Assembly (NCBI GenBank): GCA_964510055.1
Contig: CAZDZY010000004.1
Location: forward strand, 1 to 56,789
DNA length: 56,789 bases
From: an uncultured Christensenellaceae bacterium
Lineage (GTDB): Bacteria; Bacillota; Clostridia; Christensenellales; SZUA-584
Direction of reading: 5' to 3'
Part shown: piece after piece, positions 1 through 56,789 of the stretch
Numbering within the stretch: position 1 is the stretch's first letter
How the letters are laid out: each line of letters starts with the position of its first letter
The notes under the pieces: model-generated
The model's input: the letters and a program-made list of their open reading frames with translations, nothing else
What the model was told of the DNA's origin: nothing
The model's database searches: none
Translations under genes and position numbers: made by a program

Positions 1-49
1 GCTTTGCAGTCTCTTTATTTAACTGTTGCACTTGTTATTGTAATCTACC

Positions 50-167
50 CTGTCATACACTCGTTTGTAAACAAACGAGTTATGACTGATGAGGTGTAAA
101 ACTATTTTTGTCTTTATAGTAACACCTCATCCGGCGCTCCGCGCCACCTTCCCCTCAAGGGGAAGGC
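50..167. repeat. REP/REPIN-like palindromic doublet
   Basis: Left arm CTGTCA-hairpin-TGACTGATGAGGTGT; right arm ACACCTCATCCGGCGCTCCGCGCCACCTTCCCCTCAAGGGGAAGG. GATGAGGTGT and ACACCTCATC are reverse complements around an AT-rich spacer. Confidence 0.7.
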
Positions 168-203
168 TTACCGTAAATAGTCGCTTTCTGCTCTTTTCTC
201 CTG

Positions 204-380
204 CTATTTATCTTTAAATTTTATGTCCTTAAAATCTTCTTGGAAACTGAAACTGCCGCCCGGCAGCCGCGTTATGGGCGCGCTGTCCGAAAGCTTTTTC
301 AGCCGTTCCAAAATGTTCGGCTCATCCGGGCGCTTTTTCGCCTTCCTCGGCTTCCTTATCATCCTCGTCTTTTTCGCCAT
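204..380 (-). CDS. small basic hypothetical protein (58 aa, MAKKTRMIRKPRKAKKRPDEPNILERLKKL...)
   Basis: Translated by hand (not in the ORF track); G-rich RBS-like sequence before ATG; same orientation as the leftward phage-like genes. Confidence 0.5.
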   Translation of the reverse strand: MAKKTRMIRKPRKAKKRPDEPNILERLKKLSDSAPITRLPGGSFSFQEDFKDIKFKDK

Positions 381-459
381 GTCTGCAGCCCCCGACCCTT
401 TTATATAGTAAAACTTATGAGGCGGGGAGAGGGAATAGAAGAGAGGGCTGGGTGGATCA

Positions 460-620
460 GCCTCCTTTGGAAAGGAGGTGGACCCTGCGCCCGAGAGCGC
501 AGGGGACGGAGGATTGTTTAATTCTTAATTTTGCTTATCTATTGCTAATTATCTATTCTCAACAATCCTCAGTCAGCTCCGCTTTCAGCATTCGCTGACA
601 GCTCCTTTCCAAAGGAGCCT
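460..620. repeat. REPIN-like element, family A (CCTCCTTTGGAAAGGAGGTGGACCCTGCGC...GGGGACGGAGGATT / AATCCTCAGTCAGCT...CTCCTTTCCAAAGGAGCC)
   Basis: Two inverted hairpin arms around an AT-rich spacer; related copies at 6590-6768 and 10667-10909, partial copies near 15767-15812 and 19650-19695. Confidence 0.8.
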
Positions 621-726
621 ATATATCTAAAGAAGATTGCCTCCCTCGTTAAATGGTGGGGCCGCTTCAGCGGCAGAGGGGTCCGTCGTTTTCCCCCCCA
701 AAAAAGCGCATAAAAAAAAGGCTATA

Positions 727-924
727 TCAGTCTATAACCTTTTCCGGCGTCTTCGGCCAATCATAGCCCGCCTTTAGCGGCCTTATGTACCTTTCCGCCG
801 CGCTTCCTGCCTCCGCCGTAACGGCAGCCGTATCGTTCGCGCGCCTGCCTATCTTAAGCTCCGTGCGCAGCGAATATTCGTCAAGCCCTTCGCTTCTGCA
901 GTACGCTCTTAAGTTGTCGTACAT
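727..924 (-). CDS. hypothetical protein (65 aa)
   Basis: AGGGGGG RBS before ATG; has its own sigmaA-like promoter upstream. Confidence 0.55.
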   Translation of the reverse strand: MYDNLRAYCRSEGLDEYSLRTELKIGRRANDTAAVTAEAGSAAERYIRPLKAGYDWPKTPEKVID

Positions 925-963
925 GTTCTTTCCCCCCTTTCGTTGGGTAATCGGTAATATGGC

Positions 964-1035
964 TTTTGGGTATTACGCCCACTGACTATTATATGCAATA
1001 AAATGTAATTGTCAATACTAATTTTGGGTATTACG
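964..1035 (-). promoter_or_regulatory. sigmaA promoter (TTGACA-16-TATAAT) bracketed by a 14-bp direct repeat TTTTGGGTATTACG (putative operators)
   Basis: Plus-strand TGTCAA 1010-1015 and ATTATA 988-993; exact repeats at 964-977 and 1022-1035. Confidence 0.6.
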
Positions 1036-1244
1036 TATAATATTTTCGACCCGGGCAGAAGCGAACAATCAAATGCTGTTTATCAGCTCGGATGGTGGAC
1101 TATTCCCTCCTTTCCCACTATAAAAAAATTTTTTATATTTCTGTGACAAAGTCACTTATGCGGCAATCTTTATAAATGTTATATTCCGTATGCAGCTTAC
1201 AGGAACAACAAGTTTAAGCCATTAAAGATAATGTAAGCCGTGAT

Positions 1245-1577
1245 GGGTTGCCTCGCCTGCGTCGTCAGGGAGAACGTTAAAGGTATGCATCGGGTATCGA
1301 CGCAAATGCATGACATCAGGTATCAGCTGAAAACTTATATGCAAGACATCGGGTATCGACGGAAAAGCAAGGCATCAGGTATCGACGTAAATGCAGGGCA
1401 TCAGGTATCGACGCAAATGCAAGACATCAGGTATCAGCTGAAAGCGCAATTGTAAGACATCATGTATCCGCAGCTAACGTGAACGACAGGCATCTGGTAT
1501 TGGGAGAAAACGCAGTTTACATTCATTGATTTGGGGAGATGACAGATACACCGCAGGCGAGGGCCTGTATTTTTTTT
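1245..1577 (+). ncRNA. candidate structured non-coding RNA enclosing the repeat array
   Basis: CCTCGCCTGCG (1251-1261) is the perfect reverse complement of CGCAGGCGAGG (1552-1562); inner GTCGTC/GATGAC pairing; T8 tract follows; TG-n-TATATT extended -10 near 1176-1185. Strand and expression are inferred. Confidence 0.4.
1288..1501. repeat. tandem array of 8 CATC(A/G)GGTATC-like motifs with 26- or 33-bp periods
   Basis: Motif starts at 1288, 1314, 1347, 1373, 1399, 1425, 1458, 1491 (periods 26,33,26,26,26,33,33); the last two copies are degenerate. Confidence 0.9.
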
Positions 1578-1920
1578 GGGCTGGCGCCCTTGGCGTGAAA
1601 CCTCACGGTTTTACGCCATTTTTTCCGGCTTTGCTTGTTCCTCACCGGTCGCTAAGTTGTAAACCAAAATACAAGCCATGCTTTTCGCGCCCAGTTCGAA
1701 GATGCGCAAAACCGCAGGGTGTGGGCTGCGCGGGCAAAGCCCGACTCGTGGGCTGGCGCCCTTGGCGTTAAACCTCACGGTTTCCCGCCAGTCCTACCGG
1801 TTTTGCTTGTTCCTCCCTCCGCACAAAATTCCAGCCAAAATGCAAGCTATGCAATTTTGTGCTCTGGTCGAAGCTGCGCAAAACCGCAAGGTGTGGGCTG
1901 CGCGGGCAGAGCCCGACTTG
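1577..1920. repeat. tandem duplication of a 172-bp REPIN/MITE-like unit
   Basis: TGGGCTGGCGCCCTTGGCGT starts at 1577 and 1749; each unit has imperfect inverted arms CCTCACGGTTT.. / ..AAAACCGCAGGG with a more diverged centre. Confidence 0.85.
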
Positions 1921-2048
1921 CCCACGAAATTTTATATATAAATAGAAAGAAACGCCGTACTCCCATAGTCTCCTTCTTCCCTCCTCTCCCCCCCTTTGGA
2001 ACAAATCCGCTGCCGAACCAGTCCAATTATCATAAGGGGGTGCGATCC

Positions 2049-2447
2049 ATGTATAAGCTCAGCCGTATACTCGGCATAATCGGAAGCGCGATCTCGCTGC
2101 TCGAAAGCCTGTTTTTTACGATCATATTCACACATGCCGCTTTTCCCCCCGCCCTGTCAAACAGCCCTGCTAACTTTCTCATCTCCAATGGTTTTACTAT
2201 AGGCATCCTTCTTATGTTTTTCCTGGCGTGCGGGCTTGCCGCAAGCATCAACGTCTGTAAGACCCCTGTAATGTCAGGGGCGGCCATGATTGTATTAGGA
2301 ACGGTTATATTTATATTCGGATGTATCTTTATTCCCGGCGCCCCATTTCTGTCAAGGATGCCGCTCCTTATTCTCGTTGCCGCGGGAGCGCTTGCCCTTT
2401 TAGGTTACTTTGTATTTAAGAAGCCTCCCTGTAAAGACGAGCCATGA
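2049..2447 (+). CDS. 4-TM membrane protein (DUF4064-like), paralog of 3298..4062
   Basis: AAGGGGG RBS then MYKLSRILGIIGS; four hydrophobic segments; start corrected from the ORF-track 1719. Confidence 0.75.
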   Translation: MYKLSRILGIIGSAISLLESLFFTIIFTHAAFPPALSNSPANFLISNGFTIGILLMFFLACGLAASINVCKTPVMSGAAMIVLGTVIFIFGCIFIPGAPFLSRMPLLILVAAGALALLGYFVFKKPPCKDEP

Positions 2448-2541
2448 GGATATAAACCGGATGGGATTCGCCGGCGCCGTAGGGGTATCGCAAACTCAAA
2501 GTGACTTACCGCTCCCATATTAAAAAACTTGTATCGTGATT

Positions 2542-2567
2542 GTAGGGGCGGACGCCTCTGTCCGCCC
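2542..2567. repeat. GTAG-type REP sequence
   Basis: GTAG tetranucleotide followed by the palindrome GGGCGGAC-GCCTCT-GTCCGCCC. Confidence 0.7.
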
Positions 2568-2573
2568 GCGCTG

Positions 2574-3059
2574 TTATCCGCTCCCGGCCTTTTCTCCCGC
2601 CCAGCTTTGCCTCGCCGCCTCCAGTTTCTTCAGCGCCGCAGCTTTTATCCGCAGCGCCTGACTCTCCTCATAGCAAAGAGCTCTCTGCGTGTATTCCACG
2701 CTTCCGGGCATGTTCCCCCTCTCGCAATACCTTACCCTCACATACTCCCGCTCTCTTCCCGAAAGCCCCGCGCTTTCTATCAGCTCCTCTATGTGCCTTA
2801 TCACGCCGCGCGCGTTGCCGAGCCTGCGCTTTATCTCGTTTAAGTCCTCGCTCCGCTCTTCCAGCAGTATCACGGCTGCTTCCACCGGCCGTGGTATGCG
2901 GTTTTTATCCCTTAAATACCTGTAATCGTGCCCCGGCAGGTAAGCGGCACATTCGTCGTATTGCCGTGCCGCCCTCTCGAGTTCCGCCTCATAGTGCCTT
3001 ATATCCCTTTTGGCGTAGTAGTATTCGGTCAATTCTTCCTCTATATCCGATCTCAGCAT
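2574..3059 (-). CDS. ArpU/RinA-like phage transcriptional activator (C-terminal sigma-region-4-like HTH)
   Basis: 161 aa; N-terminal L..YY + coiled coil, 'RPVEAAVI', then LSGREREYVRVRY...YEESQALRIKAAALKKL, the pattern of RinA/ArpU late-gene activators. Confidence 0.7.
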   Translation of the reverse strand: MLRSDIEEELTEYYYAKRDIRHYEAELERAARQYDECAAYLPGHDYRYLRDKNRIPRPVEAAVILLEERSEDLNEIKRRLGNARGVIRHIEELIESAGLSGREREYVRVRYCERGNMPGSVEYTQRALCYEESQALRIKAAALKKLEAARQSWAGEKAGSG

Positions 3060-3297
3060 TTTTCCCCCGTGATTTTATACGCCGTTACTCGATTTTCTCA
3101 TTCGTTTTGCTTGCGGGGCGGCCCTGCCCACCCGCTTCGCGCGCATAACCTGCGCCGCCCCGCTGCTATGAGCAGCAGCGGGAATATTCGCCATTGCCGC
3201 CCGCAGGAAGATACACTCCGGCAACGAGTCTCAGCACTGATACAATGGAACAAAAACCCGTACCCGGCAGTCAAATATTAAAAGGAGGCGCATCCTA

Positions 3298-4062
3298 ATG
3301 CTAAAAAACTTAAGCCGTATATTCGGCATAGCCGGAAGCGTTCTTACGATGGTGCCGTATGTTGCGTTCATAGTGTATTTGATAGTTGGCGGCCGCGGCA
3401 CAGGCATAGATCAAATCTTTATCATCATATACGCCGCACCCGCCCTGTTCTCTTCCGCCGGTATTATTGCCAGTTTTTTTATCCGCAAAAAGCCCTTTAC
3501 CGCAGGGATTATAATAGCCGTATCTGCCGGACTTAATATTATACCCCTGCCGAGTTCTTTCTTTTTGTTAGAGCTTATGATCCAGGTGAAAGCGATAGCC
3601 GCCCTGCTGCTTGTCGCCGCGGGAATATTTGCTCTTATCAGCTATAAAAGAACTCCTGAAGAACCCCAAAGCGACAGATCAAAGCGGGTGACTGCCGTAC
3701 AGGCTCTCGCGGCAGGTATCTTCAGCCGTACTATAGCCATCATCTGCGCGGCTCTCCATACGCTCCTCTGGGCAGTCTTCTGTATATTCGCTCTTTTCTC
3801 CGAGGTGAAATACTACCTTGTTATCCTGGCTTCCCCTTTCACCATCTCGGCACTCGGGCTTTGGGGAAGCCTGCTTTTACGTAAACATCCGGTACCGGGA
3901 GCATTGCTTATGTTTGTATCGGGGGGATTAGTGTATTTTATAGCGTCTTCAATCCTTCATTATTGGTGGATCCTTATCCTTCCCCTGCTTCTTATCGCCG
4001 CGAGTGTATTCGCCCTTATCAGCTTCTTCATCAGCCGCAAGGCATCCCCGGACAGAACGTAG
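3298..4062 (+). CDS. multi-TM membrane protein, internal duplication of the 4-TM unit
   Basis: AAAGGAGG RBS; halves begin LSRIFGIAGS and FSRTIAIICA and share KP/HP...G and LLL.AA.(I/V)FALIS motifs. Confidence 0.85.
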   Translation: MLKNLSRIFGIAGSVLTMVPYVAFIVYLIVGGRGTGIDQIFIIIYAAPALFSSAGIIASFFIRKKPFTAGIIIAVSAGLNIIPLPSSFFLLELMIQVKAIAALLLVAAGIFALISYKRTPEEPQSDRSKRVTAVQALAAGIFSRTIAIICAALHTLLWAVFCIFALFSEVKYYLVILASPFTISALGLWGSLLLRKHPVPGALLMFVSGGLVYFIASSILHYWWILILPLLLIAASVFALISFFISRKASPDRT

Positions 4063-4076
4063 GCGACCGTTTCCGC

Positions 4077-4268
4077 TCACAGCCCGGCCTTGTCCAGCAT
4101 CCTATCGAGCTGCATCTCGAGCGCCTCCGTATACTTTACTATGAGCCCGGTAAGCACATGCCCCGCCGCCGCCACATCGGCGTCTTTCGTCTTTTCGAAC
4201 TCCTCGAGTACCAGCCTCATCGCCTCGGCTAAGGCGTCCAGCTTCCTGTCCTCTTTTGCGTATTCCAT
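4077..4268 (-). CDS. small helical hypothetical protein (63 aa)
   Basis: GGAGG RBS; amphipathic helical composition; lies in the leftward operon. Confidence 0.7.
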   Translation of the reverse strand: MEYAKEDRKLDALAEAMRLVLEEFEKTKDADVAAAGHVLTGLIVKYTEALEMQLDRMLDKAGL

Positions 4269-4320
4269 ATTCGCTACCTCCGATATCGTATAAAGACCTT
4301 TTGTTCGTTTACATTTCGTT

Positions 4321-4828
4321 TACCATGATGCAACGCGTGTTTCGTGATATAACATGTATGTGCTCACTGGGGCGAACACTGTTCGCCTGTGTTGCCATCC
4401 GCTTTCTTCTTTATAAGAAGGCCAGGGCCGGCTTATATTTTACTCCTGGGCGGCCAGTGGCCGCCCAAATAGCATTTGCCTCTATCCGCTTTCTTCTTTA
4501 TAAGACGGCCAAAGCCGTCTAAAAGTACCATGATGCAAAGCGTGTTTCGTGATATAACATGTATGTGCTCACTGGGGCGAACACTGTTCGCCTGTGTTGT
4601 CATCCGCTTTCTTCTTTTTTTAGACGGCTGGGGCCGGCTAAAAGTACCATTTTTAGACGGCCGGGGCGGCGGTTTTAATCTGTCCGCCGGCCCCTTTAGC
4701 CCGCCTTTGCGCCCCGCAGGATTTTAATGTGCCCCTTGAGGACTTACTAATAAATTCGGAGATCCAAAGCTCACGCGCTTGTGTAATCTCCACATATTCC
4801 GCTTTTTTAAGGAGGCCGGGGACGGCAG
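4321..4828. repeat. modular repeat array: 92-bp duplication (4321-4412 / 4526-4617) plus 4 copies of an ATCCGCTTTCTTCTTT-like + hairpin module
   Basis: Two mismatches in 92 bp at offset 205; module starts at 4397, 4484, 4602 and (degenerate) ~4797. Confidence 0.85.
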
Positions 4829-4910
4829 AAAAACTTGTAAAAGGACCGTCCCCGCTTTTTGCCCCAAAAGGTCTCACGGCCTTTCGGGGACCCCGTTACC
4901 GTTATATGCG

Positions 4911-5099
4911 TTACCATTCCTTCTTTTCCGCGTATGTGAGCCCGGCGCCCTCGATTTTCCCGCCGCATTCCTCGCATAGCCAGTTGTCGTAACACGGCTG
5001 CCCTATCCTTACGACGTTTCCGCACCCCAATGCCTCGCATACGAATGCGATCTCTGGTTCCTCAGCCTCTCCTTCAAACCTGTCAATATCTATATACAT
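4911..5099 (-). CDS. small Cys-rich (zinc-ribbon-like) phage-type protein
   Basis: CEALGC...CYDNWLCEECG; starts 9 nt after the upstream gene. Confidence 0.7.
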   Translation of the reverse strand: MYIDIDRFEGEAEEPEIAFVCEALGCGNVVRIGQPCYDNWLCEECGGKIEGAGLTYAEKKEW

Positions 5100-5108
5100 T
5101 TTCCCACT

Positions 5109-5297
5109 TCACTTTTTACTACTATATTCCCTGACACAGTCACGGGTTCCGCCCCCTGCCCGGCCCCGGCTTCCGTTTTTTCGCTCCGCCCCTGACTCAA
5201 TCCCTTTTATGAAAGCGAGCACCAGGCGTTTTTCCGGCTCTGTCAGCTTGTCCACCTTTTTCTTCAGTTCTTCGGCTTCAGCGGTATCTTTTTGCAT
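5109..5297 (-). CDS. small protein in the Cro position; resembles the XRE C-terminal dimerisation helix
   Basis: First gene behind a consensus promoter; GAGAGG RBS; KLTEPEKRLVLAFIKGI motif; no HTH visible. Confidence 0.75.
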   Translation of the reverse strand: MQKDTAEAEELKKKVDKLTEPEKRLVLAFIKGIESGAERKNGSRGRAGGGTRDCVREYSSKK

Positions 5298-5325
5298 CGC
5301 GGCCTCTCATTTATTTGTATTTCTT

Positions 5326-5406
5326 TGACTCGGTCACATTATAATATGACTCTGTCCAGTTGTCAAGCACTTTTTTATTGCTTAGTCAAGTTTTTTATGC
5401 TAGAAT
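5326..5406. promoter_or_regulatory. divergent sigmaA promoters with TGAC-N3-GTCA operators
   Basis: Minus: TTGACA (5361-5366)-17-TATAAT (5338-5343). Plus: TTGCTT (5378-5383)-17-TAGAAT (5401-5406) with TG extension. Operators TGACTCGGTCA 5326, TGACTCTGTCC 5347, partial TTGCTTAGTCAA 5378. Confidence 0.8.
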
Positions 5407-5447
5407 ATCAATGTTTATGGAATTTGGGTAGGAGGTAATTTAACGCA

Positions 5448-5825
5448 ATGAATATAGGCGAACGGTTATTTCATCTCAGGAAAGAAGTTTTGAAAATTAG
5501 TCAGGAAGAAATGGCAAAAATTTTAAAGATCGAATCCGCCTCTACTATCTCGCTTTTGGAAAAGAATAAAAGGCAATTTACCGACAGGATGGTCGCCGAT
5601 ATCTGCAGGGAGTTCAGCGTAAACGAAAAGTGGCTCCGAAACGGCGAAGGCAGTATGCTGGTAAAGGCGGAGCAGAACGAGCTTGCATTCCTGTTCGGGC
5701 AGCGTGTTTCAGGCATGAGCGAAACAGAGCGGGCAATACTGACCGCCTATTTAAAAATGACAAAGGACCAGAGGGAAGCGCTTATCGCTTTCATTGACAG
5801 TATCATATCAATCAGAGGCCGCTGA
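5448..5825 (+). CDS. XRE/Cro-CI family HTH repressor
   Basis: IGERLFHLRK...SQEEMAKIL...ISLLEK...FSVNEKWLRNGEG; short helical C-terminus, no S24 peptidase domain. Confidence 0.93.
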   Translation: MNIGERLFHLRKEVLKISQEEMAKILKIESASTISLLEKNKRQFTDRMVADICREFSVNEKWLRNGEGSMLVKAEQNELAFLFGQRVSGMSETERAILTAYLKMTKDQREALIAFIDSIISIRGR

Positions 5826-5930
5826 ATCGTATTCATTATTCGATAGCCCTAATATATAAAAGTAAACGAGCTTGAGTTGGTTATCGTCGAGGTTCTCTAA
5901 CAAGGCCGATATTGTGAATAGTAGTGTCAT
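5808..5930 (-). CDS. 40-aa peptide MTLLFTISALLENLDDNQLKLVYFYILGLSNNEYDSAASD; putative SOS-controlled antirepressor
   Basis: Translated by hand; strong AAGGAGGGGG RBS; LexA box upstream; overlaps the XRE 3' end by 18 nt. Confidence 0.6.
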   Translation of the reverse strand: MTLLFTISALLENLDDNQLKLVYFYILGLSNNEYDSAASD

Positions 5931-5952
5931 CACAGCCCCCTCCTTAACTAGG

Positions 5953-5966
5953 CGAACGTTTGTTCT
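5953..5966. promoter_or_regulatory. Gram-positive LexA (Cheo) box
   Basis: CGAACGTTTGTTCT fits GAAC-N4-GTTC; sits between a minus-strand TATATT -10 (5970-5975) and the RBS of the 40-aa ORF. Confidence 0.7.
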
Positions 5967-6199
5967 ATAAATATACGATAATCACTGTTCGTTTATATGG
6001 ACACCACAAATAATAAGATTAACGTATTATAACATGATGGTAAATATTACACAATTAAAACGACTAAAAAGTATAAAAAGTTCCAAGATAAAAATTTAAA
6101 CGGCAAAAGAATTCCGCCGCTTGAGGACGGCTGTATCGCTGCGGCCGCCGGTCCGGGGCGGATAACAAAAAGCAGCGCCCTTCCTTGATATGTATCGGC

Positions 6200-6550
6200 T
6201 TATTTCTTTTCAGGGCCGTCCTTTTTGACCATGGATAATATAAATAATACTATCACAGCAATAAGCGCTGCGTATTCCAGGCATTCCAGCCACACTATTG
6301 TTTCTTTAAGTATGAAATGCTGCAGGACCATTAAACAAAAAGCCAAAGAAGCGAAAATCGAAGCATAACTATACTTGTTCTTTTTCCTCATCAAAAAAGC
6401 TATTACGCCTAATAAAAGAGCAAACAGTATAAGCAGATAAGCAGCCCAAATGCCCAGCCCTGATAAAAAGCTCACGCCTCCATCCCACAGGATAACGGCG
6501 AGCAATAGTATAAATATGATTATAGTAACTATCAGCCGAACAGCTTTCAT
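6200..6550 (-). CDS. small 4-TM membrane protein
   Basis: AAGGAG RBS; four hydrophobic segments; AT-rich. Confidence 0.8.
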   Translation of the reverse strand: MKAVRLIVTIIIFILLLAVILWDGGVSFLSGLGIWAAYLLILFALLLGVIAFLMRKKNKYSYASIFASLAFCLMVLQHFILKETIVWLECLEYAALIAVIVLFILSMVKKDGPEKK

Positions 6551-6589
6551 ATCGGTCTCCTTCCTTCATCCGTAAAAAGCTGGCCGCAG

Positions 6590-6768
6590 GCCTCCCTTCC
6601 CTTCATCCCAAAAAGTCTCACGGCTTTTTGGGGACCCCGTTCAGGAGGTGGATCCTGCGCTATTTCAGGGGACGGAGGATTGTTTCGTACGCAGCTACTT
6701 TTTTATTATTATAACAACTCTATAACAACTCTTAGCAATCCTCAGTCAGCTCCTTTCCAAAGGAGCCT
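6590..6768. repeat. REPIN-like family A copy with nested CCCAAAAAGTCTCACGGCTTTTTGGGGACCCCG unit
   Basis: Arms match 460-620; the nested unit also occurs at ~4862-4895 and ~10987-11020. Confidence 0.8.
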
Positions 6769-6783
6769 ATACCTCCCCAAAGG

Positions 6784-7494
6784 TTATACGCTTATTTCCG
6801 GCATTTCCCTGTCCGGAACGGCTGCATTGCCCATCCCCATTCTCTTTATCTCTTTTTTCACGTCATCGATCGGTACAGTCCAGTCGCAATCGATCAAATG
6901 AACCGCAACGATATACCGCGGATGGTATTCATTATTAAGCGTTTCAAATATGGAAAGATGTTCTGCTTTCTTATCAAAGAAAACAGTATTCACTATCATT
7001 GCGTCCGGCGAATAGACCCGTTCGTCTTTTTTAGTGATATTGTGGCTGTCCCCGGTCACGTATATCTTCTTCCCGTCCATCTCGATCAAATAGCTGTTGT
7101 GTATAGTCATATTATCGCCGTCGTGAAAGTGAGGGCTGGCGTACGACCTGATGCATACGTCGTCTACTTTGGTTTCTGCGGCAACGCCGGGGTCCTGATG
7201 ATATAGGATGGCCAGTTTATCCGGACTTACCTTGCAGCGCGCCAGCATCGGGTATGCTATGCTGGGCGGCCCCACGATAACGGCATTTGTTTTCTTGGCC
7301 GCCGCCGCCGCGCCTTCCGCGTCAAAATGGTCGGCATGGTCGTGGGTCACGAGTATGATGTCCGCGTCGCTGATATCGGCGTTTATGTTCGGGTGCTTAC
7401 GGGTGTCGATTATCGCGTCCACATATATTTTTTTCGTTTTTCCGCTGATCTTTACGCCGGCAATGCCGAGCGCTGTAATTGTTATATCCGGCAT
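6784..7494 (-). CDS. metallo-beta-lactamase-fold hydrolase (UlaG/Lactamase_B_3-like)
   Basis: ILVTHDHADHFD (HxHxDH), IYVTGDS, VAVH; GAGGAG RBS before ATG at 7494. Confidence 0.9.
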   Translation of the reverse strand: MPDITITALGIAGVKISGKTKKIYVDAIIDTRKHPNINADISDADIILVTHDHADHFDAEGAAAAAKKTNAVIVGPPSIAYPMLARCKVSPDKLAILYHQDPGVAAETKVDDVCIRSYASPHFHDGDNMTIHNSYLIEMDGKKIYVTGDSHNITKKDERVYSPDAMIVNTVFFDKKAEHLSIFETLNNEYHPRYIVAVHLIDCDWTVPIDDVKKEIKRMGMGNAAVPDREMPEISV

Positions 7495-7601
7495 GGTTTC
7501 TCCTCTTTTCAATAATAAACAATAAAATACGGTATCAAAAGCCCGGCTTTTCGTGCTTCAAATCTGCTTGCTTATCTATTGCTGTGCCCGGCCGGCTCCT
7601 G

Positions 7602-9149
7602 TTACGCGCAAGCGTACATCGCATAGTAACTCAATACTTCTTTGACCTTCCTGCCGTCATATTTAAATACTTTGATCCCTAAATCGTTTCCCCAGGACTG
7701 CTCCATGACCAGCTCGCTGATACCGTCTCCGTCGATGTCTATAATGCCCACCAAGGAAAAGCGTTCGCCGAATTCTTCGTCTGTTGTCAAATATATTTCT
7801 TTTGCGGTGCCGTCGCTTTCTATAACGCACAACAGATCGTAGTACGCTGCATCAGTTCCCGTGCTGCCCGCCTCCGCAACGGTTTCTTTTTCTCCGTCGC
7901 CGTCGATATCCGCCATGGCCGCGTTCCATATGCGCGCTTCGGCAGCCCCTTTGCCTATTCTTTCGTCCAGCAGGTTTTGGACGGCACTGGTGCTGGTATC
8001 CACTATCTCGGGATCCATCTCGATATAAGGCAGTTCCCCTCCGGAATATATATAAGAATAATTATTATCGCTAAAACCCTCGGGCAAGTTAAGATAGAAA
8101 CAGCCGGAAGTATCGGGGGTTGTATCGCTCGGTTCTTCATCATATTCCTCATGCGCTGCTCCCGAAGACTCTACCGTCCCCTTAAACCCCTCAAGATCAT
8201 ACATATTGAACATAATTTTCCCTTTGCACAATCTCGCGGCTTTGCTTTGAGTGATCCATTTTCCATTGGAATACCCGCCGAATATTTCGCCTTCAGTCGA
8301 CGCTATTATAACGGTCTTATTCTTTGTCGGCGCGGGAGTAGCCGTTGGAGAGGGCTCAGCCGTCGGAGAAGGCGACAGGATCTGCTCCGGTAATTCATAG
8401 AGAGGCAGGAGAGTTACCTTGCCGTCTTTAAAAACGACCCGGAATATTACCGGCCAATCGCCGGGCTGCACAAGGTACAGATTGTCTTGAGTGGGTGTGA
8501 TCTCCACACCGGGTACGGGAAGTAACTCCGGGGGCAGTAAATACATCTCCCCGCCCATAAAATCGTAGCAATACAGCCCGTCGCCGCTCGATATCAGCAG
8601 CCATCTGTTAAATAAAGCGAGATCCTTTGCTTGTATCGGCGCGAATAACACGTCTTCTCCCGTGGAAATGGAATAGACATGCACCCCCTTAGGCTGTTCG
8701 TAATAAAAGACGTTATCTCCCCGCACAGCTGTATTATTATTTACAACATCCTGGTCGACAGGCAGGTCCTTAGCCAGGCAGGTATTACTGCCGTCCGCGA
8801 GGTCATACCGGTATAGGTCGCTTCCGATATAAGCATTCTGGTTATTGATAAAAAGATACAGTTTGCCTGAGTCATAGAAAAAGGAGTTGCCTTGAGCATT
8901 CCCGTAAGCCAGGTCTGATGAATAGGAAAATTCGCAGAGCTCCTCCCTGCCGCTTCCGTCAAGATTTACTCTCACAAGAGTATATTTACGCTCTGTATCA
9001 GTCATCATAGGGCTTTCGAAAAAATACAGCTTGTCTTCAATAAGCAGTAAATTTTGATAAGGAGCACCCTCGCAGAGCGTCTTAATACCGCTCCCGTCGG
9101 TCTTTATTTTTTTATGCTGCTGTATCCGTATGCAATATAATAGACCCAT
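7602..9149 (-). CDS. C-terminal part of a frameshifted lipoprotein: DUF5050-like beta-propeller + Pro/Thr linker + DxDGDG-containing domain
   Basis: KIKTDGSG, RVNLDGSG repeats; C-terminal domain paralogous to 9598..10563; lacks its own signal peptide and continues 9104..9547 after a -1 shift. Confidence 0.8.
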   Translation of the reverse strand: MGLLYCIRIQQHKKIKTDGSGIKTLCEGAPYQNLLLIEDKLYFFESPMMTDTERKYTLVRVNLDGSGREELCEFSYSSDLAYGNAQGNSFFYDSGKLYLFINNQNAYIGSDLYRYDLADGSNTCLAKDLPVDQDVVNNNTAVRGDNVFYYEQPKGVHVYSISTGEDVLFAPIQAKDLALFNRWLLISSGDGLYCYDFMGGEMYLLPPELLPVPGVEITPTQDNLYLVQPGDWPVIFRVVFKDGKVTLLPLYELPEQILSPSPTAEPSPTATPAPTKNKTVIIASTEGEIFGGYSNGKWITQSKAARLCKGKIMFNMYDLEGFKGTVESSGAAHEEYDEEPSDTTPDTSGCFYLNLPEGFSDNNYSYIYSGGELPYIEMDPEIVDTSTSAVQNLLDERIGKGAAEARIWNAAMADIDGDGEKETVAEAGSTGTDAAYYDLLCVIESDGTAKEIYLTTDEEFGERFSLVGIIDIDGDGISELVMEQSWGNDLGIKVFKYDGRKVKEVLSYYAMYACA

Positions 9150-9547
9150 CCGTCTTTATAATTCAGGCAACGCGGAAATATTACTTCCGCGCATACGCAG
9201 TTGCTTCCGTCGGGGTCCGCAAAGGCGAGGTAATCGATACAACCGTTTTCCCTGTCGACTACGGGCTTTAAGAACGCTATCCTGTCTCCGCACTGCGTTA
9301 TGCTAGCCCCCGGATACGCGCCGGCGCTTTCCCAGTCGTACCACTTTTCCCCCAGCAGGCAGGGCAGCGTTGCTGCGGCCGTGGGCAGGGCCTTCGGATA
9401 AGGCGCGGCGATTTTTGCCGGCGCAGGTGCGGCCTGCGTCGCCGTCGGCGTTCCTGCAGCCTGCGTTTCCGCGCTATGCCCCGAGCAGGCCGCAAGCCCC
9501 AATATCGTTGCCGTAATCATGATCAGGATCATTATTCGCTTCATCAT
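9104..9547 (-). CDS. N-terminal part of the frameshifted lipoprotein (lipobox LAAC)
   Basis: MKRIMILIMITATILGLAACSGHS; ends at ATA AAA AAA TAA in the middle of a propeller blade. Confidence 0.8.
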   Translation of the reverse strand: MMKRIMILIMITATILGLAACSGHSAETQAAGTPTATQAAPAPAKIAAPYPKALPTAAATLPCLLGEKWYDWESAGAYPGASITQCGDRIAFLKPVVDRENGCIDYLAFADPDGSNCVCAEVIFPRCLNYKDGWVYYIAYGYSSIKK

Positions 9548-9597
9548 GTTGTAAGTACTCCTTTTGAACATTATCACTGAGCCTCCGGTTTACTCTA

Positions 9598-10563
9598 TCA
9601 CGGGCACTCCTCGTACACCCAGTGCTCTATTACTTTACTAACACTTTTGCCGTTATATTTATATACTGTAGTTCCGGAATCTTCCCCCCACGCCTCTTCG
9701 ACTAACAACTCGCTCATACCATCCCCGTCGATGTCTATTATGTTCTGCACAAAAATTAACCGGTAATCGGAGTCGGGCATTTCGTCTGTGGGAATAAAGT
9801 AATAATCTTCTATTACCTTTACCGTGCCGTTGCTCTCTATAATGCAGCACAGGCAGTAATCCTCCCCGCCATCCGCATTTACGACGGTTTCTTTTTTCCC
9901 GTCGTTGTCGATATCTGATTTGACCGCAACACTTATTTCTGCTTCCGCAGCCTCTTCCCCCATTTTTTCATTCAACAGGTCTTGGACAGCACTGTTGATA
10001 TCTGTTGTATCTGAAACGACATTGATAACAGGCAGTTTCCCTCCGGAATAAAGATATGCTGAACTAAGAGGCTCATTTTCAAAATAAGGCTCTGCGCCTA
10101 TTTCTGCATAATAGGCCTCGGGTAATTTAAGATAAAATCCGCCAATACTTTCATAATCTTCTTGTTCGTATGTTGCTCCTGCGGATTTTACTGTCTCCTT
10201 AAGTTCCGTAAGGCTATACCTGCTGAAAGTTATTTTGCCTTTGCACAATTCCGCGGCCTCGCTGTCATTAAGCCATTTTCCTTTTGAATACCCGCCGCAT
10301 ATATTGCCGTATGAAGTCGCTATTATAACAGTATTATCCTTGGCCGGCGATGGGGAAGCCGTTGGCGCGGGAGTAGCCGTTGGCGTCTGTAAAGCGGCTT
10401 CCGTCGGCGTCGCTCCCGGGGTTCGTAACGGGGCCTGCGATGCCGGGGCCGGCGCCGACGCAGAAGGCAGTGTCGTAATTATTACAGTGCTATGCCCCGA
10501 GCAGGCCGCAAGCCCTAATATAATCGCCGTAATCGTAATCAAATTAGTTATTCGTTTCATCAT
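9598..10563 (-). CDS. lipoprotein with Pro/Thr/Ala linker and DxDxDG (Ca-binding-like) domain
   Basis: Lipobox LAAC; SDIDNDG and IDIDGDG motifs; GGAGG RBS. Confidence 0.88.
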   Translation of the reverse strand: MMKRITNLITITAIILGLAACSGHSTVIITTLPSASAPAPASQAPLRTPGATPTEAALQTPTATPAPTASPSPAKDNTVIIATSYGNICGGYSKGKWLNDSEAAELCKGKITFSRYSLTELKETVKSAGATYEQEDYESIGGFYLKLPEAYYAEIGAEPYFENEPLSSAYLYSGGKLPVINVVSDTTDINSAVQDLLNEKMGEEAAEAEISVAVKSDIDNDGKKETVVNADGGEDYCLCCIIESNGTVKVIEDYYFIPTDEMPDSDYRLIFVQNIIDIDGDGMSELLVEEAWGEDSGTTVYKYNGKSVSKVIEHWVYEECP

Positions 10564-10666
10564 GGGGTAAGCCCTCCGCGTTAGATCAATTGATTAAAAA
10601 CTGAAAATACATATGCGCATATTATAGCACATTTTATATAATGGTGTTATATTCTGCTAAATAGAA

Positions 10667-11050
10667 GCCTCCTTTTCCCAAAGGAGGTGGACCCTGCGCT
10701 ATTAAGCGCAGGGGACGGAGGATTAATTAGATTTTATTTTACTTCCTTAGTTATATAACTCATACTCGACAATCCTCAGTCAGACACCTCTGTTCGCAAT
10801 AGTCGTCTGCCTTCACTGCCGTTTGGCATACTCCCTTGTTCATAGAACCTCCGACTCGCTTAATCTGCCACCGGCAGCGCTCGTCTCCGGTTCCTTTCAA
10901 AAGGAGCCTATGTTTGGTGCCGCATACGGTGAAGTATTATGCCTCCTTTTCCTTCGCTCCAAAATGCCTCGCGGCTTTTTGAAGTTCCCCAAAAAGTCTC
11001 ACGGCTTTTTGGGGTCCCCGTTCAGGAGGCGGCCTCGGCACAAGATCGCA
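10667..11050. repeat. cluster of nested REP-like elements (family A with loop insertions)
   Basis: Family A arms at 10667-10724 and 10771-10909 (about 100 bp inserted), followed by another left arm 10940-11050 carrying the CCCCAAAAAGTCTCACGG unit. Confidence 0.75.
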
Positions 11051-11109
11051 GGTCTGCTTTTTGGCTTACGATCCAGCGCTGGGGCGGAGAGTTGCCTGGT
11101 CCTCAAATA

Positions 11110-13875
11110 TCACCCGTGCAGGTAATAATCTTCCGGATCGGTCAATGGCTTGAGCGTAGAGTCAGTATCCCATGTTTCATGCCGTATAACTTCTTTTACC
11201 GCCAGCCCGTTGCCTTCGACGGAGATCTCTTCGAGCAGCAGCACGTCGTTAAATTCCGGAGCGTCCGTCTCTGAATAGCCCAGCGCAAAATAAACGTACA
11301 GCTTGTCCTTTGCCTCAAATATCTCTATAAACTCGCTGTTCAGATTACCGAGGCACCTTGTCTCGCGCGTGTTCGTATCAAACGCCCAAAGTTTCCAGCC
11401 GGAGCAATATATTATATATTGATAATACCTGGCAAGACTGTCCGGCCAGTAATTCGTATATTCCGCCGCCGTGTTCCCCGCTTCGTCTATTATCTTATAC
11501 TGACGCCTGCTTTTATTGACGACTTTATATCCGTTCAGCTCCATATATACGGCTTCGTCCTGTTTTATCAGCGTATTCGTACGTTCATCCAGCAAATAGC
11601 TCAGTACCCCGTCAGCCGTATTGATGTATACATGTATCCCGTCGTCCATTTCCCTTACCACATCGATATCATATTCCATAACAACGCTTTTAAGGCTTTT
11701 ATCGCGTATATCGTACACATACAGTATATTGGAGGCTGCGCCCGCCTCCGCACCGCAGCATACAGCGCCGTAATATACTTTACCGCCCGAGGCAAATACA
11801 GACGATATATAGCGCCCGCCCTGCGCTATACGCTGCTCGCCGCTCCCGTCAGTATTTACGCAATACAGAGAATATGTGTTTTCTTCGCGGTCTTCACAGC
11901 GCTTCTCCCTTTCGAAAAACACCTTGCCGTCCGATACGGCTATATTAAAGCTCGCGTCTTCCGCGATAAGTACCCTTTCGCCCTTTTCCGTGTCGTACCT
12001 GTACAGGTCCCTTAAACCCGTCCTGCCGTTTCTTACGGTATAAAATATCCTGCCGCCGTCGGCGGCAAACGCGCTGCTCATGCTCTTGTGCGTATTTTGC
12101 TGCGAAGGGTCGGGGGGCTGCAGCTTTATTCTATTATCCGGCGTATTGAAAGACAGGAACAGCGCCAGTATTATCGCGGCGGATACCAAGACGCACACAG
12201 CCATACCTGCCGCCTTTTTCGCGAACAGCTTTTTTCTCAGCAGGGCTGCGAGCAAAACGAGCGCAAGCGCGCCGCCGCCCAAAACGATCCAGTACCACGC
12301 CGAATACCTGAACGTCATTTCACTCGTCGTATTGATCGTGAAAACGTTCCTTGCCGATCCGTCCCTGGAAACAGCCTCTATTATTATCTCGTCTTTCCCG
12401 GGTCTTACTTCAACGGGCCCGTATATATACCCCGCCTTCTCCCCGTTCACAAAGACCTGCGTTTCGTAATCGTAACTGAGTTCCAGGTCGACCGCGTGCC
12501 CCTGCTTTACCGTATAATCAAAGCTTTCCGGCCTTACGCCGTTTTCCGACACCGCGTTTATGTTTATTCCGTCGCAATATACATTGAAATCGGTGCTTAC
12601 ACGATACAGGTCGGGCGTAACTTCGCAGTCTCCGTTAACCTCGAACTCTTCCGACTTAAGCGCCGGCCTGTACTCATTTTCAGGATCGCCGTAATATTCG
12701 ATATAGTATCTGCCTTCCGGCATGAAAACTTCGATCACATTGCGGCCGGAAACGCATAACACCTCCCGTCTGTTTCCCTCGCCGTCAACTATATATAAAG
12801 GGTCAAAATAATGCATGTCGCCGTCGGCCATCGTAAAGCAGCCGTTGCTGCCCAGTTCAATGGTCACGCGGCACAGATCGTTTTCAACATAATCGCTTTT
12901 GTTCGGATCGACAAGGCCGACGTCTCCGTACTCGTAAATAATCGCGCCTTTCAATACGAACTCAACGTCCTTGTTGGCCGTTCCGTGGCCGTCTTCATAT
13001 TTTCCGAGCCTTGTCTTATTAAGGTGTATATTCGCGTTTCCCGACAATTCCACCCTGCCGGCCTGCCCGAGCGTTCCGCACCCTACGGCCGTTTCATAAC
13101 TCTCTGCCGTATACACCTTTCCGCCCGTTATCTTTATTATCCCGGCGTTTCCTTTGCCGTTCGGCTCATTTTCCGATTCGGGTTCCTCGGAATCGCAATC
13201 CTCAGGGTAAAACTCATAGATCCCGCTTCCTCCGCCTATGGCGGCGGCGTCTCCACCCGACATGGCATGTATACACCCGCCTTTTATCTCAATGGCCCCG
13301 CCGTCTCCGCCGGCGCCTCCGCCTATTCCGGCCGCCCCGTATCCCCCGGCGGCGCGTATCTCACCGCTCTCTATAACTATTTTCCCGCAGTCTCTGTTGT
13401 TTTTCAGCGCCGTATCCCTCGGAACGTTTTCATTCCCGTTCCCGCCTATTCCGGCGCACCCTCCGCCGCCCTGCGCCGTTAAACTCCCTTCGCCGCAGAT
13501 CGTCAATTCGGCTTCTCCCTCTACCCTTATCCCCGCTCCCGACCACCCGCCCGTTATTTCGCTCGACCCTTCGAGATAAAGCCTGTTGTTTGCGCCTTCA
13601 AACGTTATGCCGCAGTTGCTGTAGCAGATAGAATTATCTATATCCAGGTCTTTTATTGTAAGATCGACGCCCTCTTTGCATTCGATCGATAAATTTTTAT
13701 ATTCATATCCTTTCCCGTCTATGTATGCGTTTCCGGGCTCGACGACGATCCTCCCGCCGTGGCTCAGCTGCGCCGAATAATCCACTGTGCCGGCAGGAGT
13801 TTCCGCCATCGCGGCGCCGGGCGAAAAGAGCAGCGCGCAGGCTATAATGATTACACCCAATTCGTATCGCTTCAT
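11110..13875 (-). CDS. surface protein: Gly-rich (GAGIGG) beta-helix + Ig/cadherin-like domains + 2 TM + DUF5050-like propeller
   Basis: Signal peptide; GAGIRVE/AGIGG repeats; WYWIVLGGG.. and second TM; YCVNTDGSG blades; 4-nt overlap with the upstream gene. Confidence 0.85.
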   Translation of the reverse strand: MKRYELGVIIIACALLFSPGAAMAETPAGTVDYSAQLSHGGRIVVEPGNAYIDGKGYEYKNLSIECKEGVDLTIKDLDIDNSICYSNCGITFEGANNRLYLEGSSEITGGWSGAGIRVEGEAELTICGEGSLTAQGGGGCAGIGGNGNENVPRDTALKNNRDCGKIVIESGEIRAAGGYGAAGIGGGAGGDGGAIEIKGGCIHAMSGGDAAAIGGGSGIYEFYPEDCDSEEPESENEPNGKGNAGIIKITGGKVYTAESYETAVGCGTLGQAGRVELSGNANIHLNKTRLGKYEDGHGTANKDVEFVLKGAIIYEYGDVGLVDPNKSDYVENDLCRVTIELGSNGCFTMADGDMHYFDPLYIVDGEGNRREVLCVSGRNVIEVFMPEGRYYIEYYGDPENEYRPALKSEEFEVNGDCEVTPDLYRVSTDFNVYCDGININAVSENGVRPESFDYTVKQGHAVDLELSYDYETQVFVNGEKAGYIYGPVEVRPGKDEIIIEAVSRDGSARNVFTINTTSEMTFRYSAWYWIVLGGGALALVLLAALLRKKLFAKKAAGMAVCVLVSAAIILALFLSFNTPDNRIKLQPPDPSQQNTHKSMSSAFAADGGRIFYTVRNGRTGLRDLYRYDTEKGERVLIAEDASFNIAVSDGKVFFEREKRCEDREENTYSLYCVNTDGSGEQRIAQGGRYISSVFASGGKVYYGAVCCGAEAGAASNILYVYDIRDKSLKSVVMEYDIDVVREMDDGIHVYINTADGVLSYLLDERTNTLIKQDEAVYMELNGYKVVNKSRRQYKIIDEAGNTAAEYTNYWPDSLARYYQYIIYCSGWKLWAFDTNTRETRCLGNLNSEFIEIFEAKDKLYVYFALGYSETDAPEFNDVLLLEEISVEGNGLAVKEVIRHETWDTDSTLKPLTDPEDYYLHG

Positions 13876-15665
13876 CGTATTCCCCCTTCAACCAGCCCTC
13901 CGGGAATCCCGCCCGCCCCTGCCGTATTCTTTCTTTTCCTTAATTTTTTCGCTGCAAAAGCGGCTGCGAGTAAAACGGCAGCCGCGCCGGCGGCCGCCCA
14001 AAACCAACCGGTATACCAGACCGGCATGGGGCACCTTGTATATATACGGTATACTTCCTCCGTTACGCCGTCCCCGGCGACTGCTTTAAACTCTATAATG
14101 CCGTATCCCGGTTTTACCTTCACGGCCGTATCGAGCCTTAACCCCCCTCCGGCCGTTTCCGTAACATCGCCGCATACTTCGCCGTTGATATAAAACTGCA
14201 CGTCAGAGTACGGGGTCGTCGCCCACAGGTGGGCTGTATTGCCTTCCTCTATCGCAAGGTCAAAATCCCTCTGATCGGCGTTGTCATAACTGTCTGACCG
14301 GGCCATATTATAAACGCCCCGCGCATCCATATACCTGCACGTAAACGCCACGTTCACGGCGACCGAATAGAATTGAAGCGTTACATCGATATCCCCTTTA
14401 ACTTCAAACTCCCGCGTACACTTTATCGGCTCGTTGATATCGTAATATCCGGGGCATTCGATACTGTAGGTGCCTTCCGGCATGTAAGCCTCGATCACAT
14501 TATTTTCGGAGATATACGGTATCACCCTTCTGGCCCATCTCCTGTCGATTATGCACAACGGTTCGAGTTCATCAAACCCGTTTCTCGTGCTGAAAAACTT
14601 TTGAGGGTCGTCTATCCTGACTATCGCTTTGCGGAAACCGTTTTCTCCCGCCGCCTTAAAATACCCTTCGTCTTTCCTGCTCCACCCTTCGCCGCTTTCC
14701 CTTATATATACGATCACGTCTTCATCTATCGTCACGTCCATGCCTTCGCTGATATGCCCGAACTCCAGCAGTACGTCAGCGTCCCCGGCTATCTTTACGC
14801 TGCCGCCGCTGCCGCCGCCCACACCGCAGCCGATCGATATCGGGTAGAAAAACGATTCTCTGTCCTGGGCGGCAGTTACGCAGCCGCCGGTTATCGATAT
14901 CTCTCCGGCGCCGCCTTTCGCTATGAAATTCATACCATCGTAGATGCTTGCCTCTTCATCTGCCTGATTCTCTTCTGTTTCAGAACAGCGGTAAAATCCC
15001 CCTCCGCAGCCTATCGCAGCCGCCGTATGATTCGCCGACGCGTAAACTCCGCCCCCGGTTATCTCTATCACGCCTCCGTCTCCGCCAAGCCCGCCGCCTA
15101 TGCCTGCGGCGTCGCCGCCGCCGTAAGCTGCTATATCTCCGCCAGTTATAACGATCCTTCCGCAGTCCACGTTATATTCGAGCGCCTCTTTTTCGGTCTT
15201 GTATTCGTTGGCGCTTCCGCCTACGCCCGCTCCGCCGTATCCGCCTTCCGCCCGCAAATAGCCGTCCCCTTGTATAGTGAGTTCCGTCCCTCCCTCCACC
15301 CTTATCCCGGCTTCATAGTCTCCGGCTGTTAAGCTGTTCCATTCCCTGTAATATAATCTGTTGTTCTCTCCGGTAAACGATATAGGGCAGGCACGGCCGT
15401 ATTCCGAATCGTTGATATCCAGATTTTCGATGGTCAGGTCCGCGCCCTCTTTGCATTCTATGCGCAGGTTTGTGTATACGCGGTCTTCCCCAAGAATGTA
15501 CGCTTCACCCGGCTCGATTACTATTGTGCGGCCGTCGCCCAGCTGCGTCGAATAATCCACCGCGCCTGCCGGGACGTCCGATGCGGATGCCGCAGCCTGT
15601 ACCGGGCAGGCGGCTGCGCCTAATATGAGCGCCGTTATAATAACAAACGCCGTTATTCTTTTCAT
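13872..15665 (-). CDS. surface protein: Gly-rich beta-helix + Ig/cadherin-like domains + C-terminal TM anchor
   Basis: Signal peptide MKRITAFVIITALILGAAAC; paralog of the N-terminal half of 11110..13875; TM followed by basic tail. Confidence 0.85.
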   Translation of the reverse strand: MKRITAFVIITALILGAAACPVQAAASASDVPAGAVDYSTQLGDGRTIVIEPGEAYILGEDRVYTNLRIECKEGADLTIENLDINDSEYGRACPISFTGENNRLYYREWNSLTAGDYEAGIRVEGGTELTIQGDGYLRAEGGYGGAGVGGSANEYKTEKEALEYNVDCGRIVITGGDIAAYGGGDAAGIGGGLGGDGGVIEITGGGVYASANHTAAAIGCGGGFYRCSETEENQADEEASIYDGMNFIAKGGAGEISITGGCVTAAQDRESFFYPISIGCGVGGGSGGSVKIAGDADVLLEFGHISEGMDVTIDEDVIVYIRESGEGWSRKDEGYFKAAGENGFRKAIVRIDDPQKFFSTRNGFDELEPLCIIDRRWARRVIPYISENNVIEAYMPEGTYSIECPGYYDINEPIKCTREFEVKGDIDVTLQFYSVAVNVAFTCRYMDARGVYNMARSDSYDNADQRDFDLAIEEGNTAHLWATTPYSDVQFYINGEVCGDVTETAGGGLRLDTAVKVKPGYGIIEFKAVAGDGVTEEVYRIYTRCPMPVWYTGWFWAAAGAAAVLLAAAFAAKKLRKRKNTAGAGGIPGGLVEGGIR

Positions 15666-15822
15666 GCTGTTTGCCCTCCGTGGGATGTATCGATTGATAA
15701 ATGAAACATATATGCTCTAATTATAGCACATTTTATATAATAGTGTTATATTCTGTTAAATAAAAAGCCTCCCGAAGGAGGCGGCCCTTGCGCTAAGAGC
15801 GCAAGGGAAGGCCGTCTATGCT

Positions 15823-18800
15823 TCATATAGCCCAATAATAATAATCATATACTTCCGGGGCGAGTTCAGCATTGAGCGGCGGGTCTGCGTCCCATGTTTT
15901 ATGCTTTATTACTTCCCTCATCACAAGCCCGTTATTTTCTATAGAGATCTCCTCAAGCAATACCGCGTCGTACTCTTCCGGATCATCTTCCTTTAAATTG
16001 CCCAGTGCGAAATAAGCGTACAGTTTGCCGTCCGCTTCAAAAAACTCTATAAAATCGCCGCTTACATTGCCGAGGCAGCTTATCTCGCCCGTATTTGTAT
16101 TGAGCGCCCGGAGTTTCTCCTTGTCGGGGCAATATATTATATATTGATAATATCTCGCAATGCTTTCTTCCGGAGCGTCATCCTCAAATTCCGCGACCGT
16201 ATCCCCTGTTCCGTTTATTATCGAACAATGGCCTTTCTCCTTACTGACTGCTTTGTATCCGTTCAATTCCATATAAACGGGTTCGTCCTGCCTGACCAGC
16301 GTGTTTGTGCGTTCGTCCAGCAGATAGCTCCGGATCGGCCGCCCTTTCACCTCGGTATATATGTATATCCCGCCGTTCATCGACCTGACAGCGTAAGGCC
16401 CGCAGTCCATAGCAATGCTTTTTAAACTTTTATCGCGTATATCGTAGACATACAATATATTATCGCTTTCATACCGCGATTTGTCGCCGAAATATACTTT
16501 GCCGCCTATAGCGAAGATATGCCGAATACCATACCCGGCATGCGCTATCAGCTCCTCCCCGCTCCCGTCCGCGTTCACGCAATACAGCCAACTGCCTCTC
16601 GCAAAAAATACTTTATCTTCCGCTGCGGCGATATGGCCCGCGATCTCCGCGATACGTTTCCTTTCACCCGTTTTCCTGTCGTACCTGTAAAGGTCTACAT
16701 GCGCCGGGTTCGTCCTGCCGTACAATATCGTATAAAAAATATAATCGTCGGTAAAGGCAAAGTTTCTGTCCGCGCTCACACACGTATTCCGCTGCGAGGC
16801 GTCAGGGTTTTGCAGCGTTATTATTTTATTCGTACCCGCCGTTTCACTGGTCGTATTGATGGTATATACTACTTTTGTCCGCCCGTCCCCTGAAACGGCT
16901 TCTATCACTATGCTGTCTTTCCCCGGCTTTACTTCCACAGGCCCTTCCACAAGCCCCCACGCTTTTCCGTTTACAAAGACCTGCGTTTCATACCCATGCC
17001 GGATGTCGAGGTCTACCGAGTGCCCCTGCCCCACTGTGTAATCGGTATTGTACATCCTGTCGCCTTCTTCCGACGCTCCGAAGCGCATTTGGGTCCCGTC
17101 GCAATAGATCCCGTAAATATCCGGGGTCGTCGGACGCAGATCGAGCGAAAGCTGCGTGTCCCCGTTTACCTCAAACCAATCGCTCTTAAGCAGCGGCCCG
17201 CCGTTATATTCGATATAATACCTGCCCTTTGGCAGGAACGCCGCGGCTACATTGTCATTGGAAACGCGCTGTATCTCCCACCTTTTCCCTTTGTCGTCAA
17301 CGATATAAACAGGCGCTTTTTTACCAGACTTATCCGGAAAATCCGTAAACACGAAGCGGTACCCTATTCTGATAGCCGCGCAGTAAACATCGGTCTTTTT
17401 TGCAGAAGGCAGATGAAGCGAAACCTGCGTGTCTTTTTTTACTTCAAACCATTCGGTCTTCTGCGGCGGTTTCCCTTCGCCGGATGTTTCGCCCTCATAT
17501 TCGATATGATACGTATCTTCCGGGAGGTACACGCTGATAACTTTTTTATCAGACATCTGCATCACTCTTCTTCTCTCACCCGCGCTATTCACTATGTATA
17601 AAGGATATGAGCCGCCTTCGATATGAGAGTAATCGTTTGAATCGTATAACTTTATTTGGGCATAATGATGTATCGTTGTATGCGGTTTGGGATAACCGCG
17701 GCCCGCGTTATAATAAAAATACGCGTTACGCTCCATAACGACCGCAAGCCCGGTATCGGCTTTCTCTTCGCCCAGCACGCTTACATTCGCTTTTCCGTTT
17801 ATAAAGATATCATTCGCATCCACTTCCTTGTAACCGAGCAAACCATAACAATTTTGTATGGTCACGTTTCCGCCAAAAATCATGACATGTCTCGTTAATT
17901 CCGGGTCCTCGCCTGCCTGGAAATCAGGATTGCCATAACCTAACGCCATCGACATATATTTGTTTGTTTCTTCACCCAGATAAATATCTCCGCCAAGAAT
18001 TTCTATTCCCCCGCCGTTTCCGTATTGTCCGCCCCCGATACAGGCGGCATTACCGCCGGAATACGCATATATGGTCCCGCTGTTTATCGTTATAGAACCG
18101 CTGCTTATACGCGTGCGGTAATCCTGCTTTATCTTCCCGATATCGTTGGCCCTTCCCCCTATTCCGGCGCCGCCGTTTCCGCCCCTTACTTTGAGCTCTC
18201 CGCCGCCTTCTATAGTAAGCTCTGTCCCTTCTTCTACCCTTATACCGGGCTGCCCGCATCCGCTTGTCAGGTCATTGCCATTGCCTAATATAAGATAATT
18301 GCCCTCGCCAAAGAATGATAACGCGCACGCGTTATCACTTCCCGAGTTATCGATACTGAGCCCTTCTATCGTCAGATATACGCCCTCTTTGCACTCGATT
18401 TCCAGGCCTTTATACACGTTTCCGTTCCCGCCGATATACGCAACTCCGGGCTCGATGACTACTTTACGGCCGTCGCCCAGCTTCGATGAATAATCCACGC
18501 GCACGGTATCCTCCGGCCGGGCCGCAGACGGAGTATATATAATATCGCTGAGAGAAGCTTTGCCGTCTTTTATGATTATCCGGGAAAGATGGTTTCCGTC
18601 CCTGCCCCACAGGCGGATATCTGCGCTTCCGGATTGGGCGGAGATCAGTTCCGCGTCATAACCCCCCAGGTCCATCATGTAATACGTTTTCCCGGTGTTA
18701 TAGTCAAAAGCGTAAAGTTTAGTGTCGTTAATATAAAGAATATACTGGCCCCATAAAACAGAACTATAGTAAGTGTCAGGTATGTCAACCGTTATTTCGG

Positions 18801-19548
18801 CGCCCGTATTCAAGTCCAACATTTTATTTATATGCTGCGCATGAAAGGATAACTTACCGTTATATATTTGAAACCGGGTCCATGCGTTATCGAAGAGTTT
18901 TTGGTTTCCGCTTCCGTCAAGGGTGCATTTATACAAGGATTCGCTGGATGTATAGTATATCGCATCCTTATATATACAGAACGAATCAATGATCGTACCC
19001 TCGTCTTTCGTGACGCGTTTTGCGCCGCTGCCGTCAAGCTTTACAGCCCAGATGTCTTCAGTATGGTGTCCGTTATTTACAATTGTAAAGTAGATCAACC
19101 CTTTATAGATAATTATATTGCAAATCGCGCCTTTGGCTTTATATATATCTTTTGTCTTTCCCGTCTGCGGGTCGTATTCTGTAATAGCATCGCCGCCATC
19201 AGAGTCGGTACCGGCATATTTAGCGTAGCAGATCATGCCGTTACAGAGCGTCCAGTCCCTGTAAATACTCAATATCCTGGTCGTTCTGTTGTTTTCTTTG
19301 CTGGCACACAACAAATCGCCGTAATATACGTATTTATCGTCTTCAGATAGCTCGTTCTCTGTTGACGCATAATCGCCGGTATCGAACCGGACATCAGGTA
19401 TATCTGTGTCGGGTAAAGGACCCGGCGTCGGTGTGGCTGTCGGCGCGGGCGTGGAAGATGGCACAGGTGTCAGCGCCGCGTCCGCCGGAGACGAGCACGC
19501 CGCGAGGGCGAGGATAAGGATAATCAATAACAACATCTGTTTTTTCAT
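15823..19548 (-). CDS. large lipoprotein: DUF5050-like propeller + Gly-rich beta-helix + 2 Ig-like + cadherin-like + second propeller
   Basis: Lipobox LAAC; AAGGAG RBS; domains shared with the neighbouring paralogs. Confidence 0.87.
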   Translation of the reverse strand: MKKQMLLLIILILALAACSSPADAALTPVPSSTPAPTATPTPGPLPDTDIPDVRFDTGDYASTENELSEDDKYVYYGDLLCASKENNRTTRILSIYRDWTLCNGMICYAKYAGTDSDGGDAITEYDPQTGKTKDIYKAKGAICNIIIYKGLIYFTIVNNGHHTEDIWAVKLDGSGAKRVTKDEGTIIDSFCIYKDAIYYTSSESLYKCTLDGSGNQKLFDNAWTRFQIYNGKLSFHAQHINKMLDLNTGAEITVDIPDTYYSSVLWGQYILYINDTKLYAFDYNTGKTYYMMDLGGYDAELISAQSGSADIRLWGRDGNHLSRIIIKDGKASLSDIIYTPSAARPEDTVRVDYSSKLGDGRKVVIEPGVAYIGGNGNVYKGLEIECKEGVYLTIEGLSIDNSGSDNACALSFFGEGNYLILGNGNDLTSGCGQPGIRVEEGTELTIEGGGELKVRGGNGGAGIGGRANDIGKIKQDYRTRISSGSITINSGTIYAYSGGNAACIGGGQYGNGGGIEILGGDIYLGEETNKYMSMALGYGNPDFQAGEDPELTRHVMIFGGNVTIQNCYGLLGYKEVDANDIFINGKANVSVLGEEKADTGLAVVMERNAYFYYNAGRGYPKPHTTIHHYAQIKLYDSNDYSHIEGGSYPLYIVNSAGERRRVMQMSDKKVISVYLPEDTYHIEYEGETSGEGKPPQKTEWFEVKKDTQVSLHLPSAKKTDVYCAAIRIGYRFVFTDFPDKSGKKAPVYIVDDKGKRWEIQRVSNDNVAAAFLPKGRYYIEYNGGPLLKSDWFEVNGDTQLSLDLRPTTPDIYGIYCDGTQMRFGASEEGDRMYNTDYTVGQGHSVDLDIRHGYETQVFVNGKAWGLVEGPVEVKPGKDSIVIEAVSGDGRTKVVYTINTTSETAGTNKIITLQNPDASQRNTCVSADRNFAFTDDYIFYTILYGRTNPAHVDLYRYDRKTGERKRIAEIAGHIAAAEDKVFFARGSWLYCVNADGSGEELIAHAGYGIRHIFAIGGKVYFGDKSRYESDNILYVYDIRDKSLKSIAMDCGPYAVRSMNGGIYIYTEVKGRPIRSYLLDERTNTLVRQDEPVYMELNGYKAVSKEKGHCSIINGTGDTVAEFEDDAPEESIARYYQYIIYCPDKEKLRALNTNTGEISCLGNVSGDFIEFFEADGKLYAYFALGNLKEDDPEEYDAVLLEEISIENNGLVMREVIKHKTWDADPPLNAELAPEVYDYYYWAI

Positions 19549-19834
19549 ACAGACTCCTTAAAAATATATCCCCACCGCCAATGAAAACTATAATAACATT
19601 ATACCACGTAATAGCAGTATAGAGAAAAATGTTTCAGAAAACAAAATAAGCCGGAAAGGAGCTAAGCTTCCTTTGTTCGCAGGGAACGGAGGATTATTTT
19701 GTCCTCGCCTTTACTTACTTTTCTATCGTCATTTTTACTTTCTCATTTAAATTGTATATGCTAATCCTATTATAGCACATTTTATATAATTTTATTATTC
19801 CCTGCTATTTTTCATCCCGTGCTTGCGCAACTCC

Positions 19835-19877
19835 GCGCATACCCGCGCATACCCGCGCATACATGCGCATACTCGCG
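19835..19877. repeat. 10-bp tandem repeat GCGCATACCC (about 4 copies)
   Basis: GCGCATACCC GCGCATACCC GCGCATACAT GCGCATACTC GCG. Confidence 0.85.
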
Positions 19878-19998
19878 TCGGTTTGACGCTATTAATATAG
19901 TTTTCAGCCTGTTTCAATTAACCTTTGAATACGAAGTTTAAGGTTTTGCCGCATAAATGTTATCATTGATATATCAATTATATTTGGCAGGTGGCAGT

Positions 19999-21336
19999 AT
20001 GAAAAGAAAAAACGTTATCATTATCGGAGCCGCGGGCCGCGACTTCCATAACTTCAACATGTACTACAGGAACAACGCCGACGTTAACGTCGTCGCTTTC
20101 ACGGCCGCGCAGATACCCGATATCGACGGGCGCAAATACCCAGCGCAGCTTGCCGGGCCTTTGTACCCGGGCGGCATCCCCATCTACCCGCAAAGCGACC
20201 TACAAAGTCTTATACGCGAAAACAGTGTTGACGAATGCGTCTTTTCTTACAGCGACGTGCCCTATTCGTACGTAATGGGCGTAAGCGCGGCAGTCAACGC
20301 GGCAGGGGCCAATTTCCTGCTGCTCGGCCCTAACGCTACCATGCTGGGCAGCGTAAAGCCGGTAATAGCCGTGTGCGCCGTGAGGACTGGGTGCGGCAAG
20401 AGCCAGACTTCGCGCAAGATAGCGGAATTGCTTAACGCGCGCGGCATAAAGCCGGTGCTCGTGCGCCATCCTATGCCGTACGGCGACCTAGTAGCCCAGA
20501 AGGTGCAGCGCTTTGCCGAAATAGCCGACCTTAAAAAACACAAGTGCACCATAGAAGAGATGGAGGAATACGAGCCCCATATCGCCGCGGGCAACGTGAT
20601 ATATTCCGGGGTAGATTACGAGGCCATTTTGCGCGAGGCGGAAAAAGACCCCGCCGGCTGCGACGTCGTGATCTGGGACGGCGGCAACAACGATTTTTCG
20701 TTCTACAAGCCCGACCTTATGGTGACCGTGGCCGACCCGCACAGGCCGGGGCATGAGCTCGCGTATTATCCCGGCGAAGTCACGCTAAGGCTCGCCGACG
20801 TCGTGGTCGTCAACAAGATAGACAGCGCCGACCCGAAAGACGTTGAAACGGTAAAGAAAAACATAGCGAAGGTCAACCCGGAAGCAACGGTGATACTCGC
20901 CGACTCCCTCATCGAGGTAGACGACCCTTCAGTCATAAAAGGCAAACGGGTGCTGGTGGTGGAAGACGGGCCCACCCTTACGCACGGCGAAATGAAGATA
21001 GGCGCCGGGGTGGTGGCTGCTCGCAATTTCGGCGCTAAAGAGCTCGTAGACCCGAGGCCTTACCTTTCGGGAAAACTCGCCGACACCTTCAGGAAATACC
21101 CGGGAATAGGCACGTTATTGCCTGCCATGGGCTACGGCGAACAGCAGATAAAGGACCTTCAGGAAACTATAGAAAAGACGGAATGTGATTCAGTCGTCAT
21201 CGGCACGCCGATAGACTTAACGCGCATCATAAAGATATCGAAGCCGGCGACGCGCGTGCGTTACTCCCTTAAAGAGTTAGGCTCGCCCGACCTCGAAGAG
21301 GTAATAGGCGGCTTTATAAAAAAAGCGATAAAGTGA
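19999..21336 (+). CDS. COG2403 P-loop NTPase (usually annotated cyclic 2,3-diphosphoglycerate synthetase/GTPase); likely arginine synthetase ArcE-like
   Basis: GAAGRDFHNFN, AVRTGCGKSQTSR, RHPMPYGDL, CTIEEMEEYEPHI, WDGGNND, VEDGPTLTHG, LPAMGY. Confidence 0.85.
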   Translation: MKRKNVIIIGAAGRDFHNFNMYYRNNADVNVVAFTAAQIPDIDGRKYPAQLAGPLYPGGIPIYPQSDLQSLIRENSVDECVFSYSDVPYSYVMGVSAAVNAAGANFLLLGPNATMLGSVKPVIAVCAVRTGCGKSQTSRKIAELLNARGIKPVLVRHPMPYGDLVAQKVQRFAEIADLKKHKCTIEEMEEYEPHIAAGNVIYSGVDYEAILREAEKDPAGCDVVIWDGGNNDFSFYKPDLMVTVADPHRPGHELAYYPGEVTLRLADVVVVNKIDSADPKDVETVKKNIAKVNPEATVILADSLIEVDDPSVIKGKRVLVVEDGPTLTHGEMKIGAGVVAARNFGAKELVDPRPYLSGKLADTFRKYPGIGTLLPAMGYGEQQIKDLQETIEKTECDSVVIGTPIDLTRIIKISKPATRVRYSLKELGSPDLEEVIGGFIKKAIK

Positions 21337-21354
21337 TCTAACCTTCCTTTACCT

Positions 21355-21388
21355 AAAAAGCCGCGCCTTCAGGGCGCGGCTTTTGTTT
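21355..21388 (+). terminator. intrinsic terminator
   Basis: AAAAAGCCGCGCC-TTCAG-GGCGCGGCTTTTGTTT. Confidence 0.85.
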
Positions 21389-21501
21389 GTCTGAGGCCAG
21401 AACCTTATTATTATGCCTGAAGGCACATGCTTGTCCCGCGAGCCGACAATATATAAACATAACCTTTCATATCTCGTTTCATCAAACCGCTCGTTTCTGT
21501 T

Positions 21502-21770
21502 CTGGATTGCTTCGTCTCTGCGCTTCCTCGCAATGACGGAGGGAACCGCCGACTGCTTATAGCTGCTAAATCATCACCCAAACGTTCCTATTCAAACCTT
21601 GTTACTAATATTAGCGACGGCAGTCGCCATTGCGAACGATAGTGAAGCAATCGTCATTGCGACCCGGGCACTAAATTGCGGGCTTTAATTCCGGGCTTAC
21701 AATTTAGTGCCCGGGGTGGCAATCCAGAACGTTACAACTTTGCATCTGGATTACTTCGTCACTGCTATTG
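21502..21770. repeat. cluster of GTCATTGCGA..GCAATC / GGATTGCTTCG..CGCAATGAC palindromic repeats (family B)
   Basis: Alternating-orientation copies at ~21502, ~21624, ~21652 (with long perfect hairpin CCCGGGCACTAAATTG..CAATTTAGTGCCCGGG inserted) and ~21746. Confidence 0.75.
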
Positions 21771-21823
21771 CAGTTCGAATAAGAGCCGCGCAAGGGTAAT
21801 GGGATTCTATAAAAAGCAGGTAT

Positions 21824-21849
21824 AAAAAAGCCGCTGTTCAGCGGCTTTT
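21824..21849 (-). terminator. intrinsic (bidirectional) terminator
   Basis: AAAAAAGCCGCTG-TT-CAGCGGCTTTT just past the stop codon of the minus-strand gene. Confidence 0.8.
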
Positions 21850-21864
21850 ACTGCTCTTATTACC

Positions 21865-22953
21865 TTATATCACCCCAAGGCTCCGGGCGGTGTTTATAAG
21901 GAAGTCCTGCACGTTAGTGACTATGCTGTTCACCGCGAGGCTTCCCCTGTCTCTTAGCTTATTCACCGCGAATTCCGATATGTCTATGGTGTAGAAATAC
22001 ACCGGGCGCAGACGCCCGTCCATTATCTGCCACGCCGGAGTCATGTTGCCCGACGCTATGGTGTGCAGCTGCGTCGCGAGGGCTATGACTGTGGTCGCCT
22101 GCCTTATGGCCGCTCTCATCGCGTCCTGCGCTTTGTATACGTCGCCTATCACTCCGGGCAGCGGCCCGTCGTCGCGTATCGATCCTGCAAGCACTAAAGG
22201 CACTTTTTTCTTTACGCAGGCGCCGATTATCCCGTTCTGCTCAGGGTTGTGTGCGATATAGTTTTCTATAGAGCCCGCGCTGCGTACGCGGTTGATGGTC
22301 TCGAGATGGTTATAGTGTCCGTTATAGCGTATCTCCTTCGTGTATATGTCCTGCCCGAGGCCGGTGTTGAAGACTCCGGCTTCAAGGTCGTGCGTGGCAA
22401 GAGCGTTGCCCGCGAGCAGCGCATTCACGTATCCGTCATTTATAAGGCCGGCCATTGCCCGCCTCGCGTCAAAATCGAAGGCCACGGCGGGGCCGAGCAC
22501 CCATACTATATTCCCGTGTTCGCGCTCAAACTTCAATATCTCGTATAGCTCGTCGTAATCCCTCGAATAGGCCGACTCCCTCGATTTTCCCGTCCTGAAA
22601 GCGAAATTCTGCACGCTGCCTCCTGAGCCGTTTTGGAACGCCGCGTAATCTATGAACACCCCGTTCGTCATGTCCTCAACGCGCCCGATCACTACCGGGT
22701 CGCCTTTCTTCACCAGACGCGCTTCAGTCGCTTTTGGGCGGCCTTCTCTTATTACTACGGCGCAGTCCATTCTCGGCGCTTCTATAAGGCGCCACTCGCC
22801 TTTTATTTTAAAGTACTCAGGGTATATGGTGGTCGCGTAAAAGCCGTCGGGGAGTATGCCGTCTCCCGGGGCGGCTGCCGTTCTCGCTTCAGGCGCGGAA
22901 ACGAACTCCGGCTTTCCAAAATCGGGCGCTGCGTATTCGGGCAGTTTGAACAT
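21865..22953 (-). CDS. ornithine cyclodeaminase of the ArgZ/AgrE C-terminal (LOR/SDH conserved domain, TIGR00300-like) type
   Basis: DGILPDGFYATT, RMDC, LAGNALATHDLE, GHYNHL, LAGSIRDDGPLP, LHTIASGNMTP, KLRDRGS; GAGG RBS before MFKLPEY. Confidence 0.85.
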   Translation of the reverse strand: MFKLPEYAAPDFGKPEFVSAPEARTAAAPGDGILPDGFYATTIYPEYFKIKGEWRLIEAPRMDCAVVIREGRPKATEARLVKKGDPVVIGRVEDMTNGVFIDYAAFQNGSGGSVQNFAFRTGKSRESAYSRDYDELYEILKFEREHGNIVWVLGPAVAFDFDARRAMAGLINDGYVNALLAGNALATHDLEAGVFNTGLGQDIYTKEIRYNGHYNHLETINRVRSAGSIENYIAHNPEQNGIIGACVKKKVPLVLAGSIRDDGPLPGVIGDVYKAQDAMRAAIRQATTVIALATQLHTIASGNMTPAWQIMDGRLRPVYFYTIDISEFAVNKLRDRGSLAVNSIVTNVQDFLINTARSLGVI

Positions 22954-23056
22954 AAATATACCTCGCTTTTCTGTCAATACACAGTTATTATGGCACAAAA
23001 ACCGGAGGTTTTCAAACTTAAAGAGCATTTGCTTTGCGAATGCTGAAAACGGAGCG

Positions 23057-23863
23057 TTATCGGTTTTTCCATGCCTGCTGCGTCAACTGCCTTTCGTTAT
23101 AATAGCGGAATAAATGATCGCCGCAAAATAAGCAATCACGGAGAAAATAAAAGCGGCTGTGATCATGTCGTATCGGTCTCTGAGCTCGGTGTATTCCGGC
23201 TCGCTCAAGCTCCTGATCATAATAGAGCGATCTGATTTCTTTATAACTGCGCCACATAGAGGTGTTCACCATTTCGTGGGCTGTCCTGCCCCACGCCTCA
23301 GGTTGATCATAATATAAGTATCCGCCCATAGCCCTGCGAACGGCCTGTCTTGTTAATAAGATCACAATAAAAGGCAGCGCCGCCAGTACAAATGTCGGAG
23401 CAAATCCCAGCGCGCGCGACAGAGCGAAAACAGCGGCGTAACAGCCTATCAATACCGCCCAATAGGCCCATAGTTTTTTCGAATTGAATCCTTCCGCTAT
23501 TTTATCAAATACTCCGGCATTGCCCGCAGGTATCACTATGCTTATTCCCTGCGAGCTTGCGAACTTTCCCGCTTTGAAAACGACTTCCGCCTCCGCCCCG
23601 CTTTTAACAGAAAACTTCAGCTCGCTTACAGCCCCTTTAGGCCCCTTGGCCTCAAGCACGTTGACCCGCCGGACGGCCGGGGCAGCTGCCTGCGCGCCGT
23701 CCTCTATCTTCCCTATGTTGTCCCCGTTGAGAAAGAAATTCCAAACCTCAAACGAATTGAGCCCGCTGCTTTCCCGCCTTATCACCGTTACTTTAGCGGG
23801 TGCGTCAAGAAGCTGCTCTTTTTCTTCCCTGTGATTGCCCGTTTTTGGATCTCGCCGGCTCAT
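23057..23863 (-). CDS. hypothetical membrane protein, probably frameshifted near the 3' end
   Basis: Soluble N-domain + 2 TM; an alternative frame 23083..23220 encodes a more plausible TM tail. Confidence 0.65.
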   Translation of the reverse strand: MSRRDPKTGNHREEKEQLLDAPAKVTVIRRESSGLNSFEVWNFFLNGDNIGKIEDGAQAAAPAVRRVNVLEAKGPKGAVSELKFSVKSGAEAEVVFKAGKFASSQGISIVIPAGNAGVFDKIAEGFNSKKLWAYWAVLIGCYAAVFALSRALGFAPTFVLAALPFIVILLTRQAVRRAMGGYLYYDQPEAWGRTAHEMVNTSMWRSYKEIRSLYYDQELERAGIHRAQRPIRHDHSRFYFLRDCLFCGDHLFRYYNERQLTQQAWKNR

Positions 23864-24097
23864 TTGCCCTTTGCCCCTCCTTATATCGCCTTAATATCAA
23901 CCGCCCATACCCCGGGGCTGCTTCCCGCCTTTATAAACTTATCCGCCGCCTGCCGAAATATCGTACCATGTCCGTTTGTATCTCTGAAATCTTATTCCGA
24001 ATATATTATTATTTTACCATATATAGCATAAAGAGCAACTATAACATTATGCTGTCTTATGCTTCATACGCATTGTATACTGTTTTTCAATAACATG

Positions 24098-24123
24098 AAA
24101 AGCGGCTGCCTTATTGCAGCCGC
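24098..24123 (-). terminator. intrinsic terminator
   Basis: Minus strand GCGGCTGC-AATAAG-GCAGCCGC-TTTT downstream of the lipoprotein gene. Confidence 0.7.
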
Positions 24124-24146
24124 CTCAACTGGTTCTCTCCGCTTAT

Positions 24147-24485
24147 CTACTTCCTGTTGTATTCCGCTTCCATGCCGAAAGAATCCGTTACGAACAGCTT
24201 GCTTCCGTCTATCCTATAGGGAAGTTCCCTGGGCAGCTTAGTGCCCTCAAACGATATCGACAGCTTGCTTCCGTCTTCGGTATAAGTGAATTTCTTGATC
24301 CTACCTGCCGCGTCGTATTGGCCTGTTCCGTCGTCGTTAAAAGTATATATGAATTTGCCTAAGCTTCCATATTCGCACTCCCATGAGCCGACAATGGGCG
24401 CTTTTGCAGGCTCGGCTTTGCCGCCGCACGCTGCGAGTGAAAGCAAAACTATAACTATCAACACCGCCGCCATTGCTTTTTTCAT
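24147..24485 (-). CDS. small lipoprotein (DUF5640/lipocalin-like beta domain)
   Basis: MKKAMAAVLIVIVLLSLAAC; IVGSW..YTFNDDGTG; GAGGGGG RBS; start corrected from 24653. Confidence 0.85.
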   Translation of the reverse strand: MKKAMAAVLIVIVLLSLAACGGKAEPAKAPIVGSWECEYGSLGKFIYTFNDDGTGQYDAAGRIKKFTYTEDGSKLSISFEGTKLPRELPYRIDGSKLFVTDSFGMEAEYNRK

Positions 24486-24869
24486 ATCTTTATCCCCCTC
24501 TTTACTCATCTGAGCTTTATTATTACACGTACTCCCATATACTACAAGGTTCGGCCCTGATTTTCCGGATAAAATCTTTTTTCGGGCGGCGGGCAATACC
24601 TTACTGCTGCCAGCAATAAAAAGAGACAGCCGTGCCGAAAAGCTCACGGCCATGCAGCTGTCTTTTATAGAATATATCCCCTTTTCGTTTTACCCTTTGG
24701 GGTATAGATCAAGGGGAAGGGGCCTGCAGTCCGCGCTCGCAGGCCTTGTTCTTTATTCCGCACCATTACGCGGGCCTGCCCTGCAGCCGCGGCGCCCTTA
24801 AACTCGGCTCTTTAATTTTTTGTATTATTGTCTTATAATATATGTATATTTTGGGAGGAAAAACGTTAG

Positions 24870-25781
24870 ATGCGTTCTTCGGCTTTTTCAACGACCGGCA
24901 GGGAATATTATACCGATTACGAAGCGAAGCTGTGCTGCTCCATGAACTTAAGCGTTCTCGAGAACGAATGTTTCGGCGAGAGGTATAGGGTCGTTTCCAT
25001 CAAAGCAGGCTCGGCGGTCTTCACGAACGGCAGCTTAAGCCAGATAGTTGCCAGCCCGGCCCTTCTTTGCCTCAATGAGCAGGACAATGTCTCTCTTCAC
25101 GGCACTTCCGGGCTGCTTATGGATATCATGTATTTTGATCCGACGATCTTCGAGAGGTATATGCCGTTCGAGAGCATACAGGCATGGAAAGATACGCTTA
25201 GGGAAGACGAATGGTTTTTCAGGCCTTTTTTTAATCGCTCCGGCTCATATATAGGGGCACTTAGTGTCAGCCAATTGCTGGCCGGCCGCGTGTCGCAGCT
25301 TATAGAGTCGGCCGACAGGGAGCTAACCGTACAAAGCGAATTTTGGCCGTGCCGCAGCCGTTCTTTTTTCATAGAGCTTATATTGCTGGTAAGCTCCGTC
25401 TTCGATAATGACGGCTCGCATGAAAAGCAGAGCTACGGAAAGATAACCGACGAGGTCTCTGAAGTGACGGATTGGCTGCAGACCCATTACCTCGAAAAAA
25501 TAACTGTGGGAGCCGTAACAAGGCAGTTCCACACCAACAAGACAACGCTGAATCAGAAGTTCAAATCGATACTCGGCGTTACAGTGACCGAATACATCAA
25601 CAATGTAAGGGTGCAGGTCGCCTGCTCGTTCCTTAGAAAGACGTTTCTTACTATAAGAGAGATAATGGAAAGGGCCGGCTACCGGGACAGCTCTCACTTT
25701 TTCCGGTCATTCAAAAAGCGCGTCGGCTGCCTGCCGTCAGAATACAGGAATCGTTACGGAGGCTCCGAAATTTCCGATTAA
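24870..25781 (+). CDS. AraC-family transcriptional regulator
   Basis: C-terminal double HTH (LNQKFK..G...EYINNVR..ACSFL..T.LTIREI...GYRDSSHFFRSFKK..G.LPSEYR). Confidence 0.95.
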   Translation: MRSSAFSTTGREYYTDYEAKLCCSMNLSVLENECFGERYRVVSIKAGSAVFTNGSLSQIVASPALLCLNEQDNVSLHGTSGLLMDIMYFDPTIFERYMPFESIQAWKDTLREDEWFFRPFFNRSGSYIGALSVSQLLAGRVSQLIESADRELTVQSEFWPCRSRSFFIELILLVSSVFDNDGSHEKQSYGKITDEVSEVTDWLQTHYLEKITVGAVTRQFHTNKTTLNQKFKSILGVTVTEYINNVRVQVACSFLRKTFLTIREIMERAGYRDSSHFFRSFKKRVGCLPSEYRNRYGGSEISD

Positions 25782-25834
25782 CAACTTTTCATTTCCGATT
25801 GACAATTGATTCCGCTTCCTCCGGGCGCCATAAT
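25770..25834 (+). promoter_or_regulatory. putative AraC tandem sites (ATTTCCGATT x2, 21 bp apart) and promoter
   Basis: Repeats at 25770-25779 and 25791-25800; TTGATT (25806)-17-CATAAT (25829). Confidence 0.6.
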
Positions 25835-25856
25835 AAGGCAAAAGGAGGAAACTAAA

Positions 25857-26825
25857 ATGAAACGTATCATTTCATTTGCTGTTACGGCGGCTCTTATGTT
25901 CGCGTTTGTTTTAACCGGGTGTTCGCAGCCCGCCGCGCAAAATACGGGCGTTGGTGAAGAAGCGTCCGCCGGTGCCGGGGAGGATGTTCCAGCCGCCTGC
26001 GGGCAGGCTTGGGCAGAAGTCCTGAATTTCAAGATAGCCCACGAGACGAATTACTGCGGGTTCCTGAACGAAAACTTAGGTATCACGGTTGGATATTCCG
26101 GCGAAGCGCATTATACCGCCGACCGCGCGGCTTCGTGGCCTCCGGCGGAGAACGTATCCATGTGCCTTTTCGGCCTCGACTATATCGACGAAAACCTCGT
26201 TTGGGCGTCGGGCAACGGAAACAATGTACGAATGAGCACTGACGGCGGCAAGACGTGGATAGAGAAGGCCAGCGCGAGCCTCGGCTCTATACTCACCTAT
26301 GTCGACTTTGTCGACGATAAGAACGGCTGGGTAGCCAACCTCGATAAGCTGGCGGCAACCAGCGACGGCGCGGTGACCTGGGCTGAAATAGTCCTTCCCG
26401 AAAACGCGGACAGCATAGCGGCCATCTGCCTTCGGACGCCGCAATGCGGATACCTGATGACGCGCAGCGGGCTGCTTTTCGCCACTGCCGACGGCGGGGC
26501 AAACTGGAGCGAAAAAGACTTGAACTTTAAAGATTATAAGGTTGCCGACCTTGACGGTAAAACGGGGATCAGTAAAAAATCTATCGCTATGGCCGATATA
26601 AGCTTTATTGACGAAAACAACGGGACTATAGTATTTGCCGGCATGGTGCCCGGCGAAGGGTTTATCACGGTATGCCTTTTAACGGCTGACGGCGGCGCGA
26701 CATGGGTATCGTCGCCGATACCCGACGTCGGGTTCACTCCCAAAAAAGTGTTCCTTACGAGCGACGGCGGTTATCTTACGCTCGGCAGCGACGGCAACCA
26801 GACCGCAGTGCTGAAAAGGCAATAA
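25857..26825 (+). CDS. lipoprotein with BNR/Asp-box repeats (YCF48-related beta-propeller)
   Basis: Lipobox LTGC; STDGGKTW, TSDGAVTW, TADGGANW, TADGGATW; AAGGAGG RBS. Confidence 0.9.
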   Translation: MKRIISFAVTAALMFAFVLTGCSQPAAQNTGVGEEASAGAGEDVPAACGQAWAEVLNFKIAHETNYCGFLNENLGITVGYSGEAHYTADRAASWPPAENVSMCLFGLDYIDENLVWASGNGNNVRMSTDGGKTWIEKASASLGSILTYVDFVDDKNGWVANLDKLAATSDGAVTWAEIVLPENADSIAAICLRTPQCGYLMTRSGLLFATADGGANWSEKDLNFKDYKVADLDGKTGISKKSIAMADISFIDENNGTIVFAGMVPGEGFITVCLLTADGGATWVSSPIPDVGFTPKKVFLTSDGGYLTLGSDGNQTAVLKRQ

Positions 26826-26856
26826 GTGACTATAAGTTAAACACAATACATGGGAT

Positions 26857-26893
26857 AAGGCCTGCGGTGCGGAACCGCGGGCTTTCTTCTTTT
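26857..26893 (+). terminator. intrinsic terminator
   Basis: AAGGCCTGCGGT-loop-ACCGCGGGCTTT followed by CTTCTTTT. Confidence 0.7.
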
Positions 26894-27066
26894 ACTTGTT
26901 TACTTTGACAAATGGCTCGGCATCATTCGTTTCGTACGATCACATCTATAAGCATATACTTACGCCTGACGGGACGGAGCTTCGTGCCGGGAAGTTTACT
27001 TCATTTGCCTGGAGGACAATAAACGGGACAACATATGTCAAAGCGTCCGACCCGGCCCCCGCGGGA

Positions 27067-27399
27067 TTACTTATCCGTCATGCCTAAATACCCTGAGCCC
27101 CAGTTGTTCATCTCCCGCAGCACGGGCATCAGCGTCTTTCCGAAATCCGTCAGCGAATACTCGACCTTCGGCGGCACCTGCGGATATACCTTCCTCGATA
27201 CGAGCCCGCTGGTTTCAAGGTCCCTCAGCTGCTGTGTCAGCATCTTCTGCGTTGCAGCGGGAAACAGCCTTTTCAGCTCGCCGAACCTTAACACGCCTGA
27301 TGAAAGATTCCACAGTATCAATACCTTCCATTTGCCGCCTATCAGGTCTATGGTCATCTCCAGCGGGCAATTATACTCCCTGCCGTTAAACTCAAGCAT
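27067..27399 (-). CDS. HxlR (DUF24) winged-helix regulator
   Basis: CPLEMTIDLIGGKWK..ILW..RFGEL..QKMLTQQLRDLE..GLVSRKVYPQVPPKVEYSLT. Confidence 0.95.
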   Translation of the reverse strand: MLEFNGREYNCPLEMTIDLIGGKWKVLILWNLSSGVLRFGELKRLFPAATQKMLTQQLRDLETSGLVSRKVYPQVPPKVEYSLTDFGKTLMPVLREMNNWGSGYLGMTDK

Positions 27400-27508
27400 A
27401 TTTCCTCCACAGTTTCTTTTCGGGTACTACATTCCTTAAAAGTGCGTACTTGCGGTATTTTCACTTAACGTCTAATATTATACCATAGTTTTTAAAGGGG
27501 TAATATAA

Positions 27509-28030
27509 ATGCCTAACTGTGCCGTAAAAGCAATACTCGAAAGGCGGAGCGTCAGGAAATACCTTGACAAGCCGGTGCCGGGCGACCTGCGGGACGCGCT
27601 TCTAAAGGCTGCCATGAGCGCTCCTTCGGCGTGCAACCAGCAGCCATGGCATTTCGTTATAATAGAAGACCGCGATATCCTCGTCGAACTCTCGGGCATC
27701 CACGGCGGATACCTTCCGCTGAAAAACGCCCCTCTCGCGATACTCGTATGCGGCGAGCCCAAAAAAACCGTATTGGAATACTACTGGGAATACGACTGCT
27801 GCGCGGCAGTGGAGAACATGCTCATATCAGCCCATTCTCTCGGGCTGGGCGCCGTATGGATGGGGATAAACCAAAAGGATGATAAAGACGCAAATATCAT
27901 CCGCTCCATATTGAATATACCCGCCCGCCTTGCGCCCTTCGCTCTGGTCTCAGCCGGCTATCCCGCCGAAGCCGCCGCTCCGGCACAAAGGTTCGATGAA
28001 AGAAAAATCCATTACGGCAGGTTTGCCTGA
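27509..28030 (+). CDS. nitroreductase family protein
   Basis: RRSVRKY, APSACNQQPWHF, ENMLISAHSLGLGAVWMG; divergent from HxlR. Confidence 0.95.
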   Translation: MPNCAVKAILERRSVRKYLDKPVPGDLRDALLKAAMSAPSACNQQPWHFVIIEDRDILVELSGIHGGYLPLKNAPLAILVCGEPKKTVLEYYWEYDCCAAVENMLISAHSLGLGAVWMGINQKDDKDANIIRSILNIPARLAPFALVSAGYPAEAAAPAQRFDERKIHYGRFA

Positions 28031-28042
28031 CGTTTTATAATT

Positions 28043-28465
28043 TCATTTCATCATTATGAACGTCCCGGTGATAACGAACACTATCCCTATCCAGTCCGTT
28101 ATGTCAAAGGTGATCTTATTGATGAATATGTCGGTTATTATGCCGCAGGTGAGCTGCCCCGCTATCACCAACGTCAGCGTCACCGTCACGCCGAGCGCCG
28201 GGACGGCTTTGGTGGTAAGGTAGATTATCATCGCGCCGAAGAACCCGCCGATGAGCAAGAGCGGGTTGACGGTCACGATCTTCCTGTAGCCCGCGAGTCC
28301 GCCCCTCACAAGGTTTATCACAAAGAAGAATATCGCGCCCAATGTCAGGTTATGCAGCGTCGCCAGCGACGGCGTTATCTCCCTGCCCAGCCGGCCGTTT
28401 ATAGTCTGCTCTACCGCCGTGCAAAGCCCGGCTGCTATCGCGCAGACGACAGCCCATATGTCCAT
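28043..28465 (-). CDS. DMT-superfamily transporter (YdcZ/DUF606-like)
   Basis: INGRLG, LIGGFFGA, VPALG, IAGQL...I.D motifs; about 5 TM. Confidence 0.88.
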   Translation of the reverse strand: MDIWAVVCAIAAGLCTAVEQTINGRLGREITPSLATLHNLTLGAIFFFVINLVRGGLAGYRKIVTVNPLLLIGGFFGAMIIYLTTKAVPALGVTVTLTLVIAGQLTCGIITDIFINKITFDITDWIGIVFVITGTFIMMK

Positions 28466-28672
28466 ACCAAACCTCTGAACCTTTATCTATAACTTATATG
28501 ATTCATATACATGTCATATGTACCGTAAGAAAAGAAAGCTGAAATGCAGTAATGGCAAAGTATCAATATTACTTGTAAATCTATACTGCATAGGTTATAT
28601 TTGATTTATATTTCGAGCTATTCCTTACATATTCGCTATAGCCTGCTAATAGTAAAACTTCGGAGGCAAAAA

Positions 28673-29872
28673 ATGAAGTTTAGACGATCCATACTAATAA
28701 TTACCATTATATTCGTATTGACGCTGCTGCCTGCCTCCGCGCTGGCGTACGATCCCGGCGGCGTAACGCTGGGCGGCGTTACATACAACAGCCACGATTA
28801 TAACGCGATGGTAAGTTTCTTAAGCCAGCCCTCGGCGGTTCCGGGGCAGACAAACGCGCAGGCGCTGGGTTACGATATAACGCAGCCCGGGACATGGACT
28901 GGCATTGTCTGGAGTTCGGACGCGCAAAAACGCCTTGTCGAAATCGGCTCAGAAAACTACTCTGGTGTTTGGGACGATAAAAGCCTGGCGGGCTCGCTTG
29001 ACCTCTCAGACTGCACATCGCTTGAAATACTTAATTGCCTTGATAACCAGCTTATAGCGCTCGACGTAAGCGGATGCGCCAATCTTCAAACGCTGGATTG
29101 CAGTGATAATAAGCTGGCAGCATTGAATGTAAATGGATGCACTGCTTTTAACACCCTTAATTGCAGTGATAATCAACTGACGTCGTTCGACGTAAGCGGG
29201 TTCACGGAATTATTGTATCTGAATTGCAGCCATAATAAACTGAAAGCGCTCGATGTGAGGGCAAACACGGCGCTTCAAAGGCTGGATTGCGACTTTAACC
29301 AGCTGACAACGCTCGATATACGTAAAAACGCGGCGCTTACAGATTTGGATTGCGGGGAAAACCAGCTGACAACGCTCGATGTGAGTGTAAATACGGCGCT
29401 TCAAGTGCTGTTTTGCAACACGAGCCAGCTTAAAACGCTCGATTTAGGCGCAAACAAGGCTCTTCAACAAGTGTTCTGCAGAGGAAATCAGCTGACGTCA
29501 CTCGATGTAAGTAAAAATACCGGGCTTGTTTTTCTGGATTGCGGCAATAACCTTCTGCCGGCGCTCGACGTGAGTAAAAACGCAGCGCTCGAGCTTCTGG
29601 ATTGCAGTAAAAACCAACTGACAGCGCTGGATGTAAGCGGGTGTCCGAAGCTTTGGACTTTAGATTGCAGCCAAAATAAGCTTAAAACGCTCGACGCAAA
29701 AGGGTGCGCACACCTTATGAAGCTGAATTGCAAAAATAACGACCTTACCGCGCTTATTCTGATCGAAAGCCCTGTGCTAGGAGTTTTAGATAGCGATAAA
29801 TCGGTCATAGTGATCGACGCGAGACTAATATTTTTGATATTTATGAGTGCTTGTATTAGCATGGTAGCATAG
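28673..29872 (+). CDS. secreted leucine-rich-repeat protein (21-aa LDVSxNxxLxxLxCxxNQLTx repeats)
   Basis: Signal peptide, about 12 LRRs, hydrophobic C-terminus; GGAGG RBS before ATG 28673. Confidence 0.9.
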   Translation: MKFRRSILIITIIFVLTLLPASALAYDPGGVTLGGVTYNSHDYNAMVSFLSQPSAVPGQTNAQALGYDITQPGTWTGIVWSSDAQKRLVEIGSENYSGVWDDKSLAGSLDLSDCTSLEILNCLDNQLIALDVSGCANLQTLDCSDNKLAALNVNGCTAFNTLNCSDNQLTSFDVSGFTELLYLNCSHNKLKALDVRANTALQRLDCDFNQLTTLDIRKNAALTDLDCGENQLTTLDVSVNTALQVLFCNTSQLKTLDLGANKALQQVFCRGNQLTSLDVSKNTGLVFLDCGNNLLPALDVSKNAALELLDCSKNQLTALDVSGCPKLWTLDCSQNKLKTLDAKGCAHLMKLNCKNNDLTALILIESPVLGVLDSDKSVIVIDARLIFLIFMSACISMVA

Positions 29873-29909
29873 GCATCCGGGAACAGCATTTAGAAAACCC
29901 AAGGCATAT

Positions 29910-29936
29910 AAAAGCGCCGCGAAATCGCGGCGCTTT
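29910..29936. terminator. bidirectional intrinsic terminator
   Basis: AAAAGCGCCGCGA-AA-TCGCGGCGCTTT between convergent genes. Confidence 0.8.
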
Positions 29937-29959
29937 AATTAATCATATACTATAATGTC

Positions 29960-31288
29960 TCAGGCGGATATGTCCGCATCCGCCTTGATCGGCTGTTCCT
30001 TCTTGCGGAAAAACACAGCGGTTACGATTATGCCGGCAAACAGGATAACGATGCTGAGCAAGAACGGGTATATCCTCGAGGCTTCGCTGAGCGCCCCGGC
30101 TATATAGCCGAAAGGGATGCAAAACGCCATCACCGTTGTCTGGAGGATCGCCATTATCCCCGCCCGTTCCCCGGGGTCCGCGTGTATGGCGATAAGCGAC
30201 TCTTTAATCGTAGACAGCACCGCTCCCCCCAGCGCGTCGAAAATAAGCGAGACCGACAATACAAGATACACCGGCGCCCCGGCATTTGGCACCGATATGA
30301 GCAGTACGCAGCCGGCAATGGCGCTTATGAACCCTCCGTACATCGGCCATTTCAGCTTTGATTGTTTGATCCTCGATATGACAGTAAAGAAGATAGCTAT
30401 GGAGATAAGGCTTTTTACCATCAGGAAAATAGGCATCAGCGGTTCCGGCACTCCTATATTATATTGAACATAGATCTGCCAGAAATTATCGCTGATCAGT
30501 ATGACGATCTCCATCAGTACTCCGATAACTATAGCGAATATAGTGGCGCGAGACGAAAATATTATACTTACGGCGTGTTTATAGCGCGAAAACATCTGCC
30601 CCCACGACATCTGCCGCGAAGCTTCGCGCTTTACCTTTCCTACGGCCGTTTCTTTCGAAAATTTATAAAGCAGCAGCAGTTTCGCCGTCATCACAATAAA
30701 GGCGTTTATATAGAGTATCCTGATAGCCGGAACCAGCGTGAGGCGGGCGACCATTATAGAGGATATAGGCGCGAACAGCGCCGAGAAGTTGGCCGCAATA
30801 AAGATCCATGAGTAGATACGCGTTATCTTGTCTTTCGGCGCGTCCTCCACCAGCAAACACGCCCACGAGACCGTAGGCACCTTCATTATTCCGTTCAGCA
30901 GCGCCGCGACCGCGAAGAACCAGAAGCCCTGGCTGAAGGCCCATATGAGCGAAGGAACGCTCCACGACAGAAAATCGAACACCATGGTGCTCAGCCTGCG
31001 CCCCATTTTATCTATGAGTACGCCCGACAAAAAAGCAAAGGCCGCGCGGGAAAACGCGTAGATAGAGGCCACCAGCCCCACATCCGCGTCAGAAAGGCCA
31101 AGGGCCTTCATATATAACGTGGCGTAAGGAATCAAAAGGCCCAGAGACAGTCCCCACATCGGCTCCGTGAATATGCATGCGCGCGGGTTGCCGCGCAGCT
31201 CGGCAAGCGTACGCAGAAAATCGTGCTTCGCTAAAAGCTTCTCCCTGCGGCCGCGAATAGATCCGAATTTCATTAAAATTTTGTTCAT
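29960..31288 (-). CDS. MFS transporter
   Basis: About 12 TM; motif A GVLIDKMGRR. Confidence 0.93.
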   Translation of the reverse strand: MNKILMKFGSIRGRREKLLAKHDFLRTLAELRGNPRACIFTEPMWGLSLGLLIPYATLYMKALGLSDADVGLVASIYAFSRAAFAFLSGVLIDKMGRRLSTMVFDFLSWSVPSLIWAFSQGFWFFAVAALLNGIMKVPTVSWACLLVEDAPKDKITRIYSWIFIAANFSALFAPISSIMVARLTLVPAIRILYINAFIVMTAKLLLLYKFSKETAVGKVKREASRQMSWGQMFSRYKHAVSIIFSSRATIFAIVIGVLMEIVILISDNFWQIYVQYNIGVPEPLMPIFLMVKSLISIAIFFTVISRIKQSKLKWPMYGGFISAIAGCVLLISVPNAGAPVYLVLSVSLIFDALGGAVLSTIKESLIAIHADPGERAGIMAILQTTVMAFCIPFGYIAGALSEASRIYPFLLSIVILFAGIIVTAVFFRKKEQPIKADADISA

Positions 31289-31488
31289 ATCCCCCACTTA
31301 CAAAACAAACATCAAGAAATCGCTGATCAATAAGCGATTCCAAAATTATTGCATACGGCGGCAAACCTGTCAATAATCAGGAATAGAAATATATAAACTA
31401 TAATTATCCGTATAAGCGGACAGCCGCCGCTATAAATAACACCCCGGTTTCGGGGCGTTCTTTCCGTGTTATCGATTTTACTACAACG

Positions 31489-31525
31489 AACAGGGGCCGA
31501 CCGGTTTCAGTCAGCCCCTGCTTTT
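31489..31525. terminator. probable terminator of the giant BspA-like gene
   Basis: CAGGGGCCGAC..GTCAGCCCCTG hairpin about 40 bp past the stop codon. Confidence 0.55.
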
Positions 31526-31565
31526 CATAAGTCTCTGCCCTGCCCCGTTATCCGGGCACAGGACT

Positions 31566-34500
31566 TTATTCAGTCGGTAAATCCGTCCAGGAACCGATCG
31601 CCGAGAACGCGCCGTATACCTTCGTCGTGCCTACTACCCTGAAGGCCCGCACTTTATAGTAATACGTCCTCCCCAGTGTCGTGGTCACATCCCAGAAGCC
31701 CAGGCCGGCTGTAGTGATCAGCTTATAGTACGTTCCCCTCAGCGACGTAGCGCGGTACACCTCGTACCCCGACGCGCCGTCTACCGCTGCCCACCTGCCT
31801 GTTATGCCGCCCGTAACAGCTCTTCCAAGCGTTACAACCGGCGCCGACGGCACCGGCGTCGCGTACTTTAACGCGGTGCTCGGATTACCCTTGCCGCTTA
31901 CGCTGTCTCTGGGTATCACCCTGTAATAATACCTCCTCCCGGTATCGAGGCCGCTTTCGCCGGTAAAGGTATAAGTTGAGCCGTCAAAATCACATTCCGG
32001 GCTGTTGCTATCGCCTATGAATGTAAATGTGCCTGTATACGTCGTGTTGCGGTATACCTCGTAAACGTCCGCTCCCTGTATCCGGTTCCAGCTCAGCGCT
32101 ATGCTGTTGTAGCCGTCCGAAGCCGCCGTCAGCTTGAGCGTCGGCCAGGCGGGCTTTGCGTACCTGTAGGCGCTCAGCGTATATTCGGTATCGCTGACGT
32201 ATGCCCTTATCTTGTAGTAGTATGTAGCGCCTGTTTTGAGCCCCGTATCGATACAGCTTATATACCCCTCGGCCGGGTGGTCGAACATCAGGCTGATCAC
32301 GTCCCACTTTCTGGTGGCGGCGTTGTAGCGCTGCACCCTATACCCGGGCTCTCCCTTCACTTCGTTCCACGTAAGTTTTATGCTGTCGTATGTATACGGC
32401 GCGGCGGTAAGTTTTACCTTCTGCCACCCGGGTCTGGAGTACCTGTACATGGTTTTCAGGTTCAACTTGCCGTCAAAGGTTTTCGGCACCACCCTGTAAT
32501 AGTACGTCCTCTTCTCAAGCCCTTTGTCTTCATACTCTACGCTCGTAGCGTCCGGCTCCGGCACTAAGTTTTCCTTTATACACTCGTTGATGGCTTTATA
32601 CGAGGTGCCGCGGTATATATCGTACGCGTCGGCCCCGTATATCGCATTCCATTTGAGGATTATGCCGTTGTAGGTGAGCGGAGCCGCCTTCAGTGTGAGC
32701 GTCGGCCACGCTGTCTTGGCATACTTGCAGGCTGAAAGCGGGCCGACTACGTCTTCCCTTCCCAGTTCCTCGTCAACAGGCTGCACCCTGTAATAATAGG
32801 TCACTCCGGGAGTCAGCTCAAAATCCTCATACTCAACAAAATCCTTACCCTCCAGTTTGCGCACTTTGTCAGGCTCCGGCAAGTAGTCGCCGCTGCCCGA
32901 TTTGACCCATACGTAATAGCTGTCCGCGTCCTTTACATTGTTCCAGTTCAATTTCACTTTGTCGTACGCTGCCGTCGCCGTCAGTTTTATCGGTTCCCAG
33001 CCGGCCCTTGCTGATTTATATGCTGACAGCGGGCCCGGCACCTCGCCGGCCTTGGTCTCGTCAACCGCTTGTACCTTGAAGTAATACGTCCTGCCCAAAG
33101 GCATACCTTTGGCAAGATAGTTAAGGCCGTACACTTTTTCAGGCATCTGTTCATACCCGCCGTTATAAGTGCTCATCCACACGTAGTAAGCATCGGCGCC
33201 GTCCACTTCTGTCCAGTTTAATGTGACGCCGTAATAGCTTTCGGGTGCCGCTGTCAGCGTTGGCGCCTGCCATTTCACCTTCACCGATTTGTACGCCGAT
33301 CTCGCGCCCACCGTCCTTGCGGTGTCGCAGTTGCAGACCGCGCTTACCTTGTAATAATACGTTTTCCCCCATTGCAGCCCGGTATCTGTAAACGTTATTT
33401 CGCCTTTCAGGTTCTCCCCGACCTGCAGATACGTGCCTCTGTACGACGTCGCCCGGTAAATATTATACCCTATAGCGCCGTCTACTGCGCTCCACCACAG
33501 GGTAGCGCTGTTGTGTGCCGTACTGTATATCGAAGTTATTACCGGTTTGCCTATTGCCGCGAACTGTGCTGTCAACGTGCGGCTTTCCGTGGCCGTGAAA
33601 GCATATTTCGCGTCAAAGCTCGCCAGTTCCGCCACCCCGTTCAGTGTTTCCGTCCAGTACAGGAACCGGTAGCCCTGCTTAGGCGTCGCGGTGACCGTCA
33701 CTACAGTGCCGTCGGCAACCGTTGTTCCGCCCGCCGCGGTGCCGTAATATCGGTTGCTCGGCTTTACGGTTATAACGCTGGTATTCGTCCACTTGGCGTA
33801 CAGCGTGATATTAGCCGATACTGTGTTTACGGCAAAGTCCCATCTGTTGACGCAGGACGCTTCCCTGTACCAACCGAGGAACCTGTTGTCCGGATTTGCG
33901 GGGTTAAGCGGCTGCGCGGCCTTTCCGTATTTGTAAACTGTTTGGCTGTCAATAGGATCTGCCGCTTTCCCATTCAGGTTGAACGATACCGTGCATGTCT
34001 GGTCATCGTAGAACGTTTTTACCGGCCGTCCGTACCACGGGTTGGTATATCCCGCCGTCCCGTATGCGCGGTACACAATAAAGCTGCTGCTCGATCCGGG
34101 GAACAACTTCGTATCCGCAAGCGCCCTCGCCTTTATTGTTCTCAGCGTTTTCACCATGCCGTTGTATGTGCTCTTGAGTTCCCGCGGCGCGTGCTCCGCG
34201 GCCGACTCCGCTTTTTTCTTCATGCCGGCGAACCCTTCGTCCTCTTCTTCGCCTGTTTCGACGTACGGCGCGTCTCCGAGGAAGTATACCGCCGCAAGTT
34301 TCGGGCAGTCATAGAAAGCGTCTATAGCGATATAATTTGTCCCGTATCCCATAGTTGCCGTGCTGAGATTGTCGCAGTCTATGAACGCGCCGCTGTATAT
34401 CTCTTCGATATTATCGGGTATGGTCACGCTGGTCAGGCGGTCGCAGTCCACGAACGCTTCCCAATCTATCCAATATACGCCGCTCCCGAGATCGATCTGC

Positions 34501-37500
34501 TCCAGCCCGCATGTTACGAAAGCGTCTTCACGTATCCCTAAGATAGACGACGGCACGGTGAACGACGGTTCGCCGAGGCTGTTTCTTTTTGCGGCCGGAT
34601 AATAGGCCAAAGTGTCCTCATCAAAGTAATAATCGTAGCAGTAAACCACCCCGTCAAGGTCCCAGTAATACTCACCGCCGTCGGTTACCGTTACCTCGTC
34701 TAGTCCCGTGCAGCCATAAAACGCGTCGCCGTAAAAGTAGCTAAGGTCTCTCGGCAGATTTATGCTTCTAAGGCCCGTACAATTATAAAACGCGAAAGAA
34801 TAGATATCCGTAAGCGTGTCGGGAATGGTTACCGAAGAAAGCTTTTCGCAGTTCTCAAAAGTTTTCCAAAACAGTTCGGTAACTCCTTCAGGTATCGTGA
34901 CCGACCCCACCCAGGCGGAGTCAAACGCCGTTTCGTCGATATCCGTCACTGTTATAGGTATGGTATAGCTCGGGCCCACGTCTTCGATTACCGGCATCGC
35001 GGAATTCTTCGCCGGGCATCTTATGAGCCTCGTCTTTTCCGCGTCGAAGAGCACGCCGTTTTCCACCGTGAAGTTCGGATTCGCGCCTGTGTTTATTGTC
35101 GCGAGCAGCGGGCAGCCTTCGAGGAACGGCGCGCCTATGTAGGTCACGCTGTCCGGAACGGTAAAGCTCTTCAGCGAAGAGCAATACGAAAACGCCTCGT
35201 CCCCGATGCTCTTAAGAGACGCAGGCAGAGTAATGTCTTCAAGGTTATAGCATTCCCTGAACGCGGCCCTTCCTATTTCCGTAATACTGTCCGGCAGAAT
35301 TACGTTCCTGATACTGCTGTTTCCTATAAAAGCGGTTGCCCCTATCCTCGTTACGGGCTTAAAGTCTATAACGTCCGGCACGATAACTCCCGGCTCCGCC
35401 CCGGTGTACTTGGTTATCAGGATGCCTGCCTCTTCGTTAATATACTTGAAATACCCGAACGTCTTCAAGTCCGTCGCGGCATACCGGGTTATCGCTATAG
35501 TATATATCCTTTCCGTTCTGCCGTCAGACGAAGACACTGTGATCTCGATATTGTTAACTCCTACGTTAAGCGGAGTGGCGCCGCTATCCTCGTCGGAATA
35601 CCAATCTGCCCAATCGTCCCCCAGCACTGCCCATGCGTCTATACAGATTTCATCTATTTCGTTACTTACGCTAAGCGTATATTCGTATACGTCCGGGCTG
35701 AACTCGGGAGTAAAAGGAAGCAAATAATCATAATTGTTATCAAAGACCCGCAGAACTTCGAGTTTGCATTCAGACTGCCAGTCAGCGTAAAGCGTAACAT
35801 CACAAGGGCCCATCGCGTATATCTCGCCCGGAGCGCAACTCATGCCGCTGCCGTCCGGCATCGTGTTCCATCCCGTGAACGTATAATGCTCCTTTGCAAG
35901 GCCGCCCGTATTGCCGGGCATTGTCACCGGAGCGGCGTAAATATGCGCATTGCTGTCGGACGGAACGCTTCCTGATTCCGCGCCGTTAGCGTCGTACGTG
36001 ATATAGTTTCCCACGGTCGGGTTAAACTCCTGGGGCGTATACCCGTGCCAGGGGGCGGTGAATCCCGTTTTACCTGTTGCGTAATAGATGACAAGCTCGC
36101 TGCAACCTACAAATTCATATTCTGTCGTTGTCGGGCAATCGCCCAAAAAGACCGCTTCGGTAAGGTTGTAGCAATATGGGAATGAAAAATCCATTTGCGT
36201 GACCGAAGCCGGTATCTCGACGCTCCAAATATCGCTGAAAAGGAAAGCGGTGTTTCCAATGGTTTCAACGCCATTCGGAATGACAACCTCCCTTAAAGAG
36301 CTGTCCGAAAACGCGCCATTTCCTATAGCGGTAATCCCGGCAGGTATGCTGTACGAAAGGCCGCTCTTCCCGGCGGGATATTGTATCAGCGTTGTCATGC
36401 CGCTGTCGAACAATACGCCGCCCTCGCTGGTGTAATTTTCGTTTAAAGCGTCGACGTTTATAGACATAAGCGAAGAACACCTGGCAAAAGCTCCCGATCC
36501 TATTGTCTCGACGCTTGCCGGAATATCGATTTCCAACAGGTCGGTGCAATAGAGAAACGCGTCGGGCCCTATAACAACCAGGCCGTCGGGAATATCTATA
36601 TTTACAATCGAAGAACAATCATAAAAAGCGCCCATCCCGATCTCCGTAACGCCTTCCGGGACGGTGAACTCGACAAGGCTGTAACATTCCTCAAAAGCGT
36701 TTCTTCCTATGGAGGTAACGCTGTTGGGGAGGGTTATATTTTCGAGGCTATAACAGGACGCAAAAGCATAGGCTCCTATCTCGGTAACGCTGCCGGAGAT
36801 AGTTATGCTTTCAAGACCCTCGCAGCCTTCAAAAGCGCTGGCTCCTATTACGGTAACGCTTGAAGGTATCGCGTAGCTTATGCCGGTTTTCCCGTTAGGA
36901 TATCTTACTATAGTGGTTTTGTTCTTATTGAAAAGCACCCCGCCTGAGGCGGAATACGCGGTATTGTACGAGTTGACGCTTATCGACGCTAAATCATAAC
37001 AGAAATTGAAAGCGGTCGCTCCGATCGAGTCTACGTATCTGGGTATGTAGATCGCGGTAATAGGCGTATTGTAAAAGGCGTTCTCCCCGATGCTTTTAAG
37101 GGTGGCGGGCAGGCCTACGGTTGTGAGGAAATAAGCCCTGTAAAACGCGCTGTCCCCTATTTCCGTTACGCCGGAAGGTATCGTTACACTCGTAATAGTC
37201 GCGTTATTCGCGAAAGCGCCTGCTCCTATGGCAGTTACCTGGTATCCGCCCAGCATAGCCGGGAGCGTGATGACCCCGTCAAAGCCTGTGTATCCTGTAA
37301 TGGTTGCTTTCCCGTCGGTCACCGTATAAGTGAAATCTGAGGCGGCTGCCGCTGAAATACCGGACGCCGGAGTTACTGTTATATTATATTCCCTTACGTC
37401 TCCGTTTTCCGCCGTGACGGTTACTTTAAACACGCTGCCGCCTTCGGCAATGTCAAACGTGCCGAGGCCGGAAACCTGGGCGTTTTGGCCGTTAGCTTCC

Positions 37501-38033
37501 GCCGCGATATCGACAGGGCCGGCTTCGGCGGCCGCCGTATATTCCGTTATTGCCGGGTCGAACGCAGGGACAAGCGCGAGCGCCGTTCCCCCCGCCGTTA
37601 CGGTAAGGGATTTCAGGCTGCAGTCATCCGGCGGCGCTTCCGCCGCCCTGTTTATCGTTATCACATATTCCTGCTTTACAGGGTCGGCCCCTTCCGCTGT
37701 CCGGGATACCGTAACTTTAAAAACGTTTTCTCCCGCGGCAAGCGGAAATTCGCCTAAGCCGTCTATAGTGTCGCCTTCAACTGCCGGCGACGCGGCTATC
37801 GTTACTTTATCGGCGCTGAACTCCGCGCCTATAGTATAGCTGAATGTTTCAGACGAAAAACCCTCCAGCAGTTCCGTCTCCCCGCACTTTACCGAGAGGT
37901 TCGAGAGCAGCGGCGGCCCGGTTTCCGAGGCCTCCCCTTCGGCATGCGCCGTTGAAGGAAACACTACCATGCTCATCAGCATGGCAAACGCGAGCAAAAA
38001 TGCCCAAAACTTTGTACCATGATTGGTCCTCAT
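31566..38033 (-). CDS. 2155-aa surface protein: cadherin-like beta-sandwiches, two BspA-type LRR blocks, InlB-B repeats, C-terminal FN3 repeats
   Basis: Signal peptide; F.P....Y cadherin-like motifs; IP..VT.IG..AF..C..L repeats; F.GW motifs; W..V.GA..Y...YYY.V FN3 pattern. Confidence 0.92.
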   Translation of the reverse strand: MRTNHGTKFWAFLLAFAMLMSMVVFPSTAHAEGEASETGPPLLSNLSVKCGETELLEGFSSETFSYTIGAEFSADKVTIAASPAVEGDTIDGLGEFPLAAGENVFKVTVSRTAEGADPVKQEYVITINRAAEAPPDDCSLKSLTVTAGGTALALVPAFDPAITEYTAAAEAGPVDIAAEANGQNAQVSGLGTFDIAEGGSVFKVTVTAENGDVREYNITVTPASGISAAAASDFTYTVTDGKATITGYTGFDGVITLPAMLGGYQVTAIGAGAFANNATITSVTIPSGVTEIGDSAFYRAYFLTTVGLPATLKSIGENAFYNTPITAIYIPRYVDSIGATAFNFCYDLASISVNSYNTAYSASGGVLFNKNKTTIVRYPNGKTGISYAIPSSVTVIGASAFEGCEGLESITISGSVTEIGAYAFASCYSLENITLPNSVTSIGRNAFEECYSLVEFTVPEGVTEIGMGAFYDCSSIVNIDIPDGLVVIGPDAFLYCTDLLEIDIPASVETIGSGAFARCSSLMSINVDALNENYTSEGGVLFDSGMTTLIQYPAGKSGLSYSIPAGITAIGNGAFSDSSLREVVIPNGVETIGNTAFLFSDIWSVEIPASVTQMDFSFPYCYNLTEAVFLGDCPTTTEYEFVGCSELVIYYATGKTGFTAPWHGYTPQEFNPTVGNYITYDANGAESGSVPSDSNAHIYAAPVTMPGNTGGLAKEHYTFTGWNTMPDGSGMSCAPGEIYAMGPCDVTLYADWQSECKLEVLRVFDNNYDYLLPFTPEFSPDVYEYTLSVSNEIDEICIDAWAVLGDDWADWYSDEDSGATPLNVGVNNIEITVSSSDGRTERIYTIAITRYAATDLKTFGYFKYINEEAGILITKYTGAEPGVIVPDVIDFKPVTRIGATAFIGNSSIRNVILPDSITEIGRAAFRECYNLEDITLPASLKSIGDEAFSYCSSLKSFTVPDSVTYIGAPFLEGCPLLATINTGANPNFTVENGVLFDAEKTRLIRCPAKNSAMPVIEDVGPSYTIPITVTDIDETAFDSAWVGSVTIPEGVTELFWKTFENCEKLSSVTIPDTLTDIYSFAFYNCTGLRSINLPRDLSYFYGDAFYGCTGLDEVTVTDGGEYYWDLDGVVYCYDYYFDEDTLAYYPAAKRNSLGEPSFTVPSSILGIREDAFVTCGLEQIDLGSGVYWIDWEAFVDCDRLTSVTIPDNIEEIYSGAFIDCDNLSTATMGYGTNYIAIDAFYDCPKLAAVYFLGDAPYVETGEEEDEGFAGMKKKAESAAEHAPRELKSTYNGMVKTLRTIKARALADTKLFPGSSSSFIVYRAYGTAGYTNPWYGRPVKTFYDDQTCTVSFNLNGKAADPIDSQTVYKYGKAAQPLNPANPDNRFLGWYREASCVNRWDFAVNTVSANITLYAKWTNTSVITVKPSNRYYGTAAGGTTVADGTVVTVTATPKQGYRFLYWTETLNGVAELASFDAKYAFTATESRTLTAQFAAIGKPVITSIYSTAHNSATLWWSAVDGAIGYNIYRATSYRGTYLQVGENLKGEITFTDTGLQWGKTYYYKVSAVCNCDTARTVGARSAYKSVKVKWQAPTLTAAPESYYGVTLNWTEVDGADAYYVWMSTYNGGYEQMPEKVYGLNYLAKGMPLGRTYYFKVQAVDETKAGEVPGPLSAYKSARAGWEPIKLTATAAYDKVKLNWNNVKDADSYYVWVKSGSGDYLPEPDKVRKLEGKDFVEYEDFELTPGVTYYYRVQPVDEELGREDVVGPLSACKYAKTAWPTLTLKAAPLTYNGIILKWNAIYGADAYDIYRGTSYKAINECIKENLVPEPDATSVEYEDKGLEKRTYYYRVVPKTFDGKLNLKTMYRYSRPGWQKVKLTAAPYTYDSIKLTWNEVKGEPGYRVQRYNAATRKWDVISLMFDHPAEGYISCIDTGLKTGATYYYKIRAYVSDTEYTLSAYRYAKPAWPTLKLTAASDGYNSIALSWNRIQGADVYEVYRNTTYTGTFTFIGDSNSPECDFDGSTYTFTGESGLDTGRRYYYRVIPRDSVSGKGNPSTALKYATPVPSAPVVTLGRAVTGGITGRWAAVDGASGYEVYRATSLRGTYYKLITTAGLGFWDVTTTLGRTYYYKVRAFRVVGTTKVYGAFSAIGSWTDLPTE

Positions 38034-38403
38034 AATCTCTGTTCCTCCCGTAATTTATTTTTTGCGTGAAACCGACAAAATCTGCCTAATATATGCATTA
38101 TATAATGTTAATATATGAGATACAATAGATTGTTTTATCATTGTTACCTCTTTCCACCTTATTATAGCTGTATCTGTCAGCAACTCACGGAGTAACAGCT
38201 GTGTGCCCGGCAGCTGTTATAATATAGAAACTATTGATAATGTGTTACGTTAATGGTAAAATAAATACTAAATATAGATTAAATATTTAAATTCTTTTAG
38301 CTGATTTAATTACCAGCAATAATAATCAGATGTATTGTTTACTTAAGATCGGCTCCCAAGCAAACAAGAAGATATCTGTTCCTTATAATAAGGAGGGTTT
38401 AGC

Positions 38404-41400
38404 ATGAAACACTTTTTCCAAAAAACTGCCGGTATTCCTATATTCATAATGGTCTTTGTTCTGATCTTTTTAATGATCCCGGAAACGGTTTCCGCTTTTG
38501 CTCCCGATACGCAGCCGGCAGGCGGCGACCGGGTATCGCTGGACGATAACATTGCAGATATACTGCGGGGTAAAAACCCCGAACCGGAGAAAGCAAGGGA
38601 GATATGCGAAGATATTGAAAACTTTGAGGTTCCGGACTTTTCAGCTCCTGATACCTCCGAGCCTCCTGACCAAAGCGCAGGCCCCGGGGACGTCCCTCCC
38701 GAAAGCAGCGATCCCGGCATCGTTTCCGCCGAAGGTGCGGTGTCGGCGGAAAGCACGATCAATATCAAAACAGATCTGACTTTAACCAGCAATAAAACAT
38801 ATACCGGCACCGTAGTCGTATACCCCACCTCGGATATAAATATTAATCATAAGATACTGACTGTTAACGGCACTCTGTATATCTACGGATATATAGACGT
38901 TAACGGCGGAATGCTCAAAGTTAACGGGAATTTAGTAATAGCTAATGATTCAAACGGAATTGACGGATTATTAGCCGTTAACGAAGGCTCTGTCATTGTA
39001 AATAGAACATCCAGCACTAACGGGAATTTCCTTAACCAGGGCCGGCTGTCGATGTATATGCCTTCAGATAAGATAACGGTGACCAACGGGGATTTCATAG
39101 CTGACGGCGAAGACACCGATCTGTATTTGTATCGCGGAACTATAGACATTAACGGCGATTTCGCACAGCTTAATGATTTTGACGGTAAGTCTTTCGCACC
39201 GCAGGAAGATCTAAAAGTAATAATAAGAGGCGGGACCGTGTCAGCCCCCAGGGTAGTGTTTTTTGTAAATCCGGGGCCGTCGTACTTTTCAAATTTCGAG
39301 TTGGCTGAAGGAGCAGTTTTATCGGATGACAGCATCATCGTGCTTAAACTATCCCTGTCTGCCGACACTTCGATCACCATACCGAGCGCAGCGGTATATT
39401 TCTTTGGCAACTTAAACGGATATGATCTGACATTATATGCCGACCACGGGTCCGGTTATTTTACCTGCCCTTCCGCAAGTTTGAATTTCGGCGGCGGGAA
39501 AGTAACGGTAAACGGAACTTCGGGTTTCAGCATGGGCAGTTGGGTAAACATGACAAATCCTGCCGATACATTCTTTGCTAACGGAGATTTTATAACAGCG
39601 GACAGGTCTGCCGAACTGACACAGGGACTTCTGGAGATAAACGGGGACTTCTGGCAGATGATATCTGCCGACAATGACTGGGATACTTTCAAACCCGGCC
39701 CGGAGTTTATTACCCGGTTTGATAAACCCGATACTTTGGTAATTTTCGATAGTCCATCCCGTTCCTACTTTACAAATCTTGAAATGGCGCCCGACGCGTC
39801 TTTTAATAACGAAAGCCTTATATCGCTTCGCGTACTGCTTCAGCAGGATATAATCGATACACCGATGAATTATCCGAATCTGCATCTTAGCGGAGATCTT
39901 AACGGGCACACGCTTACTGTCGGCTGCAATTTTACCATTGCAGGCACTCTCAATATAAACGGCGGCAGATTGTTGGCAAAAGGCGATGTATATGCCGACG
40001 GCTTATTAAGAATGAATAAAGACGCCGATTATGTGTGCGTTGACGGGGATTATACAGTATTATCAAATAATTACAATTATAACGAGATCACGGCCGGCAC
40101 ATTGGTATTCAAAGGGGATTTCCTCGCAGCAACAGATATCTTCGGCGATTTTGGCGGTTACCATTCATTTACAGCCGGCGGCACGAACCTGACGATCCTG
40201 GAGGGCGCAGATAAAAAAGTCATTTTTACCAATCCGTACGGCTCATATTTTGCAAACGTTGAGATAGCGGACGGAACTACTTTTACGCCCGACAGCGTTG
40301 TTTCGATCCGTGAACACCTTACGAAAGACTGTACGTTCAATATCCCGAAACTTTACTTTGCAGGCAACCTTAACGGGCATACGGTAAACGTTAACGGAAA
40401 CCTTTATATGACGTGGGGCATGGGCATTCAAAATGGTAATTTAACTGTGTCCGGCGATCTGACAACTAATGGAAACCTGAGCATGGGTGATGCGGCAGGC
40501 ATAGTCCGCGTAAAAGGTAATTACATTACTTCAGGAAATAACTATCTTGAACTGACAAAAGGCACGCTCTATATTGAAGGCAATTTCCATCAGTTAGCAC
40601 CGAGCACATACTATCCTGTAGTTAACCAGCACAGGACGGTCTTTTGCGGTGCCGGGCCGCAGTCTATAATATTTGACGCGCCTTCTTTGATAAGACTCGG
40701 TATCGTTGAGATCGCAAACCCAAAGGCCGCATATACGAGCCTTCCCTGCGATAAACTCATAATTTCATGTATAAATTTAAACGGTATCACCGCAACAGAC
40801 GGAACGCTTTGCCCTGCGCTTGAGAAGGATACGCTCGATTATATTATGCTTTTGCCAAAAGGTATAACAAGCACCACATTAAGCGTTACAACACCCAACG
40901 GAAACGAGTCCGTAACGATGAACGGTAATGCGGGGCCCTCCATGGAAATCGGCTATATACCATACGAAGGGAACGTCCCCGTACAGATAAACGTTACCAT
41001 TCCGGACTGCGCGCTGATAAAAACTTATAATGTGAAAGTGGAACGGCTCAATGCGGATATCGCAAGCATAGGCCTTACGAATTGTACTTTGGACAAGCCT
41101 TTCGACCCCGATACGCTCGATTACAGCATCGAATTGCCATCCTACACCGGGTCGATAGGCCTCGCTCCGGTGATAGGGAACCCGGATTCCGGATTTACTA
41201 TGGACGGGCAAAGCGTTGCCTCAAAAACGATAGTTATGAATCCCGGTGAAACAAAAATATGCGTTGTACACGTGACCGGGCAGGACGGGTCGACGACGAA
41301 GGATTATACGTTCACCATCCATCGCGCTCCGCTTATCGACGATATAACAATTACCGGCGGCACGCTCTCCCCCGCTTTCGCGTTCACCGTTGATTCATAT

Positions 41401-44400
41401 ACTGTAGACCTGCCGGCAGCAGACAGCGATATCACTATATCCGTCGGCAAATCCGCCGGCTGCGACACCCTGACTATGGACGGGACGGAGCAGGATTCAA
41501 TGGACGTAAACCTTCCTCTGATCGGCCAGTCAAAAACAATAACAATAACGGCTAAAGCCGCGGGAAGCAGCGTGACGCATACATATACGGTAAAGGTAAC
41601 GCGCGCTTCGCTGCTCACAGGCCTCGGGCAGCCCGCTAACACGACGTTGTCGCAAAGTTACACGCCCACCGTCTTAGGCTATACGCTGACTGTACCATCC
41701 TCTATGGCTGAAGTCACGCTGCATCCGACCGTTTCAGGTTATTGCGATGAGATAGCTTTTAAGCTTGGAGACGGCGAATTTATATCGGCAGAGCAAGTGG
41801 CAGTTGATCCCATGATAGGCGAGACGATACCGGTAAGCATAAGGGTAAGGGACACAGCCGACGGCATTGAACAGATATATACAATCGATGTTCTGCGGAG
41901 GCCGATAGTAACGAACATAACCTCGCAGGAGTTCCCCGGCAGCTTTGTCTTTTCACCGACTGTCCTTTCCTATGAGATGACTGTGCCTGCCAATGTAGGC
42001 TCATTGCGTTTCAGCGTTACCGGCGCTCATAACTCCACTCCTTCATATAGTATAGGCGCAGGTGAGATAAAGACCTTTAACATTTCTGTTGACTCTGCTG
42101 ATCATCTGATCAGCATAACTTATAGCATAGTAGTGACCTGTGTACCTAAACCGCTTGACAGTATAACGGCTTCTTACGGGTCTACCATTAAAACCTTTGA
42201 TGCGAAAAGTAAAAATTATAATGTGAATATTGACGCAATAACAAAAACGGTTACTATTGAAGTTGATAAAAACGATCACTGCAGTAAGCTGGAGATAAAC
42301 GGCGCTGAATCCGAATCCGGATCTGAAATCGTTTCCCCGCCCATTGGAAGTACTCCTTACCTTATCAAGGCGACTGATGTAGATACTGGTGTAATAACAA
42401 CATACACTGTTACTATTGAAAGAAGGCCGCTGCTTAATAATATCACAGCTTCAGTCGGCACATTATATCCGGCTTTCGATCCTGAAATCGACCACTATGT
42501 ATTGATCATGCCGCTTAATAAAGACGAGGTCACTATTTCGCCCACCAGATCTTCATATTGTAACTCCTATTTGTCTGGCACCGTAGTTACAGTTCCAAAA
42601 AATGTGTATAAACAGGTCAAATTCACCGCGAGCAGCAACAACGGGGTTTCAAGCGATTATTTCATAGATATATATAACATTCAGCCGGTCTCGGGGTTAC
42701 AGCTAACAAGCGGGACTTTGTCGCCTTCATATAATCCGGGCGTGCAGAATTACACAATCACGCTGCCTGCTACTATATCGTCGACCACAGTAACACCCGT
42801 GCTGACGGAAACAGCGCAGAGCATTACCATCGACGGCGAAGACGTGAACTCGAAGACGTATACGCTGAACACGGTCGGGGAAACGGCCTCTTCGGTCATC
42901 AGCGTCGTTGCTATCGATAATACGGTCCGCACGTATAACCTTACGGTAAAGAGGTCTCCGCTGATAACGAAAATCAAAACCAACATATCGAAATACCCTG
43001 TTTCGCCGGTATTCAGCCCGATAACTGCGCGTTATACAATAGACGTTCCGGCGACAGTGCCGCAGATCTGCATTACTCCCGTAAAGGCAAGTTCGGGCGT
43101 AAGGAGCATGACCATAAACGGCAGGAGCGTTTCTTATATCTACTTAAAGCCGGCGATAGGCGGAAGCGCTACTGCAAATATCGTAGCTACAGCAACTGAC
43201 GGCGTAACGAAGTCAGAGTATACAGTTACCGTGCGCCGCGCGCCCCTTGTGACGGATATCGACGTTTCTTCGGGCACCTTAATGTTTTCACCCACTGCTT
43301 TAACGTATACGGTGGACGTACCGGCTGATACCCCGAGCGTTACGGTGACCGCCGCCCAGGCGGCTTCCGGCGTAAGGTATATGAAGATCAACAACGTCCT
43401 GCAGTCGTCGGTTGTCCTCACGCCCGCTGTCGGCGGTACCGCGAAAGCGACGGTCACGGCTCTGGCAACAGACAGCAAAACGAAAATTACCTATACGGTG
43501 ATCGTGCGGCGCGCGCCTGTGATCTCGGGGATAAGCCCGGATACCGGTACGATGAGCCCTGCCTTCAGCGCCACTGCCGCATCCTATACGATAAACCTGC
43601 CTTCAACTGTTTCCTCATGCACCCTCACGCCCGTAAAAGGGGTTGACTGCGCCGTGCTTTTGATAAACGGCGTCCCTCAGGATTCGCTGACTGTAAATCC
43701 GCTCATAGGCGAAAGCATTCCCGTCGTTATAGAGGGCAGGACCGCGCTCGGAACTGCCGTCACCTATAACGTTACGGTGAAAAGGGCTGCATTAATAACG
43801 AAGATCAGAAGCAGCTCGTCAAGATATCCGCTTTCGCCGGTATTCAGCCCGACATCTATGGATTATACTATCGACCTACCGGCTACAACCGGTTATATCA
43901 CGTTATATGTTACCAAAGCCTCAAGCGGGGTCAAGGCCCTGACGATCAATGGCAGGAGAGCATCTTACGTCACTTTAAGGCCGGCGATAGGCGGAAGCGC
44001 GACCGCTGCTGTTGTTGCGACCGCGGCCGACGGCGTAACGAAGTCAGAGTATACAGTTACCGTGCGCCGCGCGCCCCTTGTGACGGATATCGACGTTTCT
44101 TCGGGCACCTTAATGTTTTCACCCACTGCTTTAACGTATACGGTGGACGTACCGGCTGATACCCCGAGCGTTACGGTGACCGCCGCCCAGGCGGCTTCCG
44201 GCGTAAGGTATATGAAGATCAACAACGTCCTGCAGTCGTCGGTTGTCCTCACGCCCGCTGTCGGCGGTACCGCGAAAGCGACGGTCACGGCTCTGGCAAC
44301 AGACAGCAAAACGAAAATTACCTATACGGTGATCGTGCGGCGCGCGCCTGTGATCTCGGGGATAAGCCCGGATACCGGTACGATGAGCCCTGCCTTCAGC

Positions 44401-44910
44401 GCCACTGCCGCATCCTATACGATAAACCTGCCTTCAACTGTTTCCTCATGCACCCTCACGCCCGTAAAAGGGGTTGACTGCGCCGTGCTTTTGATAAACG
44501 GCGTCCCTCAGGATTCGCTGACTGTAAATCCGCTCATAGGCGAAAGCATTCCCGTCGTTATAGAGGGCAGGACCGCGCTCGGAACTGCCGTCACCTATAA
44601 CGTTACGGTGAAAAGGGCTGCATTAATAACGAAGATCAGAAGCAGCTCGTCAAGATATCCGCTTTCGCCGGTATTCAGCCCGACATCTATGGATTATACT
44701 ATCGACCTCCCGGCTACAACCAGCTATGTCACGGTGTATGTTACCAAAGCCTCAAGCGGGGTCAAGGCCCTGACTATTAACGGCAGGAGCGCCTCGTCAT
44801 ATACGGCCAGGCCTGCTGTTGGAGGAACTGAGGTTATTGTAGTAAATGCCGTAGCGAGCGACGGGGTTACTTCAGTGACTTATACCATCACGGTTAAGCG
44901 TGCAAGTTAA
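38404..44910 (+). CDS. 2168-aa secreted protein: N-terminal beta-helix-like repeats + long string of cadherin-like beta-sandwich domains
   Basis: AAGGAGG RBS; signal peptide; L.I.GDF.Q repeats; many LSP.FSP....Y...YTVTV.R repeats. Confidence 0.9.
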   Translation: MKHFFQKTAGIPIFIMVFVLIFLMIPETVSAFAPDTQPAGGDRVSLDDNIADILRGKNPEPEKAREICEDIENFEVPDFSAPDTSEPPDQSAGPGDVPPESSDPGIVSAEGAVSAESTINIKTDLTLTSNKTYTGTVVVYPTSDININHKILTVNGTLYIYGYIDVNGGMLKVNGNLVIANDSNGIDGLLAVNEGSVIVNRTSSTNGNFLNQGRLSMYMPSDKITVTNGDFIADGEDTDLYLYRGTIDINGDFAQLNDFDGKSFAPQEDLKVIIRGGTVSAPRVVFFVNPGPSYFSNFELAEGAVLSDDSIIVLKLSLSADTSITIPSAAVYFFGNLNGYDLTLYADHGSGYFTCPSASLNFGGGKVTVNGTSGFSMGSWVNMTNPADTFFANGDFITADRSAELTQGLLEINGDFWQMISADNDWDTFKPGPEFITRFDKPDTLVIFDSPSRSYFTNLEMAPDASFNNESLISLRVLLQQDIIDTPMNYPNLHLSGDLNGHTLTVGCNFTIAGTLNINGGRLLAKGDVYADGLLRMNKDADYVCVDGDYTVLSNNYNYNEITAGTLVFKGDFLAATDIFGDFGGYHSFTAGGTNLTILEGADKKVIFTNPYGSYFANVEIADGTTFTPDSVVSIREHLTKDCTFNIPKLYFAGNLNGHTVNVNGNLYMTWGMGIQNGNLTVSGDLTTNGNLSMGDAAGIVRVKGNYITSGNNYLELTKGTLYIEGNFHQLAPSTYYPVVNQHRTVFCGAGPQSIIFDAPSLIRLGIVEIANPKAAYTSLPCDKLIISCINLNGITATDGTLCPALEKDTLDYIMLLPKGITSTTLSVTTPNGNESVTMNGNAGPSMEIGYIPYEGNVPVQINVTIPDCALIKTYNVKVERLNADIASIGLTNCTLDKPFDPDTLDYSIELPSYTGSIGLAPVIGNPDSGFTMDGQSVASKTIVMNPGETKICVVHVTGQDGSTTKDYTFTIHRAPLIDDITITGGTLSPAFAFTVDSYTVDLPAADSDITISVGKSAGCDTLTMDGTEQDSMDVNLPLIGQSKTITITAKAAGSSVTHTYTVKVTRASLLTGLGQPANTTLSQSYTPTVLGYTLTVPSSMAEVTLHPTVSGYCDEIAFKLGDGEFISAEQVAVDPMIGETIPVSIRVRDTADGIEQIYTIDVLRRPIVTNITSQEFPGSFVFSPTVLSYEMTVPANVGSLRFSVTGAHNSTPSYSIGAGEIKTFNISVDSADHLISITYSIVVTCVPKPLDSITASYGSTIKTFDAKSKNYNVNIDAITKTVTIEVDKNDHCSKLEINGAESESGSEIVSPPIGSTPYLIKATDVDTGVITTYTVTIERRPLLNNITASVGTLYPAFDPEIDHYVLIMPLNKDEVTISPTRSSYCNSYLSGTVVTVPKNVYKQVKFTASSNNGVSSDYFIDIYNIQPVSGLQLTSGTLSPSYNPGVQNYTITLPATISSTTVTPVLTETAQSITIDGEDVNSKTYTLNTVGETASSVISVVAIDNTVRTYNLTVKRSPLITKIKTNISKYPVSPVFSPITARYTIDVPATVPQICITPVKASSGVRSMTINGRSVSYIYLKPAIGGSATANIVATATDGVTKSEYTVTVRRAPLVTDIDVSSGTLMFSPTALTYTVDVPADTPSVTVTAAQAASGVRYMKINNVLQSSVVLTPAVGGTAKATVTALATDSKTKITYTVIVRRAPVISGISPDTGTMSPAFSATAASYTINLPSTVSSCTLTPVKGVDCAVLLINGVPQDSLTVNPLIGESIPVVIEGRTALGTAVTYNVTVKRAALITKIRSSSSRYPLSPVFSPTSMDYTIDLPATTGYITLYVTKASSGVKALTINGRRASYVTLRPAIGGSATAAVVATAADGVTKSEYTVTVRRAPLVTDIDVSSGTLMFSPTALTYTVDVPADTPSVTVTAAQAASGVRYMKINNVLQSSVVLTPAVGGTAKATVTALATDSKTKITYTVIVRRAPVISGISPDTGTMSPAFSATAASYTINLPSTVSSCTLTPVKGVDCAVLLINGVPQDSLTVNPLIGESIPVVIEGRTALGTAVTYNVTVKRAALITKIRSSSSRYPLSPVFSPTSMDYTIDLPATTSYVTVYVTKASSGVKALTINGRSASSYTARPAVGGTEVIVVNAVASDGVTSVTYTITVKRAS
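43198..44708 (+). repeat. intragenic direct repeat, period 831 bp; 43198-43877 identical by eye to 44029-44708
   Basis: Direct comparison; one period = 277 aa = three cadherin-like domains. Confidence 0.9.
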
Positions 44911-45084
44911 TAACCGTATAAAACATGGATGGACCGAGCCGGCTTAAATATAAAACCGACAGTACAGGCTTAAGCTATGCATTATATCAGATTATGCTTG
45001 CCTGAAAGCGGCAGCAAGGCTAAATAAAAGCTTCCTGATAATAATCGACAACACCTTTAAAGAATGGTTTTTTTCTATGATAAC

Positions 45085-45117
45085 AAAAAAGCCCGCCGTC
45101 ATTTGACGGCGGGCTTT
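45085..45117. terminator. bidirectional intrinsic terminator
   Basis: AAAAAAGCCCGCCGTCA-TT-TGACGGCGGGCTTT. Confidence 0.88.
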
Positions 45118-45130
45118 CATCCGTTATGAG

Positions 45131-48100
45131 TTACTTCCAATACTTGCCCGAAAACGATCCGTATACTTTAGCCGTTCCTACCTTGGTATACGCTATGACT
45201 TTGTAATAATAGAGCTTGCTGGCGTAGAGGCCGATATTATCGTAAGTGAGTTTATCCGTCGACGCTATGGCGTAATACCTTCCGTTAAGCGACGCTGCCC
45301 TCCATACCTCGTATCCCGTCGCCCCTTCCACCGCGCTCCACGATAAGTTGATACTTGTCGCGGATGTTCTCTGCAAAACAACGCTCCCGGGCACCGCGGG
45401 CACAGGCTTTAGATACCTGTAGTTGCTATATGTTCCGGTCTTTTCGGGATTGGAACTTTCTCCGTCATAAGCCCGTATCCTGTAGTAACGTGTAACGCCT
45501 GGAGTAAGGCCTTCGTTTACGTAGCTTATATACCCCTCGGTCGAGTGGTCGAAGCTCGCGTCGGCGCCTTCGATCTTCTTGTAACTGCCTCCGTCGTAGC
45601 GCTGCACCTCATACGCCGTTGCTCCCGCTATCTCGTTCCACGTCAGCTCTACGCTGTTATACGAAGCCGACACGGCTTTAAGGTACACCTTAGGCCATAA
45701 GGGCTTAGCATATCTGTACCTGCATTGCGGGCTCCTGTTAGTCCCGGTTTCGGTCACGTCATAAGCCCTTATCACGTAATAGTACGTTCTTCCTGTATCC
45801 AGCCCCGCTTCGTTATTATTGTCAGTATAAGTCGCTCCCCCACCCTGAAGCACGGTGCCTATCGGGACGCTGTACGGGCCTCTGTAGCTTGTGCTGCGGT
45901 ACACTTCGTATCCGTCGGCCCCGGCTATCTCGTTCCACGTCAGTTTTATGCTGTTATACGTGTTCGATACTGCCTTAAGGTACACCGTAGGCCACGCGGG
46001 CTTTAAGTACCTGTAGGGGCTGTATGACTCGGGTTTTACGGTTTCGGGACTTCCCCGGTCATAAGCCCGTATCCTGTAGTAGTTTAACGTGCCCGTGCTG
46101 CATTCGGTATCCGTATAACTCAAATACCCTTCGGCCGGGGCTTCGAACACTGTTGATTCGTTGGTGATCGCCACATAACCCGCGGTACCCGGGACGTAGC
46201 GCTGCACCTCATATGCCATATTATCTCCCGCTATCTTGTTCCACGTCAGCTCTACGCTGTTATACGAAGCCGACACGGCTTTAAGGTACACCTTAGGCCA
46301 CGCGGGCTTTAAGTACCTGTAGGGGCTGTATGTCTCGGGTTTTACAGTTTCGGAACTTTCCCCGTCATAAGCCCGTATCCTGTAGTAGTTTAACGTGCCC
46401 ATGCTGCACCCGGTATCCGTATAACTCAAATATCCTTCGGACGGGGCTTCGAACACTGTTGATTCGTTGGTGATTGCCACATAACCCGCGGTACCCGGGA
46501 CGTAGCGCTGCACCTCATACACCATCCCATCCCCCGCTATTGTGTTCCACTTCAGCTTTATGCTGTTATACGTGTTCGATGCCGCGCTAAGCCTTACCGC
46601 AGGCCATAAGGGCTTAGCATATCTGTACCTGCATTGCGGGCTCTTATTAGCACCGTTATAAGCCTTTATCACGTAATAGTAATTTCTTCCCGTAGTCAGC
46701 CCCGCTCCGTTATTGTTGTCAGTATAAGTCGCTCCCCCGCCCTGAAGCACGGTTCCTATCGGGTCGCTGTACGGGCCTCTGTAGCTTGTGCTGCGGTACA
46801 CTTCGTATCCTTCGGCCCCGGCCACCTCGTTCCACGTAAGCTTTATGCTGTTATACGTGTTCGATACTGCCTTAAGGTACACCGTAGGCCACGCGGGCTT
46901 TAAGTACCTGTAGGGGCTGTATGACTCGGGTTTTACGGTTTCGGGACTTCCCCGGTCATAAGCCCGTATCCTGTAGTAGTTTAACGTGCCCGTGCTGCAT
47001 TCGGTATCCGTATAACTCAAATACCCTTCGGCCGGGGCTTCGAACACTGTTGATTCGTTGGTGATCGCCACATAACCCGCGGTACCCGGGACGTAGCGCT
47101 GCACCTCATATGCCATATTATCTCCCGCTATCTTGTTCCACGTCAGCTTTACGCTGTTATACGAAGCCGCCACGGCTTTAAGGTACACCTTAGGCCACAC
47201 GGGCTTAGCGTACCTGATGTATGATACGCTGTATAAGGTATCGTCGTAAGGTTTATGGCATGCCCGTATATAGTAGTAACAATATACGTTTGTCGTAAGA
47301 TTTTTGTCTTCATGGACTAAAGTACTATTGTCGTAGGTAGCTATACACTGATACTTACCATCGACCTTTTTCCATACCTCGTAGCCTTCGGCGTTAAGCA
47401 CCGCGTTCCATGTAAGCGTTAAAGTTTTGTAATTAGTCGGCTTTATGATTAGGTACGGCCTGTTCAATGCCAGCAAAGTGTTGGGCATCCATTTCGCGGT
47501 CAGCGTCGCATCGGTTATCATTTCCACCTTATTGCCGCTCTCTATTAGCTCTCCCGCTTCGGTATACCAGCCGCAGAAGTAATAATACAGCCTTGTCGGC
47601 TTCGGCAGGTCGTATGTTTCCCCGTAAGCCGTCTGTATGCCCGTGCCCGGGGTATTTAGTTTCCCGCCTGCCGGGATGAGCGTCAAATATACGCTCGGCG
47701 ACATAACGGTTATAGTAAGATCGGCCGGTGAACCGATAGTGAACACAACGCTGAGATGGTACGTGTCGAGCTCCAGCGCGTTGAGGTATTCTTTCGTTAT
47801 CGTCAGCTCGTCTCCAACTACGCTATAGTTTTCCGCGCCTATTGTTGTACCGTCCAACATAACATATTCGATCGCCTGCGCGTCGTTATATGTTACGGTC
47901 ACTTTGATATCCGCCTGGCTGTCCGGGTGTATGTTGAATGTTGCGCTTTCCGGGCTTATAGCTCCGGCCTTTATCTTTACAAGCACGGTGTTGCCGTTGA
48001 CCAGATCTTCAAAGACAAAATAGCCTTCGTTCGCATCTGCCCCCGGTTTGCCTTCCGCACCGGTCTTCGAGGCGCCTTCCAGTGAGATATATGTCGCGTT

Positions 48101-51100
48101 TGATACCGGTACGCTGATATTGCCGTCTATCTTCGCCGTGCTTCCGCCGTACGCTGCTACACCCGTAACAGTCGCGCCGGTCGCGGTAACATTTCTTTTC
48201 ACGACTGCGCTGCCTCCGCCTGTTGCGTATACGCCTATGCAGTTATCGCCGTTCGCGCTGACATCGGTGTTTACGGTTACAGTGCCGCCGTTGGCGTAAA
48301 CTCCCCTGCTGCCTGCCTGGTCTGCCGAAACGCTTTCCGTTACCGTAACGCTGCCGCCGGCGCTCGCCATCGCGCCGCATCCGTTCGCTGCGGTCGCGGC
48401 CGCGCTGGAAACCTGCGCCGTGCCGCCACAGGCGTATACTCCGCTTAAAGTGCCTGTTGCGTTAAATGTCACGCTTTCTTCTTTATTAACAACGCCTCCG
48501 CTGCCCACGTATAGCCCGTGGCCCGCGCCGGCTGTTACGCTGAACGTACCGCTTCCCGCAATACTTAGCGTGCCGCCGCTCACATTTAGCCCGTTCCCCG
48601 CGGCAGCGTTTACGGTCAGTTCATACTCTCCTAAGTTAAAGTTAAGGTCCATGCCGCTGACGGTGATGCCTGAACCGTATTCGATGCCCTGCAGCAGCGT
48701 TATGGTATCGCCGCTGGCCGCTTTCGCAAGCGCCTCTTCCAGCGTGGTGTACTCTGTCGCGCCTATGGCGCAGACCGCCGGGCGGGTATCTATAACCGTT
48801 ACCAGCAGTTTCGCCGGCACGCCCGCGTTAAATTCCACTATAAATTCATACGCGTCCGCGGCCGCCGCGCGGGTCATCAGATAGGCTTTGTTTATCTTCA
48901 GCGTATTGCCCGCTACGCTGTAGTTCCCCGTGCCTATGGAAATACCGCCCTCAAAAACGTCCGTGACCGCAGTCGCGCCGCTTTTCCAGGCGATGTTGGT
49001 TATAACGTCCACATTTTCGGCAATATTATCTGAATTTTTGTCGAATATGAATACCGCCGGAACCAGCGGGTTTGTAACGCGGACTATGTTGCCGTTTGTG
49101 TCGGCATACATGAGGTAAAGCGTATCGTCGCCGGTACCCGGCATGCCTTCTTCGGGGATACTGGTTATGCCCTCCAGGCTTATATACGCCCCCGTCGCGG
49201 TAACTGTGCCGTTAACGGTCGCATTGCCCCCGTTATATGCGGTTACGCCTATATCTACCGCAGCCACACTGCCGCCCACAACAACCGTGCTGTCTGTTAC
49301 ATACACGCCGTTGCCGTTTCCGGCGGTTGCGCTGCCGGTAACAGTAACAGTGCTGCCTCCGTTTGTAAATATTGCGTACCCGCCATCACCGGTCGAACTG
49401 ACATCGTACGATACTTCTGCCTGGCTGCTGTCAATAGCCTGTACTCCGATAAAGCTGCCTGTCGCGTTTCTGCCAACGCTGACATGCCCTCTGCTGTAGG
49501 CAAACACTCCATATGAGCCGCCTATGGCATCGACCGCTACCTCAATATCGCTGCCCGTGCCTTCCGCATAGGCGCCTGCGATTCCCGTTCCTGTTGCGTT
49601 CCCTCCCACGCTGACACGGCCTCCACTCAAGGCAGACACCCCGTATGTATTGCCTGTTGCATCGGCGGCTACCTCGATACTGCTGTCCGTACCTTCCGCA
49701 TAGGCGCCTGCGGTTCCCGCTCCTGTTGCGTTCCCGCCGACGCTTACATATCCTCCGCTCGATGCATGCACTCCGTATGTGCTCCCTATGGCATCGGCCG
49801 TCACCTCTATACTGCTGCCCGCGCCGGCCGCATAAGCGCCCGCGTCTCCCGTTGACGTAGCGCTTGTTACTTTTGCCTGCCCGCCGTCATGGGCGTATAC
49901 TCCGCAGTATGAGCCTGTTGCGCTGAATGTCACGCTTTCAGCTATGGTTACAACGCCGTCGCTGCCTACGTCCAGCCCGCTGGCCGAGCTGCTTTGGGCG
50001 CTCAGCGTGCCGTTTCCGGATATATCGGATATATTCAATGTGCCGGTGTCAACACTCACCGCGTTCCCCGAGTCATTTGAAACATTGAGGTCAAATCCGT
50101 TTAAGTTGAATGTTACGGACTTGCCGCTTATAGTAATGCCGCCGTTATAGGTTATGTCATCCAGCAGAGTGATGGTGTCGCCGTTGACTGCATGATCGAT
50201 CGCGTCTGCCAGTGATGTATACTTTGCCGCGCCTATAACGCATACCGTCTCGCTTACAGATATAGTCAGTGTTGCCGCGCTGCCCACATTGAACACAACG
50301 CTCAGGTTAAGGTCCTCGTCGGGCTGGTCATCAAGATATCCTTTGTATATCGTAAGCGTATTTCCGGCAACTATGTAATTCTCCCCGCCAATAGTCGTCC
50401 CATCAGCCGTAACGTCGGTGATCTGCCACGCGCTGTTCCAGGTGATCTCCGTTGTTATATCAACGTAGCCTTCCGCGTTTGCCGGGTTCCGGTCGAACTC
50501 CGCGGTGGCCGGGCTGATGGAAGCGCTTATTATTTTAACGCTTACGGTATTTGTCCCATCGGTATATACAAGGTAATCCCCGTCCGCCGTGCCGGCGCTT
50601 TGCGCAAGCGCTGTGGTTCCGGCCATTATATATGTCGCGGCGCTTATAGTGCCGTCTATCACCGCCGTGCCGCCGTCGTGGGCGTATACGCCCACGAGAT
50701 CTGCCGTAATATCGAGCTTCCCTCCCGTCAAGTTCAGCGCCCCGGCGCTTATGTCAAGCCCGTTTCCCGCGCTTGCAACGCTGAGGTCATTGCCGTTCAG
50801 ATCGATATTTACGGTCTCGCCGCTCACAGTGATGCAGGAATTAAAAGTTATATCATCCAGCAGCATTATGGTATCGCCGTTGGCCGCGTCCGCGAGCGCC
50901 TCTTCCAGCGTATGATAAGAAGTCGTGCCTATCTGGCAGACCGAATCGCTTATGGTAATGGACAATGTTGCCGGCGCGCCCGCGTCGAATTCTACCGACA
51001 GGTTAAGGATGCCTAACCCCTGCTGCGCGAGATATGTTTTCATTATTGTCAGCGTATTTCCGCTTACGCTGTAATTATCTTTGCCTATCGTGGCCCCGCC

Positions 51101-52261
51101 AACCGTAACGTCCTTTACCTCCGTTGCGCTGCCCAGGGTAACGGTCGTTATAACGTCCTGCTGATTGTCCGGGTATTTATCGAAATCAGCCGTATTCGGG
51201 CTTATTGAGCTGTTTATTGCCGTCACGCGGGCTTTATTGCTGCTTGCGTCGGTATATACCAGATATATCACTTCTTCTATCTCTTCAGTGCTGGTCCATC
51301 CTTCAATAGCCGTGCCGGTCCCCTGCAAACTTATATAAGTTCCCTCAGCGCTTACAGTGCCTTTTATCGTCGCGTTTCCGCCGTCGCTCAGGTCTATGCC
51401 GACGCTTCCCGTGCCGCTTGCAACGACATTTCTGCCCACATTGACATAGCCGGTATTAATAGCGTGAACTCCTCCGTCGGAGTTTCCGGTCGATATGACG
51501 TCCCGCGTAACTTTTACCGATGCGCCATTATGCATTGCTTCCGCCCCGTAAGAGGCTCCTGTTGCATCATTGCCAACGATTACCTCTCCTCCGTCAAATA
51601 CGCGCGCTCCGTAACTGTATAGGCCGGTCGCTGTTGCGTCTGCCCCCACGCTGACTGTGCTGCCGCTGCCGGCGGCGCACGCTGCGACTCCGCTGGTGCC
51701 ATCCGCCGTCGCGCTGCCCGTCACAACTATATGGCCTGCTACCGCGGCTCCGTATGCGTAGGCGCCGACCCCGCTGTCCCCGGTCGATCTCGCGCTGGTA
51801 ACTTTTGCGGTGCCTCCGTCATATGCGCATACGCCGTAACTGGAGCCTGTGACATTGAATGCCCCGCTTCCCGTTATTCCCGTTATATCCACAACGCCGC
51901 CGCTGCCTACATCCAGTCCGTTTCCTGCGGTGCTTGTTAAACTGAATGTACCGCTTCCCTTTATACTTACAGTGCCGTTACTTACGCTGAGCCCATTCCC
52001 CGCGCTGTTGACGGTCAGGTCATACACGTCTAAATCAAACGTGACAGACTTCCCGCTTATAGAAATGCCTGTAGTATGAACGATGTCCGCCAGAAGCAAG
52101 ATGGTATCGCCGCTTACTGCAGCCGTTAACGCCGCGTCCAGCGTAAGGTACTTCTCCGCGCCTATCTGGCATACCTCTCCCGCCGCAAAAGCCGAAGCCG
52201 GCAGCATGCTCAAAACAAGAGCCGCGGCCAGTATTATCGGCAGTATTTTTTTCTTTATCAT
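45131..52261 (-). CDS. 2376-aa surface protein: four [beta-helix + X2-like Ig] units, InlB-B repeat, C-terminal FN3 repeats
   Basis: Signal peptide; VC.IG...Y.TL..AL..A..GDTI.LL.DI caps; ISP..A.FD...NY.V.GNTLTI.K.YL X2-like motif four times; FN3 repeats. Confidence 0.92.
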   Translation of the reverse strand: MIKKKILPIILAAALVLSMLPASAFAAGEVCQIGAEKYLTLDAALTAAVSGDTILLLADIVHTTGISISGKSVTFDLDVYDLTVNSAGNGLSVSNGTVSIKGSGTFSLTSTAGNGLDVGSGGVVDITGITGSGAFNVTGSSYGVCAYDGGTAKVTSARSTGDSGVGAYAYGAAVAGHIVVTGSATADGTSGVAACAAGSGSTVSVGADATATGLYSYGARVFDGGEVIVGNDATGASYGAEAMHNGASVKVTRDVISTGNSDGGVHAINTGYVNVGRNVVASGTGSVGIDLSDGGNATIKGTVSAEGTYISLQGTGTAIEGWTSTEEIEEVIYLVYTDASSNKARVTAINSSISPNTADFDKYPDNQQDVITTVTLGSATEVKDVTVGGATIGKDNYSVSGNTLTIMKTYLAQQGLGILNLSVEFDAGAPATLSITISDSVCQIGTTSYHTLEEALADAANGDTIMLLDDITFNSCITVSGETVNIDLNGNDLSVASAGNGLDISAGALNLTGGKLDITADLVGVYAHDGGTAVIDGTISAATYIMAGTTALAQSAGTADGDYLVYTDGTNTVSVKIISASISPATAEFDRNPANAEGYVDITTEITWNSAWQITDVTADGTTIGGENYIVAGNTLTIYKGYLDDQPDEDLNLSVVFNVGSAATLTISVSETVCVIGAAKYTSLADAIDHAVNGDTITLLDDITYNGGITISGKSVTFNLNGFDLNVSNDSGNAVSVDTGTLNISDISGNGTLSAQSSSASGLDVGSDGVVTIAESVTFSATGSYCGVYAHDGGQAKVTSATSTGDAGAYAAGAGSSIEVTADAIGSTYGVHASSGGYVSVGGNATGAGTAGAYAEGTDSSIEVAADATGNTYGVSALSGGRVSVGGNATGTGIAGAYAEGTGSDIEVAVDAIGGSYGVFAYSRGHVSVGRNATGSFIGVQAIDSSQAEVSYDVSSTGDGGYAIFTNGGSTVTVTGSATAGNGNGVYVTDSTVVVGGSVAAVDIGVTAYNGGNATVNGTVTATGAYISLEGITSIPEEGMPGTGDDTLYLMYADTNGNIVRVTNPLVPAVFIFDKNSDNIAENVDVITNIAWKSGATAVTDVFEGGISIGTGNYSVAGNTLKINKAYLMTRAAAADAYEFIVEFNAGVPAKLLVTVIDTRPAVCAIGATEYTTLEEALAKAASGDTITLLQGIEYGSGITVSGMDLNFNLGEYELTVNAAAGNGLNVSGGTLSIAGSGTFSVTAGAGHGLYVGSGGVVNKEESVTFNATGTLSGVYACGGTAQVSSAAATAANGCGAMASAGGSVTVTESVSADQAGSRGVYANGGTVTVNTDVSANGDNCIGVYATGGGSAVVKRNVTATGATVTGVAAYGGSTAKIDGNISVPVSNATYISLEGASKTGAEGKPGADANEGYFVFEDLVNGNTVLVKIKAGAISPESATFNIHPDSQADIKVTVTYNDAQAIEYVMLDGTTIGAENYSVVGDELTITKEYLNALELDTYHLSVVFTIGSPADLTITVMSPSVYLTLIPAGGKLNTPGTGIQTAYGETYDLPKPTRLYYYFCGWYTEAGELIESGNKVEMITDATLTAKWMPNTLLALNRPYLIIKPTNYKTLTLTWNAVLNAEGYEVWKKVDGKYQCIATYDNSTLVHEDKNLTTNVYCYYYIRACHKPYDDTLYSVSYIRYAKPVWPKVYLKAVAASYNSVKLTWNKIAGDNMAYEVQRYVPGTAGYVAITNESTVFEAPAEGYLSYTDTECSTGTLNYYRIRAYDRGSPETVKPESYSPYRYLKPAWPTVYLKAVSNTYNSIKLTWNEVAGAEGYEVYRSTSYRGPYSDPIGTVLQGGGATYTDNNNGAGLTTGRNYYYVIKAYNGANKSPQCRYRYAKPLWPAVRLSAASNTYNSIKLKWNTIAGDGMVYEVQRYVPGTAGYVAITNESTVFEAPSEGYLSYTDTGCSMGTLNYYRIRAYDGESSETVKPETYSPYRYLKPAWPKVYLKAVSASYNSVELTWNKIAGDNMAYEVQRYVPGTAGYVAITNESTVFEAPAEGYLSYTDTECSTGTLNYYRIRAYDRGSPETVKPESYSPYRYLKPAWPTVYLKAVSNTYNSIKLTWNEIAGADGYEVYRSTSYRGPYSVPIGTVLQGGGATYTDNNNEAGLDTGRTYYYVIRAYDVTETGTNRSPQCRYRYAKPLWPKVYLKAVSASYNSVELTWNEIAGATAYEVQRYDGGSYKKIEGADASFDHSTEGYISYVNEGLTPGVTRYYRIRAYDGESSNPEKTGTYSNYRYLKPVPAVPGSVVLQRTSATSINLSWSAVEGATGYEVWRAASLNGRYYAIASTDKLTYDNIGLYASKLYYYKVIAYTKVGTAKVYGSFSGKYWK
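45600..47200 (-). repeat. near-identical intragenic FN3 repeats (about 300-bp units, higher-order offset about 897 bp)
   Basis: For example the sequence from 45951 recurs from 46848; ITNESTVFEAP.EGYLSYTDT occurs three times. Confidence 0.85.
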
Positions 52262-52710
52262 TGGTTATCGCCTCCGAAATATATTTGCAATTTGCAGTCG
52301 TATAAAAAACGTATCAAACGTTTAATTGCCGTGTTGAAATACAGTCTGTATAAAATGAATAAAATATCTGACCAACAACTATTTCCGGAGCCCGGCCTGC
52401 GGCCCTGCCCGGTAAAACGGCTGTGGTAATATACATGCCGAAAAAATATTGTATTATATTATAATATAAACCAAAAATAATACCGTAAAACACAAAATGA
52501 CCCATATTGCGGCATAAACGCTCAGGCAGGCTTACCGCCTGCCTTGCGGCTAACGGAGCAGCGGGCTCCATATTGATTAACGTTTTTCCTCCGGAATAAT
52601 TAGATCTGTACGGACGCCCTTGCTAAACACTCCAAAACCGGCCGGTACTATGGTATAATATAGTAAACTTTAGTATCGGTTTTATGAGTTCTGAAATTTT
52701 TAATGCTGCC

Positions 52711-52740
52711 TGCAACATTTTCCTTCTCCCGTTTGTATAT
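52711..52740 (+). promoter_or_regulatory. putative ECF sigma promoter (TGCAAC-N17-TGTA)
   Basis: AAC-type -35 at 52711-52716, CGTTTGTA -10 region, about 50 bp upstream of the operon. Confidence 0.5.
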
Positions 52741-52790
52741 ACATCGGAACCGTAAAAGGTTACTAAAAGCAGGCAAAGGAAATGTTCATT

Positions 52791-53321
52791 ATGAAAAAGT
52801 TGTTTTTGATCGTGATCTGCGCCGCTGCGGCGTTGGCGCTTGCCGCTTGCGGCGGGCAAAAAGCAAACAGCGATCCGCAGGCAAACGGGCAGGATAATAC
52901 GGAGGCCCTCGGCGGAGTGCAGATACCCAACCCCTTTACCGACTGCAAAACGCTTGAGGAGACGGAGCAGCTGGCGGGCTTCGATATCGCCCTGCCCGGC
53001 AGCATGCCGGAAGGCTATGCGATAAGCGCGTACCGCGTCATGAAGGGCAGGATGATCGAGCTCATCTATAACAGCGGCAGCGATGAGATACGCATCCGCA
53101 AAGGAGCGGGCAGCGAAGAAATAAGCGGCGACTACAGCGAATACGCCGAAACCAAAACGGTAACAGTCGGAAGCCTTCAGGTAACTATGAAGGGCAACGG
53201 CGGGAAAGTAAACGTTGCTTCGTGGTTTGACGGCGGGTATGCCTTCTCCATAACCGTCAACCCCGGCGGAGAGGGCGTTGCCGAAGAAGCCATCAGCGAT
53301 ATGGTGAGCGCTGTAAAGTAG
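52791..53321 (+). CDS. lipoprotein (DUF4367-like), homologous to the anti-sigma ectodomain
   Basis: Lipobox LAAC; QIPNPF.DC..L....GF; ISGDYSEY; W.DGGY.FSI. Confidence 0.88.
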   Translation: MKKLFLIVICAAAALALAACGGQKANSDPQANGQDNTEALGGVQIPNPFTDCKTLEETEQLAGFDIALPGSMPEGYAISAYRVMKGRMIELIYNSGSDEIRIRKGAGSEEISGDYSEYAETKTVTVGSLQVTMKGNGGKVNVASWFDGGYAFSITVNPGGEGVAEEAISDMVSAVK

Positions 53322-53333
53322 GTTTATGATAGT

Positions 53334-53361
53334 AAAGGCGGCGCAGTAAAGCGCCGCCTTT
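53334..53361 (+). terminator. intra-operon hairpin/terminator
   Basis: AAAGGCGGCGC-AGTAAA-GCGCCGCCTTT between the lipoprotein and sigma genes. Confidence 0.7.
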
Positions 53362-53385
53362 CACTGCAAAAAGGGCGGTGATGAA

Positions 53386-54006
53386 ATGACCGGCGTATGC
53401 GGATATAAGGAATCTTCTTTGGGCTTTGATGATATGAGCGCGGGCTTACGCCTCATACTTTCTTTATTGTTCGGCTCCGACACACCTACGGGCAATAAGG
53501 TCATCCCTTTTGAACGATCCGCCGCCAATGCAAGGGCGAACGATCAGGCCGAAATCCTGCTCGACCGATACGGCGGCAGCATACTGCGCCTCGCGTATTC
53601 GTACCTTCACAACATGAGCGACGCCGAAGACGTATTGCAGGACGCGCTTATACAGTTCATAAAGGCCCTACCGCAATTTGAGACGCCTGACCACGAAAAA
53701 GCGTGGCTTATGCGCGTCGCCATAAACTTAAGCAAGAACAGGATAAAGTATCTTAGTCTCAGGAAAGCCGACGAGCTGTACGACAGCCTTGCCGCCCGGG
53801 AAGAGGACGACCTCAAGTTCGTATGGGACGCGGTCAAAAGCCTGCCGGCCTGCTACAGCGAGGTGATCCACCTATACTATCACGAAGGTTATTCCACCGC
53901 GCAGATAGCCGGGCTTCTGTCGAAGAACGAGAGCACCGTACGCTCGCTGCTAAAACGCGCCCGGGAGAAGCTTAAAGCGGTATTGAAGGAAGTGTATGAC
54001 TTTTAA
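53386..54006 (+). CDS. ECF sigma-70 factor
   Basis: Region 2 (RLAYSYL..DAEDVLQD..KAWLMRVAIN) and region 4 (EVIHLYYHEGYSTAQIA..L...ESTVRSLLKRAREKL). Confidence 0.95.
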   Translation: MTGVCGYKESSLGFDDMSAGLRLILSLLFGSDTPTGNKVIPFERSAANARANDQAEILLDRYGGSILRLAYSYLHNMSDAEDVLQDALIQFIKALPQFETPDHEKAWLMRVAINLSKNRIKYLSLRKADELYDSLAAREEDDLKFVWDAVKSLPACYSEVIHLYYHEGYSTAQIAGLLSKNESTVRSLLKRAREKLKAVLKEVYDF

Positions 54007-54637
54007 TAACAGATACAGCCGCGCTATAGCGCAGGTAGAAGTCACCCCTGAGATGCGCGGCAGGATATTGAGAAACTTAAGCGGGGCCGCTTCGGAGAAT
54101 AGACGGAATAAAGCTCCTTTCGTTAGGGCTTACCGTAAATACATTTCCGTTGCCGCGTGTTTTTTGCTTTTGATCATAGGAGCGTTTATCATCTATAGGA
54201 CGCTTGGCCGCGATATCGTGACCGAGCCTTTCAGGATAGTAGATTGCGGCTCTCTGGACGAACTCTCCGATACCATCGGCTTTAAGGTGAGCGAGGTAAA
54301 GGCGCTGCCTTTCGCCGCGGAGCAGGCCGCGTATACCGCATACCTCGGAGGAGACCTACCGCTCGCGCAGGTAAAGTATACGGGCGAAGGCAGCGAGCTT
54401 GCGCTGAGGATGTCTGCCGGCAGCGAAGACAACAGCGGGGATTATACCGAATACAGCGCTATCAAGACCGTCCCCGTAAACGATCTTACCGTTACGCTCA
54501 AAGGCAGCGGCGGGCTATATAACATCGCCCTCTGGCAGAGCGGCGGCTATTCGTACTCTATAAGAATAACTATGGGAGATTCCATGGCTGGGATCACCGA
54601 GGAAAAATTGCTGGATACGGTGATTTCGGTGAAGTAA
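53996..54637 (+). CDS. single-TM anti-sigma factor with DUF4367-like ectodomain
   Basis: Overlaps the sigma stop; short cytoplasmic domain, TM SVAACFLLLIIGAFII, extracellular domain. Confidence 0.85.
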   Translation: MTFNNRYSRAIAQVEVTPEMRGRILRNLSGAASENRRNKAPFVRAYRKYISVAACFLLLIIGAFIIYRTLGRDIVTEPFRIVDCGSLDELSDTIGFKVSEVKALPFAAEQAAYTAYLGGDLPLAQVKYTGEGSELALRMSAGSEDNSGDYTEYSAIKTVPVNDLTVTLKGSGGLYNIALWQSGGYSYSIRITMGDSMAGITEEKLLDTVISVK

Positions 54638-54851
54638 GTATGAAAAGAATTTACGTTTTGTATCATATCTATAACGTGGTATCAACAAACCTTCTCGGTC
54701 GTTATCTGTTTTGGTTTATATGGGTTCACAATAACGCAAAAAACACTTTGAATCTCAGGGCAAAGAGCTATCAGATGTTTTGTTAATGCTCCAACTGGGA
54801 TAAAATGCGGGACTTTAATCCACTTGACAGAGTAATTGTACCGTTATCGAT

Positions 54852-55595
54852 TTAGATTTGGAATTTTAATAATCCGAACAACACAGTAAACAGCGAGTAT
54901 ACCACCCAGCTTGCGGCATTTGCTGCAAGGCTAAACAACAACAACCTTTTTTTGCTGTATCCTTTATATTTCCATGTATAGAACCAAAACTCTATACCCA
55001 GCACCATCATTTCAAGGATAACGAGTGACAACCCATAACCTATAAGATAATTGGTTGATATGATTAGTAAAATATTCATAACCGGGTTTGAGATGAAATT
55101 TATTATAACTACATATTTTCCGGGTTTAAGTTTAAATAATAAAGACACTATCCATTCAATGAACACGGTAAACAGCATAGGACAAATCAAATCAAAAAAA
55201 GCAAGTGCAGTGAGTCTTTGTGTTGTAATTCCACCTTCCATAAGAGTGTTGTCTTTAACGGAATATATATAGGTTCCATAATCGACAAAATCGACAAAAT
55301 TTGAACGTACTGTTTCGCCGTTCTTTAACACAATTATTAGCTGAAAGCTTTTAAATTTAACCTCCCACGTCGCTGTAAAGTCGCCGTTATAAAAATAAAA
55401 AATCTGCTGATTAGGGACTCTTGTTTTCTCTGGGTAAGTGCCATCTCCAATAAATTTGAAATTATTGTCTTTATCATATCCCCAGAATTCAACGAAAGTT
55501 ATATTTGAAGTATCATCAATAAGAACATGAACATAATAGTTGTTAGGCCCAGGTCCATTAGCTAAAGCAGAAACTGGCGTTAGGCAGATCAGCAT
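54852..55595 (-). CDS. AT-rich membrane protein (secreted N-domain + 4 TM); true start possibly a few codons upstream
   Basis: In-frame upstream ATA AAA AAG ATT TTT reads like (M)KKIFITLTIMLICL signal peptide; T..IE and N..SN TM motifs; AT-rich codons. Confidence 0.8.
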   Translation of the reverse strand: MLICLTPVSALANGPGPNNYYVHVLIDDTSNITFVEFWGYDKDNNFKFIGDGTYPEKTRVPNQQIFYFYNGDFTATWEVKFKSFQLIIVLKNGETVRSNFVDFVDYGTYIYSVKDNTLMEGGITTQRLTALAFFDLICPMLFTVFIEWIVSLLFKLKPGKYVVIINFISNPVMNILLIISTNYLIGYGLSLVILEMMVLGIEFWFYTWKYKGYSKKRLLLFSLAANAASWVVYSLFTVLFGLLKFQI

Positions 55596-55639
55596 TATAG
55601 TTAGTGTTATAAAAATCTTTTTTATTGCCTTGGTCCATA

Positions 55640-55747
55640 ATGTGCAAATACAAGGAATACTCTAAAAAACGGCTGCTGCTCTTTACCGTTGCTGCCAACC
55701 TCGCGAGCTGGTTTTTATACTGGTTTTTGAGCCCGCTGCTTCGTTGA
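55640..55747 (+). pseudogene. 3' remnant of a homolog of 54852..55595, on the opposite strand
   Basis: Translates MCKYKEYSKKRLLLFTVAANLASWFLYWFLSPLLR*; 18/22 identical to KYKGYSKKRLLLFSLAANAASW. Confidence 0.85.
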
Positions 55748-55851
55748 TGTCCTATTAGCCGCATTCGTGCTTAAAAGAGATAACTGATATTTTCGCCTCC
55801 TTCCGGACAAATTAAATACGAAGCTTTTTTTCTGCCGGAGGGAGGTTTATC

Positions 55852-56016
55852 TTGGGGAATAAAAACGAAAAGAACGTCGAAGAGATGCCCGGGTTCGGCG
55901 CTAAGCAGGACGAAGTCCAACTCGTTCCCGATAAATCGCTGACGTTCGGGAATATCGGATTCATCGGGCAGGAGGCGCGCCATTCAAAGGCCTCCCGCCG
56001 AAAGCCGCGGGTGTGA
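55852..56016 (+). CDS. small hypothetical protein (54 aa, TTG start)
   Basis: GGAGGGAGG RBS then TTG; MGNKNEKNVEEMPGFGAKQDEVQLVPDKSLTFGNIGFIGQEARHSKASRRKPRV; translated by hand. Confidence 0.5.
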   Translation: MGNKNEKNVEEMPGFGAKQDEVQLVPDKSLTFGNIGFIGQEARHSKASRRKPRV

Positions 56017-56045
56017 AGGCTTCGGTAACAGGTTTATCGGCTGCG

Positions 56046-56789
56046 CTACCTGTTGACGCGCCCGCTTGCGTCTCCGCCCATCAGCTTTTCTACATCCGAA
56101 AGCTTTACCCTGTTGTAGTCGCCGCTTATCGAGTGTTTTAAACAGCTTGCCGCGGCTGCAAATTCCAGCGCGTCCTGCTTATCTTTATACCTGCCGAGCC
56201 CGTAAATGAGCCCGCCCGCAAACGCGTCGCCGCCGCCCACCCTGTCGGTTATATCGCTGATCATATATTTTTTAGATAGATAGAATTTATCCCTGTCGTT
56301 CAAACATGCGCTCCACCCGTTGGTATCCGCAGATCTGCTATCGCGAAGCGTTATCGCGATCATCTTCATATCCGGAAACGCCGCCAGCACCTTATCGCCC
56401 AGCATCTTATATTTATCAGTATCGAGCGAGCCGCTTTCAACGCTTACGTCCGCTTTGATACCGAGCGATTTCTGGCAGTCCTCTTCGTTCGCTATGCCTA
56501 TATCGGCGTACTTTACGAGTTCGCTCATCACTTCTATTGCCGTTTCGCCGTATTTCCACAGCTTATTGCGGTAGTTGAAATCACACGACACAGTCACACC
56601 ATGCTGCTTTGCCTTTTTTACAGCCTCCAGCGAAGCTTCCTTCGCGTTTTTGCTTATAGCGGGCGTTATGCCCGAAATATGAAACCACCCGGCGTCCGCG
56701 AAGACTCCGTCCCAATCGACTTCGCCTTTTTCCATCAGGGCGATCGACGATTCCGCTCTGTCGTATATCACGTTAGAAGGCCTTTGGTT
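56046..56789 (-). CDS. kdgK: 2-keto-3-deoxygluconate kinase (PfkB family), 5' end outside the window
   Basis: [64 protein letters not shown]. Confidence 0.9.

Follow-up and report, generated by a model that had tools for sequence, protein, structure and literature searches.

Decoy RNAs with multiple binding sites are familiar from Proteobacteria, where they target CsrA. CsrB, CsrC, RsmY and RsmZ are stand-alone RNAs that carry many copies of a short motif, in variable number and on variable scaffolds, and combine an activator-dependent promoter with an intrinsic terminator (PMC4098024, in part). In Firmicutes, RosA of Bacillus subtilis and RsaI of Staphylococcus aureus are stand-alone RNAs of about 200-400 nt that are controlled by global transcription factors and contain several G-rich stretches (PMC8216469, in part). 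Among repeat arrays, those of the TIGR systems consist of two alternating 8-12-nt repeats with 9-nt spacers and lie beside a Tas gene encoding a Nop domain (PMC12045711, in part). At the level of transcriptional control, the Crp/Fnr-family regulators HcpR and HcpR2 recognise the palindromic boxes TGTGA-N6-TCACA and GTAAC-N4-GTTAC in front of ferredoxin-like and other redox genes in clostridia (PMC1274295, in part).

Here we describe a locus in a 56,789-nt stretch of DNA (the window) from the genome of an uncultured Christensenellaceae bacterium (G000), a spore-forming host of the Clostridia type as indicated by a SASP gene. The locus is likely to encode a small non-coding RNA of about 385 nt (from about 1192 to 1577) that is not a Csr RNA but probably acts as a decoy of the CsrB kind. 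All the general features of the Csr and Rsm RNAs listed above appear to recur, but the repeat is RCA(U/G)CAGG(U) rather than GGA (with 3-5 GGA and 1-2 ANGGA per RNA), and control appears to run via a Crp/Fnr-type redox-regulon box rather than BarA/UvrY. RosA and RsaI are similar in phylum, size, autonomy and mode of control, but neither an Rfam match nor sequence similarity connects them with the locus, in which the dominant repeat is CAUCAGG. The arrangement of RbpB and FopS also differs from that of this RNA (PMC11697453, in part). With TIGR, CRISPR and type III antitoxin arrays the locus shares a promoter, short tandem repeats and a terminator. A TIGR array was rejected given that a single motif recurs at a 26/33-nt period, with no edge/loop alternation and no 36-nt unit of the kind described in the available part of PMC12045711. 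Moreover, no Nop domain was detected in the 23 window ORFs scanned, up to 26.8 kb. CRISPR arrays alternate a constant repeat with spacers that are each unique and are accompanied by cas genes, and in type III antitoxin loci the repeats are followed by a toxin gene; here the linkers are homologous to one another, and the next ORF encodes a small membrane protein that matches no toxin or Cas family.

The first-pass annotation had recognised no known family, and the Rfam scan agrees: no match at E<=5 in window positions 600-2400, three chance-level matches far under the gathering score for the homolog in the relative G001, and none at E<=1 for the units in G003 and G005 (see below). In particular, 6S RNA (RF00013) and SRP RNA (RF01854) gave no match in G000, and the related genome G002 encodes ordinary 6S and SRP RNAs in addition to its own motif-bearing RNA. 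Literature listings returned no description of the RNA, the motif or the box, although the site tables accompanying PMC1274295 may hold the box. This genus-restricted, RNA-like member of a thiol-redox regulon is real and, apparently, undescribed.

Architecture of the locus

A palindromic operator, TGTGAC-N3-GTCACT (1142..1156, + strand), is followed after 23 nt by an extended -10 element, TG-n-TATATT (1177..1185, +), which is evident in the sequence and absent from the listing of a consensus promoter scan. The operator appears to be a Crp/Fnr-family activator site, its centre lying near -43 relative to a predicted transcription start near 1192. The transcript would open with a 5' hairpin (1195..1238, +) that is closed by GCTTAC (1195-1200) and GTAAGC (1233-1238) and has a variable interior. 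The hairpin precedes the 5' strand of the closing stem (1243..1266, +), which consists of an outer extension (1243-1249), P1 (1251-1260) and P2 (1261-1266), a GGGAGAA element (1268..1274, +; second copy at 1502), and an array of eight RCATCAGGTATC-like motifs (1287..1501, +). The 3' strands of P2 (1538-1543) and P1 (1553-1562) belong to a conserved element, GGGAGATG..CAGGCGAGGG (1534..1563, +), and the locus ends in a terminator-like hairpin (1553-1568), an alternative to the long-range stem, with a T8 tract at 1570-1577 (together 1553..1577, +), where transcription presumably terminates. The perfect 11-bp inverted repeat 1251-1261/1552-1562 with the inner pairing of GTCGTC (1261-1266) and GATGAC (1538-1543), the GGGAGAA repeat, the T8 tract, the extended -10 and the GCTTAC/GTAAGC hairpin had all been noted in the first-pass annotation and are present as described there, as are eight copies of an 11-nt motif at 26- or 33-nt spacing.

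The eight copies start at 1288, 1314, 1347, 1373, 1399, 1425, 1458 and 1491, with successive spacings of 26, 33, 26, 26, 26, 33 and 33 nt; four are exact copies of CATCAGGTATC, two read CATCGGGTATC, and one each CATCATGTATC and CATCTGGTATT. At no more than one mismatch, the window contains 14 motif matches, compared with a shuffle mean of 2.35, and none of 100 shuffles attained 14. The triple-motif pattern was found in one of 401 genomes of the order, namely G000 itself, in which five clusters of at least four motifs within 200 nt exist when both strands are counted. The linkers are homologous to one another, 84-nt blocks recur at 65-81% identity, and the array has grown by tandem duplication. 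In G000 the motif core has decayed more slowly than the linkers (mismatches at 4 of 56 core and 21 of 104 linker positions; Fisher p 0.022). Elsewhere in G000, the trailer of a tRNA-Leu gene (G000:C17:23058-23009, -) contains three CATCAGG copies in 50 nt and is duplicated together with the 3' half of the tRNA at C16:320; these copies are probably integrase arm sites.

Contigs from two sequencing runs of one bioreactor study, X1 (969-2200) and X2 (600-1561), which may be the source samples, show no differences to the window; as two separately assembled contigs agree over the array, it is not an assembly artefact of G000. A third run yielded a variant of 1133-1289 with nine substitutions and one gap, and the eight substitutions listed for it all fall within 1163-1191, outside the box, the hairpin arms and the stem.

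As a whole, the 336-nt region folds no better than shuffled sequences (z +1.34), and no stable fold is predicted for the array interior; only the closing helix (1251-1260/1553-1562) is predicted confidently, with pair probabilities of 0.98-1.0. The local terminator hairpin at 1553-1568 has a predicted energy of -9.7 kcal/mol, and the long-range stem is predicted to be 4-6 kcal/mol more stable than this hairpin both in G000 and in G001. Since the long-range form is the more stable one and both forms stop just short of the T run, the models point to a discrete transcript rather than an attenuator.

The array region is present in a single copy in G000 (blastn, word size 7) and hence is not an ordinary MITE, an identity that the first-pass annotation had named as a refutation, nor a REP element. 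Immediately after the T run, at 1577-1918, there are two tandem 172-bp REP/MITE-like palindromic elements with kin on at least eight other G000 contigs. On the other side, a perfect (12/12) sigma-70 promoter (1015-988, -) lies between direct repeats resembling GGGTATTACG and drives an ORF of 65 aa (727-924, -) that has no family match and has weak homologs in G002, in G003 and on contig C28 of G000. The proposed link to a phage-type activator did not hold: the RinA-like gene (2574-3059) is encoded on the minus strand 1 kb away and points at the RNA, another gene intervenes, and no such gene lies beside the homologs. Control is instead predicted to run through the Crp/Fnr-type operator at 1142-1156, which the first-pass annotation had overlooked. 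It is part of a phage/ICE-type regulator cluster (2574-5933) that includes an XRE repressor and several ORFs of 41-63 aa, with no integrase in the ORFs scanned.

Relatives within one genus

BLAST comparison with 41 relatives identified one other holder, the congeneric G001, in which the match covers both stem arms, with only 17 nt separating the matches. Here the RNA is flanked by a gene that we take to be DegV-like and by a lipoprotein gene, a context unrelated to that in the window. The box, TG-n-TATATT, the GCTTAC/GTAAGC hairpin, GGGAGAA, the closing stem and the T run are all conserved, and the 3' element takes the form GGGAGATG..CAGGCGAGGGCCTGT. P1 and P2 retain every one of their 16 pairs, and the four differences in the 5' strand amount to one compensatory change of G-C to A-U and three changes of C-G to U-G; this covariation involves two sequences, and six of the seven differences in the common 39 nt are also third codon positions of a CxxC frame (see below). 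The eleventh pair of the inverted repeat, as originally delineated, is not retained, and G1261 instead pairs within P2. There are four motifs in G001 compared with eight in G000: one, at the position of the array, occupies the apical loop of a 7-bp hairpin, and three are found elsewhere in the RNA; the interior of the 5' hairpin is about 45 nt longer and contains two motifs, and the interior of the RNA is far shorter than in G000. The proposal of a novel structured non-coding RNA with variable motif number is supported by this homolog, which keeps the stem with another motif number, and by the lack of Rfam matches and of multiple copies. In a BLAST search of 401 genomes of the order, the rod-shaped G001 form retrieved only G000 and one coding chance match.

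A search with the operator, in which the motif was not used, yielded non-coding units (type B, as opposed to type A in G000 and G001) in G003 and G005, and BLAST from G003 added G002; the three units occupy one common locus. They contain five (G003), four (G005) and five (G002) motifs at no more than one mismatch, with shuffle means of 0.26-0.36, have their own 3' closing helix, and include GGGAGATG..CAGGCGATGG. Thus, all five RNAs carry 4-8 motifs (shuffle means 0.25-0.74, P<=0.0005) and none on the opposite strand, so that a strand-specific, multi-copy motif on differing scaffolds, the characteristic of the decoy class, is seen in five of five. In the relatives, motif spacing is irregular (12-51 nt) and non-tandem. 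The consensus is RCA(U/G)CAGG(U), with the core R-C-A-x-C-x-G; R, C, A and the fifth-position C are invariant over 26 instances, which were picked at no more than one mismatch and, being kin, are not independent.

Among 39 box-plus-(-10) promoters at the loci that were fetched, the next 250 nt contain 4-6 motifs in the five RNA units, one motif in five cases and none in 29. The 3'-element pattern that joins types A and B, which was built from these same loci, gives one match per genome in five of the six genus genomes, none in the 34 other family genomes and none in controls. In G000 and G001, no RNA is present at the type-B site, between a Gly-rich gene and a 25-codon ORF, and because this locus is empty there, each genome has one unit. 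The conserved 25-codon ORF is itself followed by two hairpins (L091:1844-1990, G000:C18:33992-34141, G001:C12:9610-9759); this stretch is identical in G002, G003 and G005, is 76-77% identical in G000 and G001, and could be a small protein gene or a second RNA.

The profile of the type-B units (G002/G003/G005) matches neither the G000 nor the G001 RNA, and the covariance models R1 and R2 do not cross-match; given the lack of cross-matches, types A and B may be analogous rather than derived from a common ancestor. Model R1, built on the G001 rod, recovered only G001 from 40 family genomes, in a test weakened by a second helix one column out of register; model R2, built on the type-B 3' domain, recovered nothing below E 0.1 in 101 genomes except the three sequences from which it was made; and of 121 genomes, G003 and G005 alone matched a pattern that combined operator and motif. 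When contig collections were scanned by pattern, the loci retrieved (14 and 11 from viral, 31 from metagenome and 6 from GTDB contigs) were all judged to be chance matches or unrelated coding or AT-rich repeats, none with both stem arms in an RNA-like setting. By sequence search, the element is restricted to one genus among the genomes and collections searched.

The box and its predicted thiol-redox regulon

The operator is an instance of a 15-bp palindromic box with the consensus GT(G/A)AC-N3-(G/A)T(C/T)AC, which is one base shorter than the HcpR and HcpR2 boxes, whose published centres are longer; moreover, the targets observed are trx, prx and rhodanese genes rather than hcp, and no RNA member appears in the available part of PMC1274295. 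The window site scores highest in G000, although it was itself in the training set. Other boxes in G000 precede genes for a 62-aa ferredoxin and a small membrane protein and an operon encoding a ferredoxin and a pyridine-nucleotide-disulfide oxidoreductase, and trxA is preceded by a variant box that was not part of the training set. Genes behind the box in the genus and family encode trxB-like, 1-Cys peroxiredoxin, rhodanese-like and ferritin-like proteins and heliorhodopsin, and in the family a CoA-disulfide-reductase-like gene follows the same operator geometry (the trxA, trxB, rhodanese and ferritin labels were read off the sequences, the other labels being Pfam matches).

The box together with a -10 was found in 23 of 40 family genomes, compared with four genomes for a reversed control pattern, and the distance between the two is 20-24 nt at 39 promoters, a range that the pattern requires. 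A box placed against the -35 region is the geometry of class II Crp activation. As the box abuts the -35 region here, we infer that the promoter of the RNA is activated through it. A Crp/Fnr-family gene in G000 (G000:C124:4154-4774, L167) is directly followed by the box and trxA, and the order Crp/Fnr gene, box, trxA recurs in G002, G004, G005, G008 and G021, and with a variant box in G001 (orthologs L172-L175, L115, L138); in G003, a Crp/Fnr gene before the box and trxA was not found. From gene adjacency, the Crp/Fnr-family protein encoded beside trxA is predicted to be the regulator of the box. With a common palindromic operator, a fixed promoter distance and a regulator gene adjoining one of the sites, the 15-bp box and this Crp/Fnr gene define, at the sequence level, a family-wide thiol-redox regulon. 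Several of these promoters also contain an AT-rich, Fur/PerR-like box just past the -10.

Heliorhodopsin genes (PF18761) lie directly behind the redox operator at L095, L096, L102, L117 and L136 (G014, G017), which may hint at what heliorhodopsin does in these anaerobes.

Decoy model and rival explanations

The reading that we rank first, at slightly under an even chance, is that of a Crp/Fnr-induced, CsrB-like decoy RNA for a protein other than CsrA; a sponge is also the best surviving of the interpretations originally put forward. Under this model, the Crp/Fnr-family regulator would switch on the RNA together with the thiol-redox genes, and the repeated RCA(U/G)CAGG motifs would titrate an RNA-binding protein, much as CsrB does; the closing stem would shield the ends of the RNA and hold the motif region together as a single large loop, and the tandem duplication would have doubled the number of sites in G000. 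Both transcription and protein binding are predictions from sequence features. The box, the -10, the hairpin, the stem and the T run persist in G001 despite the unrelated gene context, and five species have a unit of 4-8 motifs behind the box. Conservation of the motif while its number, spacing and scaffold vary is the pattern of multi-site decoy RNAs (PMC4098024, in part). CsrA (PF02599) is encoded in three of the five genomes (G002-G004) and was not found in G000 or G001 (82% and 89% complete); the combination of a motif other than GGA with the failure to find CsrA in these two genomes favours a decoy for another protein. The motif is not enriched around the start codons of the 1812 G000 genes, and no RRM protein was detected in the five genomes tested. 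Decoy sites are usually exposed; on average, folding predictions give motif positions no higher unpaired probability than other positions.

If the decoy model is correct, a decoy with another motif in a spore-forming anaerobe would point to a new sequence-specific RNA-binding regulator and supply a bait for it, and the oxidative-stress regulon would gain a post-transcriptional arm; the narrow distribution, in one genus, limits the weight of these implications. The broader proposal of a Firmicute counterpart of Csr, in which a Crp/Fnr thiol-redox sensor induces a CAUCAGG decoy that titrates an undescribed global RNA-binding protein, with capacity tuned by site number (4 to 8) and cassette relocation, is tentative, and we lean against it.

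The strongest competitor, although rather doubtful, is an RNA that is induced by stress and acts by base pairing: it could be an sRNA whose seed recurs (CAUCAGGU with ACCUGAUG), or it could soak up another sRNA via its G-rich GGGAG stretches, just as RosA sequesters RoxS and FsrA in B. subtilis. Hfq is present in four of the five genomes tested, the five RNAs contain 3, 2, 1, 1 and 2 copies of GGGAG, the three type-B RNAs agree throughout the GGGGAGAUGGACAGGCGAUGG stretch, and RosA provides a precedent as a stand-alone 229-nt sponge under transcription-factor control with three G-rich regions (PMC8216469, in part). However, the complement of the motif is found at only five start codons in G000, about the number expected by chance (as estimated by hand), part of the 3' GGGAG element of type A lies inside the stem, and idh, the best target, was rejected because the complement is retained in none of three relatives.

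An unlikely reading derives from a 71-codon open frame that starts with M-M-G-C-L-A-C (1240..1455, +) and spans the first two-thirds of the array: the RNA could encode a CxxC micropeptide (M-G-C-L-A-C...), as an mRNA or with a dual function, or could be a leader that senses Cys and through its translation chooses between the long-range stem and the terminator hairpin. The statement that no credible ORF covers the locus was too strong in that the first 12 codons of the CxxC frame are common to G000 and G001, with six of seven differences at third positions and five of them synonymous. A peptide with a CxxC motif would be at home in a thiol-redox regulon, pairing is possible between the 5' arm and the first half of the terminator hairpin, and the next gene is co-directional in both genomes. 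Against this reading, a Shine-Dalgarno sequence is missing in both genomes and the AUG (1243) lies inside the stem extension, the frames differ in length (70 and 21 codons) and are shifted by the 26-nt units, no homolog exists among proteins of 39-125 aa and no Pfam match was obtained, the type-B RNAs contain no such frame, the downstream genes are unrelated, and both stem forms finish just ahead of the T run.

It is also improbable that this is a real small RNA of some other function, the interior of which was inflated by neutral slipped-strand duplication, so that the eight-fold array is meaningless. The recurrence of 84-nt blocks at 65-81% identity and the lack of a stable interior fold are compatible with such inflation, as is the presence of the eight-copy form in only one of 401 genomes, with a single motif at this position in G001; nevertheless, every one of the five RNAs carries several motif copies that are not arranged in tandem, and in G000 the linkers have diverged faster than the motif (p 0.022).

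Least probable is that the motifs act as DNA, namely as directly repeated binding sites for a protein (an iteron, centromere, integrase arm or titration site), and have come to lie behind a redox promoter by chance: direct repeats would likewise be strand-asymmetric, CATCAGG occurs three times in 50 nt behind a duplicated tRNA-Leu end elsewhere in G000, and phage-type regulators are encoded 1-4 kb away, but neither the 26/33-nt spacings nor those of 12-51 nt in the relatives keep helical phase, no rep, par or integrase gene is among the 23 window ORFs scanned, the G-U-tolerant conservation of the stem and the T run fit an RNA, and contexts differ between genomes. The two alternatives to a sponge in the first-pass annotation, an iteron- or centromere-like site and a precursor processed into short units, both fit poorly with the irregular 12-51-nt spacings of the homologs and with the absence of cas, Tas, rep and par genes from the 23 window ORFs scanned. 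Farther along the window, the segment 31566-52261 contains three very long ORFs of 2155, 2168 and 2376 aa.
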